DNA of 64,000 nt, from assembly GCA_016839555.1 (NCBI GenBank), contig JAEOUA010000004.1:1-64000 (forward strand). The letters run 5' to 3'. Positions 1 through 64,000 of this stretch are shown here, piece after piece. Under the pieces are notes generated by a model, which did not search any database, was not told the origin of the DNA, and saw only the letters and a program-made list of their open reading frames with translations. Positions within the stretch are counted from its first letter, which is position 1; the number at the start of each line of letters is the position of its first letter. This DNA is from Promethearchaeota archaeon. GTDB lineage: Archaea > Asgardarchaeota > Lokiarchaeia > Sigyniarchaeales > SOKP01. The translations under genes were made by a program, and so were the position numbers.

Positions 1-229
1 AAAAAAATGAAAAAAAATTGTCTTTTTTGTGACATTTTTCCTCGCTGATAACTTGTGGGCAGTAAAAATTTGTTTGTCAGTAAATTACTGATCTTGTGTC
101 ATTTTTTAATTACTGATCACATTTTTTGATTATCAGAAAGAAAATTAATAATTTTATAACAGAGCAATATTTAATTAAGATTTAAAATAATTTAAAAATC
201 AAAAAATTCAGTAAGAGTAAGATCCTTTG

Positions 230-1330
230 TTAAATCCAATCTTTATGTCTAAAGAAGATTAGCATGCCAATCCCTATAAGAACCATTATGGCTAAGAGCA
301 AAGGGTATCCCAGAGGTGATCGAAGCTCTGGCATAAATGCAAAATTCATTCCATACAACCCTGCTAAGAATGATAACGGAATAAAAATAGTGGAAATAAT
401 AGTTAATACCTTCATAATATCGTTCATTTTATTACTCACACTTGATAAGTACATTTCAAGCATTCCTGACACAATATCTCGATAATTCTGAAGCGAATCA
501 TTTAATCTGAAGATATGATCGAAAATATCTCTTAAATAAATCTGCATCTCATTTCCAATTAAATCAGATTCTTCTCGCTGGAGTTTATTAACAACCTCTC
601 GCATTGGCCAAACAGATTTTTTAAAATCGATGACAATTTTTCTTAATTTGTATATTGCTTGTAAAGTTTCTATTTTAGGATCTTCTATTAATTTTTCTTC
701 GATTTCTTCAATAAAGTCGCCTAAAGATTCTTCTAAAATAAAATAATTATCTATAATGATATCTATTAATGCATATAATAAATAGTCAGATTTCATATCT
801 CTAATCTTTCCCTTTGGAACTTTAATTCTTTCTAAAATAGGATCGAAAATGTTTGATTTTTGCTCTCTAAATGTAAGAACATAATTCAATCCAAGGATTA
901 GAGAAATTTGCTCCGTTTCAATAGTTTCATAATCCTCATTTTTAATCTTTAATTTTTTTAAAACGATAAAAATCTTTTCCTTATAATCTTCAAATTTTGG
1001 TAGTTGATTAGGATGTAAAATATCTTCCAGAATTAGTGGATGAAGATTAAATTGTTTTCCTATTTCTTCAATCAGACTCACATTTTCTAATCCATCTATT
1101 AAAATCCACCTAATATTAGTATTTTGTATGTCTGAAAGATCGAATTTAGGTTCGGTTAATTCTTGAATTTGATAATCTTCTCTATTATAATCTATAATAG
1201 TTATTTTTGTTTTTCTCTTTTTTTTCTCTCCCGTATAAGTTAAAGTTCCTGGAGGCTGACCAACTTTTTGCAAACTTTTCTTTTTTCTAATATTTCTGAT
1301 TTTTCTACGAGATTTGGAATTATTACTCAT
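230..1330 (-). CDS. corA: CorA-family Mg2+/Co2+ transporter
   Basis: 366 aa; N-terminal GQPPGTL, HPLILEDI motif, C-terminal two TM helices with the signature YGMNF and MPEL loop. Confidence 0.96.
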   Translation of the reverse strand: MSNNSKSRRKIRNIRKKKSLQKVGQPPGTLTYTGEKKKRKTKITIIDYNREDYQIQELTEPKFDLSDIQNTNIRWILIDGLENVSLIEEIGKQFNLHPLILEDILHPNQLPKFEDYKEKIFIVLKKLKIKNEDYETIETEQISLILGLNYVLTFREQKSNIFDPILERIKVPKGKIRDMKSDYLLYALIDIIIDNYFILEESLGDFIEEIEEKLIEDPKIETLQAIYKLRKIVIDFKKSVWPMREVVNKLQREESDLIGNEMQIYLRDIFDHIFRLNDSLQNYRDIVSGMLEMYLSSVSNKMNDIMKVLTIISTIFIPLSFLAGLYGMNFAFMPELRSPLGYPLLLAIMVLIGIGMLIFFRHKDWI

Positions 1331-1601
1331 TTTTTTGAGGAATTAATAATGTAGTTCTGTAATAGACCCTTATAAAAAAATTATTTCATTGATTATTTAA
1401 GATTTATTATTTTAGAGGAGAAATTTCTCTTTTTCAAACCTTCAAAATCAAAAGCTAAAATATTTTATTAAAAGTAAATAATTTATTAAATATAAATTAA
1501 AATAAAAGAATTCAATTTTTCATATATGATTTTTTGAATTAGAGAAAAAATAATGAAATTCTTACCAAAACTTAAAAAAAACTTCTTATGGAGATGAAAT
1601 T

Positions 1602-2537
1602 ATGAAAAAGATTTATCAAATAATACTTACCGTTCTTCTAATTATAATCGGTGCTCTAGCGATATATTATTGGGATTACATATTAGAAACGCTAAATGTT
1701 GATCCTGTGCTGGTATATTCTATTATGATTAACATATTTGTATATATAGGACGAACGATACTCATCCGAATTTTAAATTTTGCGTTAGGAACTAGAAAAA
1801 TTCGATTCATATTAGTATTTATCATCAATATCATTTGGATTGTGTTTATATTTGAATTGATTTTTATAATCTCTCCGCAATTGGGCGTTGCTGTCATATC
1901 TTTCTTAGTAGTCGCAATCTCTTTAACTATGGAAGATAGGATAAATACAGTTACATCTGGGATTATGCTTTTATCAGCAAGTTCATTTGATATCGGGGAT
2001 TTAATAGAAACCAATGAAATTCAAGGGATTGTTACCGAAATTAACTTAAGTTATACTAAAATACGCGATTTCTTAGGGATATTCACTTATATTCCTAATA
2101 CTGCTGTCTATAATGCGAGTATAAAAAAGTTTACCCAAAAACTCTCCCGTCTCCCAACACCAGAAGAAGAAGAGAAAATTGAAGCAAAAAGTTATAAGAA
2201 GTTCCTTAAAAAATTAGAAGATATTATTGCAAAAGAGGGGAAATTTACAAGATATATAAAAGTTGTCGAAGTCCCCTACATTGCAGATTTGGAACACGTT
2301 GGGGATCTATTAGAAGAAGTTTTCGATAAATATGAAAAAAGATTGGGAATTAGACCTTATTACTATGCTAATACTACAGTACGGGACCATTTAAGCATTA
2401 CCTTGCAAATTTTGTCAAAAAATCCACAATTGGTTTTAAGAAATACCTATCCATTTATCAAGGATGTTTTATATGCATTATTGTCTGATGAATTAATTGC
2501 TGGATCAAAAAACCAAAGAGAGGAGGGTGGTAAATAG
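1602..2537 (+). CDS. MscS-family small-conductance mechanosensitive channel protein
   Basis: N-terminal TM helices followed by SGIML..FDIGDLIE..GIVTEINLSYTKIR..YIPN, the MscS beta-domain pattern. Confidence 0.85.
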   Translation: MKKIYQIILTVLLIIIGALAIYYWDYILETLNVDPVLVYSIMINIFVYIGRTILIRILNFALGTRKIRFILVFIINIIWIVFIFELIFIISPQLGVAVISFLVVAISLTMEDRINTVTSGIMLLSASSFDIGDLIETNEIQGIVTEINLSYTKIRDFLGIFTYIPNTAVYNASIKKFTQKLSRLPTPEEEEKIEAKSYKKFLKKLEDIIAKEGKFTRYIKVVEVPYIADLEHVGDLLEEVFDKYEKRLGIRPYYYANTTVRDHLSITLQILSKNPQLVLRNTYPFIKDVLYALLSDELIAGSKNQREEGGK

Positions 2538-2538
2538 A

Positions 2539-3408
2539 ATGGCAATATTTGAGACCAATTTTGAAGCTATTGTTTATTTAGGTGTAATATTATTAATACT
2601 TCTCGTTATAAATTGGATATTATCATATAGTCTTAAAAAAATTAAAAAAGTTAGTATTCGACAGAGAACCATTACAAATTTTATTGTAAAAATACTTTCC
2701 GTCATAATATTTGTATATTTTGTATTAGAAGGAGTACCCTATATTGAGACTATTAATCCTTCTTATCTTGCAATTCTTACTACTTCATTTAGCACCGCGC
2801 TTGCTTTTGCATCTAAGGGTATTTTTTCAAATATAGTATCGGGTATTGTTTTATTAGTTACGAGTCCTTTTGATATTGGAGATGTAGTAAAAATTAACGG
2901 AGATCTAGGTGTAATTAGAGAGATTGAATTATTAAGGACGACTATTGAAACTTTTGATAATATTCTAATAAAAAAATCCAATAGTGAAATACTTTCTTCT
3001 AAGGTCACAAATTATTCGGTCGAAGTTGATAATATTGAGCAATTTAAAAAGGTTGATAAGAGCATAGAACAAAAATTAGAAAAAAAGGCGAAACAAAAAA
3101 AGAAATCTGTTTTTGAACGTGCTTTAAAAACTGCCTATGGTACCATCTTGAGCAGAGTAAAGATCGAGAAATTACATAATTTTGTATTTATTATGGAATT
3201 TCCATACAAGGGATTTGATAATATATTAGAAAAAATTGATGATATAATAGAAGATTACCAACCTATTTTCGGGATAAAACCAATATATCAGATATATGAG
3301 TTTGGATTTAGAATCCAAGTTAGATTTAGAATTATAACTGATGATATAAACAAAATATTTAATTTTCAACCCGAATTTGCTGAAGATATTGCGAAAATAA
3401 TTCAATAG
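2539..3408 (+). CDS. MscS-family mechanosensitive channel protein (second paralog)
   Basis: LAFAS..FSNIVSGIVLLVTSPFDIGDVVKING..GVIREIELLRT motif; start moved from the track's 2497 to ATG 2539, which follows a GGAGG SD and lies 1 nt after the upstream stop. Confidence 0.88.
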   Translation: MAIFETNFEAIVYLGVILLILLVINWILSYSLKKIKKVSIRQRTITNFIVKILSVIIFVYFVLEGVPYIETINPSYLAILTTSFSTALAFASKGIFSNIVSGIVLLVTSPFDIGDVVKINGDLGVIREIELLRTTIETFDNILIKKSNSEILSSKVTNYSVEVDNIEQFKKVDKSIEQKLEKKAKQKKKSVFERALKTAYGTILSRVKIEKLHNFVFIMEFPYKGFDNILEKIDDIIEDYQPIFGIKPIYQIYEFGFRIQVRFRIITDDINKIFNFQPEFAEDIAKIIQ

Positions 3409-3440
3409 TTTTTTTCTTTTTTTCTTTTTCTTATTTTTAT
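3409..3440 (+). terminator. T-rich archaeal-type terminator after the mscS pair
   Basis: Long T tracts immediately after the TAG at 3406-3408. Confidence 0.55.
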
Positions 3441-3526
3441 CAATGTTGACCTGATAGAATTCCTAATTAAATTATTGCCTAAAATAACAATAAGGCAATC
3501 ATATTCAAAGAGAAAAAATTGGGGAG

Positions 3527-4930
3527 TTATAATCCCATTTCACTCAACTTTTTAACATTTTCTTGCGCCTTTTCTTTTGATATAGCATACATAAATAAGA
3601 AAATAGTGGCCCCGATTAATAAAATAAACATTGGAATCAATGACATTTGAAAGTTTAATCCCAATTTAGCTTCATAAGTTTGGTTGGTTCCTAAAGATGC
3701 GTCAAATCCGAAAAGAGTACCTATAATTGCAAAAATTAGTGTTTGAAAGAAATAAGAAAATGCGGAAAAGACGCGTAAAACCCCTATGTAGGTGCCCTCT
3801 TCACGTTTTCCGGAATTGACTGCTGCATTATCAATAGCTTCGGCTGTAGCGAGATCAAAAATAACTGTTTGATTGGCACTTGACGTTATTCCAATAATCA
3901 TTAAAATTAAAGTCATTGTTGTTAAACTATTCACGAATAAAAACAGAAAGAAACCAATAACATTTAAAAATAAACTTGTAGTATAGGTCTTTTTTATCCC
4001 AAATTTTTTTGCTACTTTAATCCAAATTGGAACAAAACTTATGGCAACTAAGCTATAAAATAATGCCGGAATACTAGCAACCTCAATAGGTTGTTCTAAA
4101 TTATAAACAACATAAAAATTAAGTCCATATAATACACACGCACCAGCTATAACAAAACAAGTGTTAGAAATAATTAAAGCTACCCAGTTTCTGTCTTTAA
4201 AAATACGATTCAACACTTCTTTTAAAGGAGAGGAACTCTTTCCTGCTTGATCTAATTTTGTTCTGAACGATATCATTTCCCCTGTTTCCTTAACTCCTTT
4301 TAAATATGGAATAGTTAAAATATAAGCTATGATAACAATTATGATACACGTTATCAAGTAAGCAGGGGCACTAAATTCACCCCCCCAGATTCCAATGCTT
4401 AGAGGAATAAAAATAGCTCCAAAAATAAGTGTTAAACCACCGATTATACCTCCAAAAATACTTACTTTCCTTCTATGATATTGTTCTCTAAACATATCTG
4501 GAAATAAAGATTTTTGACTGACTTCATGTAAAGTAAGAAATGTCTCATAAATCGCCATTTGTATAATTAACCAAATGGTGGATATTATTATATCATTTGA
4601 AACTGGAATAAAACATAGAATTAGAAAAATTGGTGTAAACAACACACCAATTATTATCCAAAGATACCTTTTTCCAAATTTTGGCGTATATTTGATTGAA
4701 CGATCGGTTAAATAACCAATAATTGGATCATTAAACGCATCGACAAGAGAATACACTAAATATATAATTGCAATAAATAATTGAGGAATTAATAATACTG
4801 ATACTGCAAAAAATTGAACATTACCCCACATTCCAGTAATTAATCCCGCTACTGGTGCTATTAATGCAAATTGAAAAATTTTCTTATTAGTAATTTCATC
4901 AGAACGAGTTTTATTATCTTTATCATTCAT
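3527..4930 (-). CDS. MFS transporter, GPH (glycoside-pentoside-hexuronide:cation symporter)-like
   Basis: About 12 hydrophobic segments; DAFNDPIIGYLTDR..KFGKRY and AEAIDN...GKREEGTY motifs typical of MelB/GPH proteins. Confidence 0.88.
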   Translation of the reverse strand: MNDKDNKTRSDEITNKKIFQFALIAPVAGLITGMWGNVQFFAVSVLLIPQLFIAIIYLVYSLVDAFNDPIIGYLTDRSIKYTPKFGKRYLWIIIGVLFTPIFLILCFIPVSNDIIISTIWLIIQMAIYETFLTLHEVSQKSLFPDMFREQYHRRKVSIFGGIIGGLTLIFGAIFIPLSIGIWGGEFSAPAYLITCIIIVIIAYILTIPYLKGVKETGEMISFRTKLDQAGKSSSPLKEVLNRIFKDRNWVALIISNTCFVIAGACVLYGLNFYVVYNLEQPIEVASIPALFYSLVAISFVPIWIKVAKKFGIKKTYTTSLFLNVIGFFLFLFVNSLTTMTLILMIIGITSSANQTVIFDLATAEAIDNAAVNSGKREEGTYIGVLRVFSAFSYFFQTLIFAIIGTLFGFDASLGTNQTYEAKLGLNFQMSLIPMFILLIGATIFLFMYAISKEKAQENVKKLSEMGL

Positions 4931-5206
4931 AATAATAGTTTTAAGATAGTTTTGAAAAATTTATAAATTATTTTTTCGTTATAAATATCAACTTTATTGT
5001 TTTTAAATGTATAGTTACCCAATGGGATATCTTATATTTGATAATTGTTGAAAGAGCCACACATAAATAGGTTATTTTAGTGAGAGGTTATAATAACCTC
5101 AAGTTATAAGAAAAGTAATTAATAGAACTCTTAAAATCAGGATTTTGATTGAACTCTTCTCGTTTTTTAGGAACTCAAATTATATCAATATGTAATCATA
5201 ATTTTA

Positions 5207-6430
5207 TTAAACTTTTAAGTCTGGATTATTGGGTCCAAAATGTTTTAACATAACAATTGGTTCATTTTCAGAAAGGTTCTCAATAACCACTCCTTTTTTA
5301 GCAGCATTTTCACTGACAAAGAACTCATCATTTGTTAATTGACCAAAGCGTATGAGAGTAGGTGTTTCGATTTTCCAATCATCCATCATTCCATGACCTT
5401 GAACCATAATCATTCCATAAGCAGCACCATCTTTAATGGTTGCTGTGCAACCAGGTAAAATGGTGAGTTCCTTAGCGCTAAAATCATCAGATTTATAACA
5501 TGTCCAATTCTCAATATATCCTTCAGATTTCATTTTTTCAAGATCTTTAACTGATTTTGGAAGCATAAAATGTTTATTATAGAAGTCAGGATCTATATTA
5601 AGATCCCAATCAATTATTTCCATCAAATAATCAATATCTCCTCTTTTTTCTTCAGGGGTATCTTTCCATAATAATTCTTCCGGAACTAATTGACCATGTG
5701 TGAGTGATTCATACATTGCAAAGACATCTGAAGCCTTTTGTGGTTCATAGGTGCAAAGACTTCCAGGGGCATGTAATAGACCTGGTGGAACATTCCACGC
5801 AGTACCAGGTTCAAGCTTGTATGATCTGGAATAATTTACAAGCTTATTGTCTCCTTTTGTAAAGTTTTTAATACATCTTTTAATTTCATCCTTGGTTACA
5901 GATGGTATAAACCCAAAAAATGTATATGGAAAATCCCCTCCGTGATTATTTAGTTGAGGTGGAAAAAAGTAGGCTTCTGGCTTTCCACTTTGATTTACAA
6001 GTTTAGCATGCATTTCACGATGATGAATGTGAAAGGGAAGTGCTCCTTGATTATCAAAGAATTTTGAATAAATTGGCCAAGAATTATATTTCTCCCAAAT
6101 TCGTTTTCCTATTAAAGAATCTTGAAGTTCATTAATAGCATCTTTTAAAAGGAATTTATGAATATCAGAACCATCTTTATAAACAACAAAACTTAAACCT
6201 TCATTGGGAGCGGTTAGAGGACCATTATCAGCTTTCGTTGTTGAAGAGAACCATCGCTCATCTATACCACCTCGAGAAGCACCGAGAGCATAATAATCAT
6301 CCGGGTGAAGTTTTATTCTTCTTCCTGGAATACAAAAAATTCTTGGAACCCATGTAGGTACTAAGCGTAATATTCCATTTCCATCATTAAAAGCTTTTTC
6401 TGCTAATGACATAATAGAATAATTCACCAC
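5207..6430 (-). CDS. Cupin-fold protein related to class I mannose-6-phosphate isomerase, function unknown
   Basis: KFFD..LPFHIH, KPEAY, PGLLHA and EPQKASD metal-binding cupin motifs match the PMI-I layout. Confidence 0.7.
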   Translation of the reverse strand: MVNYSIMSLAEKAFNDGNGILRLVPTWVPRIFCIPGRRIKLHPDDYYALGASRGGIDERWFSSTTKADNGPLTAPNEGLSFVVYKDGSDIHKFLLKDAINELQDSLIGKRIWEKYNSWPIYSKFFDNQGALPFHIHHREMHAKLVNQSGKPEAYFFPPQLNNHGGDFPYTFFGFIPSVTKDEIKRCIKNFTKGDNKLVNYSRSYKLEPGTAWNVPPGLLHAPGSLCTYEPQKASDVFAMYESLTHGQLVPEELLWKDTPEEKRGDIDYLMEIIDWDLNIDPDFYNKHFMLPKSVKDLEKMKSEGYIENWTCYKSDDFSAKELTILPGCTATIKDGAAYGMIMVQGHGMMDDWKIETPTLIRFGQLTNDEFFVSENAAKKGVVIENLSENEPIVMLKHFGPNNPDLKV

Positions 6431-6587
6431 ATTTTATTCAATCATTTAATATTAAGATAAATAAATTTCCAATGTATATTAAATCAAACATAAATAATTT
6501 CTAAAGAATAAAAAGTTTAATTAAGTTCAAAATCTTAAATTTAAATTAATTTTAAACAATTATAATTAAAAATATGAAGGGATTAAC

Positions 6588-8051
6588 TTGAAAAAATCCA
6601 TTAGAGCGAACGATTTTGGAGAATGGTGGGAAAAACCAGGATTAGGAATAATGTACCAAATCGAAGCAAGACCAGGATGGATTTGGGATCGAGATTTTGA
6701 TAAATTTAACGCTTCAATGAAAGATGAAAAGGGGAATTTTAGGTTTAATGGTCCTTTTTGTAAGATAAAGGATTGGGTGGAATTTTCAAATAAAGTAGGA
6801 GTAGATTATCATATATTTGAGGTAAAATGGCATGATGGAATTTGTTATTTTGATACTAAATATACCAAATGGAAAACCCCTACTGATTACAGCAAGATTT
6901 TTGCTGAGGAAAGTAAAAAAGCAAACATTCCATTTATGTTCTACTATTCTAGTGTATTTGATCACAACCCTCAGTTTGATGAAATTCAACCTCTTAGGAA
7001 ATTCACTCCCTCCTATATCGCTTTACATCGAGAAAAGAAAGAGGATGTCGTAAAATTCTGTTTAAAATTTACCCAAATGATCGTGAATCTTTTTGTAAAA
7101 CAATTTTTGGATAGAATGAATAAGGGTGAAAAATTTGAAGAATTTAAAAGTAATGATTTGAATATAGATATTAGAAGGTATTCTAAAAAGAACTTTAATA
7201 AGTTATTTAAGGATATTGAAGAAAATCCACCTCAATTTGACTATAATCCAGAACAGTATGAAAAATATCTAGAAAATCAAATGATTGAATTGATTGAAAA
7301 TTATAAGCCTGATGGTATGTGGATGGATTGGTATATGAATCCCTCTTTGAGAGAAGGATCTACAGAATTAATAATGGACTTAATGGAGAAAAAATATCCA
7401 AATGTAATTCTTACATTTAATAACAGTATAAATGAAAATCCGAGATGGTGCCATTATCTTAGCGGGGAAGCGCATACAGTAGAATCAGCTTGGAAACAAG
7501 GTAATGTAATTCGTAAAAAAAAGAAACCATGGGAATTGGTTGGTCCTGCAGCAAAAAGTTGGTTTGATCCATCACCCCGGACGGATCCCCAAGAAATAGG
7601 CAGAATAGCTACAATTATAATGGCAAATGGTGGAAAATTTTGTTTAGGTTTACCTTCTCAAATGAGTGGAAGTTTATATCCAGAACCTACTGAACAATTA
7701 GCGAAATTGGGAAAATGGTATAATCTTAGACGCTCTCTGTTTGTTGAAGCTGTTCCAATGGATTATAAAGGGAAAAATGTTCCTGGAATTATTTTGGATG
7801 ATAAAAATTTCGGAGTTATCGGCAATATTTATGGTTCAGATAACTTAATCCATATTATAAATTTCACAGGTATTCAAAAATCTATAAAAATAGAATTTTC
7901 TTATGAGTCTTGGAAAAATATAGAAAAGATTATCTTAGAGCCAATCAATCAAAAAGTTTCATTCAAATTAGTTGAAAAATATTATAAGGTAGAAATCTCC
8001 GAAAATTTTGTTGATAAAATTGATACTATATTAAGAATAAAAATGAAATAA
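6588..8051 (+). CDS. GH29 (alpha-L-fucosidase)-like glycoside hydrolase, divergent
   Basis: TTG start; KWHDGICYFDTK, FYYS..D, NYKPDGMWMDW (nucleophile Asp), NGG..LG motifs. Confidence 0.78.
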   Translation: MKKSIRANDFGEWWEKPGLGIMYQIEARPGWIWDRDFDKFNASMKDEKGNFRFNGPFCKIKDWVEFSNKVGVDYHIFEVKWHDGICYFDTKYTKWKTPTDYSKIFAEESKKANIPFMFYYSSVFDHNPQFDEIQPLRKFTPSYIALHREKKEDVVKFCLKFTQMIVNLFVKQFLDRMNKGEKFEEFKSNDLNIDIRRYSKKNFNKLFKDIEENPPQFDYNPEQYEKYLENQMIELIENYKPDGMWMDWYMNPSLREGSTELIMDLMEKKYPNVILTFNNSINENPRWCHYLSGEAHTVESAWKQGNVIRKKKKPWELVGPAAKSWFDPSPRTDPQEIGRIATIIMANGGKFCLGLPSQMSGSLYPEPTEQLAKLGKWYNLRRSLFVEAVPMDYKGKNVPGIILDDKNFGVIGNIYGSDNLIHIINFTGIQKSIKIEFSYESWKNIEKIILEPINQKVSFKLVEKYYKVEISENFVDKIDTILRIKMK

Positions 8052-8283
8052 AAAGGCTGTGATAATTATAAAGAATTATGAAAGTATTAAAATTTGTGAT
8101 TTAAATGAACTACGCCCTAAGAGTGATGTACTGATCAAATCTTCCTTTCCATATGTCGTTTTTTCATAATTCTATATGAGTAGAAGTATTACTTATAATA
8201 GTTGAAATCTAATTTTTTTAAGTTGAATTTTACATTGAAAGAAAAAATTTTAATAAACTATAAATTCATTTTATAGAAGAGTT

Positions 8284-9087
8284 ATGAAAGATAATAACAA
8301 AATGATTTTAACGGCTACCACAGCTAATTCTTGGATTTATCCAGAAGTGAAAAATTGGTCAGAAAATTTGGATGATTTAATTAAGGACGTTATTCAATGC
8401 TATGAGGCAGGAGCAACCATCGCTCATGTCCATCTATCTCGGGGAAAAGAGGTCGAGACTGTAAGACGGATAAGAGAACATTGTGATATTATCATTCAAG
8501 CGGGAATGTCCTCTGATAATATCCCCAAAAGAAAGGGCGATTTCAAGGCAAGACCAGATATGATGTCTATAATTCTTAATCATCATGATGAACATTTTAC
8601 ACAAATTAGCGTGAATAAGCTTCACACACTCGAAGAATTGGAAGAATACTGTAAAAAATGCGCCGAATTTAATATAAAACCAGAATGGGAAGTATGGCAT
8701 ACGGGGAGTTATTGGAATTTAAATTATTTAATTGACAAAAAATTAATTAACCCTCCGCATGTATTGACGTTATTTTTCAATTGGCCCGGGGGCACATGGT
8801 CGCCAGCAACTGCAGATGAATATTTGCATAGAATTAAATATATGCCAGAAAATTGTGTGCATACAATTAGCGTAATGGGAGAAGAACAAACTAAGATAGC
8901 TACCTTAGCTATATCAAAAGGAGGCAATGTACGAGTAGGAACAGAGGATTTTCCTTTTTTAAAAAAAGGTATTCCTGCAAAAAATAACGCAGAAATAGTT
9001 GCTAGAATGAAAAGAATTAGTGAAGAAATGGGAAGGGAGGTGGCGACACCCTCCGAAGGAAGAGAAATTTTAGGATTAAACTATTAA
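8284..9087 (+). CDS. Beta-keto acid cleavage enzyme family (DUF849 / 3-keto-5-aminohexanoate cleavage enzyme-like)
   Basis: CYEAGATIAHVH, KPEWEV, GGNVRVGTED, NAEIV..GREVATPSEGREILGL. Confidence 0.92.
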   Translation: MKDNNKMILTATTANSWIYPEVKNWSENLDDLIKDVIQCYEAGATIAHVHLSRGKEVETVRRIREHCDIIIQAGMSSDNIPKRKGDFKARPDMMSIILNHHDEHFTQISVNKLHTLEELEEYCKKCAEFNIKPEWEVWHTGSYWNLNYLIDKKLINPPHVLTLFFNWPGGTWSPATADEYLHRIKYMPENCVHTISVMGEEQTKIATLAISKGGNVRVGTEDFPFLKKGIPAKNNAEIVARMKRISEEMGREVATPSEGREILGLNY

Positions 9088-9120
9088 ATATACGAGAAAA
9101 AAGAAGATTAAGGTAATAAT

Positions 9121-9867
9121 ATGGAAATAATAAATAAAGTAGCAATTATTACTGGTGCAGGTGCTGGAATTGGAAAGGCGACCGCAAAATTATTTGCAAA
9201 AGAAGGAGCAAAAGTAGTATGTAATTCTCTTTCCGAATCTGCATTGAAAATCGTAGATAAATTAAAGAAAAAGGGTTTAGAAGCATTATTTGTGCAAGCC
9301 GATGTCTCTATAGAAGAAGAAGCAAAAGAAATTATTGATAAAACCATCGAGGTCTACGGTAAAATTGATATTTTATTCAATAACGCCGGTATTGTGATTC
9401 CAGGAGCAGTTGATACTATAACAACCGAAAATTGGGATAAGACGATGAATGTCAATGTGAAAGGGATATATTTAGTCTCTAAAAATGCAATTCCTTATTT
9501 AAAGAAAACTAAAGGAGTTATTATTAATAATTCATCATCAGTTGCCTTAAAGGGGGTCAAAGATAGAGCTGCCTATACCGCATCTAAGGGAGCTGTACTA
9601 TCTTTAACGAGAGCTATGGCTGCAGATTATATTGAGGATGGAATACGTGTAAATGCAATTTGTCCTGGTACTACTGACACACCTTCATTAGCACGACGGT
9701 TACAAAAATTCGAAGATCCTGAACAAGCACGAAAAGACTTTGTTGCACGTCAAAAAATGGGAAGATTAGGTAAACCAGAAGAGATCGCTAAGGGAGTGTT
9801 ATTGCTTGCGACTAATGAATTCATGACCGGAACCTATTTGTCCATTGATGGCGGAATGACCATGTAA
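9121..9867 (+). CDS. Short-chain dehydrogenase/reductase (SDR)
   Basis: TGAGAGIG, NNAG, YTASK catalytic motif, IRVNAICPG. Confidence 0.95.
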   Translation: MEIINKVAIITGAGAGIGKATAKLFAKEGAKVVCNSLSESALKIVDKLKKKGLEALFVQADVSIEEEAKEIIDKTIEVYGKIDILFNNAGIVIPGAVDTITTENWDKTMNVNVKGIYLVSKNAIPYLKKTKGVIINNSSSVALKGVKDRAAYTASKGAVLSLTRAMAADYIEDGIRVNAICPGTTDTPSLARRLQKFEDPEQARKDFVARQKMGRLGKPEEIAKGVLLLATNEFMTGTYLSIDGGMTM

Positions 9868-9874
9868 CGCAGAT

Positions 9875-10132
9875 TTAAAGCTCCCAATGGACATCTTTAT
9901 AATTTTGTTGAGTTACTTCATTTAAGTTTTCTAATAATAGCTTAGTATCATTTTTTACAGCATACTTGTTTAATTCTTCCCTTTTTGTTGCCTTTCCGTT
10001 TTTTGCTGCAAGATAAGCCAATAATACAATCGCAACCGCTTCCTTTGCGTCTTCGGGAGTAAATTCAGGTTCCATATCGTTTAAAATACAATCCGCAAAA
10101 TAGGAGTCTTCATGATATGCAGAAATTAAATA
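9875..10132 (-). pseudogene. C-terminal remnant of a Gfo/Idh/MocA oxidoreductase (paralog of 12274-13401)
   Basis: Frame reads YLISAYHEDSYFADCILNDMEPEFTPEDAKEAVAIVLLAYLAA versus YEISANIEDAYFTNCILNDKEPEFTPQHAREAVATVLLSYLSA in the intact gene; the N-terminal ~290 codons are missing. Confidence 0.85.
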
Positions 10133-10174
10133 ATTAATAAAAAGAGAAAATAATGTATTTAAAAAAACGGAGGT

Positions 10175-10951
10175 TTAGCGAGCAGTCCATCCTCCATCTA
10201 ATCTCAGATCTGCTCCTGTCATATAAGAAGCGTCATCGGAAGCTAAAAAGAGAATACCTGAGGCAATTTCTTCAGGTGTAGCCCACCGTCCTAACACCCC
10301 CTCCTCTTCGAATTCCTTTTTAACCACTTTATACTCAACACCTCTATCTCTGGCTTGTTTGGCAACATCACTTTGAAGCATCGGAGTATCTGTCGCTCCT
10401 GGCGAAACACTATTAACTCTAATATTATATGGGGCTAAATCTAACGCAAGTGCCTTAGTAAATCCAAGAACTCCTGCTTTCGTTGAGCAGTAATTGGCAT
10501 GATTTACTTGTCCTATATGCGCTGCTACGGAGGCAAGTGTAATTATCGTGCCATATCTCTGTTTTTTAAAATAAGGAATAGCATATTTACATGTAAAATA
10601 TGTTCCTTTGAGGTTTACATCAATTAGTAAATCATAATCTTCATCAGGAAAATCTTCAACTGGACCAACCCTTACCACTCCAGCATTCACAATTAGAATA
10701 TCAATTTTTCCGTGCTCATTTTTTGAAAATTCAATCATTTTCTTTACTTCTTCTGGGTTTCTGACATCAACTTTCATATATGTGGCTTTATTTTTACCTT
10801 CTTTTAGTAATTCATAGGTCTCTTTTAAGTTCTTTTCATCTATATCAGAGAGAACTTGAATAGCCCCTTCTTTTGCAAACATTTTAGCAGTTGCTCGCCC
10901 AATTCCGCTTGCTGCTCCTGTTAACACCACAACTTTATCTTTAAATCTCAT
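10175..10951 (-). CDS. Short-chain dehydrogenase/reductase (SDR)
   Basis: TGAASGIG, NAG, YCSTK, IRVNSVSPG, DGG motifs; acidic residue after beta-2 (SDID) suggests NAD preference. Confidence 0.95.
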   Translation of the reverse strand: MRFKDKVVVLTGAASGIGRATAKMFAKEGAIQVLSDIDEKNLKETYELLKEGKNKATYMKVDVRNPEEVKKMIEFSKNEHGKIDILIVNAGVVRVGPVEDFPDEDYDLLIDVNLKGTYFTCKYAIPYFKKQRYGTIITLASVAAHIGQVNHANYCSTKAGVLGFTKALALDLAPYNIRVNSVSPGATDTPMLQSDVAKQARDRGVEYKVVKKEFEEEGVLGRWATPEEIASGILFLASDDASYMTGADLRLDGGWTAR

Positions 10952-11032
10952 TTTAGGTCACTATCTACTTTTATATTTAACATTTTTAATTGAACCTTTC
11001 ATCCATAAAATAAAATAGAAGAAAATCTTGAT

Positions 11033-12163
11033 TTATTTTACCACTATTTTTTTATCTAAACTTGAGAGGCGCTCACAGCCTGTATTGGTTACTCTATAGC
11101 AATCTTCAATACCCACGAGTCCTTGCCCTCTCACATTCAACCATACTTCTATATCCAAAACCATATTCTTTTCGAAGGGTATATCCATTGCACCCATAGG
11201 ACTAAACATATGAGCTTCTTCGCATTCCAAGCCTATGTGATGCCCTGTAATTAAATAAAAGCCGCGTTTTGTCAGATCTTTAAGAAATTTATGCGCATCA
11301 TCAGATAATTGTTTGGGGTCTACACCAGGTTTAATATTATCAACGCAATATTCTTGAAGCTGGATCATATATTCCATTGCTTGTGCCGCCTTTTTAGGTT
11401 CTTCTCCGACTACGACCCCTCGACTCACATCTGAAACATATCCTTCCCATACCGCTCCAAAATCAAACCTCACGATATCATTTGGAGTTACTGGAATTCC
11501 AAGACCAGGAGCTTCTGGATCTGAAGGCCCTATATTCATCGTCAGATGATCCCAACCCCATGCTCCTTCTTCTACTATTGTTTTTCTAGCTACTTTTAAT
11601 AATTCCGTATCTTTCACATTTAATTCTGTAGCATCAATACATGCTTGAATTGCCTTTTCTGCAACTTCAGTAGATTTTTTTATTCTTCGAATTTCCTCCT
11701 CAGTTTTTACTAATCTCATATCTAAGAAAGCGCTATCTCCCTCAATAAAATTAGCTTCTGATAATTCGTTTCTTAACGCTTCTGATTGATATCTAGGCAT
11801 TAATGATTCTAAGGCGATTGTTTTATTAGCTAATTCCCATTCTTTGATTTTATTTATTAATGTTTTTACAGCAGCTTCAACGGCTCCCGCGCGAAATACT
11901 TCACTGGGGTCAAGCCAAGAAAATTCTTCCACACTATCATAAAGTGACCATACAATTGCGCTTTCTTCGCCATCTCTTCTAACCATCGATAAAAATGGAT
12001 ATTGATTTTTTAATACATATAAAATTGGATTAGGCGCAACGTGAGTGACGGGTAATCCTGTAGTATAAAAGACATTGACAGGGGTAGAAGCGATCAAAAG
12101 ATCGATATTATGAGCTTCGAGAACCTCTTTTGCCCTCTCTTTTCTATATCCTATTGGTTCCAT
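11033..12163 (-). CDS. M24-family (Xaa-Pro peptidase/creatinase-fold) hydrolase
   Basis: MRLVKTEEEI, DFG...YVSDVSR, GHHIGL, E..IED metal-ligand motifs. Confidence 0.88.
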   Translation of the reverse strand: MEPIGYRKERAKEVLEAHNIDLLIASTPVNVFYTTGLPVTHVAPNPILYVLKNQYPFLSMVRRDGEESAIVWSLYDSVEEFSWLDPSEVFRAGAVEAAVKTLINKIKEWELANKTIALESLMPRYQSEALRNELSEANFIEGDSAFLDMRLVKTEEEIRRIKKSTEVAEKAIQACIDATELNVKDTELLKVARKTIVEEGAWGWDHLTMNIGPSDPEAPGLGIPVTPNDIVRFDFGAVWEGYVSDVSRGVVVGEEPKKAAQAMEYMIQLQEYCVDNIKPGVDPKQLSDDAHKFLKDLTKRGFYLITGHHIGLECEEAHMFSPMGAMDIPFEKNMVLDIEVWLNVRGQGLVGIEDCYRVTNTGCERLSSLDKKIVVK

Positions 12164-12273
12164 TTTAGTTCTTTTTTTAATATTTTAATTTATAATGTTT
12201 ATTATATAATTAAACTTCTATTTGTTTATTATTATTTAAAAAACTTTATTTAATTTTTATCTAATTTTTTATT

Positions 12274-13401
12274 ATGGATTATGTGAAATATGGTATTGTT
12301 GGTGTTGGAAGCGCCTGGATGTTTCATATTGCAGGATCCCGAGATAATCCGAAAATAAAATTTACTTCTGCATTCGATATAGATGAAAGAAAGCTGAAAA
12401 AAACCGCTCGGATTCATAAATTGGATTATTTTACTGATTACGAGGATTTTCTAAAGAGTGATATTGATGCTGTTCTGATAATGGTCCCTCATTTTCTGCA
12501 TGAACCCTTTGTTGTAAAAGCTGCCAAGGCCGGAAAGCACGTGCTCTGCGAAAAGCCTATGGCACGAACCTTAGAAGAATGTGATAGTATGATTGAGGCA
12601 ACACAAAAGGCTGGCGTGAAGTTCATGATCGCGGAGAATCACCGATTCCTACCGGCGCATCAATATATTGCCGATGCAGTTAATAAAGGATGGCTTGGAA
12701 GAGTTTTTTTAATCCGCTCTTATGAAGGAGTTAATGAAATTTCTGGATTAATGAACCCTGATTTGTGGAAGGGAGATCCAATAAAAGCTGGGGGAGGTGC
12801 CTTAATGGATATGGGAGTTCATAAATTTGCCACAATTAATTGGTTATTGAATGATACTGTCGGATCAGCTTACACGTGGATTACTAAGCAATGTACAAAT
12901 TTAGAAGAAAAAGCGGAAGATAATGCTATGACCTTACTCAATTACAAAAATGGTGCTATTGCTAATGTTACAGTTAGTTTTACTGTAGTAACACCTCCTA
13001 CAAATTCTCTTGAAATATATGGGACAAAAGGTACAATCTTAGAAAATCATATGTGGCAACATCCAGTAAAAATCAACAGCAACCATGAAGCTTTGGAAGA
13101 GAATGCGAATAAATGGTTCGAACCGAATATTGAACATGGTCCTTTTCCTAAATATTATGAAATATCGGCAAATATAGAAGATGCCTATTTCACCAATTGT
13201 ATTTTAAATGATAAAGAGCCAGAATTCACTCCACAGCACGCAAGAGAAGCGGTTGCGACTGTATTGTTAAGTTATTTGTCTGCTATAAAAGAAAGAAATA
13301 TGACTTATGAAGACTTAATGGAAATTTATCAAACTGATGGTACTGAATCAATATTAAAAGGACTTCAAAAAGCGGTAAAAAATTATTGTCCAAATATTTG
13401 A
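12274..13401 (+). CDS. Gfo/Idh/MocA-family oxidoreductase
   Basis: GIVGVG, AGKHVLCEKP, GGGALMDMGVH. Confidence 0.95.
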   Translation: MDYVKYGIVGVGSAWMFHIAGSRDNPKIKFTSAFDIDERKLKKTARIHKLDYFTDYEDFLKSDIDAVLIMVPHFLHEPFVVKAAKAGKHVLCEKPMARTLEECDSMIEATQKAGVKFMIAENHRFLPAHQYIADAVNKGWLGRVFLIRSYEGVNEISGLMNPDLWKGDPIKAGGGALMDMGVHKFATINWLLNDTVGSAYTWITKQCTNLEEKAEDNAMTLLNYKNGAIANVTVSFTVVTPPTNSLEIYGTKGTILENHMWQHPVKINSNHEALEENANKWFEPNIEHGPFPKYYEISANIEDAYFTNCILNDKEPEFTPQHAREAVATVLLSYLSAIKERNMTYEDLMEIYQTDGTESILKGLQKAVKNYCPNI

Positions 13402-13421
13402 GATAGAATAATTATAGCTAA

Positions 13422-14384
13422 CTATATAAAAATATCAATTGGGACATACAAAAGTAATGAGAAAAGGGCTGCTACAGGAAAAGTAAGGATCCAAATTAAT
13501 ACAACTTTCCATAACCCCTTTTTTACAGGAGCCTTCCGAGCTTTTGCTAATCCTAATAATGATGCTACTAACATATGTGAACCTGATAATGGAATCCCTA
13601 AGAATGTTCCTGCAAATAATATTATTGCCATAGGTACTTGGCTTGCGAAAGCAGAGCTAGGTACTAATTCTGTTATTTTGCCTACACTTTTTATTACAGT
13701 TCGCCCTAATATTATTATTCCAACTGAAAAACTAATTCCTGCTATTATTAATATAAAGTCAAGATCAACCCCAATGCCTATAACAATTCCAACTGCATTG
13801 GAACAGTCATTTCCGGCTCGAGAAAATGCAGTTAAACAAATAACTCCCAATAATATGTAGGAGAAGATTCTCTCTGTTCTTTCAAAATCTTGAAATCCGT
13901 TTAATTTGCTAATAATCGTTTTATGAATTAGTTTATAGACGAAAAAAGATACAATATATCCTATAATAGGCGATAATAACCACCAAAAGCTCATTTCGAG
14001 AATTTTTAACCAATTTACACCTCCAAAACCAGCTATTAGAATTCCAACTCCCATTATAGACCCGATTGTTGAATGCGTAGTTGAGATAGGAACTCCTAAA
14101 ACAGAAGCAATAATTAGCCATATTGCAGTGGAAATTAATATCGTAAGAGCAATAGCATCTGTCACTTCTATATTTAATAATTTTTTTCCCACGGTTTCAC
14201 TAACTCCTCTACCTAAAAAAAATGCTCCAAGTATTGCTAAGACGGTTGTAAGAATCAAAATCTCCCTCATCATTAAAGCTCGAGAACCGTGAACTGCCGC
14301 AAAAGTTTCATCATTTGCTCCAATGGCAAAAGCAATAAAAATGGAAATAAGGACAAATACAATAATAATTATGGATGAAAACAT
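13422..14384 (-). CDS. pit: PiT-family inorganic phosphate transporter
   Basis: GANDE and AGNDCSNAVG signatures, GVPISTTH, highly hydrophobic. Confidence 0.93.
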   Translation of the reverse strand: MFSSIIIIVFVLISIFIAFAIGANDETFAAVHGSRALMMREILILTTVLAILGAFFLGRGVSETVGKKLLNIEVTDAIALTILISTAIWLIIASVLGVPISTTHSTIGSIMGVGILIAGFGGVNWLKILEMSFWWLLSPIIGYIVSFFVYKLIHKTIISKLNGFQDFERTERIFSYILLGVICLTAFSRAGNDCSNAVGIVIGIGVDLDFILIIAGISFSVGIIILGRTVIKSVGKITELVPSSAFASQVPMAIILFAGTFLGIPLSGSHMLVASLLGLAKARKAPVKKGLWKVVLIWILTFPVAALFSLLLYVPIDIFI

Positions 14385-14401
14385 AATAAACTAAACACTT
14401 A

Positions 14402-15064
14402 TTATCTGCTTGGGTATTTTATAATTAAACCTCTTAAGTAATCGGCAATATTTTCGACATGGGATATGATATCATATAAATACGTCACTAATTTTGAAGT
14501 TAAATAGACTTTTAAATGATTATCTGTCTTTTTATAGAGGATCTCAAGTAATTCAAATTTAATTTTTCGTGCCTCCCTGCGAGTCGCTTCAATCTTAAAT
14601 GTTTTTTCATACGCAGCATCAAAATCAGTTTCCATTAATTCTAAAGTCTCAACCAGTTCCACTATAAGTTCCGAACAGATTTCACATATTCTGGAAAATT
14701 CGTGTGAAATCTCATCATAGAACTCAAATGGATACACTCGCAAAAAGCGGGAAAGAAATTCCACTTTACCTAAGCCCTCATCAACTAGAGTTATTATTTT
14801 ATATCTATCTTCTACGAGAAAGGGTAATGCTCTTTTATTTTGAAATAAAACTTGAATATATTTCTCTTTAATTCGATCACATTTTTTTTCTGCTTGTATT
14901 ACTCCATCTAACTTGCTTTTATCTAATTTGTGGTTAATAAAATCATGAATAAGTATATGAAGTAATTTTATTCCTTTTAATAATTCACTATTATATTCTT
15001 TTGCTAATTGATCTATATTTTCTGAGGTTTTACTTTTTATATTATATTTAGAATTTGAGATTAT
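14402..15064 (-). CDS. DUF47/PhoU-like phosphate transport accessory protein; frame extends beyond the track ORF, start non-canonical (ATA?)
   Basis: Frame stays open from the TAA at 15070-15068 to 14402; the upstream part reads EKKCDRIKEKYIQVLF..LPFLVEDRYKIITLVD (first helical repeat), paired with ERE ARKIK/ENIADYL in the second; directly upstream of pit. Start position uncertain. Confidence 0.8.
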   Translation of the reverse strand: MISNSKYNIKSKTSENIDQLAKEYNSELLKGIKLLHILIHDFINHKLDKSKLDGVIQAEKKCDRIKEKYIQVLFQNKRALPFLVEDRYKIITLVDEGLGKVEFLSRFLRVYPFEFYDEISHEFSRICEICSELIVELVETLELMETDFDAAYEKTFKIEATRREARKIKFELLEILYKKTDNHLKVYLTSKLVTYLYDIISHVENIADYLRGLIIKYPSR

Positions 15065-15143
15065 ATATTAATATATAGTAATAGAGATTATAGTTATTAA
15101 AATTTAAAAAATTTAAGAGTATTCTATCGAAAAACAAAAAACA

Positions 15144-16301
15144 TTAGGGAAATCCTACAGAAATATAAGTAGGAATAAAAATAGGTTTTTTCTTTATTTT
15201 TGCAAGAGATAATTGAGGATTAATAATTTTTACCATTAAAACAGATCCTTTTATAATTAGAAAACATAATTTTCGAATACTATTTCTGAGATTGTTATCA
15301 TTAGAATCACCATAATATAAAACAATTCCAAGTTTTCTCTGTATTGCAGCTCTCAAAATTTTTTCAAATAAATATTGGAATCCTAGCCCCAATAATTTTG
15401 CATTAGGAAATAATTCTTTTTCTATAAAAATTTCATGAATAATACACATTCGAAACTTGATGTTGGATTTTGGCATAAGAATTCGCTCATATGTAAAACA
15501 TGCTCCTCCAATGGTTTTATTACCCTTTTTTACCAGAATATATGTTGGAATCTCCCTTTTAGAAGGCACATTTACTCTAGCCCATTCGAGTTTCTCTTTA
15601 TCATATTTAGAAAACCCTATATAATATTTAGGTAAAATAGTGTTAACTTTATTCATATAAGTTAAATGTTTTTTATTAAAAATTATATTATATGAAAAAT
15701 CTTTAAAAAAGGACGAAAATAAAATTTTTAATTTTAGCATTAATCTAGGAACAATTGCAAAATATAAAATTGCTGGGAATAAAAGAATCACTATGGGTAA
15801 ATCTTTTATCAACTGAAATGGATGGGGTAAAGCTAAATACAAATTTGAATATGTAAGATCTCGATATCCTAATCTTAAATATAATTTTTTTCGAGCAATT
15901 CCCTCGCGATCTGCTGTTAATATTGAAAGATCACAATTTTTTTGTTTCATATATTCTATGGCCATTTTCATTAATTTAGTGGCTATTCCTCTTTGGATAT
16001 AATCGGGATGGGAAGCTACATCGTTTATATCTCCAATCAAATAAGCTTTTCCATTAATATTGAGGTTTTCTACTAAATTTACAAATACAGAACCAACTAT
16101 TTTATCCTTTTCTACATCTTCAGCAATCTGAACCATTTCTGGTTCAAACTTAGGAGATTTTGAATATCTCCATTTCTCAATTTTTGTACTTCGTAAAAAA
16201 CTTTTTCCATTCCTTAGAAAGGCACGCATAAATAAATCCACAAGCTGTCGATCATCACCTTCTTGGTAATGGCGGAATATTATATTAGTCATAGTGATCA
16301 A
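15144..16301 (-). CDS. GNAT-family N-acetyltransferase
   Basis: FRHYQEGD start, DVASHPDYIQRGIATKLM acetyl-CoA motif A, LYLRLGY. Confidence 0.85.
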   Translation of the reverse strand: MITMTNIIFRHYQEGDDRQLVDLFMRAFLRNGKSFLRSTKIEKWRYSKSPKFEPEMVQIAEDVEKDKIVGSVFVNLVENLNINGKAYLIGDINDVASHPDYIQRGIATKLMKMAIEYMKQKNCDLSILTADREGIARKKLYLRLGYRDLTYSNLYLALPHPFQLIKDLPIVILLFPAILYFAIVPRLMLKLKILFSSFFKDFSYNIIFNKKHLTYMNKVNTILPKYYIGFSKYDKEKLEWARVNVPSKREIPTYILVKKGNKTIGGACFTYERILMPKSNIKFRMCIIHEIFIEKELFPNAKLLGLGFQYLFEKILRAAIQRKLGIVLYYGDSNDNNLRNSIRKLCFLIIKGSVLMVKIINPQLSLAKIKKKPIFIPTYISVGFP

Positions 16302-16496
16302 ATCATTGATTCAATTTATTAATTCCAATACTTTAGTAATTAAAGATGAAACTTTCGTAGAAAGTATATGAAGGTAAATAATTTTCTTTTACCTAATCTT
16401 TATTCAAAAATATTTAAATAATAATAACTTTTGTTAGTAATTATTATAAATGTACTTATATAAAAGAGGGAAGATAAAATTAAGTTAACAGATATT

Positions 16497-17627
16497 ATGA
16501 TCTTAAGTAAGGACCAAGCTAAACTGTTAGAAAAAGAAGGAATTAAGGCAACAGAAGATTTAGTTGCGTTAAGCAAAAGTCAAATTAGAAATTTGGCAAA
16601 AAAGACGGGGCTTTCTGCTAAATTAATTGATACTTGCCAAGAATACGCAGACTTAATGCGTGTTGAAGGGATTAGTCCAGAGTATGCTCATTTAATCAAT
16701 CTAATAGGGATTGATTCTGTCAAGGAATTATCAATGCGTAATGCTAAAAATACATTAGAAAAAATGGAAAGTTATTTAAAAGAAAATCCGAAAATAGTTA
16801 AACAACTTCCCAAAATTGAAGATATTGAAAATTGGATTGAGCAAGCCAATATTTTAAAACAAAAATATGGAAAATATAATAAAGAATATTGGAATGAGAA
16901 ATGGAAGAAATCTCCCATAATTTATAAGGGAAGAGCACTTAGGGGGAGTTCCTATAATCAAATAGTATCTATTGATGTTAAAACTTTTTTAAAGAAAGAT
17001 GATGCGATTCTCCAAAAAGTTATCTCTGTATTCAACTTAAAAAAGGGTACCTTTAATGAGACAGCATTAGAATGTCAAAAATTTGTCCACGACAGCATAA
17101 AATATTTATATGATGAATTAAGTGCTGATTGCGTGGAGTACTGGCAATTTCCCTTCGAGACTGCTCAATCAGGAATAGGAGATTGTGAAGACGGCGCTAT
17201 ATTCATGGCAGGACTTATGTTAAATGCAGGAATTCCTTCATGGAGGATTAAGGTCTGTGCAGGCACAGTGCTACAAGATCCTAATGTGGCACCTTCAAGT
17301 GATGGCAATCTGGGAGGGCATTGCTATACTATTTATTTAGCTGACAGACCAGATTCAAAACGCAAACTAGAATGGGTAATCTTAGATTGGTGCTACAATC
17401 CTGATCCTGATATACCTATAGAGAAAAAACCATTATCACGAAATGGAGGGCAAAAAAAATCATACAAAGATGTGTGGTTTACCTTTAATGACGAAAATAG
17501 TTGGGCTAATACTGCGTTTGAAATAATTGATGATAGAATCAGTAAAAATCAAAAAACGAAGAAGGAAAGCGTCTTGAATAAAATAAAAGAAATTATGAAT
17601 CAAATTGATGTAAAAGTTAAAAAATAA
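16497..17627 (+). CDS. DUF4332 (helix-hairpin-helix) domain fused to a transglutaminase-like Cys-protease domain
   Basis: N-terminal ADLMRVEGISPEYAHLINLIGIDSVKELS; C-terminal YWQFPFET..GDCEDGA, GGHCY, ILDWC (Cys-His-Asp triad). Confidence 0.78.
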   Translation: MILSKDQAKLLEKEGIKATEDLVALSKSQIRNLAKKTGLSAKLIDTCQEYADLMRVEGISPEYAHLINLIGIDSVKELSMRNAKNTLEKMESYLKENPKIVKQLPKIEDIENWIEQANILKQKYGKYNKEYWNEKWKKSPIIYKGRALRGSSYNQIVSIDVKTFLKKDDAILQKVISVFNLKKGTFNETALECQKFVHDSIKYLYDELSADCVEYWQFPFETAQSGIGDCEDGAIFMAGLMLNAGIPSWRIKVCAGTVLQDPNVAPSSDGNLGGHCYTIYLADRPDSKRKLEWVILDWCYNPDPDIPIEKKPLSRNGGQKKSYKDVWFTFNDENSWANTAFEIIDDRISKNQKTKKESVLNKIKEIMNQIDVKVKK

Positions 17628-17733
17628 AAAATTCAATAAAGCAAAAAGATTAAATTACTCTATTAATATTTAAATAATATTATAACTTTTATAATAAGTA
17701 TATATATATGTAATCTTAATGGAGTTTATATAA

Positions 17734-18087
17734 ATGAGCTCGAAGATAGAAAGTATTTTGGATAATTTAAAGGCGATTAAAGGAGTCCATGGATCAGCAT
17801 TAATCGAACGATTTGGTTTAATTAAAGGGCAAGCTCTGCCAGGCTGGATAGACCCTGAATCCCTAGCGGCAATGGTTACGTTAATATTAAAGGCAAGTCA
17901 GCGCGCTACCAAGGAATTAGAGCAAGGTGAATTTTTAGATGCAATTATCGAGAGTAAAAATGGAAAAATTCTTTTTACTGAGATTAAAGGCAATGTCCTC
18001 GCCGTGCTTACAACGGTTGAGGCTAAGCTGGGTATTATTAATTTAAAGTTGGAAGCTGCAAAAAAGAGTTTAGCAGCAGAATTATAA
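17734..18087 (+). CDS. Roadblock/LC7 (MglB-like) domain protein
   Basis: 117 aa; LKAIKGVHGSALIERFGL, LAAM, IIESKNGKIL, LAVLT...KLGII pattern. Confidence 0.9.
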   Translation: MSSKIESILDNLKAIKGVHGSALIERFGLIKGQALPGWIDPESLAAMVTLILKASQRATKELEQGEFLDAIIESKNGKILFTEIKGNVLAVLTTVEAKLGIINLKLEAAKKSLAAEL

Positions 18088-18288
18088 TCATTTTTTTATC
18101 TTTCATTTTTATCTTATTTTAATATATCTCATTATTTATTCTGAAATCTATTTACTTTTTCCTCATTTAATTTCTATAAAAATTAAGTGAAATAAAGCAA
18201 AATTTTTCGAGTTAGAGGATAATAGAATTTTTTAAAAAAGAAATTTATATTTTTGATAAAAAAGAGAGATTAATAAGTTTTTATTTGA

Positions 18289-19032
18289 TTATTTTTTCTT
18301 TTTCTTTAAGGGCGCACCGCAATTTACGCATGTTTTAGCATCCGCTTGAATTTCAGCTCCACAAAAAGGACAATAATTTTTCTTAGGTTGAGTAATTTCT
18401 GTTTCAAGAGGCTCTTTTTGAGGAAAGGTGGTTTCTATTGTTGGTTTTGGTTCTTCCAATTGAAGAAGGTTTTTAAAATTCTCTAATTTAAAGTAGCCTA
18501 TTATTCTATAAATCCACCCTATAAAGACGGTTATTGCAAATATTGATAAGATATCCATAAGAGCTGCTGTTCTTAAATTTTGTGAAGCATTAATTCCTTT
18601 ATCAGCACGCGGGAAATTTTGGGTTTCTTCGAAAAATTTCATGAATCTTTTCCAAGCTTTCCGCTCGATTGCTCCATAGCTTATTTTTAGTATTAAACCG
18701 ATTAAAGTAAAGATACCAAACCCTGTATAAATAATAATATGCTCAATATTTATAACTAAGGCAAAATTAATTAACCAAATAAATATTATAATAGATGTAA
18801 TAAATCGAATAATTGTCGCCTTTTTAAATTTAGCATGATAGGTATTTAATGAGCTATTTTTTAATTTTTCGTTTGCATATTTAATATGCTTTAATGCTGT
18901 TAAAGTAAAAACAAGAACAATTACACTAAAAGGAAAAAACATCAGGAATGTTTCTACAATTGTAAAAATTGCAACTAATTTCATTTTATTACCATATTCT
19001 TCAAACTCTTTAAGGACTTTTTTATCTATCAT
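18289..19032 (-). CDS. Membrane protein with C-terminal zinc ribbon
   Basis: Several TM segments; C-terminal CPFCG...CVNCG. Confidence 0.75.
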   Translation of the reverse strand: MIDKKVLKEFEEYGNKMKLVAIFTIVETFLMFFPFSVIVLVFTLTALKHIKYANEKLKNSSLNTYHAKFKKATIIRFITSIIIFIWLINFALVINIEHIIIYTGFGIFTLIGLILKISYGAIERKAWKRFMKFFEETQNFPRADKGINASQNLRTAALMDILSIFAITVFIGWIYRIIGYFKLENFKNLLQLEEPKPTIETTFPQKEPLETEITQPKKNYCPFCGAEIQADAKTCVNCGAPLKKKKK

Positions 19033-19188
19033 TTATATTCTCATATAAGTTTTTTTATTAGAAAGTTATCTACAAATATGAATAATTTTTTTTTAACTTT
19101 TTCTATAAATTTCTTATAATTATATGTTTAAATTTAAAGAATAATAGGAACGGAATCAAATCATTTATTTTTATCTAAACGATATTGG

Positions 19189-19980
19189 CTAAAGTAAATT
19201 GTTCTTCTTTTTTCTTAATAAATATTTAGAAAAGATATTCATATATAAACAGTCTTCTGGGGGCATTTCTGTTGTCAGTTGAGGATTTTCAGTAAATTTT
19301 ACTTGAGCTCCGCGTATTATTACAATCGGTGTTTGTTCATCTGCCTCACCTAATAAAAATTGAGCAGCACTTGTTAAATCATCTGCAATTGCTCTCATAG
19401 TTATTTCTAACGGACGCCCAAATAAATCTGGCTGCCCTCTGCAATCTTCAATCGGTTCAAAGCCAGCTGTGGCAAGTGCTATACCTATAGTCCCTTTTCT
19501 TAATGGTTGGACTCGTGAGTCTGCAAATATTACACCTAAATCCGTTATATTAAATTCGTTTCTTAACTCTTTCCAAAAATACCATATTAGATCCTTCATA
19601 TTCTCTGGTAAAAGAACTACATTTCCACGTCCCGCGTTAGATTGATCAATCCCCGCATTTGCGATTAAAAAATTGTTAACTTCCGCTAATATCACATGAT
19701 TCATCCCCCCTAAAATAGAGTTAGCTTCTCTTAATATCAATTCCACATATTTTTCATTCATATCATATTTTTTTGCTAGTTTTTTCGCGGTTTTCGATAT
19801 TGGCTTAACCTTATTTAATTCTACTGCCCTTCCTTGAGCCGTAGCTATAACCTTTTCAGAAATAACTAATATATCTCCTTGTTTCAAAGACTCAATGTTC
19901 TCTTTAATTGAACTTATAATAATCTCCAGTAATGGATCATTTTTTTTAATTTGCGGAAGTTTAATTGAAAAGAGATACAT
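19189..19980 (-). CDS. cofE: CofE/COG1478-family gamma-glutamyl ligase
   Basis: GDILVISEKVIATAQGR, NAGIDQSN, DS..PLRKGT.GIA, DLFGRPL, GEADEQTP. Confidence 0.9.
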   Translation of the reverse strand: MYLFSIKLPQIKKNDPLLEIIISSIKENIESLKQGDILVISEKVIATAQGRAVELNKVKPISKTAKKLAKKYDMNEKYVELILREANSILGGMNHVILAEVNNFLIANAGIDQSNAGRGNVVLLPENMKDLIWYFWKELRNEFNITDLGVIFADSRVQPLRKGTIGIALATAGFEPIEDCRGQPDLFGRPLEITMRAIADDLTSAAQFLLGEADEQTPIVIIRGAQVKFTENPQLTTEMPPEDCLYMNIFSKYLLRKKKNNLL

Positions 19981-20034
19981 ACTATATAAAGAAAGAATTA
20001 AACTTAATTGATATATTTTGATAATTGATAGACT

Positions 20035-20904
20035 TTGCTAAATTCAAAGATATATTCTAATTTCTATAATATTCTTGAAATTGGCGATACTCATCCCACT
20101 GTGATAATGGGGGTAATTAATTTAAGTCCAGAATCATTTTATAAAGGGTCTATATATAAGGGTGTAGAGGTAATCAAAAATGCTGCAGAAGAAATGATTT
20201 TTAATGGAGCAAAAATGCTTGATATTGGAGCAAGATCTACTGCACCTTGGTCTAAGAAAATATCTATTCAAGAGGAAAAAGAAAGGATTATCCCTGCTCT
20301 TGAAATTATTTCAGAATTTATTGATAATAACTTTATTTTATCGATTGACACCCAATACCGTGAAATAGCAGAGATAGCTTACGATCTAGCAAATAAATTT
20401 AAGAAAAAGATTATCATAAATGATGTGAGTTGCTTAAAAACAGATCCCAAATTAATTGATTTTATAATATCTCATGAAATTCCAATCATCTTGATGGCAT
20501 CAAAAAAAATTCCCGGCGATTTATGTAAAATTGAAGAAATCATAGAAGAGCTGGGGAAAACAATAAATTTACTAAAAAATAAAGGTTATAATGAACAAAA
20601 CATTATTATAGATCCAGGGATAGGGCATTGGGTGGAAAAAAAAACTTATGAATATGATTTAAAAATAATAAATAATCTCCAAAAACTTCGAGTACTTCAA
20701 AGACCAATTTTAGTTGCTATATCTCGAAAATCTTTTATTGGCAATGTTTTAAAAATTGATGATCCTAAAGATAGACTATCTGGCAGCTTATCATCAACAG
20801 CAATAGCCGTTTATAATGGTGCCCACATTATTAGGACTCATGATGTAAATAAAAATCTTTTAGATATTATTAAAATGGCGGAGGCTATTAGAAAAAATCA
20901 ATAA
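20035..20904 (+). CDS. folP: Dihydropteroate synthase
   Basis: IMGVINLSPESF, DIGARST, SIDT, INDVS, IDPGIG, SRKSF, IIRTHDV. Confidence 0.95.
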   Translation: MLNSKIYSNFYNILEIGDTHPTVIMGVINLSPESFYKGSIYKGVEVIKNAAEEMIFNGAKMLDIGARSTAPWSKKISIQEEKERIIPALEIISEFIDNNFILSIDTQYREIAEIAYDLANKFKKKIIINDVSCLKTDPKLIDFIISHEIPIILMASKKIPGDLCKIEEIIEELGKTINLLKNKGYNEQNIIIDPGIGHWVEKKTYEYDLKIINNLQKLRVLQRPILVAISRKSFIGNVLKIDDPKDRLSGSLSSTAIAVYNGAHIIRTHDVNKNLLDIIKMAEAIRKNQ

Positions 20905-20937
20905 TTAAATAACTATTAATTTAATTATTATATATAT

Positions 20938-22152
20938 ATGACTTTACCATTAGAAAATATTCTGATAATTGATTTAAGCAGAATGCTTCCAGGACCATAT
21001 TGTAGTATGATATTAGCAGATTTAGGAGCTGAAGTCATTCGCGTTGAAAATCCTAAATTTCCATATGGTAATCCTCCTCCATTCTATCAAAAAGGTAGAT
21101 ATCGTGTGAGCGCATTTAATACAATTTTAATGCGCAATAAAAAATCTATGGCTCTTAATCTTAAGAAGAAAGAGGGGCGAGACATCTTTTATAAATTAGT
21201 AAAAGATGCTGATGTTGTTTTAGAGACATTTCGCCCTGGAGTTGTTGATGATTTAGAAATAGACTACAATACAATATCTAAAATAAATAATGGGATAATT
21301 TATTGTTCCCTTTCTGGGTATGGTCAAGATGGTCCTTATAGGAGGAGAGCTGGTCATGATTTAAATTATGTGGGGCTTTGTGGTATTTTGGATTTAAATA
21401 GAGAAAGAAAAGTCTATGGAAATGAAAATCAAAAAAGAAAACCTATAGTGCCTGGTATTCAAGCAGCAGATATAGGAGGGGGTCTAATGGCTACTATCGC
21501 AATTCTTGGAGCGGTTATTGAGAGAGAAAAAAATCCTAACAGAGATGGACAATATATTGATGTGGCAATGTTAGATATCTCTTTTTCATTTATGCCAATG
21601 GCAGCAGCCTTTCATTTTTCAAAGGATAAAAAAGGTATGATCATACCAGAAAATCCGTTACACGGCTCCGCACCATATTATCAAACTTATGAAACCATGG
21701 ATAATAAATATTTATCAGTAGGGGCAATCGAGATGAAGTTTTGGTATCAATTATGCGAAGGGTTAGGGCGTGAAGATTTAAAATTAAAACAAGGAGCAAG
21801 CGGAAAAGAAAGAGAAAAAGTTTTTAAAGAAGTTCAAAACGAATTTTTAAAAAAAACCCAAGCAGAATGGATGGAAATCTTTAAGGATATGGATGCATGT
21901 GTAGCCCCTATAAAAGATTTCGGAGAAGCATGCGAAGATCCGCAAATTAAGGCCAGAAATATGGTTGTAAAGCAAATGCATCCTAAAATTGGAGAAATCA
22001 AAAATGTAGCATCGCCTATAAAATATTCAAGAACTACTTTAAGCATTAAAACTTTAGCTCCTAAAGTGGGAGGACAAACCAAGACTATATTGGCATCGTT
22101 GGGATTCTCTAAGATGGATATCAAAGAATTTAAAAAAAATGGTATAATCTAA
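20938..22152 (+). CDS. CaiB/BaiF family III CoA-transferase
   Basis: DLSRMLPGPYCSMILADLGAEVIRVE, RNKKS, SGYGQDGPY..RAGHD. Confidence 0.95.
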   Translation: MTLPLENILIIDLSRMLPGPYCSMILADLGAEVIRVENPKFPYGNPPPFYQKGRYRVSAFNTILMRNKKSMALNLKKKEGRDIFYKLVKDADVVLETFRPGVVDDLEIDYNTISKINNGIIYCSLSGYGQDGPYRRRAGHDLNYVGLCGILDLNRERKVYGNENQKRKPIVPGIQAADIGGGLMATIAILGAVIEREKNPNRDGQYIDVAMLDISFSFMPMAAAFHFSKDKKGMIIPENPLHGSAPYYQTYETMDNKYLSVGAIEMKFWYQLCEGLGREDLKLKQGASGKEREKVFKEVQNEFLKKTQAEWMEIFKDMDACVAPIKDFGEACEDPQIKARNMVVKQMHPKIGEIKNVASPIKYSRTTLSIKTLAPKVGGQTKTILASLGFSKMDIKEFKKNGII

Positions 22153-22244
22153 TTAGTTTAATAAAAAATTATCACGATAGTTTTAATACATTTTATTTTT
22201 ATATATCCTATAAGTTTCTCAAACTCTAATAAACCCTTATTATA

Positions 22245-23870
22245 ATGTCGAAAGAATTAGATGATTCTAAAAAAAGAGATATTTCTAATAATTCAAAAGA
22301 AGAAGACACAAACTTTCAAGTAAGTGAAAAACATACACTTGAAGAACCTTTTGAAGATAAAGAGAGAGAAAGAAAAGAAAAAGCTGTTATAATCGAAGCG
22401 CAAGTATATAAAACAATAATACTATATGCCAGTAGATATGCTAATAAATCAATACCGAAAGAAGATTGGAAAGAAATCTATGGAATGTTAATTGGGTATA
22501 CTGATGAAGAATTAGTTTATGTGGAACGAGCAGAGGCTCTCACTTTTGGACATGCTACAGATGTACAATTAGATGAGCGACATTATGCTTTTATTGAAGA
22601 AATTGAAAATAAATTATACAAAGAAAACAATAATAGGTTCATTGTTGGGTGGTTTCATTCACATCCTGGATTAAATCTATTTTTTTCGTATATAGACTTA
22701 ATCAATCATTTAGGATTTCAAGGTAAAAACCCAGACGCAATCGGATTAGTCTTTGATCATGAACTCCTTGGAAAAAAGAAATTAGAAAAAGTAGAGGGAA
22801 CAGAACATAAAATAACAAAATATGAAACCGGTTTTGAGATTTATAGAATAAATGATATAACTATGGATGTTAATTCTCCTGAATTTGACAATAATTATCA
22901 TTCTGTAGATTATGTTGTAAAAGGACTTAATAAATTTTTCTTTGCAAATGTATTATCTGAATTATCGGCGTTAGTAAGCGCAGGCAAGCCCTTACAATCG
23001 GCTTATGGCGAGGATTTTACCTTAGATTCTGATTTCAGTAGCAAAAATGAAAGTCAAGATAAAAAAGGAATGGGGAATATTTTTAAACAGAAAGAATTTG
23101 GAGATTTTAATAGTGATATCTTAGAAGAAATCCCTAAAGATAATGATATTTCTTTTAATGGAGAGGAATTATTTTATGGGGAGAAAAAAGAAGAATTTGA
23201 TCATATAAAAATAAAAGAAGAAACTGCCGAACAATTAATTTATGAAGGAAATGAGGCTTTTAAAAAGAATGATGTATTTCAAGGTGTCGAAAAATATCGA
23301 AATGCCATTGAGGTTTATGAGGATATTGGAAATTCTCAGAGAATTTTAGAATTATTAAAATCTGTATCAGAAAATTGCATTTCCAGCAATCATTTAATTT
23401 TAGCTCAGGAATTCACTGAAAAATTATTAAGGCTAGCTAAGAAAGAAAATCAACCATTTTATGAAGGTGAAGCTAATTATTTAAGAGGATATATATTATT
23501 AAAACAAGATCAAAATGAAAATATTCAAGAAGCTCTAATTATAATACAAAATGCAGCAGTAATTTTCGAAGATGCTGAAGATTATGTTGGAGCAGCTTTA
23601 TGTTTTCATAAAATTGGTACAATTTATCAGTCACCCTTAGAAAAATTTGAAAACTGTTGCCTTTTTTATGAAGAAGCAATTGAAAATTATAACAAGGCTA
23701 TAATTAAGAGCCATCCTCTAAGAAAAACGATGTGGACCAAACCAGATAGATTAGTTCAAAAAATTTTAGATCTCAAAGAAAAGATAGAAAAATTGCTCCC
23801 GAAGGTAAAAGATCTTCATATAAAAAATATGGTAAAAGAAAACTTAGAAAATCTCGATTATAATTTTTAA
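22245..23870 (+). CDS. JAB/MPN (JAMM) metalloprotease domain fused to C-terminal TPR/SNAP-like helical repeats
   Basis: KEIYGMLIG ... GWFHSHPGLNLFFSYID (E-x-HxH-x7-S-x2-D intact); TPR-like helices from about aa 325. Confidence 0.85.
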   Translation: MSKELDDSKKRDISNNSKEEDTNFQVSEKHTLEEPFEDKERERKEKAVIIEAQVYKTIILYASRYANKSIPKEDWKEIYGMLIGYTDEELVYVERAEALTFGHATDVQLDERHYAFIEEIENKLYKENNNRFIVGWFHSHPGLNLFFSYIDLINHLGFQGKNPDAIGLVFDHELLGKKKLEKVEGTEHKITKYETGFEIYRINDITMDVNSPEFDNNYHSVDYVVKGLNKFFFANVLSELSALVSAGKPLQSAYGEDFTLDSDFSSKNESQDKKGMGNIFKQKEFGDFNSDILEEIPKDNDISFNGEELFYGEKKEEFDHIKIKEETAEQLIYEGNEAFKKNDVFQGVEKYRNAIEVYEDIGNSQRILELLKSVSENCISSNHLILAQEFTEKLLRLAKKENQPFYEGEANYLRGYILLKQDQNENIQEALIIIQNAAVIFEDAEDYVGAALCFHKIGTIYQSPLEKFENCCLFYEEAIENYNKAIIKSHPLRKTMWTKPDRLVQKILDLKEKIEKLLPKVKDLHIKNMVKENLENLDYNF

Positions 23871-23962
23871 CTATTATTAGGGTTTAATCTATTAAAAGAT
23901 AAAATAAAAAAAAATTTATTTTATAATTCATTCCTTTTTATATACACTATTTTTAAGAGTAA

Positions 23963-24670
23963 GTGATTAATATTCCTCGTAGAAAAAGAAAATTAAAATA
24001 TTCAAGAAAATACGCTTGTAAATATTTAGAACCAATGGGAGATATTTCGAGTAGTCGACAACCTTTATGTTATTGTACAGAAAGAGACTTAGTTCTTGGG
24101 ACAAAGGCTTATATATGCCAAGTGTGTTCGCTTTATTCAAAAACAAATACGAAAATTACGGAAGTTTATCAAGAAAGTAAAGCGGAGGCAGACAAATTAA
24201 TTGAGGAAGAGGAAGTAGAAGAAATAGAAATTGAAGAATTAGAAGAGGAAGAAGAAATAGATTTGTCTGTTGAAGAATTTGAAGAGGAAGAAATAATAAT
24301 AGAAAGATATGAACAAAAAAGAGCGGGTAAAGCAATAGAAGAAGCTGAGGAATTTGCTGAGATGGAATGCCCTTTTTGCGGAGAGCTTTTTGATAATCTC
24401 GCCACTCATATTAGGGAGTGTGAGTTCGCACCTGATGATGTTGATATAGAGGATTATCTTCCTTCTCGAAAACCTAAAAAGGAAAAAAAAGAAGAGAAAG
24501 CAATTGAGAAAGATGAAGATAAACTTAAGTGTCCTTATTGTGGAAAAACGTATGCACGCTTAGGAAGGCATTTACCTTATTGTGAAGAAAGACCTGATGA
24601 CGCTGATGAAGAGCTTGAAGAAAAATACAAAGATGGTAAAATTGATTTAACTGAATTTAAAAAAGATTAA
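23963..24670 (+). CDS. Hypothetical Zn-binding protein with Cys-rich N-terminus, poly-Glu linker and two C2HC-type fingers
   Basis: CKY..CYC..CQVC; EEEEVEEIEIEELEEEEE; CPFC-x8-H..EC and CPYC-x8-H..YC. Confidence 0.7.
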   Translation: MINIPRRKRKLKYSRKYACKYLEPMGDISSSRQPLCYCTERDLVLGTKAYICQVCSLYSKTNTKITEVYQESKAEADKLIEEEEVEEIEIEELEEEEEIDLSVEEFEEEEIIIERYEQKRAGKAIEEAEEFAEMECPFCGELFDNLATHIRECEFAPDDVDIEDYLPSRKPKKEKKEEKAIEKDEDKLKCPYCGKTYARLGRHLPYCEERPDDADEELEEKYKDGKIDLTEFKKD

Positions 24671-24676
24671 TAATTT

Positions 24677-25594
24677 ATGTCTAATCAAATTTATTATTGC
24701 AAACCTGTATTTAGACCCCCATCTGAAGCAAGATCATTATTAATTCAACTTACAGAAGGATGTACTTACCAATGCGATTTTTGCATGTCTAATTTGAGAA
24801 AAGAATTTAGAATTAGATCAGTTGATGCTGTTAAAAAAGATTTAGATAACGCTCGTAAAATATATGGAATGAATGTAAATAGAATCTTTTTTTTAGACGG
24901 GAATGCAATGGTAACTCCCACAAATAAACTATTAGAAGTGACTAACTACGCGTTTGAATTATTTCCGAACCTTGAAAGATGTGGTGTATATGCTCATTCA
25001 AAAGATATTTTGAAGAAATCAGATGAACAACTTGCTAAGCTTTCAAAAGCAGGATTGAAAATTGCATATGTGGGATTCGAATCAGGTTATGATGCATTAC
25101 TCAACGCAGTGAATAAACATGCAACCAAACAAGATCATATAGAAGCTTCTAAAAAGTTAATGAACGCAAATATTACATTATCAGCAACCTTAATTAACGG
25201 GCTTGGAGGTGCGAATAATCCTGAAATTAGTGAAAAGCATGCAATCGAATCTGCAGATCTTGTAAATACAATTTGCCCAGATGATGAAAGGCTCTGGTAT
25301 GTTGCTTTTTTAACTTTAATGGTTCCACCTGGAACAGAAGTGTTTAAAAAAAAGGTCACTGGAAGGTTTCAGGAAATGAATTCCACTCAAATCCTTCAAG
25401 AGCTCAAAATTTTTATTAGTAATATTGGTTTTAAGAATAAAAATGCTAATTGTATTTTTAGATCGAATCATGCTTCAAATTATTTACCTCTAAAAGGCAT
25501 ATTAGAGCGTGATAAAAAAAAAATTTTAAATGTGATCGATTATGGTCTTTCTCATCAAGAAAGTTTAAGACCAGAATTTTACCGTGCTCTTTAA
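24677..25594 (+). CDS. Radical SAM protein, function unknown
   Basis: FRPPSEA..LIQLTEGCTYQCDFC (CxxxCxxC), FLDGNA, GFESG, FRSNHASNY. Confidence 0.92.
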   Translation: MSNQIYYCKPVFRPPSEARSLLIQLTEGCTYQCDFCMSNLRKEFRIRSVDAVKKDLDNARKIYGMNVNRIFFLDGNAMVTPTNKLLEVTNYAFELFPNLERCGVYAHSKDILKKSDEQLAKLSKAGLKIAYVGFESGYDALLNAVNKHATKQDHIEASKKLMNANITLSATLINGLGGANNPEISEKHAIESADLVNTICPDDERLWYVAFLTLMVPPGTEVFKKKVTGRFQEMNSTQILQELKIFISNIGFKNKNANCIFRSNHASNYLPLKGILERDKKKILNVIDYGLSHQESLRPEFYRAL

Positions 25595-25746
25595 TCTTAA
25601 TATTTCTCTAATCTGTTTTCTAACCTTAGGGTGTAGTATTTATAAACAACAGAAAAATTTTTAATTTATAAATGAAGTTATCTTAAAAATTATCTAGTAT
25701 TATACATATTATTCTTAATTCAAAATTCTTAATGAAATGAAAAAAA

Positions 25747-26379
25747 ATGGAAAATAAAAAAATTACTTTACTCGTGGGCTCACCGCGTAAAAATCAAAGC
25801 TGCAATTTTTTAATTGATAAAGCGATTGAAGGAATTAAATCCATTTCAGAGAATATAATTATTAATAAGATTTATGTTACCGATTTCAATATAACCCCTT
25901 GTAATGGATGCAATAATTGCTTAAGGGACCCTTATGAATGCCCATTAGCAGAGAAAGATGATACTAAAAAATTAGAATCATTTATACTTAATTCGGATGC
26001 ACTTTTAATCGCCTCGCCTAGTTATTTTGGAAGTGTTTCTGCACAAATAAAAATAATTATTGATAGATCTCGTCCATGGAAGATGAATAATTATCAATTA
26101 AAAAACGTAATATTCGCGCCTTTAGTTGCTACGGGGACAAGAAATGATGCTGCAGGTGGTGTTATTTCAGATTTAATTAATTTTGCTCTTATTCAGGGTA
26201 TGATTGTTGTCGGAGCTTTAGGAAATCCTGTCATTGATCAAAATATACCCATTACTAGTCTTCAGAAATATAACAGAAAAGAATTTTTAGGTAAGGACGA
26301 AATTGACGAATTAGGTGGAATAATAGCTATTAATTTGGGGAAAAGAGTAGCAGAATTACTGAATTATATCAAAAAATAA
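25747..26379 (+). CDS. Iron-sulfur flavoprotein / NADPH-dependent FMN reductase family
   Basis: GSPRK, CNGCNNC...C cluster motif, SPSYFG, IDR. Confidence 0.88.
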   Translation: MENKKITLLVGSPRKNQSCNFLIDKAIEGIKSISENIIINKIYVTDFNITPCNGCNNCLRDPYECPLAEKDDTKKLESFILNSDALLIASPSYFGSVSAQIKIIIDRSRPWKMNNYQLKNVIFAPLVATGTRNDAAGGVISDLINFALIQGMIVVGALGNPVIDQNIPITSLQKYNRKEFLGKDEIDELGGIIAINLGKRVAELLNYIKK

Positions 26380-26433
26380 GTAATAAAAAATAAAAAATTT
26401 TAATTATTTTATTTTTTCATCATATTTCAATAT

Positions 26434-26757
26434 TTATAATGGGTCTTCTTCTTTATCACTTTGGAGATCTAAAGAATTAGAAGAGCTCTCTTCGAATAAA
26501 TCCTCATCGTATTTAGATTTTCCTCCTATTGGTTTATCTCCTGGCCAATAACTATTAATAATAATCCCAGCAATGATAAGAATAACACAGATCACTATAT
26601 AGAATATTATATTAAATTGTGGAGCAATACTCAAAACAGCGGTAATCCAAGCCACCATGAAAAATCCTATAGGACTAAGGAAAGGAAAAAAGAAGAGCAT
26701 TATACCACCCATGGCGTTAACAAAATTTTGTAATGCATCAAATAATAGAAAGAACAT
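26434..26757 (-). CDS. Small membrane protein, hypothetical
   Basis: Two to three hydrophobic segments and an acidic tail; last gene of a tightly spaced three-gene operon. Confidence 0.7.
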   Translation of the reverse strand: MFFLLFDALQNFVNAMGGIMLFFFPFLSPIGFFMVAWITAVLSIAPQFNIIFYIVICVILIIAGIIINSYWPGDKPIGGKSKYDEDLFEESSSNSLDLQSDKEEDPL

Positions 26758-26759
26758 TT

Positions 26760-27305
26760 TTATTTCATCAACCTCTCTGCTCTAATTTTTTCTCTATTTA
26801 ATGTAAAATCTACAAGATCATAAGTCTTTATAATTATTGTAAGGAAATAAATACCCATGTATAACATTAAAAAGTCTGCTAAGAACACATTTACAATTGC
26901 TTTAAAGAAATCATCGAAACCTATAGATCCTCCTCCTAGAATTATTTCATAAGGTGTTTTAAATGGTTGGAAAATAAATAATTGTACATCTGTTCCTCCA
27001 CTAAACTTATAGCTCCATATATATAAGCAATTTACTAGAATTTGAACTAAAGCAAACACTCCTTTTCTAATTGACTGTTTTGGACTTGAATAATTAAGAA
27101 AAGCGAATCCACTGACCAAAAGGCCAAAAGCGGTGAGCCAATAAACAATTCTCTCATATTGATATTGAGAAAGTCCAACTGGTATTCCTTGAAATTCTAT
27201 ATTTTTGATTGCTGTGAATACGATGGCAGGCACAACAATGGTAATAACTATATATGCCCCAAATCCTCCAAATCCTTTTAATATATTTTTAATTGCTGTT
27301 TTCAT
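26760..27305 (-). CDS. Four-TM membrane protein, hypothetical
   Basis: Hydrophobic segments; G-rich SD upstream of the ATG. Confidence 0.75.
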   Translation of the reverse strand: MKTAIKNILKGFGGFGAYIVITIVVPAIVFTAIKNIEFQGIPVGLSQYQYERIVYWLTAFGLLVSGFAFLNYSSPKQSIRKGVFALVQILVNCLYIWSYKFSGGTDVQLFIFQPFKTPYEIILGGGSIGFDDFFKAIVNVFLADFLMLYMGIYFLTIIIKTYDLVDFTLNREKIRAERLMK

Positions 27306-27325
27306 GTTTTAAAACCCCCCTCTCT

Positions 27326-27961
27326 TTAAAATAATCCCTCCAGTGGATATTGAAATACAAGCACATTAAAATGGATGAGATCTAAAGAATAGGACGCTGA
27401 AAAATAGACATCTATATAGAATTTAACTGTCGGATTAGTAACAGTAACAGGAGCAAAATTCGTTATATTATATTTCGCAATAAACGTTTGTTGAGGAGCT
27501 ATTGCACCATATAACAATCCAAAAGGGATAAAACTTATATGAATGACACCTCTATCACCAACTCCTGTGCCATTAAACATAGTTATAGCTATTCCAAGTG
27601 TAAATTCACTTAAGTCAAAATATCCTGCATTTCTTATTTTAAAAGGTATTGAGATATATAAATCAGATAAATTCCCGGCAATAAGGGCATCAACAATATT
27701 TTCCTCTATATCTATATTAAAAGGTAGACCATATTCTGTTAAATTTAAAATATAAGGAAATGCAATATTATTTCGATTATTTTGGGCACCTGCAGGATCA
27801 AAAGGATCTCCTATCCCTGTGATGGTTGTATCTTGTCCCCCCAGTATTTGAACCGCTGATAAACCTCCTAAAATTGAAACGGCTGACATGGACAGTGTAA
27901 GAAATAGTACGAAAATTCTAACAATCCATCGAAAGATTCTCGATTTTCTAATTTTAATCAA
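27326..27961 (-). CDS. Membrane-anchored beta-rich protein (possibly LEA_2/WHy-like)
   Basis: N-terminal TM, then ISIPFKIRNAGYFDLSEFTLGIAI beta-strand pattern. Confidence 0.6.
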   Translation of the reverse strand: MIKIRKSRIFRWIVRIFVLFLTLSMSAVSILGGLSAVQILGGQDTTITGIGDPFDPAGAQNNRNNIAFPYILNLTEYGLPFNIDIEENIVDALIAGNLSDLYISIPFKIRNAGYFDLSEFTLGIAITMFNGTGVGDRGVIHISFIPFGLLYGAIAPQQTFIAKYNITNFAPVTVTNPTVKFYIDVYFSASYSLDLIHFNVLVFQYPLEGLF

Positions 27962-28141
27962 CTACTTTTTTGATTAGATTTGATTTAAATAAATATTTTT
28001 AATAATTATATTTATAATTTTCTTATTTATATTTTTTATATTTTTTCTATTTATTTAAACAATTAAATTTCTAAGCAATTAAAAACAATTTAAACTAAAT
28101 ATTTGTAAATGCAATATATCAAATTTAATAAGACTAAATAG

Positions 28142-30070
28142 TTGTTGAATATGGGACATACTCTAACAGAAAAAATCATAACTAAGCATTTACTTGAAGG
28201 AAAATTAATCAAAGGAGAAAATATAGGAATTAAAATAGATCAAACGCTTACTCAAGATGCAACGGGCACGCTGGCATATCTTCAATTCGAAAGTATGGGC
28301 GTATCTAAGGCAAAGACCGAGTTATCAGTGAGCTACGTAGATCATAATACATTACAAACAGATTATAGAAATGCGGATGATCATCGATATCTTAAAAGTA
28401 TAGCTGCGAAATATGGACTATATTTTTCAAAACCTGGAAATGGGATTTGTCATCAACTTCATTTGGAACGATTTTCAATACCCGGAAAAACTCTATTAGG
28501 AAGTGATAGTCATACCCCAACTTGTGGAGGAATTGGAATGCTTGCTATTGGTGCGGGTGGTTTGGATGTTGCTGCAGCAATGGCAGGCGAACTTTTTTAT
28601 TTTAAAATGCCTCAAATCATTAATATGCATTTAATCGGTGAACTTTCCAAATTTATTTCAGCTAAAGATATTATATTAGAAATATTGAAAAGATTAGATG
28701 TTAAAGGCGCTGTAAATAGGATTTTAGAATATACAGGTCCCGGGATTAAGAGCTTATCAGTTCCAGAGCGAGCAACAATAACAAATATGGGAACTGAAAC
28801 AGGTGCTACAACCTCAATATTTCCTTCAGATGAAAATACAAAAAAGTTCCTATATGCTCAACAAAGAGTAAATGATTGGAAGGAATTAAAATCTGATGAA
28901 GATGCTACTTATGATGGAAAAATAGAGATGGAATTGAACGAGATTGAGCCTATGATTGCCTTACCTCATAGCCCAGGTAATGTAAAGCCTGTAAAGGAAG
29001 TTGAGGGGGTTCCTATTGATCAAATTTGCATAGGAAGTTGTACAAATTCCAGTTTAAGAGACTTGAAAATAGTCGCAAATATCTTTAAAAATCGAAAAAT
29101 AAAAGATGATGTAAGTGTCACAATTTCTCCAGGTTCAAGACAAGTTGTGAACCATTTAATTAAATCTGGGGAGATGTCTTACTTGATAAAAGCAGGAGCA
29201 AGGATTTTAGAAAATGCATGCGGACCTTGTATAGGTATGGGGCAAGCCCCCTCCACCGATTCAGTTTCTCTACGAACCTTTAATAGAAATTTTATCGGAA
29301 GATCCGGTACAAAAAGTGCGAGTGTTTATCTTGTAAGTCCCGAAACCGCAGCAGTTTCCGCTTTAATGGGAAAAATTACGGATCCTCGAACTTTCGATCA
29401 TTCAATAGAAATTACTATGCCAGAAAAATTTATTATTAATGATAATATGATTGTTCCCCCTTCAAGCACTCCTGAAAAAGTTAAAATAATTCGTGGTCCA
29501 AATATAAAACCCTTACCTTCTTTTCCTCCATTAAAAGATAAATTAAAGGGGGAAATCCTGCTTAAAGTGGGCGATAATATTACTACTGATCATATTATGC
29601 CTGCTGGGGCTAAAATTTTACCATTGAGGAGTAATATTCCAGCGATTAGTGAGTATGTATTTAATATTATTGATTCGAGTTTTTCAAATCGAGCCTTAAA
29701 TAGAAACGGGGGATTTATTGTTGGGGGAGATAATTACGGTCAAGGATCAAGTCGAGAGCATGCCGCTATAGCTCCTAAATATTTAGGAATTAAAGCTATT
29801 ATCGCAAAATCCTTTGCTCGCATCCATTTAGATAATTTAATTAATTTCGGAATTGTCCCACTTACATTTAACAATCTAAAAGATTATCAATCCCTTGATC
29901 AAGGTGATATTATAGAAATTGATTTAACTTCGTTAGAATTGGATAAAGTTGTAATTCATAACCTTACTAAAAATAATAAAATAACAACAAAACATAACTT
30001 AGATAAAAGATCCCTTCAAATTCTTAAAGTAGGGGGAAAATTACCCTATATTAGACAAAAACAAAATTAA
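28142..30070 (+). CDS. Single-chain aconitase-family hydratase (aconitate hydratase)
   Basis: DHN, GICHQ, GSDSHT, IGSCTN, CGPCIG (three Fe-S Cys), TTDHI, NYGQGSSREHA; ATG at 28151 is an alternative start. Confidence 0.93.
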   Translation: MLNMGHTLTEKIITKHLLEGKLIKGENIGIKIDQTLTQDATGTLAYLQFESMGVSKAKTELSVSYVDHNTLQTDYRNADDHRYLKSIAAKYGLYFSKPGNGICHQLHLERFSIPGKTLLGSDSHTPTCGGIGMLAIGAGGLDVAAAMAGELFYFKMPQIINMHLIGELSKFISAKDIILEILKRLDVKGAVNRILEYTGPGIKSLSVPERATITNMGTETGATTSIFPSDENTKKFLYAQQRVNDWKELKSDEDATYDGKIEMELNEIEPMIALPHSPGNVKPVKEVEGVPIDQICIGSCTNSSLRDLKIVANIFKNRKIKDDVSVTISPGSRQVVNHLIKSGEMSYLIKAGARILENACGPCIGMGQAPSTDSVSLRTFNRNFIGRSGTKSASVYLVSPETAAVSALMGKITDPRTFDHSIEITMPEKFIINDNMIVPPSSTPEKVKIIRGPNIKPLPSFPPLKDKLKGEILLKVGDNITTDHIMPAGAKILPLRSNIPAISEYVFNIIDSSFSNRALNRNGGFIVGGDNYGQGSSREHAAIAPKYLGIKAIIAKSFARIHLDNLINFGIVPLTFNNLKDYQSLDQGDIIEIDLTSLELDKVVIHNLTKNNKITTKHNLDKRSLQILKVGGKLPYIRQKQN

Positions 30071-30188
30071 AAATAAACTATTTAATTTTGAAGATTTTAA
30101 TAGTTTAAAAATAGTGAAGTGTAAAATATTTAAAAAAAGATTATTTTTTTAATTTTTTATTTTTATTGGTCACACTCACGCAGAGTGA

Positions 30189-30224
30189 ATCCCCAATCTT
30201 CTACCATTTATAAGATTGAGTCAT
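30189..30224 (-). promoter_or_regulatory. Eukaryote-type SECIS element in the 3' UTR
   Basis: Minus strand reads AUGA-CUCAAUCUU-AUAAAUGGUAG-AAGAUUGGG-GAU: UGA/GAU non-Watson-Crick core, 9-bp helix (8 WC plus 1 GU), apical AAA; begins 4 nt after the stop of a TGA-containing ORF. Confidence 0.8.
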
Positions 30225-30228
30225 TTTT

Positions 30229-30597
30229 TTACCCATACACATCCGATTCTTTTTTTATAAATAACATGCCAACTGTTTTTCCTTTGACTTCACCGAGTGC
30301 TGCATCGATAAGCATTGTAGGCTTTTCTTCGAATTCAGATACTAATGGGTTTTCAATATAGACTTCGACATCATAATCTTCATTAAATTCATCCCATTTA
30401 ACGAAGCCTTTTTTATCTTTGAGAACCTTATGTTTTTGGACAAGTTCTACCACATTTCCGCAAAATGCCATTGTTCATGTTTCAGATGAATAGAAAAAAA
30501 TTGCAAGTATTAGTTCAGAGGAGTTATTTTGTTTTTTTTTAGTTTCTTTTTGTTCTTTAATATAATTCAGTGCTTTATTTGATATTGTTATCTTAAA
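30229..30597 (-). CDS. HesB/IscA-fold selenoprotein candidate (in-frame TGA = Sec at 30477-30475); start codon uncertain
   Basis: Readthrough gives KITISNKALNYIKEQ...LILAIFFYSSET-U-TMAFCGNVVELV...DVEVYIENPLVSEF..TMLID..LFIK; SD GGTGA at 30608-30604; SECIS downstream. Confidence 0.75.
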
Positions 30598-30723
30598 AAA
30601 TTATCACCACTTTCTATATTTTATATGCAACAATCTTTTAAAAATTTAAAATATTTATATAATTGTTTTAAAAACTTTTTTTGTATAATATGAAAAAAAA
30701 TTTGTAAAAATATCGACTAAAAT

Positions 30724-33645
30724 ATGACACAAGAAGAATTACAAGTACATAATTTAGAAGTAGAGAAAGTGGCTGACGAATTAAAGACATCCATAGATAT
30801 AGGCCTTACTGAGGAGGAAGCTGAAAGGCGTCTTGAGCAATATGGATTAAATGAAATACAAAAAACTGGGGGAGTGTCTCCTATACAAATATTCATTAAT
30901 CAATTTAAAGATTTCTTAGTTTATTTATTGTTTTTTGCCATAGGAATTTCTATCGTTGTTGGATTTTATGAATTATCGATTGGCGGTGATCCATCTGAAT
31001 TTTTAGATGCTATCGTGATATTTATTATCCTCGTTGCAAATGCCATTTTAGGTTTTTATCAGGAATACAAAGCGGAAAAGGCTATTGAGAGTCTGAGAGA
31101 GATGGCTCCACATTTTGCCGTTGTAATACGTGATGGAAAAACCAAACAAATTGATGTCAAAGGGGTTGTACCAGGAGATATCTTGAAGCTTGATGAGGGA
31201 GATAAAATTCCCGCAGACGCTCGGCTATTTGAAAATTATTCATTATATGTGGATGAGGCAATCCTCACCGGTGAATCTCAACCAGTTGAAAAAGATTTAA
31301 ACCTATATGACGTAAAGACCATGTTAGCAGATAGGAAAAATATGGTATTTAGTAATACAGTCATTACTCGTGGAAATGCAAAAGCTATTGCGGTAAGAAC
31401 GGCTATGAAAACAGAGGTTGGTAAAATAGCTGAAAAAATACAAGAGGAAGAACCGGAAAAAACTCCCTTTCAAAAAGAGGTTGATCGTTTTGGAAAACAA
31501 ATAGGAATTATAACTTTGATTGTATGCGCCATGGTATTCGTAATAGAGTTGGTAATAATTATTGCAACAGAAGGATTCGGATTTGAAAAAGCTGAAATCG
31601 AAGAAATAATAGAGGCTTTAACAATTGCGATAAGTTTAGCTGTATCGGCTGTACCAGAAGGATTGGTAGTTGTAATTACGGTTGTAATGAGTATCGGAAT
31701 GCGAAAAATGGCGGAACGAGACGCCTTAGTTAAAACTTTAACAGCTGTGGAAACCTTGGGGAGAGTGAACATCATTTGTTCTGATAAAACTGGAACTCTC
31801 ACCAAAAACGAAATGACGGTTAAAAAAGTATATCTTGGAGGAGAGGAATATGATGTGGATGGTGTTGGTTATATTCTTGAAGGGAAAATACTGGATAATT
31901 CTGGGAATCCAATTCAACTTGATGATAACAAAAATTTAAAAAGATACTTGGAAGTGTGTAAATTTTGTAATAACTCAACAGTTTCACCTAAAGATGATAA
32001 CCCAGTAAAGACTAATGTTATTGGAGATCCTACAGAAATCTCTTTAAAAGTTCTCGCAATGAAAATGAATCTCGATACGGAATCTAAAAAACTTGATGAG
32101 ATACCATTTAGTTCTGACAGAAAAATGATGTCGGTTGTTGTAAAAATGAATGGAGAACTTTATTCTCTCATTAAAGGAGCTCCTGATGTGATCATGAAAA
32201 AGGCGGGAAAAGCATTATATAATGGAGAAATAAAACCAATTGATGAAGTCAGAGATATATATCTTTCAAAAAATAACGAATTTGCTGAGAATGCATTAAG
32301 AGTCCTAGGGATTGCCTACAAGCCTCTAAATGAAGGATTTAATAAGGATGAAATTGAACAAGATTTTACCTATCTTGGATTAGCAGGAATTATAGATCCC
32401 GCGAGGGATGAAGTAAAAGACTCAATAGAAGAAGCAAGAATGGCTGGTATTAGAACTATTATGATAACAGGCGATCATAAAATTACCGCTATTGCCATAG
32501 CAAAACAAATCGGATTAACTGACATAGACGACGCGATTACTGGTGCTGAAATGGAAGAGATGTCTGATGAGACATTAAATGAGCGAGTTGAAGAAGTAGA
32601 TGTGTTTGCAAGAGTAACATCTGGGCACAAACTTAGAATTCTTAAAGCCTTGAAATCAAAAGAATATGTTGTTTCCATGACAGGTGATGGAGTAAATGAT
32701 GCTCCAGCAGTGAAAGGGGCAAATGTAGGCGTGGCAATGGGGATAAAAGGAACGGAAGTAACTCGCGAAGCTTCCGATATGATCCTATTGGACGATGATT
32801 ATTCAACAATCGTAGATGCTATTGAAGAGGGTCGCGGAATTTTTGAAACTACAAAGGGTTTTTTCAGGTATATGCTTGCTGCAAATTTTGATGAAATATT
32901 TATGATCTTAACGGCATATATTTTGATGAAAGTCGCAGTGAATATCTATTTAGCACCACCTATACAAGCTATTCAGATATTATGGTTAAACATCGCCACA
33001 GATGGTATTCCAGCAATGGTTCTTGGATTAACTCCAACAGATCCGGATGTTATGAAACTTAAACCGCGAAAAGGATTTAATATGATACATGATATTAGAA
33101 ATGCGATAATTTTCGCAGCAGTTTTTGCTGCAATCACCGATGTTTTATTATATATAATTTGTTGGGGAGTCCTTATTCCCGCATGGTCTACTCCAGGAGG
33201 GCTTGTATTTGATCCGCGCTTACAAAATTATCACATAATAGAAACTTCAATTCTAGGAGTTAAAATAGATCTTGGAACTGATGCCTATGAATATGCTATA
33301 GCTGTCGCTCAGAGCATCGTCTTTACAAATGTGGTATTTTTTGAATTATTTTTTGTCTTTTCATGCACTTCCGAGTGGAAACCTTTATGGGAATTTCCCA
33401 ACAAACATCTATTCTGGGCAACAGGGATTTCATTTGTATTACATCTATTGATTCTCTTCACACCGCTAAACATTGCCTTCCATGCCGTACCGATGGACAG
33501 GTGGTACCATTGGGTAGCCATATTTCTAGGATCCATTGGAATTGTTCCCGCAGAGGAATTCAGAAAATATCTCATTCGTCGCAGACAGCATAAATCAAAA
33601 AGATATCAACGACGATTAAGCAGTTATCATAGAAATAACAACTAA
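30724..33645 (+). CDS. P-type cation-transporting ATPase, type IIA (Ca2+-like)
   Basis: LTGES, PEGL, CSDKTGTLT, KGAPD, MITGD, TGDGVNDAPA, LWLNIATDG. Confidence 0.96.
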   Translation: MTQEELQVHNLEVEKVADELKTSIDIGLTEEEAERRLEQYGLNEIQKTGGVSPIQIFINQFKDFLVYLLFFAIGISIVVGFYELSIGGDPSEFLDAIVIFIILVANAILGFYQEYKAEKAIESLREMAPHFAVVIRDGKTKQIDVKGVVPGDILKLDEGDKIPADARLFENYSLYVDEAILTGESQPVEKDLNLYDVKTMLADRKNMVFSNTVITRGNAKAIAVRTAMKTEVGKIAEKIQEEEPEKTPFQKEVDRFGKQIGIITLIVCAMVFVIELVIIIATEGFGFEKAEIEEIIEALTIAISLAVSAVPEGLVVVITVVMSIGMRKMAERDALVKTLTAVETLGRVNIICSDKTGTLTKNEMTVKKVYLGGEEYDVDGVGYILEGKILDNSGNPIQLDDNKNLKRYLEVCKFCNNSTVSPKDDNPVKTNVIGDPTEISLKVLAMKMNLDTESKKLDEIPFSSDRKMMSVVVKMNGELYSLIKGAPDVIMKKAGKALYNGEIKPIDEVRDIYLSKNNEFAENALRVLGIAYKPLNEGFNKDEIEQDFTYLGLAGIIDPARDEVKDSIEEARMAGIRTIMITGDHKITAIAIAKQIGLTDIDDAITGAEMEEMSDETLNERVEEVDVFARVTSGHKLRILKALKSKEYVVSMTGDGVNDAPAVKGANVGVAMGIKGTEVTREASDMILLDDDYSTIVDAIEEGRGIFETTKGFFRYMLAANFDEIFMILTAYILMKVAVNIYLAPPIQAIQILWLNIATDGIPAMVLGLTPTDPDVMKLKPRKGFNMIHDIRNAIIFAAVFAAITDVLLYIICWGVLIPAWSTPGGLVFDPRLQNYHIIETSILGVKIDLGTDAYEYAIAVAQSIVFTNVVFFELFFVFSCTSEWKPLWEFPNKHLFWATGISFVLHLLILFTPLNIAFHAVPMDRWYHWVAIFLGSIGIVPAEEFRKYLIRRRQHKSKRYQRRLSSYHRNNN

Positions 33646-33808
33646 ATTTCAAAATTTATTTTATTTTTTCTATATTTTTTTTACCTTTATTTTTTTCAAA
33701 GAACGATTTAAAACTCATTGAGTTTAAATAATTTTATATTCTTACCATAATTTTATTAAATATTCAGAATAACTATTATCATTTTAATTAAGATATAAGA
33801 ATATAACA

Positions 33809-34501
33809 ATGAGCATTTCAGATATTTTAAAACAAAAGGCAGGTGCAGGACAAAAAGTCCTCACAGAATATGAATCCAAAGAGATCTTAAGAAAGATCGG
33901 TATTCCTATTACTGATCAAAAATTAACCTCTAATAAAGAGGAAACCATTTCTGTAGCAGAAGAAATTGGGTTTCCTGTGGTTATGAAATTAATGGCAGAA
34001 GATGTGGTACATAAATCCGATATGGGCGCAGTGAAACTAAATATTAAAACTAATGAAGAAGTCGAACAGGCATTTGATGATTTAATGAAAATTCCCTCAG
34101 AAGCAGAAAAAAAGATTTCTGTGCAAAAAATGGCTAAAGAACCAATTACGGAATTAATTATTGGTATGACCACTGATCCACAATTTGGTCCTGCACTAAT
34201 GTTTGGGATTGGAGGGATATTGGTGGAACTTTTGGAAGATGTGAGCTTTCGAATTGCTCCCATTACTGAATACGATGCAAAAGAAATGATTCGCGAAATT
34301 AAAGGCTTCCCTCTTTTAGATGGATTTCGCGGAAAACCAAAGGCTGATATAGATGCCATTGTAGATACTCTCATGAAAATTTCTGAATTTGTTATCGAAA
34401 ATGAGGAAATCTATGAGATGGACCTAAATCCTGTGTTTATATATGAAGATGGGTTAGTTTGCGTTGACGCAAGAATAATATTAAAGTCCGAAAATAAGTA
34501 A
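33809..34501 (+). CDS. acdB: ADP-forming acetyl/acyl-CoA synthetase beta subunit (ATP-grasp)
   Basis: LTEYESK, GFPVVMK...HKSD.GAV, DPQFGP..FGIGG..VE, DLNPV...VDARI. Confidence 0.92.
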   Translation: MSISDILKQKAGAGQKVLTEYESKEILRKIGIPITDQKLTSNKEETISVAEEIGFPVVMKLMAEDVVHKSDMGAVKLNIKTNEEVEQAFDDLMKIPSEAEKKISVQKMAKEPITELIIGMTTDPQFGPALMFGIGGILVELLEDVSFRIAPITEYDAKEMIREIKGFPLLDGFRGKPKADIDAIVDTLMKISEFVIENEEIYEMDLNPVFIYEDGLVCVDARIILKSENK

Positions 34502-34544
34502 AATGGTTATTTGACCAATTTTTTTAAAGCATATAAAATTTAAT

Positions 34545-35045
34545 TTAAAATTCAATTTTTTCGCCAAAATACTTTATTGGCCACTGCCAATATAAGTTAG
34601 TCTTAATAACCCCTTTTTCTGTCAAATTCTTGAATAATTGTTTTTTCAAACGATGAAGCAACCCCTCTGGATCATAGAGGATCTTTCCCTCATCTAGTGC
34701 ATCTAAAATCAAATAGAATTTGTGTTTTACATGGTTTTTAATTTCTTTAGGTGTCCACCAGAGCGCTTGAATCCCCCCAATTACTGGTTTAGTCAATTTA
34801 AGAGTTTTTTTTCTTCTCTCCCATAGACTGTCCGGTAAATCTTCACTTATAATAATTAAATCTATATCACTCACATAATCATCAGTAATTCTTCCTTTCC
34901 CCTTCGCAACAGAACCGAATAGTAAAAGTCCTTTTATATTTATTTCTTGTCTAAAAAGATAGTCCGTAAATAATCGTAATTTTTTTTTAAAATAATTTTG
35001 CTTAATATAAGATAAATCTATTTCATGGATTTTATTTTTAGTCAA
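34545..35045 (-). CDS. Minimal nucleotidyltransferase (MNT) antitoxin-like protein
   Basis: LLFGSVAKG...SDIDLIII motif; LDALDEGKILYD; overlaps the HEPN stop by 8 nt. Confidence 0.9.
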   Translation of the reverse strand: MTKNKIHEIDLSYIKQNYFKKKLRLFTDYLFRQEINIKGLLLFGSVAKGKGRITDDYVSDIDLIIISEDLPDSLWERRKKTLKLTKPVIGGIQALWWTPKEIKNHVKHKFYLILDALDEGKILYDPEGLLHRLKKQLFKNLTEKGVIKTNLYWQWPIKYFGEKIEF

Positions 35046-35550
35046 AATTTATCACCTTTTTAATCATATTTTTGAAATACCTTAATTTTTTTCTCTCTAC
35101 ATTAAATTCTTGTAAATTTTTTAATAATTCTAAAATTTCTATTAATATTTCAATTACATTTTTGAGGTAAACTTTTGTCTTGATTATATCATATTCTTCC
35201 TCAGGTGGGATTAAATTCTCACCTTTCATGATCCCATATCTCGTTTTGGTCTCCTCTTGTTCTAAATCCTTTGCTAAATTGGCAATATTTAAAAGACTAT
35301 TGCGTTTATCTTCTTCTATATTACTATTTTCGCTTGATAAGAAGGATTCTATAATAATAGAAGGTTCATAAGTTTTCTTAAATTGTAACCCTAGTAAAAA
35401 TAATAATGCTTTTTGAAGTTGTTCAATTGAAAGTTGAATTCGAAATACACAGTCAGCATAATCCTTTACCTTATAATTTCTAATTACCCTGTCAAGATTA
35501 TTAAAAGCGAGTTTAAACCAATCTTTCGTTTTTTTGTAATTTATTACCAT
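35038..35550 (-). CDS. HEPN-domain protein (toxin partner of MNT)
   Basis: WFKLA..NL, Y..CVF..QLSIEQLQKALL, TRYG..PPEEEY. Confidence 0.85.
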   Translation of the reverse strand: MVINYKKTKDWFKLAFNNLDRVIRNYKVKDYADCVFRIQLSIEQLQKALLFLLGLQFKKTYEPSIIIESFLSSENSNIEEDKRNSLLNIANLAKDLEQEETKTRYGIMKGENLIPPEEEYDIIKTKVYLKNVIEILIEILELLKNLQEFNVERKKLRYFKNMIKKVINFD

Positions 35551-35682
35551 TTGTTACATTTATTATAAACAATTATTCATTAACTATAATTCTATTTCAT
35601 TTAATCTCCTATTAAATATTTATTATGTCTAAAATTTAATTTTATAGATTATGCTCCTTTAGCCTATACAAAAGCAAATGAT

Positions 35683-35970
35683 ATTTTAGTAGAACTTTTA
35701 GAGGATGTGAGCTTTCGAATTGCTCCAATTATAGAATACGATGCAAAAAAAATGATTCGCGAAATTAAAGGCTTCCCTCTTTTAGATGGATTTCGCGGAA
35801 AATCAAAAGCTGATATTGATGCCATCGTAGATGCTCTCATGAAAATTTCTGATTTTATCATCGATAATGAGGAAATCTATGATATGAATCTAAATCCTGT
35901 ATTTATTTGCGAAGATGGGTTAGTTTGCGTGGATGCAAGAATTATTTTAAAATCTAAGGAAAAAGAATAG
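35683..35970 (+). pseudogene. Duplicated 3' fragment of acdB
   Basis: ILVELLEDVSFRIAP...VDARIILKS, near-identical to the acdB C-terminus; lacks the N-terminal ~135 codons. Confidence 0.9.
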
Positions 35971-36229
35971 CTCTTTTTTATTTATTATACTTTTTCAAAA
36001 AAATCAAATTTTTTAATATTATTCATATCTATTTTGATTTTTTAAAAAATCTAGGAACAATGAATAATTTTTAAAAGATTTATTAATAATTTCCTTCTTA
36101 AACCCTTAATTCTCTTTCGATGATATTAAATATCTAAAGGTTTATTTATAGAAAACACCATATTTATAAATATATAAATTACTATTTTTTTATACAATTA
36201 ATTAGGAAATTAAGATAATTGTAGAAATT

Positions 36230-39200
36230 ATGATAAAATTTACCATAAAAAAAAGAAAAACTAAAAGATGCATTTTTCTGATTATATTAACTTTTGGTTT
36301 ACTTTTCAGTGGATTCTTAGACTTAATTGCAAATCCTAATCTATTACAATCAAACAATTCAAATCTATATTATTATAATAATTTTCCAACTTCTCTACCT
36401 CATAGCTCTAATGGTTATTCCACATCATTTAATAATACAGGAAATCCATTGAATATAACATTACACCAATCTAAAATAGAGATGGGAACCCCCCTGTTTG
36501 AAATTTTAAATACTTCAGATAGTTCAAATAGTACAATTAGCACATCTACACCAAGTGACACGTTATTTAATTCAACCACATCTCAAATATTTATTGAAAA
36601 TATTACAGCACCAGATAAGATATTACAATTAGAAAATGATACAGATCATTATAGTGATTTGAGTACAGCTCGCTTATTTTCATTTGAAATACCAATAAAT
36701 TGCACCCTAGACAGTGTTACTATTTATTTAAATAATACATCCAGTGTAAATCCTACTGCTGTTGGGATATTTTTATGGGGTTCACAATCGGGATTACCAT
36801 ATAATTATATTACACAATTAGGAACCTCGAAAACAATACCAGCAGATGGTGAGGGATATTATACTTATAATAATCTTAATATTTTATTGAATGACACTGA
36901 CACTACAAATAAAATTTTCTTTATAAGAGTTATTGATACAGGTATAGGCAGCGCAAGAATATTTGGAAAAAATGATGGGGCGGATGGTGATCCAGATGAT
37001 TCAGATGTTTATTATTACCTTGTTGATCATTATGAATCAATAGCTATAGATTATTTTGCAAATATTACACTTAAGGCTAATAGTAATCCCTCAAGACCTT
37101 CTGATATAGGGCTTAAAATAAATGGCACACTTGTTGATAATGGTGGAGCTAGTGGTACTGGAAATCTAACAATTTTAAAAGAATATTCTACTTTACCAGA
37201 CCAAATAGAATATAATATCACGGCAGATTGGTGGGATGTCTCTTGCAATATTACAAAAATAATTGTAAATTATACTCGATCGGATTTAACTGCAATAACT
37301 GAATATAGCATTTCGGGTAGTAATCAAACAGTCCAATGGAATGCCACATTAGGTAACTTTAATAACTTTGACATTGCTTTTAATAATTATTGGATTAATT
37401 ATACTGTTCCTGAAAGTTGGCTAAATTTTAATGCCTATAATGCTTCAAATTCTATTCCATCAGAGAATATTACCGTAGGATCACCTTCGAATGGCTATAA
37501 AGAAGTACAAATCTATCCAGCGGGAAACAGTACAAATTGGTATATTTCCGCCGAATCTCCAAATTTAGTGAATGATATACTCGTATTTTTAGCAGGTGAA
37601 ACTAATGAAATATACAGCGTGAATCATTCAGACACTATAGATATTAATGTCACATTTTCTGATACAATTTGGAATGGAAATATCACCTTAAATATCTATA
37701 GTCCTTCTGATACAGGAAACTATCTTAATCATACGTATTCTCTCAATACTTCGTCTTTAAGCCCCAATACGGAATTTTATTTAAACAATTGGACAATAGA
37801 TAATATTAAAGATTACGGGATATTTAAAGTTCAAGTAGATTGGACTAATGGAACTGATGCAGGTTTCGTTGAGATAAACCTAACTATAAATGCAGTTACA
37901 GATCTAATTGTTCAAGGACCATCAACTACTATATATGATGCTGGTGATATCTTTGATGTGCAAGTGCTTTATAATGATACGGGACAGGGTCTGGATATTG
38001 ACAATGCGAATATATCATATAAAATCAATACCGGGAGTTATCGACCAATCGATCAAAACGTAACGAAACTGGGAAGCGGACTCTATAATATATCAGTTGA
38101 TTGTAATGATACCGATTTAATTTATGGTCAAAACACAATTACAATAAACGCAAGCAAACAATATTATAATGAAGCGACTACTAGCTTTAATTTTACGGTA
38201 TTCGCAGAAACCGCCCTAAGTATTAAATATCCTCCATTAGATTCCTTCTATAACTCAAGTGATACATTTGAAGTTCGGGTGTTTTTCAATGATACAATAA
38301 AAGATGCAGGTATTGATAATGCTATCATTAACTATAGTCTTGATGGTGGAAGCTCGTATAGGGGTGATAATGTTGAGAATTTCCATAATGGATATTACAA
38401 TATCACAGTTAATTGTAATGATACGCAATTCAATGATTATGGCGACATTACTCTAATAGTTAATGCTAGTAAAGCTTATCATCATAATCAGAGTCAACAA
38501 GTTAATATATCAGTAAAAGGAGAGACATTACTTACGATAATCAGCCCATCGCCTTTAGATTCCTTCAATTCTGGAGATACTTTCAATATAACTGTGCAAT
38601 ATAATGACACTTCGAGAAATCAAGGTATATCTGGAGCAAGTTTTACTGTGAAAGTAAACGGGACGGCTTATACAGAAGTAATTTATCACGATTTGTTAAA
38701 TGGAACTTATGATATTACTCTAAATGCTAGCGATAATGAGTTTTTCCCATATGGAATTGTAACTATTGAACTTAATTTCAGTAAAGATGTCTACTATTCA
38801 AGTAATAACTCGGTTCAAGTTCAAATAATTGGTGAATCAACTTTTGACAGACTTTCACCTGAGATGTATGCAATCTATCTATCGGGAGAACAATTCAATA
38901 TTATTTTACAATACAATGATTCTGTAAGAAATATTGGTATAGATGATGCAACTATTGAATACACATTGAACGGAACGGGATATAAATCAATCAATTGGGC
39001 ATATGAAGGTAATGGAATTTATAATATTACAATTGATGTGGATGATTCAGATTTTGGATCTACATATGGATATCGAAATATTATTGTTAATGTTTCAAGA
39101 GCCTTCTACGTGAATCATTCACTCACCTACACGTTCCATCGTCAGATTCCAACCTCAATTGATCCCTCCAATTTTCAGGATTTAGGATCAGTATTAAGAG

Positions 39201-41893
39201 GATTAAATGTATCATATACTTTTAATTACTCTGATACCCTTTCCAATCCAATATCGAGAGCTAATTATTCAGTAATTGGTGATGATTATAATTTCAATTA
39301 TTTCTTACAAGATTTTGGAAATGGTACATATACAATGCATCTCGATACCGATAATGTGGTTGCGGGATTCACTTATCAATTTCAATTTAATGTATCAGCA
39401 ACTGGAAATGAAACCCAAATAATAACCTTAAATATCACAGTGACTATCACTCAAACAGCTATCGTGAATGTATCATTTAATGATACCATCGCCAGAAATT
39501 CTGGATTAAATCAAACCATTGAGTTTTACTTCAATGATACTACTAATAACCAACCAATAACAGGATTAACTAGTAATGATATTGTTGTATATGATAACTC
39601 GACGGGTTCAATTTGGGATACGAATGATTTTAATTGGACTTTGATTAATATTGCTGGAGCTGGGAATTATCGTTTAAATGTTAGTATGAATACTAAAAAT
39701 TCTGGATGGTATACTTTAAGGATTGAAGTGTCGAAATTACCAAACTATGATACGAGTATTGAGTATATTACCTTTTACTTGAGAGGAAATTATACTCTAA
39801 TAGGTATGCAGACCGTAGAGGGCCCACAAACCAATCCTCTAGGTCCAATAGACGGAAATTATACAATATATCTCGGAAGCGATATGTATGTAGAATTTAA
39901 TATCACGGATACAGAGAATAGCAATAAACTTGTAACTGGGCCGGTTCTCAATTATGAAATATGGTATATAAACTTGGATGACTCAAGCGATAATGGAACA
40001 ATTTCAGAATCACTTTATTTTGATTCTATTGTTGATAATAGATTTGAAGGATCTATTTCAATTTCCCAAATTACAAACAATGGTACATATCAAATAACAA
40101 TAACAGTTGTGAAATTAAATTACGAAAATAGTACATATAGCTTTAACCTTACAATAGTTAATAGGCTCAATGTAAATCTACAAGTAATAAATCCGCCCAG
40201 TCAAATAATAGCAGGAGAAACATTCAATTTAACTTTTTATACCACATTATATAATGGAACTAATTGGATTCCGATTGAGAATGCGAGTATTTCAGTTATT
40301 ACCTATATTAATGGTCTATACTTTGACACTTTTCCAGGTACAACTAACAGCTCTGGATACGTGGTAATTCAGATGACTATTCCAAATACTGCAAAAACCA
40401 TGAATTTAACAGTTCAATTAACCGGAGATTATTATCATAAAGATACATCAATTATCATCGATTATATATCAGTAAAGTCAACAATTGCTCCTATTTTCCC
40501 TCCTGGTGAAGAAGGATTTACTTTGGAAGATATACTCCTTTACTTAATAATCGGGATTGTTGGAATCGTTGTCATTATATCTGCGGTTGCAGTGCATAGA
40601 AAAGTTATTGTACCAAAAAAGGAAGCGAAACAAAAGATTCTAAAAGAAGTTAAAACCATATTTGACGATGCGATTAATTTAGAACATCTTTTAGTATTAT
40701 ATAAAGGTATGGGGGCATGTATCTTTTTCAAATCGTTTGCTTCAGAAAAGATTGATCCCGATTTAATTAGTGGATTTATCTCCGCTGTTTCTTCATTTGG
40801 AAAAGAAATCGAATCACAAAAAGCATTAAATGAGATGAAGTACGGCGATAAAACATTACTTCTTTCTGATGGAGAATATATTAGAGTAGCATTAGTTTTA
40901 GATAAAAAAGCATCCTTACCTTTAAGAAGAAATCTTAGAGAATTCGTTATAGAGTTTGAGGAGAAATATGGAGATCAATGTGAAGAATGGAGAGGAAAAC
41001 TAGATGTATTTAAAGGTGCTGAGCCTTTAGTAGATAAACACTTTAATACCTCAATAATTCTCCCCCACAGAATTTACTATAAACCTGCAGTTGTAAAAAG
41101 TCTTAAAAATACACATAGCAAGGATATTTTAAAAATTACAGAAAAATTACTAAAAGAAACCGGAAGAGAGTTCTTTTTCATTTCAAAATTACTTGATAAG
41201 ACAAAACAAGAAAGTAATAAAGATATTGCAGAAATTTTCATGGGAATTAAAGATTTGAGGGAGCGGGGATTACTTGCTCCCATAGATATCAGTAAACTTG
41301 AAGAAATACCAATATCTCCAGAAGAACGAAGAGAAATTGAGCAAAAAGTATATCAATTTTTAAAGCTTCCTGAAGCACAAAAACAAGAAATTATCGAGCA
41401 GCTATTAAAAACAAGTCCAGAAGAAAGGCGAGCTTATATCGCCAGTTTAGAAAAACAAGAAGAGATTATATCCGCTCCAGTGAAATCGAAAATAGGTGAA
41501 AAGGTGATTGAAAATAAAAAAGAAGCCAAAAATGAGCTAAAAAAGCTTAGGAAAAGAGCAGATAAAGAGAGAGCAATTCATAATTATCAAAAAGCGATTG
41601 ATATATATGAACAGGCAGCAATTATTGCTAATAATTGGGATATGAAAGATTTATTTGCAGAATATCAAGAAGAAATACGGCTTACACAAATAGGCGAAAA
41701 TGAGCTTAATATGAAAGAACATGTACAAAAAGCTGAAAAATTTGAAAAACGGGAAGATTATAAAAATGCAGCTGAAGAATATGAGCAAGCATCGAAATTT
41801 GCTTCACAAATATTTAAGTTGGGAGAAAATAAAATGCAAGATTTAGTGAAAGAATATACTAGAAAAGCAAAGAAATTTCAAAAAATGAGTTAA
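36230..41893 (+). CDS. Giant cell-surface glycoprotein: Ig-like repeats, single TM, cytoplasmic longin-like and helical (TPR/MIT-like) domains
   Basis: 1887 aa; N-terminal signal or anchor; about 8 repeats of ~100 aa with YND..I.NA / G.YNI / NASK motifs and very dense N-x-S/T sequons; TM at about 40532-40594; IDPDLISGFISAVSSFGKEI longin helix. Confidence 0.85.
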   Translation: MIKFTIKKRKTKRCIFLIILTFGLLFSGFLDLIANPNLLQSNNSNLYYYNNFPTSLPHSSNGYSTSFNNTGNPLNITLHQSKIEMGTPLFEILNTSDSSNSTISTSTPSDTLFNSTTSQIFIENITAPDKILQLENDTDHYSDLSTARLFSFEIPINCTLDSVTIYLNNTSSVNPTAVGIFLWGSQSGLPYNYITQLGTSKTIPADGEGYYTYNNLNILLNDTDTTNKIFFIRVIDTGIGSARIFGKNDGADGDPDDSDVYYYLVDHYESIAIDYFANITLKANSNPSRPSDIGLKINGTLVDNGGASGTGNLTILKEYSTLPDQIEYNITADWWDVSCNITKIIVNYTRSDLTAITEYSISGSNQTVQWNATLGNFNNFDIAFNNYWINYTVPESWLNFNAYNASNSIPSENITVGSPSNGYKEVQIYPAGNSTNWYISAESPNLVNDILVFLAGETNEIYSVNHSDTIDINVTFSDTIWNGNITLNIYSPSDTGNYLNHTYSLNTSSLSPNTEFYLNNWTIDNIKDYGIFKVQVDWTNGTDAGFVEINLTINAVTDLIVQGPSTTIYDAGDIFDVQVLYNDTGQGLDIDNANISYKINTGSYRPIDQNVTKLGSGLYNISVDCNDTDLIYGQNTITINASKQYYNEATTSFNFTVFAETALSIKYPPLDSFYNSSDTFEVRVFFNDTIKDAGIDNAIINYSLDGGSSYRGDNVENFHNGYYNITVNCNDTQFNDYGDITLIVNASKAYHHNQSQQVNISVKGETLLTIISPSPLDSFNSGDTFNITVQYNDTSRNQGISGASFTVKVNGTAYTEVIYHDLLNGTYDITLNASDNEFFPYGIVTIELNFSKDVYYSSNNSVQVQIIGESTFDRLSPEMYAIYLSGEQFNIILQYNDSVRNIGIDDATIEYTLNGTGYKSINWAYEGNGIYNITIDVDDSDFGSTYGYRNIIVNVSRAFYVNHSLTYTFHRQIPTSIDPSNFQDLGSVLRGLNVSYTFNYSDTLSNPISRANYSVIGDDYNFNYFLQDFGNGTYTMHLDTDNVVAGFTYQFQFNVSATGNETQIITLNITVTITQTAIVNVSFNDTIARNSGLNQTIEFYFNDTTNNQPITGLTSNDIVVYDNSTGSIWDTNDFNWTLINIAGAGNYRLNVSMNTKNSGWYTLRIEVSKLPNYDTSIEYITFYLRGNYTLIGMQTVEGPQTNPLGPIDGNYTIYLGSDMYVEFNITDTENSNKLVTGPVLNYEIWYINLDDSSDNGTISESLYFDSIVDNRFEGSISISQITNNGTYQITITVVKLNYENSTYSFNLTIVNRLNVNLQVINPPSQIIAGETFNLTFYTTLYNGTNWIPIENASISVITYINGLYFDTFPGTTNSSGYVVIQMTIPNTAKTMNLTVQLTGDYYHKDTSIIIDYISVKSTIAPIFPPGEEGFTLEDILLYLIIGIVGIVVIISAVAVHRKVIVPKKEAKQKILKEVKTIFDDAINLEHLLVLYKGMGACIFFKSFASEKIDPDLISGFISAVSSFGKEIESQKALNEMKYGDKTLLLSDGEYIRVALVLDKKASLPLRRNLREFVIEFEEKYGDQCEEWRGKLDVFKGAEPLVDKHFNTSIILPHRIYYKPAVVKSLKNTHSKDILKITEKLLKETGREFFFISKLLDKTKQESNKDIAEIFMGIKDLRERGLLAPIDISKLEEIPISPEERREIEQKVYQFLKLPEAQKQEIIEQLLKTSPEERRAYIASLEKQEEIISAPVKSKIGEKVIENKKEAKNELKKLRKRADKERAIHNYQKAIDIYEQAAIIANNWDMKDLFAEYQEEIRLTQIGENELNMKEHVQKAEKFEKREDYKNAAEEYEQASKFASQIFKLGENKMQDLVKEYTRKAKKFQKMS

Positions 41894-42040
41894 ATTTTTA
41901 TTTTATTTTTTTAAAATTTTTTTATATTTTAAATTATAATCTATATCAAATTCACAGTTTAATTCTAGAATCAATTCAAATCTAGTTTTTTTTATTTTTT
42001 AAGTTTCTCTAAAAATGTATTTTAAAAAAATAATAGATTA

Positions 42041-43336
42041 TTAGTCCGAAATACCATCCTCTGTTATTGAAAATACCGCTTCTGCAACGGGTAAATGGGG
42101 TGCATCAACCACCTTAGCTACGCGCTGTTCTCCTTTGCCTTTTCGCAGATAAATCCGAATTGTAGAGCCGTGAGCGATTATATTACCTCCTGTAGCTTGA
42201 ATTGGATTGCCATAAAATACATTTGGTTTCGCTTGGACTTGATTAGTGACACATATACTTAAATCTGGATAGATATCCGTGAGTCTTAGTAAATCATGTA
42301 AATGTTGATTAATACGCTGTTGACGATCTGCCAAAGTTCCCCTTCCTATATATTCCGATCGAAAGTGTCCGATTAACGAATCAACCACGATCAATTTGAT
42401 ATTTTTTTCTTTGATTATATTTGTTGCTTCTTTTACAAGAAGGATTTGATGATCTGAATTGTAGGCTCTTCCATATATAATATTTTTAAGAACTTTTTTA
42501 TGGTCTAAATCTAGGGCTTCAGACATTTGAATTATTCTTTCTGGTCGAAAAGTTCCTTCTGTATCAATATATAATGCGGCTCCCTCAATTCCTCCTTTTT
42601 CTTTTGGTAATTGGACATTCACACATAATTGATGCATTATTTGCGTTTTTCCTGTTCTAAATTCTCCAAAAAATTCTAATACCGCTCCGGTTTCTATTCC
42701 CCCTAATAATAAATTATCCAATTCTTGGCTTCCTGAGGTTATTCGACTTATATTTTTTCTATGATTCCATACTTCTTTAGCAGATTTAAATCCGATATTT
42801 AATTTTTTCATCGCAGATTGAATAATTTTCGCAGTGGTTTTTTCACCTAGTCCACTATCCTCTTGAATAATAGAAGGAGGTGTAAATGCTATTGATTCAA
42901 GGCTTGAAAATCCAGCCTCCACTAATTTTACAAGAGTTGCTTCCCCAACCCCAGGGAGAGTCTTTACTCTTTCGATACATTCTTGCATTGTAAGATCTTT
43001 TTCTTTTGTATCTTCTTTTTCTGAATCTTTTTCCTCTAAAAATTCTTCATCTTCTAACTCTTCGTTTTCTTCTAACTCTTCGAATTCTTCTTCATCTTTG
43101 AAATCTTCTTCATCTTTGAAATCCTCTTCATCTTCTAAACCCTCTTCATCCTCGAAATCTTCTTTTTCCACTAAATTTTCTTCGCTTTCGGGATCCTCTT
43201 CATCAATAATTTCTTGAGCATACTTAAGATGTTCTTTATAAATCTTTCCCTTCACATGAGTTCGCTCACACTCTGAGCAATAATATGGATCTCCCATCTT
43301 AAAACCTTCATCGCCATTCTTTTCAGCAATAGTCAA
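42041..43336 (-). CDS. radA: DNA repair and recombination protein RadA with extra N-terminal Zn-finger and acidic region
   Basis: HhH LPGVG, FKSA polymerisation motif, GEFRTGKTQ Walker [34 protein letters not shown]. Confidence 0.95.
43037..43162 (-). repeat. Degenerate 18-bp tandem repeat encoding acidic hexapeptides in the RadA N-terminus
   Basis: [42 protein letters not shown]; tcttcatctttgaaatc repeated on the + strand. Confidence 0.8.
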
Positions 43337-43641
43337 TAATTATCACTTATTTTTAGTGTGATTTTTATAGTTTTTTCTAAATATATTAAAGCGATATGTA
43401 TTTTAAAATAAAATACACTAATTATTTTCTAATTTATTAATTAATGAATAACTTAATTAACCCCAATTTTTCTAAAAAATTAAATTACTTTTAACTATTT
43501 TATTATTAAATAACCCTATTTCCCATATTTTTCTAAAATTTCGTCCTGAGTGGTTAAACTATTCGATTACATCTTTTTATGAAGATTTGTATTCTAAAGA
43601 AAAAGAAAATAATTATAAGATACTAATTATAAGTAATAATT

Positions 43642-44895
43642 ATGCCTCAAACTAATTCATTAGATTCGTTTGAATTAGAATATTATCCAAAAGTCTCTGA
43701 AAATCTTATAAGAAAAAGTATAAAATTTATTAATGAAAAAAAGGAAAAGTGGCAAGATCCTTTTTTCACAGACACAAAATCTTACTTAAACTTAAATGAA
43801 ATTAGAAAGGTTTCATCTAAATACTTAACTCCAGAGATTCAAAATGTGATAATTCTTGCTACAGGCGGCTCAATTCAAACACTTTTTGCTTTAAAGCATT
43901 TATCAAAAAAAAATATCATTCCAATAATGAGTGCAAGGTCTATAGAATTAAAAAATTGTCTAGAAAATACCAACTCTCAAAATAGTATTGTGATTCCTAT
44001 TTCTCGAAGCGGCGAAACACTCGATGTTAATTCTACCATTGGTACTTTTGTAGAACATAATTATCCTTTTTTAGGACTTTCTTCTCGTGGAAGAATGAGA
44101 GAATTATTAGAAGAAATTAATGCACCCATTTTGGAGGTTCCCGATCTATCAGGTCGCTTTGCTGCCTCTATTACGAATGTCGCTATACTCCCTGCTTATA
44201 TTTCTGGGATTGAAATATATAATTTTTTAGAAGGATTAAAAATAGGCTATAATATCTTTATGAATACTCAAAACAATTCCTCTTTAGAATTTGCCTCTTA
44301 TTTGTATAATTTACATAAAAAAGGATACAAAATAATTTTTTCAATGCCCTATTCTAAAAATCTTGACGGGAGCATTGGTTTATTTGTTCAAGAAATTTCT
44401 GAAAGCACCGGAAAGGTGGGAAGAGGCTTAATGGGAGCATATCAAGAAGCTCCACTCTGTCAACATTCTGTCCTAGAATTCTTATTGGGAGGAACTAAAG
44501 GCATAGTAATACCAATAATTTTTATAGTGAATGAAGAATTTCCTGATCTTAAATTAAACTCATCAATTACATATCTTAATGGAAAAAATGCAAATAAAGT
44601 TATAAATTATCAAGCAGATGCTACATTTCAAGCACTAATCAAGCAAGAAGTTCCGACAGCTAAAATATCTATTCAAACACCTGATGAAAAAAATATTGGG
44701 ATTTTAATAGCGTTTATTCAATCTTGCATTTATTATCTATGTTTATTGCTTGATGTAAACTGGGCAAATAATCCAATGGTAAATATTGGTAAAGAAATTT
44801 GCAATGAAGCTCTTAAAAATGAGTTTACGTTTTTAAAAATGAAAGAATCAAGAAATAAATTAGCTAAAGAGAAGTATAAGAATTTTTTTGATTAA
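43642..44895 (+). CDS. Glucose-6-phosphate isomerase-like SIS-domain protein (divergent)
   Basis: ATGGS, ISRSGETLD, SGRF, QEISESTGK, QHS..E, NPMVNIGK. Confidence 0.75.
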   Translation: MPQTNSLDSFELEYYPKVSENLIRKSIKFINEKKEKWQDPFFTDTKSYLNLNEIRKVSSKYLTPEIQNVIILATGGSIQTLFALKHLSKKNIIPIMSARSIELKNCLENTNSQNSIVIPISRSGETLDVNSTIGTFVEHNYPFLGLSSRGRMRELLEEINAPILEVPDLSGRFAASITNVAILPAYISGIEIYNFLEGLKIGYNIFMNTQNNSSLEFASYLYNLHKKGYKIIFSMPYSKNLDGSIGLFVQEISESTGKVGRGLMGAYQEAPLCQHSVLEFLLGGTKGIVIPIIFIVNEEFPDLKLNSSITYLNGKNANKVINYQADATFQALIKQEVPTAKISIQTPDEKNIGILIAFIQSCIYYLCLLLDVNWANNPMVNIGKEICNEALKNEFTFLKMKESRNKLAKEKYKNFFD

Positions 44896-44898
44896 TGA

Positions 44899-46368
44899 TT
44901 AATTTTGCATTAATTTTTTATTTATAAAGGCATCATATAATACATTTACCGCTCTCACACAATCTTCCCTCTTAATAATAATGGTAATATTTAGCTCAGA
45001 ACTTCCTTGTGCTATTGCCCTTACATTAATTCCATTATTACCTAAAGTTGTGAATACTTTTCCAGCAATTCCTGGGGTATGAAGCATTCCAGCACCAATA
45101 ACTGCGATTAGGGAAATATCATTATCTATCTTGATAGAAAACCATTGTTTACCAAACCAATCGGAATTTCTAAGAAGACAACTAACTTTCATAGAATCTT
45201 CCAAATCTATTCCAAATGTAATATTATTTTCTGAGGAACTTTGTGAAATAAATTTTATATTTATGTTATTTTCTCCTAAAAGATTAAAAAGTTTTGCTGC
45301 GGTTCCTGGTAGAGAAACCATCGTTCCGCTTTCAATTTTAACCATTGATAATCTTTTAATTGAAGTTATAGCTTTTATCAAAGTGGCTCCTTTTTGTACT
45401 TCCTTAGTAATTGTAGTATATTTTTCCGAATAAGGATCAGCAAAGGGGTGTATTTCTGAGGGCACATTCCTTTTTTCATTTACATCCAAACATAATGGAT
45501 GAAGTACTTTCGATCCAAAAAAGGCTAATTCTTTTGCTTCTATGTAAGAAATTTGAGTAAGAAGTGAGGTCTGTTGAGCAATTTTAGGATCAGCGTTTAA
45601 AAATCCTTCAACATCTTTCCAATATATTACTTTACAGTCAAAATTAGGTTCTAATCCATAAGCCAATATTGCCGCTGTTAAATCAGTCCCACCCCGACCA
45701 AGGGTTGTGATTTTTTTATCTCTCGTGGAACCATAAAAACCAGTAACACATACCAAATCACATTTATTAGATTTGATGAGATTAGATATTCGTTGCTGAA
45801 TTTTTTGTTCTGTTTCATCTAATAATGGTAAAGCCCTTCCGAAATTATCATCAGTGAGTATTATTTCATCTGAAGAGATAAATTCTGAATTTAAACCTAT
45901 GGAATTGAAATATTTAGATACAATAAAAGTGCTGAGCTTTTCTCCATAGCTCATGATAAGATCTAATATATCTAAACTGGGGCGTAATAATCTAACAACT
46001 CTACCTAATTGCACAAGTTCATTAATATTTGATTCTAAAAAGTCTATAACATCTTGATATTCCACAGATTCTTTATTTATGTTCTCATCAATGAATTCTT
46101 TATGTTTTTTTCTTATAGATTCAATTAGATAACGACATTCACGGTAATTCTCATTATCTTTTTCTCCATCTCCACACGATTTATTATAAAAGTTGATCAG
46201 CTGGTCTGTAATCCCCTTGAATGCGGAGGTAACAATAATTATATTTGCTTGTTTCATATATTTTTTAACAATTTCGGTGGTCTGGGAAAAAGATTCCACG
46301 TTTTTCAGACAAGACCCACCGAATTTCATAATGATAATCTTTTGTTTCTTTTTCATCAATCTGATCAC
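44899..46368 (-). CDS. lysC: Aspartate kinase with two ACT domains
   Basis: MKFGGS, SAFKGITD, GEKLS, TTLGRGGTD, DVEG..ADP, SYIEAKELAFFGSKVLHP, QGSSE. Confidence 0.95.
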   Translation of the reverse strand: MIRLMKKKQKIIIMKFGGSCLKNVESFSQTTEIVKKYMKQANIIIVTSAFKGITDQLINFYNKSCGDGEKDNENYRECRYLIESIRKKHKEFIDENINKESVEYQDVIDFLESNINELVQLGRVVRLLRPSLDILDLIMSYGEKLSTFIVSKYFNSIGLNSEFISSDEIILTDDNFGRALPLLDETEQKIQQRISNLIKSNKCDLVCVTGFYGSTRDKKITTLGRGGTDLTAAILAYGLEPNFDCKVIYWKDVEGFLNADPKIAQQTSLLTQISYIEAKELAFFGSKVLHPLCLDVNEKRNVPSEIHPFADPYSEKYTTITKEVQKGATLIKAITSIKRLSMVKIESGTMVSLPGTAAKLFNLLGENNINIKFISQSSSENNITFGIDLEDSMKVSCLLRNSDWFGKQWFSIKIDNDISLIAVIGAGMLHTPGIAGKVFTTLGNNGINVRAIAQGSSELNITIIIKREDCVRAVNVLYDAFINKKLMQN

Positions 46369-46553
46369 TAATGAACTTTTATTTTTCTATCTTATTATCA
46401 TAAAATTAAACAATTTTAAGATTTTTACTAAAATAATCATCAGATTATGAAAATACAGATTAGTTTGGTTTTCTCCTTATGAATAAAATAAATCGAATTA
46501 TAAAATTTGAATATTCTATATTTGAAAAATAAGATCTTTTTCAGAATTATAGT

Positions 46554-47015
46554 TTAACTATATTTTTGTATTATAATATCTGATTCTTTTAACAAATTTT
46601 CTTTTATTTTATTTTCCATATTATACCCTTCTTTATAAACAAGTCGTTTAATCCCCGCATTTATTAACACTTTTAAGCAACTCATACAAGGAAAAGTTGT
46701 AGAATATAAAGTGGTATAACCTTTTAATGATGTTCCATGTAGAGCGGCTTGAATTATGCAATTTAATTCAGCGTGGACTCCTCGACAGAGTTCTGGTTTT
46801 TCTCCGGGTTTTAAGTTTGTTCTAACACACGTTTTTTTAGTGCAATGCTTAAATCCCGATGGGGCGCCATTATAACCTGTTGATATTATATGTGAATCTT
46901 TAACTAATACGGCCCCCACTTTTCTTTTAATACAAGTGGATCTCTGAGATACCACTTGTGCAATACTCATAAAATATTCATCCTTAGAGATTCTTTTTGT
47001 ACTTTTTTGGTCCAT
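46554..47015 (-). CDS. dCMP deaminase
   Basis: RSTC..RKVGAV, TGYNGAP, HAE.N, PCMSC Zn motif. Confidence 0.93.
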
Positions 47016-47202
47016 TTTTAAAACATTATTTTTATTTTTTATAATTATGAATAGAAATAATATTTTTATACTCTTCTATTTGTTTAATGATATAAAATCC
47101 TCAGAATTTTTACTGGCAAGTTCCACCACATAAAAATAAATAAAAGCAGTATGATTTTATATATCAAATATAAAATATTCAAAAATTTTAATAATAATTT
47201 AA

Positions 47203-47796
47203 ATGCTGAGAGCAACTCGTGGATTTGGCATATTAGAAAACTTTTTGTCTATTCAGAGGATGAAATTAGCTCAAAAATTTATCAAAAAGTATAATAAGAA
47301 CGGCAAGATTTTAGATATTGGATGCGGGGCTTATCCTTTATTTCTCATTAATTCTGACTTTCAAGAAAAAGTGGGTATTGATCAAATAATTACTCCAATT
47401 AAGATTAAGAATTTAAATCTCTCACTGAATAATTATGATTTAACTGAAAAAAATGCGCTTTCCTTTCAAAAAAATACATTTGAGACCATTACAATGTTGG
47501 CATTTATTGAACATATTGATCCCAAGAAAGTAGACTCTTTGTTTAAGAATTGTTATAACTTATTAAAAAAAGGAGGGATTTTATTCTTAACAACTCCAGC
47601 TAAATGGAGTCATTTACCATTAAAAATAATGTCAAAATTTCGTTTAGTAAGTCCAGATGAGATTAAAGAACATAAATACGCTTATTATCTTCAAGAACTC
47701 GTGAATAAACTAAAGAAATCAGGATTTAAGCAGGAAAATATAGAAAAAGGCTATTTTGAATTTTTTCTTAATTTATGGATATGTGCTAAAAAATAA
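47203..47796 (+). CDS. Class I SAM-dependent methyltransferase
   Basis: ILDIGCG, IEHI, LKKGGILFLTTP. Confidence 0.9.
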   Translation: MLRATRGFGILENFLSIQRMKLAQKFIKKYNKNGKILDIGCGAYPLFLINSDFQEKVGIDQIITPIKIKNLNLSLNNYDLTEKNALSFQKNTFETITMLAFIEHIDPKKVDSLFKNCYNLLKKGGILFLTTPAKWSHLPLKIMSKFRLVSPDEIKEHKYAYYLQELVNKLKKSGFKQENIEKGYFEFFLNLWICAKK

Positions 47797-47965
47797 AATT
47801 CAATAAATCCAACTTTTTATGAATATGATAGTTTTTATGGAGAATATGAGTTTTTAAATATAAAAATTTTGAAAATTAGATATCTCTTCCTTTTTATAAG
47901 TGATTTTGTAATAATCTAATTATTTAAACTCATATAAAAAATTTTTTTTCCTTTATTGATTAAAC

Positions 47966-49255
47966 ATGCCCTCTACCTTAGAGAAAATAAAGATACTCGG
48001 AGCAAACTCAAAATACGATATCTGCGCTAGTACAGCCTCAAGCCGGACGGAAAAATACCCACAATTGTTTGGAGATTCTAATTATTGGATCGGAGCGACT
48101 GAAAGAGCTGGAATTTGTCATAGTTATACGCCTGATGGTAAATGTATGAGCTTATTTAAAACTCTCTATACTAATAATTGTATTTATAACTGTAAATATT
48201 GTTTTTCCAATAATTGTAAAAAAAGAGTAAGTTTTACTCCAGAAGAATATGCTAAAACATTTATAAAGCTATATTCGATGAATGTGGTTGAGGGAATTTT
48301 TATTTCATCCGGCGTTTGTGGAAGTGCAGATACTACAACAGAAAAGATGTTAGATGCTATAAAATTGATTAGATTGAAATATCATTTTCAAGGCTATATT
48401 CACTTTAAATGCCTACCTGGCGTAAGCCAATATCTTATTAAAGAAGCTATAAGACTTTCTGACCGTATTTCTATTAATACAGAGGCTTCTACTAAAGATT
48501 ATTTGGCTGAAATTGCAGAACAAAAAGATTTTAAAAATGATATTGAAATGCGTCAAAGATGGATCAAAAAAATAAGAATTCGCCATAATGAGCAAGCTCT
48601 AAAAAAATTACAGGATATAAAAGATGATAAAGATATTGAAGTCCAGAGAAAAATGATTAATGGAAGGCGAGAAGATGGATATAAGAAATTTCGCTGGGAT
48701 GGTGCACCCATACTAAATGGAGGTCAAACCACTCAATTTGTTGTAGGAGCAGCCGACAATGAAACTGATTTAGATTTATTGAAGAGAATAGATTGGCAAT
48801 ATAAAAATGTAGATCTTCGGAGAGCATATTTTTCTTCTTTTATTCCGATTAAGGGAACACCATTAGCTTATAAAAAAAGAGCTCCTTTAGAAAGGGAGCA
48901 TCAACTATATCAAAGTGACTGGCTCCTTCGCATTTATCAATATCAGCTAAAAGATTTAAAAGAAATTATTAATGAAGATGGAAATTTACCGAAGGGTGAT
49001 CCTAAAATTCATTTTGCACGCCATTATTTCAACGACCATAGCTTAGTGGATCCAAATCAAGCTTCCTATAAAGAATTACTTCGTGTACCTGGTATTGGTT
49101 CTATTTCTGCGAAACGAATAATCAATTTAAGGACACAAAAATTTAAATTTAACAGACGTCAAGATTTAAAAGCAGTAGGTGTGGTATTAAAAAGAGCAGA
49201 TCCTTTTCTTTCTATAAATGGTCAAAAACAAGCAACAATTACAAGTTTTGTTTAG
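47966..49255 (+). CDS. Putative DNA modification/repair radical SAM protein (TIGR03916-like) with C-terminal HhH
   Basis: KYDICAS, GICHSYTPDGKCMSLFKTL.TN.C.YNCKYC, GYIHFK, RE..LYQSDWLLR.Y, LLRVPGIG. Confidence 0.9.
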   Translation: MPSTLEKIKILGANSKYDICASTASSRTEKYPQLFGDSNYWIGATERAGICHSYTPDGKCMSLFKTLYTNNCIYNCKYCFSNNCKKRVSFTPEEYAKTFIKLYSMNVVEGIFISSGVCGSADTTTEKMLDAIKLIRLKYHFQGYIHFKCLPGVSQYLIKEAIRLSDRISINTEASTKDYLAEIAEQKDFKNDIEMRQRWIKKIRIRHNEQALKKLQDIKDDKDIEVQRKMINGRREDGYKKFRWDGAPILNGGQTTQFVVGAADNETDLDLLKRIDWQYKNVDLRRAYFSSFIPIKGTPLAYKKRAPLEREHQLYQSDWLLRIYQYQLKDLKEIINEDGNLPKGDPKIHFARHYFNDHSLVDPNQASYKELLRVPGIGSISAKRIINLRTQKFKFNRRQDLKAVGVVLKRADPFLSINGQKQATITSFV

Positions 49256-49264
49256 AGGTTTAAA

Positions 49265-49951
49265 ATGAATAACAAGAAAAATCAAAATGATCCACTAAGA
49301 GTAGTCGGACGTGCTAGAGGATATTCTCATAAAGAATTAGTCCAAAATTTACCCCGCCATAAAGATTTTACTACAGATCTCATCCAAAAGATGAAAAAAA
49401 TTCCTGAAGTTGTGCTTCGGAATTCTGGGACTATCTTAGCAAAAAAACTTATAAGAATGATGAAAGAACTTAATACAGAAGCCTATCGAGCAAAACAATT
49501 TACACGCACAAAATTGAATGATCGCGGGGTCTTATACGGGATAGTCTTACTGAAACATAAAATAATGGATATAGTTTTGAATTACTTTCATAAAAGATGG
49601 CCACAATGCATAATATGTCTTTATAATGAATATACTCATAAAACATCAATAATTAACGAGAAGGGAAGTATTCAAGAAACTGAGAATCCTCTCAATGAAA
49701 TTATTGAACAAATCAGTAAAAACAGAAAATCTATTCCATATTTTAAGGATATTCAATTTTCGGGAAATAAAATATATGAGATCCTATATAAATCCCAAAT
49801 TATTGAAGAGCGAGATAATCCCAATTATTTTAAACAAATGATACCAGAAAGTTGTTATAAACTTCCTGGAATGAGAGGAGGGGTTGAAATAAGGTTCAAT
49901 TACCAAAAAAAAATTTTAGATCATTTCTTAAAATCCCCTGAAGATGTTTAA
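49265..49951 (+). CDS. DUF4130 / TIGR03915-like partner of the repair radical SAM protein (divergent)
   Basis: Co-directional 9 nt downstream; EAYRAKQFTR, H.I....YFHKRWP, LYKSQIIEERDNP..FKQMIP pattern. Confidence 0.7.
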   Translation: MNNKKNQNDPLRVVGRARGYSHKELVQNLPRHKDFTTDLIQKMKKIPEVVLRNSGTILAKKLIRMMKELNTEAYRAKQFTRTKLNDRGVLYGIVLLKHKIMDIVLNYFHKRWPQCIICLYNEYTHKTSIINEKGSIQETENPLNEIIEQISKNRKSIPYFKDIQFSGNKIYEILYKSQIIEERDNPNYFKQMIPESCYKLPGMRGGVEIRFNYQKKILDHFLKSPEDV

Positions 49952-49994
49952 GTAATATTGAGACATTATAAAAGTATAAAAATCGTATCAAAAC

Positions 49995-50498
49995 CTATGA
50001 ATATACAATTTTCACTTGATCCCCTTCTTTAAGAATGGAAGCTAAATCTTTAGACCTATTTTCATTAACAAAAATCTGTAATCTATTAAAATCATCTAAG
50101 ATATTAAGTTTTTTAAGTAAATATCTAAGATTGCTACCCATTGGTATACTTAAGAATGCTTCTGATCTATTAAATTTTTCTTCTATATTCTTAGGTAATT
50201 GAATGCGAATTCGAATTGAATTATTTTTTTCTATCTCCGCGAAAATTAAACCCATATTTTTAGGGAAAATTCCGACTCGATCACCTTCATGAAGTATTGT
50301 TCCCATACCGCAATATTTTCCATTCACGAAAATATGACTGATTTCATTCTCCTCTAAACCAAATTTCTTTAAGATATCATAAATTGTATAAATTTTTTCC
50401 TCTGTATTCAGATTTATTTTGACTGGGCTTCCAGGAGTAATATTATTTGATCTTATTTTAGTTTTTAAATTTCCAAATAAAAGTAAATTAATATTCAT
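49995..50498 (-). CDS. Tandem MoaD/ThiS (ubiquitin-like beta-grasp) domain protein
   Basis: Two repeats of TI.DIL..FGL/IFVNG...LHEGDRV and LRYLL..LNI/IFVNE...LKEGDQV; SD GGTGA. Confidence 0.8.
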   Translation of the reverse strand: MNINLLLFGNLKTKIRSNNITPGSPVKINLNTEEKIYTIYDILKKFGLEENEISHIFVNGKYCGMGTILHEGDRVGIFPKNMGLIFAEIEKNNSIRIRIQLPKNIEEKFNRSEAFLSIPMGSNLRYLLKKLNILDDFNRLQIFVNENRSKDLASILKEGDQVKIVYS

Positions 50499-50735
50499 TT
50501 AATTCACCTAATAAGAGTATATTATACTAAATCAAATAATAGCAATTGAAATTACCTTATAAAAATTTAGCTTAACATGTTCAAAAGTTAAAAAAAACGG
50601 TTCTCTCTTGATTCCTCCTATAGAGAAGATCATCAAAAGAATTAATTTAAAAAAAATAGATAAAATATTTCTTAAATTATTAAGTATTAAGAATTCTTTA
50701 TTAGACTTGAAATTTATATAAGATATCTTTTTAAA

Positions 50736-51998
50736 ATGAAAAGAGTAGAGCTTTTAGCCCCAGCGAAAAACTTTAAAGCAATAAAAGCTGCTTCGGAATA
50801 TGCGGATTCTGTCTATTTTGGGCTGGAAAACTATAATATGAGAATGAGATCCGAAAATATTCATATTAAAGATTTATGGAAAATCATGGATTTTTGTGAA
50901 TATCATAATCTTAAAGCATATCTTGCAACTAATATCCTTCTCTATGATGAAGAATTGCATGAAACAGAAAAAATAATTAAAATTTCTTATGAAGCAGGAG
51001 TGAATGCCGTAATTGTACATGATTTAGCAGCTATGGAGATCGCGAAACGGATCGGAATCCCATTTCATGTGTCTACTCAATGTAATGTATCAAATTCTCT
51101 TTCAGCTCGATTTTACGAAAGATTGGGGGCAGAACGTATCATTTTAGCTCGCGAGTTATCTTTAGAAAAAATTAAAGAAATTAAAAGAAATTTAGTCTCA
51201 ACAGAAATAGAAACATTTATACATGGTGCGATGTGTACCTCCATAAGTGGAAGATGTTATTTTTCCCAGGATATATGTGAGACCCCAGAAAAATCTGCCA
51301 ATAGGGGAAATTGCATTCAACCTTGTAGAAGGAGATGGTGGGTAAAGGACGCGGAAAGTCATGAATATATATATGATGGAGTCCGTTTTATGAATTCTCG
51401 TGATTTATGTACTATTGCTTATATACCCGATTTAATTGAAGCTAATATTGATGCTTTTAAGATTGAAGGTCGCATGCGGCACCCCCATTATGTAGAAATC
51501 GTAAGTAAAATATATCGGGAAGCTATTGATGCCTATTATGAGGGAACGTTTAATAAAGATAAAGTTGGTAAATGGATTACTGAGTTAAAAAGAGTATATA
51601 ATCGTGGTTTCACGCCTGGGTTTTATTTTAAAAGAATGACCGAAGAAGATCATCAACACAATTATCCCTATAATCTCTCTCATTATCGGTATATAAAAGT
51701 AGGAGAAATAATAAATTATGATGATAAATCTAGATTAGCAACTATAAAAATAAATAATGGTTATATAGAAAGAGGAGCAGACGTTATTATCATGGGAAGA
51801 AAAACAGATACATATATTCATCAGAATGCTTTACATATTTTATATAATAATAAAAAGGTGAAAAAAAGCCCGCGCGGAACACATAATGATCCTATTTTAA
51901 TAGAAATGAGATTAGAAAAACCTCTAAATCAAAATGGAAAAAATAATGTGTATGTCTTTACTAATAGGACTTATTCCAAACAAAAATATTCTTTATAA
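50736..51998 (+). CDS. Peptidase U32 family protein (probable RNA hydroxylation factor)
   Basis: ELLAPA, HVSTQ, LARELS, FIHGAMC.SISGRC, NRGNC.QPCR, KIEGR. Confidence 0.93.
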   Translation: MKRVELLAPAKNFKAIKAASEYADSVYFGLENYNMRMRSENIHIKDLWKIMDFCEYHNLKAYLATNILLYDEELHETEKIIKISYEAGVNAVIVHDLAAMEIAKRIGIPFHVSTQCNVSNSLSARFYERLGAERIILARELSLEKIKEIKRNLVSTEIETFIHGAMCTSISGRCYFSQDICETPEKSANRGNCIQPCRRRWWVKDAESHEYIYDGVRFMNSRDLCTIAYIPDLIEANIDAFKIEGRMRHPHYVEIVSKIYREAIDAYYEGTFNKDKVGKWITELKRVYNRGFTPGFYFKRMTEEDHQHNYPYNLSHYRYIKVGEIINYDDKSRLATIKINNGYIERGADVIIMGRKTDTYIHQNALHILYNNKKVKKSPRGTHNDPILIEMRLEKPLNQNGKNNVYVFTNRTYSKQKYSL

Positions 51999-52007
51999 GC
52001 ATTAAAA

Positions 52008-53741
52008 TTAAATAATGATTTTCACATCTTTTTCTTCTAATTTTTTCAAAATTTTGGGTTTTTCAACAAAAGTATTTTTTTGAATATCAAGATGTTTTAA
52101 ATTATCAATTTCTTTTATAGATTGGGGAATATTAGTTAATTTATTGGATTTAAGAAGGAGATATTCAAGAGAATTAAGTGAACCAATAGAATTTGGAATA
52201 TTTTCTAATTTATTATTACTCAAATTTAAATATTCTAAATTTTTAAGTAAGCCAAATGTTTCTGGAATTTCTATAAAATCATTATAATAAAGATATAAAA
52301 ACTTTAATGATTTTAATTCCCCAATAGAATCTGGTATTCTAGATAAAGCATTTTTCCCTAAATCCAAAGTATTTAAATTATTTAATTGACCTATAGACTC
52401 CGGAATTTTAACCAATCGATTAAATCCTAAGATTAAATATCTAAGAGAGCGTAAATTCCCGATACATTCTGGAATTGTTTCTAATTTATTAGTAGATAGA
52501 TCTAATTCCTTTAAACTTTCAAGCTCACAAAGAGAATCAGGTAATTCTTCAATATTATTACTACTTAAGTCTAATATTTCTAATCCCTTCATATTTCCAA
52601 TTGATTGGGGGACAGTTTTTAGTCTATTATCATATAAAAATAATTCCTTTAAGGAGCTCAAATTTCTAATTGCATTTGGTAGTTCTGTGATATTATTTTG
52701 TGTTAGTTTCAAAGATAATAATTTCTGTAGTGATCCTATAGAATTTGGTAAAGAGGCAAGTTCATTATTATCTATCAATAAATATTGCAAATCTTTCAGA
52801 TTTCCAATAGTTTCTGGTAGCTGCATTAATTGATTTCGTTGAAGATCAAATCTTATTAGGGATTTTAGATTCCCTATCGAATTTGGTAAATTTTTAAGAT
52901 GATTATTTCCCAAACTTAAATTATCCAAATCATATAATTTCCCAATAGAATCTGGAAGCTCTCTTAAATAATTAGAATTTAGTCCTAAATAATTTAAATT
53001 CTCTAATAAACCAATTGAGTTTGGAAGTTCTTGAAGATAATTACCCTTCAGAAAGCATGAAGATAAAGATTCTAAGGAACCAAATGAAGAGGGAAGTGCA
53101 GTCAAGTTATTATTTCTAATGTTCAACCGTTTAAGACATTTAAGAGAACCAATTGTGTCTGGAAGAGTTTTTAAATTGTTATTTCCCAAGTATAAAAACT
53201 GGAGAGCATCTAAAGAACCTATGGATTTGGGTAAACTATTAATCTCGTTATTACTTAAATCAAGAAATTTTAAGCTTTTTAAACCTCCAATAGATTCAGG
53301 GATTTGGTTAATTTTATTACCGCTAAGATCTAAAAATTCAAGTTGTTCACACTCTCCAATAGTTTCTGGAATGGTTTTTATTTCATTAGTTTCAAGATGT
53401 AATTCTTTAAGCGATTTTAACAAATATATCTCATCTAAAATGTAATTTAATCGATTTTCACTCAAATCTAGAAATTGAAGTTCTTTTAGAGAAAATATTT
53501 CTTGAGAAAGGGTTGTTATATTATTTCCCCTTAAATACAATCTTTTAAGATGTTGGAATTCTTCAATGTTTTTTGGAATATTTTCAAAACTACAAGAAAA
53601 TAGACTTAATCTCGTTATATGGTTTTCAATTGCTTTATATCCGATTAAATAAGGTCTTAGCTCCGTTACATTTGGTATAGACCCACCAATTTTTATCTCA
53701 AGATTTCTTAAATTTTTTCTTTCTTCAATTGATAAATCCAT
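52008..53741 (-). CDS. Leucine-rich repeat protein (about 22 repeats of 23 aa)
   Basis: Consensus LxxLxLxxNxLxxLPxSIGxL repeated throughout; short N-cap. Confidence 0.95.
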   Translation of the reverse strand: MDLSIEERKNLRNLEIKIGGSIPNVTELRPYLIGYKAIENHITRLSLFSCSFENIPKNIEEFQHLKRLYLRGNNITTLSQEIFSLKELQFLDLSENRLNYILDEIYLLKSLKELHLETNEIKTIPETIGECEQLEFLDLSGNKINQIPESIGGLKSLKFLDLSNNEINSLPKSIGSLDALQFLYLGNNNLKTLPDTIGSLKCLKRLNIRNNNLTALPSSFGSLESLSSCFLKGNYLQELPNSIGLLENLNYLGLNSNYLRELPDSIGKLYDLDNLSLGNNHLKNLPNSIGNLKSLIRFDLQRNQLMQLPETIGNLKDLQYLLIDNNELASLPNSIGSLQKLLSLKLTQNNITELPNAIRNLSSLKELFLYDNRLKTVPQSIGNMKGLEILDLSSNNIEELPDSLCELESLKELDLSTNKLETIPECIGNLRSLRYLILGFNRLVKIPESIGQLNNLNTLDLGKNALSRIPDSIGELKSLKFLYLYYNDFIEIPETFGLLKNLEYLNLSNNKLENIPNSIGSLNSLEYLLLKSNKLTNIPQSIKEIDNLKHLDIQKNTFVEKPKILKKLEEKDVKIII

Positions 53742-53863
53742 TTTAGTAATCAGAAGGTATTATTGATAATTTTTAATAATTCGCTATTTATCAATAAATA
53801 ATATTTAATATTTAAATATATTAAGCTTTAGAAAATAGAAAAGAATAAAAAAAAAGAATTAAC

Positions 53864-55060
53864 TTAGAAATCTATATCCTTTCCTTCAAAGGCATATCTA
53901 TAGATCTTTTTAATTTGTTCAGCATTAATTGAGCGAGGTGCCATAGTAATGGTTGGGTCTTGAAAACTTAATTCCACCATCATATCTAGGTTTGTCTCCA
54001 TATCTTCCTTAGATACTCCTGTCTCAGCAAAATTTTTAGGAAAATCTACCTTATCTTGTAATTCTTTAATTTTTCTTACAACTGAATATGCCGCATCATC
54101 AATAGAATCTGCCCATTCAGACCATCCTAATTGCCTTGCCATTTTAGCATAAATATTTTTTACTTCATCACTTTCAGGATTATTTAAAAGATATTGGACT
54201 ATATAACTAGTTAAAATTCCAACTGCTTCTCCATGGGCACATTTAAAGATACTTCCCCAACTATGGGCAAGAGAGTGACCAATATGAACGCTAGAATTAC
54301 CCATTGCTATTCCTGCTATTGTTGCTGCTTGATGGAGCATATCTCTTGCTTCCATATTATCATTTTTGTTATATACTTTGGGAAGATATTCAAATATTAA
54401 TTCTATTGCTTTTAAACCTAAAGCATTCGAGAACTCATTACGCCAAGTATTTGCGAAGTTCTCAAACGAATGAGCTAGCGCATCAAAGGCAGTGTTAAGA
54501 GTTAATCTAGGAGGCATTCCCGCTGGAAAAATGGGATCTAAAATGGTATATGAAGATACTAAACCTTTATGTGCATGAATTAATTTTTTCCAAATTCCCT
54601 CTTCTTTTTTAGAGATAATTATCGCAAATGTATTATCGGCACCAGTTCCCGAAGTCGTAGGTATGGAAATAAGCTGGGTTTTTTTGCCTAAATTATACAA
54701 TTCGGAATTCATTGGATATAGATCATCTAGAGTATATTCTGGATAATCATATAACGCTAATACAGCTTTAGCAACATCCATGACCGAACCACCACCCAAA
54801 GCAATAATTAAATCCGGTTGATAGGAAAGACATTGTTCTCTCGCTTCTAATACATCTTCTTCATGGGGATCTGGGTGAACGCCCGTATAGATCTCATATT
54901 CTCTTCCAAGACTTTTTAATTTTTTAGTTAAAATATCGACATATCCCAAATCTTTCATAACGTCATCAGTAACTATAAAACATTTTTTTCCAGCAATATT
55001 TTCTAAAAAATCTAAGGCATTTTCCCCATAAATTACTTTTGAAGGCCAAAAATACCACAA
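53864..55060 (-). CDS. Iron-containing alcohol dehydrogenase
   Basis: GGGSVMDVAK, PTTSGTG, DALAH..E, HSLAH, HG; TTG start with GGTGA SD. Confidence 0.95.
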   Translation of the reverse strand: MWYFWPSKVIYGENALDFLENIAGKKCFIVTDDVMKDLGYVDILTKKLKSLGREYEIYTGVHPDPHEEDVLEAREQCLSYQPDLIIALGGGSVMDVAKAVLALYDYPEYTLDDLYPMNSELYNLGKKTQLISIPTTSGTGADNTFAIIISKKEEGIWKKLIHAHKGLVSSYTILDPIFPAGMPPRLTLNTAFDALAHSFENFANTWRNEFSNALGLKAIELIFEYLPKVYNKNDNMEARDMLHQAATIAGIAMGNSSVHIGHSLAHSWGSIFKCAHGEAVGILTSYIVQYLLNNPESDEVKNIYAKMARQLGWSEWADSIDDAAYSVVRKIKELQDKVDFPKNFAETGVSKEDMETNLDMMVELSFQDPTITMAPRSINAEQIKKIYRYAFEGKDIDF

Positions 55061-55259
55061 AAATTATTCACCTTAAAAATTTTTTAATTATTGTTATTTG
55101 TAATTTGTTATAGATATAACTTATATAATTAAATTTTTCTCACCTTAAATAATTCAGATTGGAAATAAAAAGTATAATAGATGTCAAAACTTTAAAGGTT
55201 CTATAAGATTCATTTTTCAGTTTTAAAGTAATATTTAATTATTAGTAGAAAGTATAAAA

Positions 55260-56111
55260 TTATTTAAGGAATTTTAAATGGATTATGCGTGCTGTTTTTA
55301 ACCAATTAGAAATTCTATTCATAAGCTTTGTTTTGAATTTCCAATTTTTATTAATTGATGTACGATCCCCGATAACATAACAATCTTTTATCTCAATTTT
55401 ATTTGACCATTTAGGAATTGAGTTATATGGATCATCAATCGCAAATTTAAATCTTAATTCACTTTTAGCTCTCTTAGCTCTTTTATTCGCAACTTTTAAC
55501 GCTAAGTTCGAGACCGCATCAAATATTATTTCTCTAGCTGGGAATCGATTTGCTAACTTTTTCAAGAAAGCGGATATCTCTTCTTCATTAAAATAATAAA
55601 TAAAGCCTCCTGCGATAAGAAATATACCCTTGTTCTCTGAAAAATTAATTTCATCCATCCAATCATTATTAAATACTGATCGCGCAATGTTTCGATTTCT
55701 TTCAGTTTCTTCAATTAATTTTTCTCGAAAGTTAATTACATTATGCAAATCTATGTTATACATTGTAATTTTGCCATTATCAACTCGAAAAAATGTAGTA
55801 TCGAGTCCAGCTCCTATATTTATAACTGTCGAATAAGGATAATTCTTTAAATAATTCTTTAAAGCATCATCAAAACTTCGTGCTCTTATCATTAATCCAA
55901 TAGAACGCCATTCTCCTAAGATTTGATCCATTTCTGAAAAATTATAATCAATTTTTTTAATAATTTCAATCGCTTTTTGGTCATTTAACAAACTGGGATA
56001 TAATTGAGAATAGATTGCGCGAGCCCATAAAGGACCAAGCATTGTTTCTTCAATACTCCCTTTTTTAATATCAAATTCATTGATATATTTTTCTTTACGT
56101 GCCATTTTCAA
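55260..56111 (-). CDS. SAM-dependent methyltransferase, LCM/TcmP-like
   Basis: ETML.PLWARA, RARSFD, VINIGAGLDT, ID...VI. Confidence 0.88.
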   Translation of the reverse strand: MKMARKEKYINEFDIKKGSIEETMLGPLWARAIYSQLYPSLLNDQKAIEIIKKIDYNFSEMDQILGEWRSIGLMIRARSFDDALKNYLKNYPYSTVINIGAGLDTTFFRVDNGKITMYNIDLHNVINFREKLIEETERNRNIARSVFNNDWMDEINFSENKGIFLIAGGFIYYFNEEEISAFLKKLANRFPAREIIFDAVSNLALKVANKRAKRAKSELRFKFAIDDPYNSIPKWSNKIEIKDCYVIGDRTSINKNWKFKTKLMNRISNWLKTARIIHLKFLK

Positions 56112-56303
56112 ACTTTATACACTATTTTCTATTTACAATTTATTTCAACTTTTAATCACTATAAATATTTTAAATGATTTTTATTAGAATTGAATTTTAC
56201 TATAATTATATTTTTAGTAATTTGAAAAAACTTTAATAAAATAAATAAAAAATATCAATATTAAAATAAGTGTTATTTTATTATTGTTATGAGCTAAGCA
56301 TAT

Positions 56304-57347
56304 ATGACACGGTTAATTAAAGGGTTGGTGTATATAGAATTCCTTGATATTAAAGGCGTCACCCCTACTGTTTGGCTCCCCGAAGAATTAGATGAACAAT
56401 TAAGAGTACTATGCGGAATTAAAGCGGTTTCCTTACTCACGGGAGAAGACAATCATATTCCGAAGTCACTAATTACTATACCCTTTCCTTCTCGGAATTT
56501 AAAAGCAATCATTAAATTCATAAAATGGAAGGATCAAGATAGGCGAGGAGAAATTGGCCAATCTTCACTTTTTTTACTGTTTAATGAAGCTGATGATGCG
56601 ATCTTTTATAAAGCACAAAAATATCTTGAAGAAGTTTTTAATGAGCTTATAGAAGAAATCATATATATTGAAAAACACTCATCAGATAAATTAAAATTAG
56701 CTCACATTATTTCAGAATTTCAAACTCAAATTGATTTTATTCTAACAGATTTAAAACAAAAAGAAATTTCTAAGAGAAAGATTGAAGAATTTCCTTCTTT
56801 AAGAAAAGAAGGTGCTTTAACAACAGAAAATATTGATCTAAAATTAAAAACAATAGTTTGTGGAGATCCAATGGTTGGCAAGACTTCTATCATATTAAGA
56901 TTAACGGATGATGCGTTTACAAGAACATATTTACCTACATTGGGTGTAAATATATCTGAAAAGATGATAAAAATTGATGGAAACTACATTCAATTAGTAT
57001 TTTGGGATTTAGCAGGGCAATCAAAATTCAATTCTATGCGCATTCACTATTATCAAGGAGCAGAAGTAGTATTATTGGTTTTTGATCTGACAAATAAGGA
57101 CAGTTTTAAGAATATTAATAAATGGTATGAAGATATTCAGAAGAATTTTAAAAATAAAAAGGAATTAATTGGATTTCTGATTGGAAATAAAAATGACTTA
57201 AATGAAAAAAGATTAATTGAACAAAATAATGCTTTAGAACTTGCAGAGAAGTTAAATCTGCAATATTTCGAAACTTCTGCATTAACCGGTGAAAATATTC
57301 AAGACATGTTTGAGATTATAGGAAAAAAGTTTCTGGAAATTATTTAA
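56304..57347 (+). CDS. Rab-like small GTPase fused to an N-terminal longin/uDENN-like domain
   Basis: C-terminal GDPMVGKTS, YLPTLG, WDLAGQ, YYQGA, NKND, ETSA; N-terminal ~170 aa alpha/beta domain starting GLVYIEFLDIKG.TP. Confidence 0.88.
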   Translation: MTRLIKGLVYIEFLDIKGVTPTVWLPEELDEQLRVLCGIKAVSLLTGEDNHIPKSLITIPFPSRNLKAIIKFIKWKDQDRRGEIGQSSLFLLFNEADDAIFYKAQKYLEEVFNELIEEIIYIEKHSSDKLKLAHIISEFQTQIDFILTDLKQKEISKRKIEEFPSLRKEGALTTENIDLKLKTIVCGDPMVGKTSIILRLTDDAFTRTYLPTLGVNISEKMIKIDGNYIQLVFWDLAGQSKFNSMRIHYYQGAEVVLLVFDLTNKDSFKNINKWYEDIQKNFKNKKELIGFLIGNKNDLNEKRLIEQNNALELAEKLNLQYFETSALTGENIQDMFEIIGKKFLEII

Positions 57348-57398
57348 AAACTAAAAAATAAACCTTTATACTTAAAAAATAAAAAATAAATGGACTAT

Positions 57399-58532
57399 TT
57401 AATTAGTGGAAATTTTATTTAATCTTTGAGCAGATATTACATCTGTAAGGGTTTCTAACATTTCTTCCAAATCTTTTATTGTTATTTCACCCATATGACC
57501 AATTCTAAATGTTTTATTTGCAAGATCACCGTATCCATTCACAATTCTATATCCTTTTGAGAGCATTTCATTAACCATCTTTCCGCAATCTAAATTGATT
57601 GAATTTCTCATCGTTGATACCGTATTGGATTCATATCCCTTTTCAGGGAACATCTCTAAATTCATATCTCGTGCCCAAATTCGCGTTCGTTTTCCTAACC
57701 GTGTATGGCGTATAAATCTATTTTCGATCCCCTCTTCATTTAAAATATAATCTAATTGCGCAACTAATGCGCGTATTTGTGGTATAGGAGGCGTGGTGGG
57801 TGTTTCATTTGAATTGCTCTTCTTTTTAAAATACACAAAATCAAAATAAAACCCTCTATTTTCTACTTTTTCCGCTTTTTCTAATGCATGTTGTGATATC
57901 GATGCTATGGCTAATCCAGGAGGTAAGGCTAAGCATTTTTGAACGGATGCCAGACATACATCAATCCTTAATTTATCGATTTCAATTTTAACTCCAGCAA
58001 TAGAAGAAGTTGTATCAACGCACACTAAAGCGCCAGAATCTTTAATTATTGGTATAATTTCTTCCATAGGATTATATACTCCTGTTGAAGTTTCATTCGA
58101 CTGCAGAAAAACAGCGCTGTAATGATCTTTTGAGAGAATATCTTTTACAATTTCTGGTTTTAATGCTTTACCCCATTCAACACCTTCCTTAATCGCGTTC
58201 TTTCCATTTTTTACCCCTATTTCATACCATCTATCCCCAAATGCTCCTATTGAGAGAAATAACGCTTTTTCATCCTTATTAACAAGATTCCTTACACATG
58301 CTTCCATAATCCCTGTTGCGCTAGAAGTGAAAATAAAACAGTCATTCTCAGTATATAAAAGCTTTTGAATGCCTTCTCTTGCTTGTTTATGCATTTCTTG
58401 ATAGGGAACAGAACGATGAGTGTCATTTGGTTTTGATAATTCTTTTAAAACCCACTCTGGCACAAATACGGGTCCAGGTGTAAATAATTTTAGTTTTGAC
58501 CCTTGATCTTTATTAAAATGAATATCAGCCAT
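57399..58532 (-). CDS. Class V PLP aminotransferase (alanine/serine-glyoxylate aminotransferase-like)
   Basis: LFTPGP, HRS, NETSTG, DTTSS, SVQKCLALPPG, FRIGHMG. Confidence 0.93.
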   Translation of the reverse strand: MADIHFNKDQGSKLKLFTPGPVFVPEWVLKELSKPNDTHRSVPYQEMHKQAREGIQKLLYTENDCFIFTSSATGIMEACVRNLVNKDEKALFLSIGAFGDRWYEIGVKNGKNAIKEGVEWGKALKPEIVKDILSKDHYSAVFLQSNETSTGVYNPMEEIIPIIKDSGALVCVDTTSSIAGVKIEIDKLRIDVCLASVQKCLALPPGLAIASISQHALEKAEKVENRGFYFDFVYFKKKSNSNETPTTPPIPQIRALVAQLDYILNEEGIENRFIRHTRLGKRTRIWARDMNLEMFPEKGYESNTVSTMRNSINLDCGKMVNEMLSKGYRIVNGYGDLANKTFRIGHMGEITIKDLEEMLETLTDVISAQRLNKISTN

Positions 58533-58632
58533 AATTGTTTCATAAAAGAAAAATTAGCAAGGAATAAATACTTTTTCTAATACCACTCTAATAATGAGAT
58601 ATTGTATGAGGTTTTCAAATTATTATTTTAGT

Positions 58633-59280
58633 TTAATATTTTTGCTTAATTTGATTATTTTCAAACACAAAATAAGATTTAATTTTATTAATTTGTCCAT
58701 TTTTTTGTTCTAATTGATTTAGCTCAACTTTTATATCGCCATTCTTTGAGTTCAAAATAAGGTGAATGAAAGAGGGTATCCCACTTGCTATAAATGACCA
58801 TGCGCCTGTAATACTTCCGGGATTTAGCAATAAAATACCACTTTTTCTGAGCACAACTTCCTCCTGATGAGTATGCCCCGATATTAAGATATTATATCCT
58901 TTATTTCTTGCTAAAGCTTCTAGTTCTGCATGATTACCCCTATTTCTAATTTCTGAACCATGAGTCATTCCAATAATTACTTTTTCTTGATTAATTTCAT
59001 TTATAGAAATTTCTAAGTTTTGATAAATAGGATAATCTCTCTTTCCTGCATAATAATCCATGTTTCCCATAACTCTAAATAGAGGCTTTTTAGTTTTTGA
59101 CTCAAGAAAACTAATAAATTCTTCATAATTAATTAAATCTCCGGTAAAAAATGTATAATCAAATAATTCTTGATTTGCTAAATTGCTGATATCATCTAAT
59201 ATAGCTTTTGGAATTTCTCTAGCCCTGTTAGGTATATGAGAATCACCAAGTATCAATATATGATATTCGGTCATAAGCAA
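58633..59280 (-). CDS. YfcE/MJ0936-family metallophosphoesterase, Vps29-like
   Basis: LGDSHIPNR, TGDL, GNMD, THG, ILISGHTH, NPGSITGA, PSF. Confidence 0.88.
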   Translation of the reverse strand: MLMTEYHILILGDSHIPNRAREIPKAILDDISNLANQELFDYTFFTGDLINYEEFISFLESKTKKPLFRVMGNMDYYAGKRDYPIYQNLEISINEINQEKVIIGMTHGSEIRNRGNHAELEALARNKGYNILISGHTHQEEVVLRKSGILLLNPGSITGAWSFIASGIPSFIHLILNSKNGDIKVELNQLEQKNGQINKIKSYFVFENNQIKQKY

Positions 59281-59300
59281 TTTAACACTTCCAAAATAAT

Positions 59301-60410
59301 TTAAGCATGTGCTTTATTATATTCTTTTTGCACAAAATGATATAATTCTTTGGCTTTTTTATTCGTTTCAAAATGTTTTCTTACAGGCTCAAGAAAGTTA
59401 TTAATGTATTTTGCCACAGCAGGCTTAAGATCAGGTGGATTTAGCTTACCTTCTTTATAGTCTTTTTCTAAATCTTTATAGGAGGTGTATTCAACATCTC
59501 CACCATATTTTTCGGGTCTCTCAATATAGAAACTTTCAGCTAATTCAAAAATGATATATTTACAATATTCTAAAATAGGATTATCTGAAATTTGTTCTGG
59601 TGGACAATATGCTTTATTAATCTTTCTTTTAACATCTTTTGGAGAATCAAGCATAAAAATTGCTGAATCGGGATTTGATTTGGACATCTTTAATTCAATC
59701 TCTCTATCAACTCCCTTACCAGTGATTTCCGCTGGAGGCAATAATCCCATCAGCATATGATGATGAATAGCTATTGGTTTTGGTCGATTAAAGAGGTCTG
59801 AAACCTCTCGAGCGAGCATATTAACTTTTCTCTGGTCTAATCCTAGTTGACAAATATCAACATCCATATAAAAAATATCTGCTGCTTGCATTAGTGGATA
59901 GAGAATTTGAGATGCGGAAAGGGTATCGCTCTCACTTCTTCCCATTATTTGGGTACACCGAATGATTCTATTGAGAGTGTTATTAATCCCAATTTTAAGA
60001 ACCATTTCCCAATATTTAGAATCTTTCACTATATTAGACGCGTATTTAAACTCTACCTTTTCCAAATCCATACCGCAAACTTCCCAGACTTCCTTAAAAA
60101 AGTCTCCTACCTTTCTAATAACCTCTAAATCGCCACTAAATTTTTGATTTGCAGCCGCATGCCAGTCTGCTATAAGAAAAATGAATTTAATACCACATTT
60201 TGTAATTTTATTGACATTAATCGCCCTTAATAATCCTTGAGCAATATGAATATTGCCAGAAGGTTCAAATCCATCGTACGCAGATATTTCTTTTCCATGT
60301 TCCATCTTCCATTGGATCATTTCCCGCAATTCATCTAATTCAATGATCTCTTCGCCTACTTCTTGAAGTAATTCTATTTTCTCATCTAAACTAAGACTCA
60401 TAATATTCAT
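59301..60410 (-). CDS. tyrS: Tyrosyl-tRNA synthetase (archaeal/eukaryotic type)
   Basis: YDGFEPSG.IHIAQ, ADWHA, YPLMQAAD, GLDQRK, KMSKS. Confidence 0.97.
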   Translation of the reverse strand: MNIMSLSLDEKIELLQEVGEEIIELDELREMIQWKMEHGKEISAYDGFEPSGNIHIAQGLLRAINVNKITKCGIKFIFLIADWHAAANQKFSGDLEVIRKVGDFFKEVWEVCGMDLEKVEFKYASNIVKDSKYWEMVLKIGINNTLNRIIRCTQIMGRSESDTLSASQILYPLMQAADIFYMDVDICQLGLDQRKVNMLAREVSDLFNRPKPIAIHHHMLMGLLPPAEITGKGVDREIELKMSKSNPDSAIFMLDSPKDVKRKINKAYCPPEQISDNPILEYCKYIIFELAESFYIERPEKYGGDVEYTSYKDLEKDYKEGKLNPPDLKPAVAKYINNFLEPVRKHFETNKKAKELYHFVQKEYNKAHA

Positions 60411-60539
60411 TCTCCGTTCATATTATTTAATGCAAATATTAAAAATGATAAAATTTTTGCGCCTCAGAATCGAAATAATATCAAAATAAATTTTTAATAA
60501 GTAAAAATAGTTTTTGATATTCAAGATAAAAATAAAAAA

Positions 60540-63230
60540 TTATTTCCTGTTTTGAATAGCTGCTTGTGCTGCTGCAACTCGTGCAATAGGGATTCGGTAA
60601 GGTGAACAAGAAACATAATCTAATCCGATCTTATGGAAGAAATGTATCGAATCTGGCTCGCCGCCATGTTCACCGCATACACCCAACTTAAGATTAGGGT
60701 TGGCACTTCTCCCTTTTTTTATAGCTATTTTAACCAATTCGCCTACCCCAATTTGGTCAATCGTATCAAAGGGATTTTGCTCCAAAATTTGTTTATTTAA
60801 ATAAATTGGGAGAAATTTACTCTCCGCATCATCTCGAGAAAATCCATATGTCATTTGAGTTAAATCATTAGTCCCAAAGCTAAAAAATTCTGCTTCTTGC
60901 GCAATTTCATCAGCAGTAAGGGCTGCTCTGGGTATTTCGATCATTGTTCCAAATTTATATTCTAAATTAACCCCACATTTTTCAATTACTTCTTGAGCGA
61001 CTTGTACTAATTGATTTTTTACTAATTTTAGTTCTGAGACCATACCGACTAGTGGTATCATAATTTCAGGAATTATGTCTATTCCTTCTTTTTTAAGTTC
61101 GCATGCCGCTTGGAATATTGCTCGTACTTGCATTTCATTAATTTCAGGCCAAGTAACACCCAATCGACACCCTCTTAATCCCATCATTGGATTTTCCTCG
61201 GATAATGATCTGATTAGAGTAATATAATCTTTCTTTTCATTTAATTGCTCATCTAAAGGACTTGCATGTAATAAGGACTTCGATAATTCATTCGTCATCA
61301 TCAATTGTTGTCTTTCTAATAAGACCTCTGAAAGATCTGGTAAAAATTCATGAAGTGGAGGATCAAGTAATCTAATTGTCACAGCCTTTCCTTTCATGAT
61401 TTTAAAAATTTCATAGAAGTCATTCTGCTGCCAAGGTAATATCTCTTCTAAGGCTTCCATTCGTTCCTTTTTTGTTCGTGCCATAATCATCTTACGTACT
61501 ACAGGTAAACGCTCTTGTGCCATAAACATATGTTCTGTACGGCATAAGCCAATTCCCTCCGCTCCAAAATCTAATGCTTTTTGAGCATCGACAGGAGTAT
61601 CTGCGTTGGCTCTTACTCCAATTTCTCTTATATCATCAGCCATTTCTAATAGTTCGAGAAATTCTCCCTTAATTTCGGGTTCTATTAAGGGAACTTTACC
61701 TTCAATAACTCTACCTGTTGTTCCATCAATTGTGACATAGTCCCCTTCTTTAACTACTGTTTCTGCAACTGTGAACAGTCTATTTTCTAAATCTATTTCT
61801 ATATCTTGAGCACCAACAACAGCTGGCTTACCCATCCCTCTTGCTACTACCGCAGCATGAGAAGTTTTGCCTCCAAAACGAGTTAATACCCCAGAGGAAG
61901 CATATAATCCATGAATATCTTCTGGTTTAGTTTGAGGTCTAACTAAAATTATATCACTATCACTTTCATTTGCCATTTTTTCTGCCTTATCAGCATCAAA
62001 AATTGCGATTCCTGATACAGCCCCTGGAGACGCATTTATCCCATGTGCTAATACATGGACGATTCCAGATTCATCAATACTTTTAAATAACAATTTAGAA
62101 ATTTTGTTAGCATTCAGACTCATTATGGCATTCTCCTTAGAAATCAATCCTTCTTTTACCATATCTACAGAGATCTTAACAGCTGCAGAAGGAGTCCGTT
62201 TGCCGTCTCTGGTTTGTAAAATAAAGAGTTCTCCATCTTCTATAGTAAATTCAATGTCCTGCATGTCCTTGTAATGTTGCTCCAGTTTTTCTAAAGTATT
62301 TATTAGTTCAGTATAGATTTCTGGGAAATCATCTTTCATCTCTTCAATTTTTCTTGGTGTCCTTATTCCCGCTACCACATCCTCACCCTGTGCATTCTTT
62401 AGATACTCTCCAAAACGGATTTTTTCTCCCGTTGATGGATCTCTTGAAAATGCAACACCCGTGGCAGAATCCCACCCTTTATTTCCAAACACCATGGTTT
62501 GAATGTTTACAGCAGTTCCAAAATTGGGAATGTCATTAATTTTTCGATAAGTAATTGCTCTTTTATTATTCCATGATTTAAATACTGCTTCAATGGCGAG
62601 AAATAATTGTTCAAAAGGATCTTGAGGGAATGGTGAGCCCATCTCCTTTTCATATAATTTTTTATAGTCCGCGATAATATCTTGTAGATCTTTTAATTCT
62701 AAATCAGTATCTTTTGCATTTCTCCCCTTTTCTCTTTTATATATCTCTAAGATTCTCTCGAATTTTTCATCGCTAATTCCCATTACAACATCACCGAACA
62801 TCTGAATAAATCTTCTATAGGAATCATAAGCAAAACGCGGATTATTAGTCTGTTCTGATAATCCTAAAACACTTTGGTCATTTAATCCCAAATTGAGAAC
62901 CGTATCCATCATTCCCGGCATACTCATTGGAGCTCCACTTCGAACACTCACTAATAATGGATTATTTGTATCTCCAAATTTTTTTCCAGTTTTTTGCTCC
63001 AGATTTTTAAGATGTTCTAATACTTTTGGTTTTAATTCATTCATAATAGCTTCCGGATTCTTAAAATATTTTAAGCAAGCTTCGGTAGTTATCGTAAAAC
63101 CGGGAGGGATATTGAGCCCTAAATTAGTCATTTCCCCCAAATTTGCTCCCTTTCCGCCAAGCAGGCTTTTTAACTCTTTCTTTCCCTCTTTAAAATCGTA
63201 AATATATTTTTTATTTTCTATATCTGACAT
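60540..63230 (-). CDS. ppdK: Pyruvate, phosphate dikinase
   Basis: LLGGKGANL, SVRSGA..SMPGMMDT, QGEDVV, GGKTSHAAVVARG (phospho-His), GLCRTEHMF, GTNDLTQ, CGEHGG. Confidence 0.98.
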   Translation of the reverse strand: MSDIENKKYIYDFKEGKKELKSLLGGKGANLGEMTNLGLNIPPGFTITTEACLKYFKNPEAIMNELKPKVLEHLKNLEQKTGKKFGDTNNPLLVSVRSGAPMSMPGMMDTVLNLGLNDQSVLGLSEQTNNPRFAYDSYRRFIQMFGDVVMGISDEKFERILEIYKREKGRNAKDTDLELKDLQDIIADYKKLYEKEMGSPFPQDPFEQLFLAIEAVFKSWNNKRAITYRKINDIPNFGTAVNIQTMVFGNKGWDSATGVAFSRDPSTGEKIRFGEYLKNAQGEDVVAGIRTPRKIEEMKDDFPEIYTELINTLEKLEQHYKDMQDIEFTIEDGELFILQTRDGKRTPSAAVKISVDMVKEGLISKENAIMSLNANKISKLLFKSIDESGIVHVLAHGINASPGAVSGIAIFDADKAEKMANESDSDIILVRPQTKPEDIHGLYASSGVLTRFGGKTSHAAVVARGMGKPAVVGAQDIEIDLENRLFTVAETVVKEGDYVTIDGTTGRVIEGKVPLIEPEIKGEFLELLEMADDIREIGVRANADTPVDAQKALDFGAEGIGLCRTEHMFMAQERLPVVRKMIMARTKKERMEALEEILPWQQNDFYEIFKIMKGKAVTIRLLDPPLHEFLPDLSEVLLERQQLMMTNELSKSLLHASPLDEQLNEKKDYITLIRSLSEENPMMGLRGCRLGVTWPEINEMQVRAIFQAACELKKEGIDIIPEIMIPLVGMVSELKLVKNQLVQVAQEVIEKCGVNLEYKFGTMIEIPRAALTADEIAQEAEFFSFGTNDLTQMTYGFSRDDAESKFLPIYLNKQILEQNPFDTIDQIGVGELVKIAIKKGRSANPNLKLGVCGEHGGEPDSIHFFHKIGLDYVSCSPYRIPIARVAAAQAAIQNRK

Positions 63231-63430
63231 TTAGTTAAACCTCTTCGTAATATGGGGTAAATTAAATTGATGAGTCTATAATATATATAATATAGATCGT
63301 CAAATTTTGATTTAATATTTAGTATTTATAAATTCTAGGTTTTAAAAAAAATTATCCTATATTGAGATATATATAATAAAGCTAAAAAGTTTCTTAAAGG
63401 AGATTTTTATAGATTATTGATATATATCTT

Positions 63431-64000
63431 TTATTTTAAAATATCTATTAGTTCCCAAATTCCATTTATAATAAAATCTGGCTTGTTCTTGCTTTGCTCA
63501 ATCATATCTAATGTCGTCTCACCAGAAAGTACGCAACATGTTGTAATCCCAGAATTTAATCCCATCTTAATATCAGTATATAATCTATCTCCAAATATTA
63601 CCGCATTTTCTGGAGATATCCCTATTTGTTGTAGCTTAAATAATAGCATTTCTTTATTTGGTTTTCCGAATACCCTAGGCATGCGACCCGTTGCTTTTTC
63701 TAAAAGAGCTGCGATACCTCCCGCATCAGGTATATAGCCTTTCTCCGTAGGACATCGATTATCTAAATGAGTAGCAATATAAGGGATACCTTTTTGAAGA
63801 AGGTAAGAGGCTTTAACAAGGCGTTCATAGGTTAATTCTTGATCAAAGGCTAAAACTAAGATTTCTGGACTTTCTTCTGTAAGATTAAATCCTTCTTCTA
63901 TAAATTCTTTCTTCAATGATGATGTTCCCATTAAAAAAATAGTATGATATCCCTTATTTTTTAGATAAAAAATTGTAGGATGTTGAGATAAAATGATATT
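63431..64000 (-). CDS. HAD-IIA (NagD-like) hydrolase, 5' end outside the window
   Basis: Frame open to the window edge; IPDAG, GKP, GDRLYTDI, VLSGET motifs. Confidence 0.9.
   Translation of the reverse strand, partial: NIILSQHPTIFYLKNKGYHTIFLMGTSSLKKEFIEEGFNLTEESPEILVLAFDQELTYERLVKASYLLQKGIPYIATHLDNRCPTEKGYIPDAGGIAALLEKATGRMPRVFGKPNKEMLLFKLQQIGISPENAVIFGDRLYTDIKMGLNSGITTCCVLSGETTLDMIEQSKNKPDFIINGIWELIDILK

Follow-up and report, generated by a model that had tools for sequence, protein, structure and literature searches.

A putative Lokiarchaeial selenoprotein gene with an IscA/HesB-like predicted fold and a lokiSECIS element

Gene model and setting of the locus

The window analysed here is a stretch of 64,000 nucleotides (contig JAEOUA010000004.1, positions 1 to 64,000, assembly GCA_016839555.1) from a Promethearchaeota archaeon belonging to the Lokiarchaeia. 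On its minus strand a reading frame runs from 30600 to 30232 and is interrupted by one TGA triplet only. The ORF behind this triplet encodes 80 amino acids (aa) and begins with an ATG two codons past the TGA, whereas the frame in front of it reaches back to a TAA at 30603-30601. Between this TAA and the ATG lie 43 codons, namely 41 sense codons, the TGA and a threonine codon. The read-through protein contains the motif U-T-M-A-F-C, which corresponds to U-x4-C, and lacks a C-terminal CxC. All features of the locus are compiled in Table 1.

A first-pass annotation of the same letters had already given the positions of the 80-aa ORF, the TGA, the TAA and the GGTGA together with the number of 43 codons, and every one of these was found correct on re-check. 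It had also described the U-x4-C motif and the missing C-terminal CxC, both of which can be read directly from the joined protein, and it had foreseen that standard gene callers would truncate the product to a hypothetical protein. In the public databases the Sec-form gene is indeed represented only by 80-aa truncated "hypothetical proteins", one of them from a Promethearchaeota MAG. N-terminal stubs of about 40 aa from Sec forms also stand as database proteins, and some full-length database versions show a W at the Sec column, which means that the TGA was read by code 4. Over the TGA and the SECIS element the window agrees letter for letter with contigs of two additional metagenome runs, one of which belongs to another study; the start-codon base at 30598-30600 is not usefully covered by these contigs.

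The gene is monocistronic. It is flanked by a divergent cation ATPase gene and a convergent aconitate hydratase gene, and this synteny is kept within one archaeal family and does not reach as far as the context of the Cys homolog. Evidence for the ATPase or the aconitase as functional partners is rated as weak. What is conserved beside the gene is an ATPase of the Ca/Mn type and not an Fe-S assembly gene.

Table 1 Features of the locus together with components and candidates of the Sec machinery in the same genome. Positions without prefix refer to the window; C1, C4 and C5 denote contigs of the genome
Feature	Position	Strand	Remark
Predicted selenoprotein CDS read through TGA, 123 codons plus TAA stop (30231-30229)	30229..30600	-	Gene callers keep only the 80-aa ORF at 30229-30471
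UGA predicted to encode Sec (residue 42); loop that joins strands 2 and 3 of the model	30475..30477	-	Invariant TGA column; Cys in 8 homologs
Cys47 codon TGC, partner in U-x4-C	30460..30462	-	Invariant in Sec forms; absent from single-Cys homologs
Shine-Dalgarno (SD) sequence GGTGA	30604..30608	-	Same spacing kept in orthologs
Codon TTT, homologous to the TTG/ATG start of relatives	30598..30600	-	Ortholog alignment
lokiSECIS, type I eukaryote-like	30190..30224	-	Pattern, covariation and genome-wide specificity
Parts of the SECIS: AUGA (30224-30221); 9-bp stem (30220-30212 with 30200-30192); 11-nt loop (30211-30201); GA (30191-30190)	30190..30224	-	
GC-rich short hairpin CACTC-TGCGT-GAGTG	30173..30187	-	Directly 3' of the SECIS
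P2A-type (PMR1/SERCA-like) cation ATPase	30724..33645	+	Divergent; adjacent in 17 of 20 orthologous loci
Aconitate hydratase ([4Fe-4S] enzyme family)	28142..30070	+	Convergent; adjacent in 9 of 20 loci
SelD with in-frame TGA	C1:367638-368441		184.8 bits, above cut-off
SepSecS	C5:400755-401912		388 bits, above cut-off
tRNA-Sec candidate	330 nt from SepSecS		45.3 bits, cut-off 47
EFSec-like protein	C5:407787		About 6 kb from SepSecS and the tRNA-Sec candidate; 237 bits, cut-off 242
PSTK-like protein	C4:74888-75646		E 7e-47, just below cut-off

Conservation of the frame, SECIS element and Sec machinery

The interrupted frame is not a peculiarity of one genome. A six-frame search with read-through of stop codons and a single protein as query retrieved the full 123-residue frame from 19 out of 36 same-family genomes, with an identity of 40-70 % and exactly one TGA in each case; 24 genomes of neighbouring families gave no match with this query. 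Many genomes possess a further paralog close by, which is more distantly related and likewise contains one TGA. A profile search was carried out over 400 genomes of the phylum, 134 of them from the window's own archaeal family. It located the frame in 52 of these 134, almost always with one TGA, and returned weak TGA-bearing matches in five other families. In the 22 Sec-form genes that were extracted the TGA forms one invariant alignment column, placed inside the best-conserved block of the protein (F-Y-S-S-x-[ST]-U-[TS]-x-x-F-C-[GS]-[ND]-V-x-E-L-V), and Cys47 is invariant in the same alignment.

Both sides of the TGA evolve as coding sequence. In comparison to the closest relative (70 % identity) the dN/dS ratio amounts to 0.25 over the 40 codons before the TGA and to 0.115 after it, at a dS above 1 (about 1.1 for the N-terminal part). 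Among the orthologs the position two residues past Sec, where the 80-aa ORF of the window has its initiating methionine, is taken by M, I, L, T, S or A. The C-terminal part therefore lacks a conserved start and cannot be an independent gene.

Eight natural homologs of full length, in which Cys stands at the Sec column, also came out of an exhaustive profile search. When 19 Sec forms and these eight Cys forms are aligned jointly, the Sec/Cys column is the only invariant one. In the Cys forms Cys47 is replaced by Leu or Thr, so that only the Cys at the Sec column is kept, and in another subgroup the loop is expanded to a Cys-rich insert resembling a metal site. One of the Cys homologs was inspected with its flanks and has a TGT codon, an ATG start and a 3'UTR without SECIS-like element. 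In one relative a Cys paralog is located between two Sec paralogs; it carries TGT and no SECIS, while both Sec neighbours have one, and this arrangement serves as an internal control for the SECIS. Altogether the family is restricted to Lokiarchaeia and consists of Sec forms, which occur in two subtypes and often in tandem, and of Cys forms.

The element downstream of the gene begins 3 nt past the stop codon, and its 11-nt loop is A-rich and ends with AG (AUAAAUGGUAG, 30211-30201). As described by Mariotti et al., a lokiSECIS consists of AUGA, a 9-bp stem, an 11-nt loop and a following GA; the loop begins with adenines, and its last nucleotide is an ultraconserved G behind an A (PMC4989117). 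Stems of 7-15 bp and loops of 8-20 nt are allowed, at a position near the stop. The element of the window shows all these features and agrees equally with the type I eSECIS-like model given by Huang et al. (PMC11227280). Its core does not differ from these known elements, and it is likewise placed a few nucleotides from the stop. A conserved element is common to the 3'UTRs of all 22 Sec genes, and RNAalifold recovers its stem with compensatory changes at seven of the nine pairs.

The strict lokiSECIS pattern matches nine sites in the 3.74-Mb genome, compared with a mean of 0.3 over 20 shuffled versions. Eight of the nine are situated directly behind ORFs with an in-frame TGA, which comprise three VhuD-like, two VhuU-like, one Prx-like and one unknown ORF in addition to the gene of the window. 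SelD of the same genome carries a type II SECIS variant, as published. A covariance model derived from the 3'UTRs of the 22 family genes retrieved no genomic site other than its own; it missed the other SECIS elements because it is too family-specific, the primary sequence being different from gene to gene. No SECIS or other Rfam family reached its gathering score in the window, where only chance-level matches occur around the locus, and the lokiSECIS as such is matched by no Rfam family. Hairpins equivalent to the GC-rich one listed in Table 1 are present 3' of the SECIS in the SelD, VhuD-like, VhuU-like and Prx-like genes of the same genome.

The proteins and the RNA needed for Sec are represented in the genome as well. 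SelD and SepSecS exceed their cut-offs, while the candidates for tRNA-Sec, EFSec and PSTK remain just under theirs, which were trained on other lineages. The tRNA-Sec candidate was not called by ARAGORN. The inference of the first-pass annotation that the TGA encodes Sec thus gains support from the invariant column, the Cys homologs, the SECIS and the Sec machinery, although Se incorporation itself stays inferred. The signs it had named as worth looking for are likewise present, namely conserved coding on both sides of the TGA and homologs with Cys, no residue other than Cys taking the place of Sec in the joint alignment. The gene model rests on strong evidence, and the gene is considered a real, mis-annotated selenoprotein gene; direct evidence for Se incorporation or for expression is lacking. 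As part of this overall reading it is very probable that decoding of the UGA is directed by the lokiSECIS of the 3'UTR together with the Sec system of the genome.

Predicted fold, possible function and alternative readings

An AlphaFold2 model of the read-through protein, calculated from an alignment of 22 sequences, reached a pLDDT of 86.2 and a pTM of 0.78. It predicts the element order strand, helix, strand, loop, strand and so on, where the loop (residues 38-47) is of lower confidence and bears both U42 and C47. Strands 1 and 2 and helix 1 of the modelled fold are supplied by the part upstream of the TGA. In a Foldseek comparison to the PDB the top 10-11 matches were all IscA/SufA/HesB-type proteins. 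With E. coli IscA, E. coli SufA and cluster-bound IscA, VIA-align reached Z-scores of 8.7, 8.6, 8.0 and 7.9 at an rmsd of 3.4-3.6 Å and 96-99 residues aligned over the whole chains at an identity of about 12 %. DsrR and other PF01521 structures followed with Z 4.8-6.9, after which the values fell to 3.1 for the next unrelated fold. A Z-score near 8 is little above the reach of unrelated small alpha/beta folds.

At the sequence level the relationship is faint. The window protein scores 12.7 bits (E 0.16) against PF01521 and the best family member 23.2 bits, so neither meets the gathering threshold of 26.3. Relatives give further matches that are in register and below threshold, to PF01521 (8.4e-5 and 0.0013), TIGR01911 (1.8e-4), NF041239 (0.0056) and IscA models. 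At the window locus TIGR01911 was not matched, its best homolog score being 22.1 bits at a cut-off of 66.35; the search of the own genome revealed no NF041239 match, with a best family score of 16.7 bits at a cut-off of 40; and profile searches of the PDB chain sequences found no IscA. By hhalign the Sec column falls on Cys35 of IscA when the family is compared with an IscA/SufA/ErpA alignment from E. coli K-12 (E 0.041), and the register is the same with IscA alone. Against a Lokiarchaeial protein of the CC/Se family the alignment extends over 78 columns and pairs Sec with the CC motif (E 0.0065). Furthermore, in a language-model comparison the clusters nearest to a Cys homolog belong to PF01521. 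None of these sequence signals is significant alone; they all agree with the fold.

Taken as a prediction from the model, an A-type carrier (IscA/SufA/HesB) fold over the whole length of the protein is supported. The position of Sec42 at that of IscA Cys35 is supported too, in so far as weak concordant alignments and the topology of a model can do so. The proposal of the first-pass annotation that the TGA lies in the loop of the first Cys is in line with this register. Its assignment to the HesB/IscA fold holds at the level of superfamily and fold, where AlphaFold, Foldseek and VIA-align coincide; it does not extend to membership in the known HesB-like selenoprotein family. Within the HesB/IscA superfamily the proteins form a new branch that is divergent and belongs neither to TIGR01911 nor to NF041239, because the HMM cut-offs fail, the CxC is absent (in all 27 sequences, as judged against the IscA/SufA/ErpA alignment) and the motif is U-x4-C instead of UxGP or CxxU.

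How the protein might work can only be inferred. The selenolate of Sec42, located on a flexible loop, would be the working ligand or nucleophile. A carrier of this kind may bind iron, an Fe-S cluster or a sulfur or selenium species across a dimer, where the dimer as well as the ligand are assumptions. Cys47 could provide a second ligand or could act as a resolving residue that parks Sec as selenenylsulfide. A HesB-like carrier with the selenolate as working group is a tentative proposal that falls short of an even chance, and the evidence for function is weak, without experimental or strong contextual support.

The alternative that survives best is a selenol/thiol oxidoreductase in which U-x4-C would be a redox couple, in the manner of most prokaryotic selenoproteins, and not part of an Fe or Fe-S carrier site, the IscA-like fold being a mere scaffold or the result of convergence. 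Such an activity is possible, if somewhat unlikely. It would suit the invariance of Cys47 in the Sec forms, the incomplete set of the three Cys ligands of A-type carriers with the CxC missing, and the HesB sequence signals that all remain below threshold; in addition, a redox function is presumed for most selenoproteins that are still uncharacterised (PMC13188914). However, the core chemistry appears to need a single nucleophile or ligand only, because the Cys forms dispense with Cys47, and the Cys-rich loop of the other subgroup looks like a metal site. The match to the IscA/SufA fold spans the whole protein. Finally, no canonical PF01521 protein above threshold was found in 13 related genomes, and for this reason the role of the carrier seems to be vacant there.

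A different objection concerns the start of the gene. No ATG, GTG or TTG is present in the about 41-42 codons upstream of the TGA. In relatives the GGTGA is followed by 3 nt, a TTG or ATG and Phe-Lys codons, whereas the corresponding codon is TTT in the window (30600-30598) and TAG in the closest relative. Non-canonical codons occupy this position in 7 of 20 orthologs from different genera (CTG, ATA, ATT, TCG, AAT, TTT and TAG). Hence, either initiation is unusual or the assembly is wrong at the start-codon base; one of the two must apply. These data leave room for the view that the copy of this genome is inactive or decaying through a start mutation from TTG to TTT while the family itself is real, all the more as the relatives mostly keep TTG or ATG there. 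That is improbable, since the frame, the TGA, the SECIS and the SD sequence are all intact and the low N-terminal dN/dS at a dS of about 1.1, measured against a relative with TAG at the start, implies that both lineages have long been kept coding. The N-terminal part is regarded as translated because it is under purifying selection, and the spread of non-canonical codons over the orthologs suggests a tolerated unusual initiation and not repeated gene death. A programmed +1 frameshift leading from the GTG inside the SD sequence into the main frame at T-TAA was considered separately and is unsupported: the out-of-frame GTG...TAA is forced by the SD spacing and the Phe-Lys codons, and it occurs also in orthologs with TTG or ATG starts.

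That the TGA is a real stop, separating two small genes or following a conserved leader of an 80-aa gene, is hardly conceivable: callers and databases do list the 80-aa C-terminal piece and sometimes the N-terminal one of about 40 aa separately, and the window does offer an ATG two codons past the TGA, but this ATG is not kept in orthologs (I, L, T, S or A), Cys homologs have a continuous frame at the TGA column, the gene has a canonical SECIS behind it whereas Cys forms have none, and the modelled fold requires both halves.

With high confidence, then, the region from 30600 to 30229 on the minus strand is read as one gene for a 123-residue selenoprotein with IscA/HesB-like fold, whose UGA is decoded as Sec by means of the lokiSECIS; the incorporation of Se, the dimerisation, the ligand and the start codon are inferences.

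Novelty and comparison with known systems

Selenoproteins of Asgard archaea have been screened by Huang et al. (2024) in more than 400 genomes by homology to known selenoproteins, and only seven families were recorded: SelD, FrhA/VhuU, HdrA, FrhD/VhuD, Prx-like, AhpF-N and DsbA-like (PMC11227280). A review of 2026 counts 11 archaeal selenoprotein families, among which the HesB-like one is confined to methanogens (PMC13188914). The first-pass annotation had left novelty to a comparison with such published selenoproteomes, and no HesB-like family appears in the Asgard lists. A publication describing a Lokiarchaeial selenoprotein family with HesB fold was not found, and no model of NCBIfam (June 2026) or Pfam captures the family. 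A second unreported family was observed in the course of the analysis; its 157-aa protein has two adjacent Sec residues and adjoins a ThiS/Urm1-like gene.

For annotators this is a family to be added, as about 40 % of the sampled genomes in one Lokiarchaeial family carry the gene and annotation invariably reduces it to a hypothetical protein of 80 aa. The family also offers a new Sec/Cys pair for the study of Sec retention, in organisms that already use eukaryote-like SECIS elements, and a possible connection of selenium with the trafficking of Fe-S clusters or chalcogens. That non-canonical starts are so frequent behind a strong SD sequence is a testable oddity of initiation in these archaea. 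A much wider conclusion would be that Lokiarchaeia use a selenium-based substitute for an A-type Fe-S or iron carrier and that the Asgard selenoproteome is substantially larger than seven families and includes lineage-specific selenoproteins, some of them with non-canonical starts; at present this is speculative and unlikely to hold as a whole.

Several known proteins invite comparison. The HesB-like selenoproteins of TIGR01911, found in Methanococcales and some bacteria, are likewise small (about 90-120 aa), related to IscA/HesB and provided with a single Sec. This Sec occupies the position of the conserved Cys of HesB. Their motif is UxGP (PMC13188914) as opposed to U-T-x-x-F-C-G-N in the Lokiarchaeial family, which furthermore uses a eukaryote-like lokiSECIS instead of the euryarchaeal GAA_A SECIS and is limited to Lokiarchaeia. 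The function of the TIGR01911-type protein is unknown even in M. maripaludis (PMC11097638). The CC/Se family (NF041239/PF28096), first predicted in Moorella, resembles the new family in its small size, its HesB-like fold and the reactive Cys or Sec in the same loop, but its motif is CC or CxxU and not U-x4-C. A member with CC motif (L039, 33.7 bits) is encoded by Lokiarchaeial relatives.

With the carriers IscA, SufA and ErpA (PF01521) the new family shares the N-terminal strand-helix signature and the whole-length fold predicted by the model, whereas the invariant C-terminal C-G-C-G ligands of these proteins are missing and Sec takes the place of Cys. DsrR of sulfur oxidisers (PDB 2k4z) shows that an IscA fold can exist without the canonical cluster ligands; its match to the model has a Z-score of 6.8, and its role is presumed to lie outside Fe-S assembly. 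In contrast to the Lokiarchaeial family, in which this position holds the only invariant residue, DsrR has no Cys in the loop at all.

Start position and divergent neighbour of the selenoprotein gene

The orthologs of the HesB/IscA-fold selenoprotein gene in related Lokiarchaeial genomes share a conserved GGTGA/GGTGG which is followed, after a 3-nt gap, by TTG/ATG or a non-canonical codon. The latter (TTT, TAG, ATA, CTG, ATT, TCG or AAT) occupies the start-aligned position in 7 of 20 orthologs, the others having TTG/ATG, and purifying selection persists on the N-terminal coding region despite the non-canonical start codons. A gene for a PMR1/SERCA-like P2A cation ATPase diverges from the selenoprotein gene in 17 of the 20 orthologous loci, and an AT-rich intergenic region of 123 bp is common to both genes.

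Features discussed in this part (C, contigs of the window's own genome unless prefixed by another genome; L, extracted loci; G028, a related genome)
Feature	Position	Strand	Remark
Non-canonical start-position codon	window 30598-30600; aligned site in L014, L017, L018, L021, L022, L028	- (window)	ortholog comparison
PMR1/SERCA-like P2A cation ATPase	window 30724-33645	+	divergent neighbour of selenoprotein gene
Hairpin CACTC-TGCGT-GAGTG	window 30173-30187	-	behind selenoprotein-gene SECIS
Three tandem paralogs	L016 (G028:C10:77805-81179) 523-885, 1009-1347, 1501-1878	-	
'Sec island': SepSecS, tRNA-Sec candidate, EFSec-like gene	C5:400755-408710		
Prx-like selenoprotein ORF	C10, end just ahead of SECIS at 423589	-	
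157-aa ORF with two adjacent in-frame TGA	C7:6067-6537 = L054:468-938	+	motif G-C-U-U-D

Paralogs and canonical IscA-type proteins

In some relatives paralogs of the gene are arranged in tandem clusters (L016, also L022 and L025). Of the three types that occur, two are Sec types, the main one with the motif S-U-T-M-x-F-C-G-N and the other with S-U-S-G-x-F-C-[ST]-D, and the third is a Cys type, with x-C-[AS]-G-S-Y-L-D. Within these clusters the SECIS is confined to the Sec types and the Cys type is devoid of it. A six-frame search of the window's genome and 12 relatives for canonical IscA/SufA/HesB (PF01521) gave no match above the Pfam cut-off in any of the 13 genomes, and only weak HesB-like/CC-Se-like small ORFs (L038 and L039) were found.

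A hairpin behind the SECIS elements

Every lokiSECIS of the window's genome is followed, 2–5 nt past its GA, by a short GC-rich hairpin, which thereby also stands behind the SECIS of the genes for SelD (C1), VhuD-like (C7, C10, C12), VhuU-like (C6, C9) and Prx-like (C10) proteins; ACCTT-GCA-AAGGT is one example from elsewhere in the genome. The hairpin is kept in the 3'UTRs of the selenoprotein orthologs, with a T-run behind some copies, and could be a SECIS component or a terminator.

Sec machinery and further predicted selenoproteins

In the 'Sec island' 330 nt separate SepSecS from the tRNA-Sec candidate, and the EFSec-like gene lies about 6 kb beyond. Two in-frame TGA fall within the active-site motif (W-U-H-A-U) of the Prx-like selenoprotein. 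In the 157-aa ORF the two in-frame TGA are adjacent; it is an ORF for which no Pfam family was found and whose stop codon is followed after 4 nt by a canonical lokiSECIS (AUGA at C7:6542); a ThiS/MoaD/Urm1-like ORF with a Gly-Gly end lies directly upstream. A search of 41 related genomes found homologs in 28, and almost all of the homologs have two to three TGA. The protein is absent from published Asgard selenoprotein lists and may represent a second unreported selenoprotein family.
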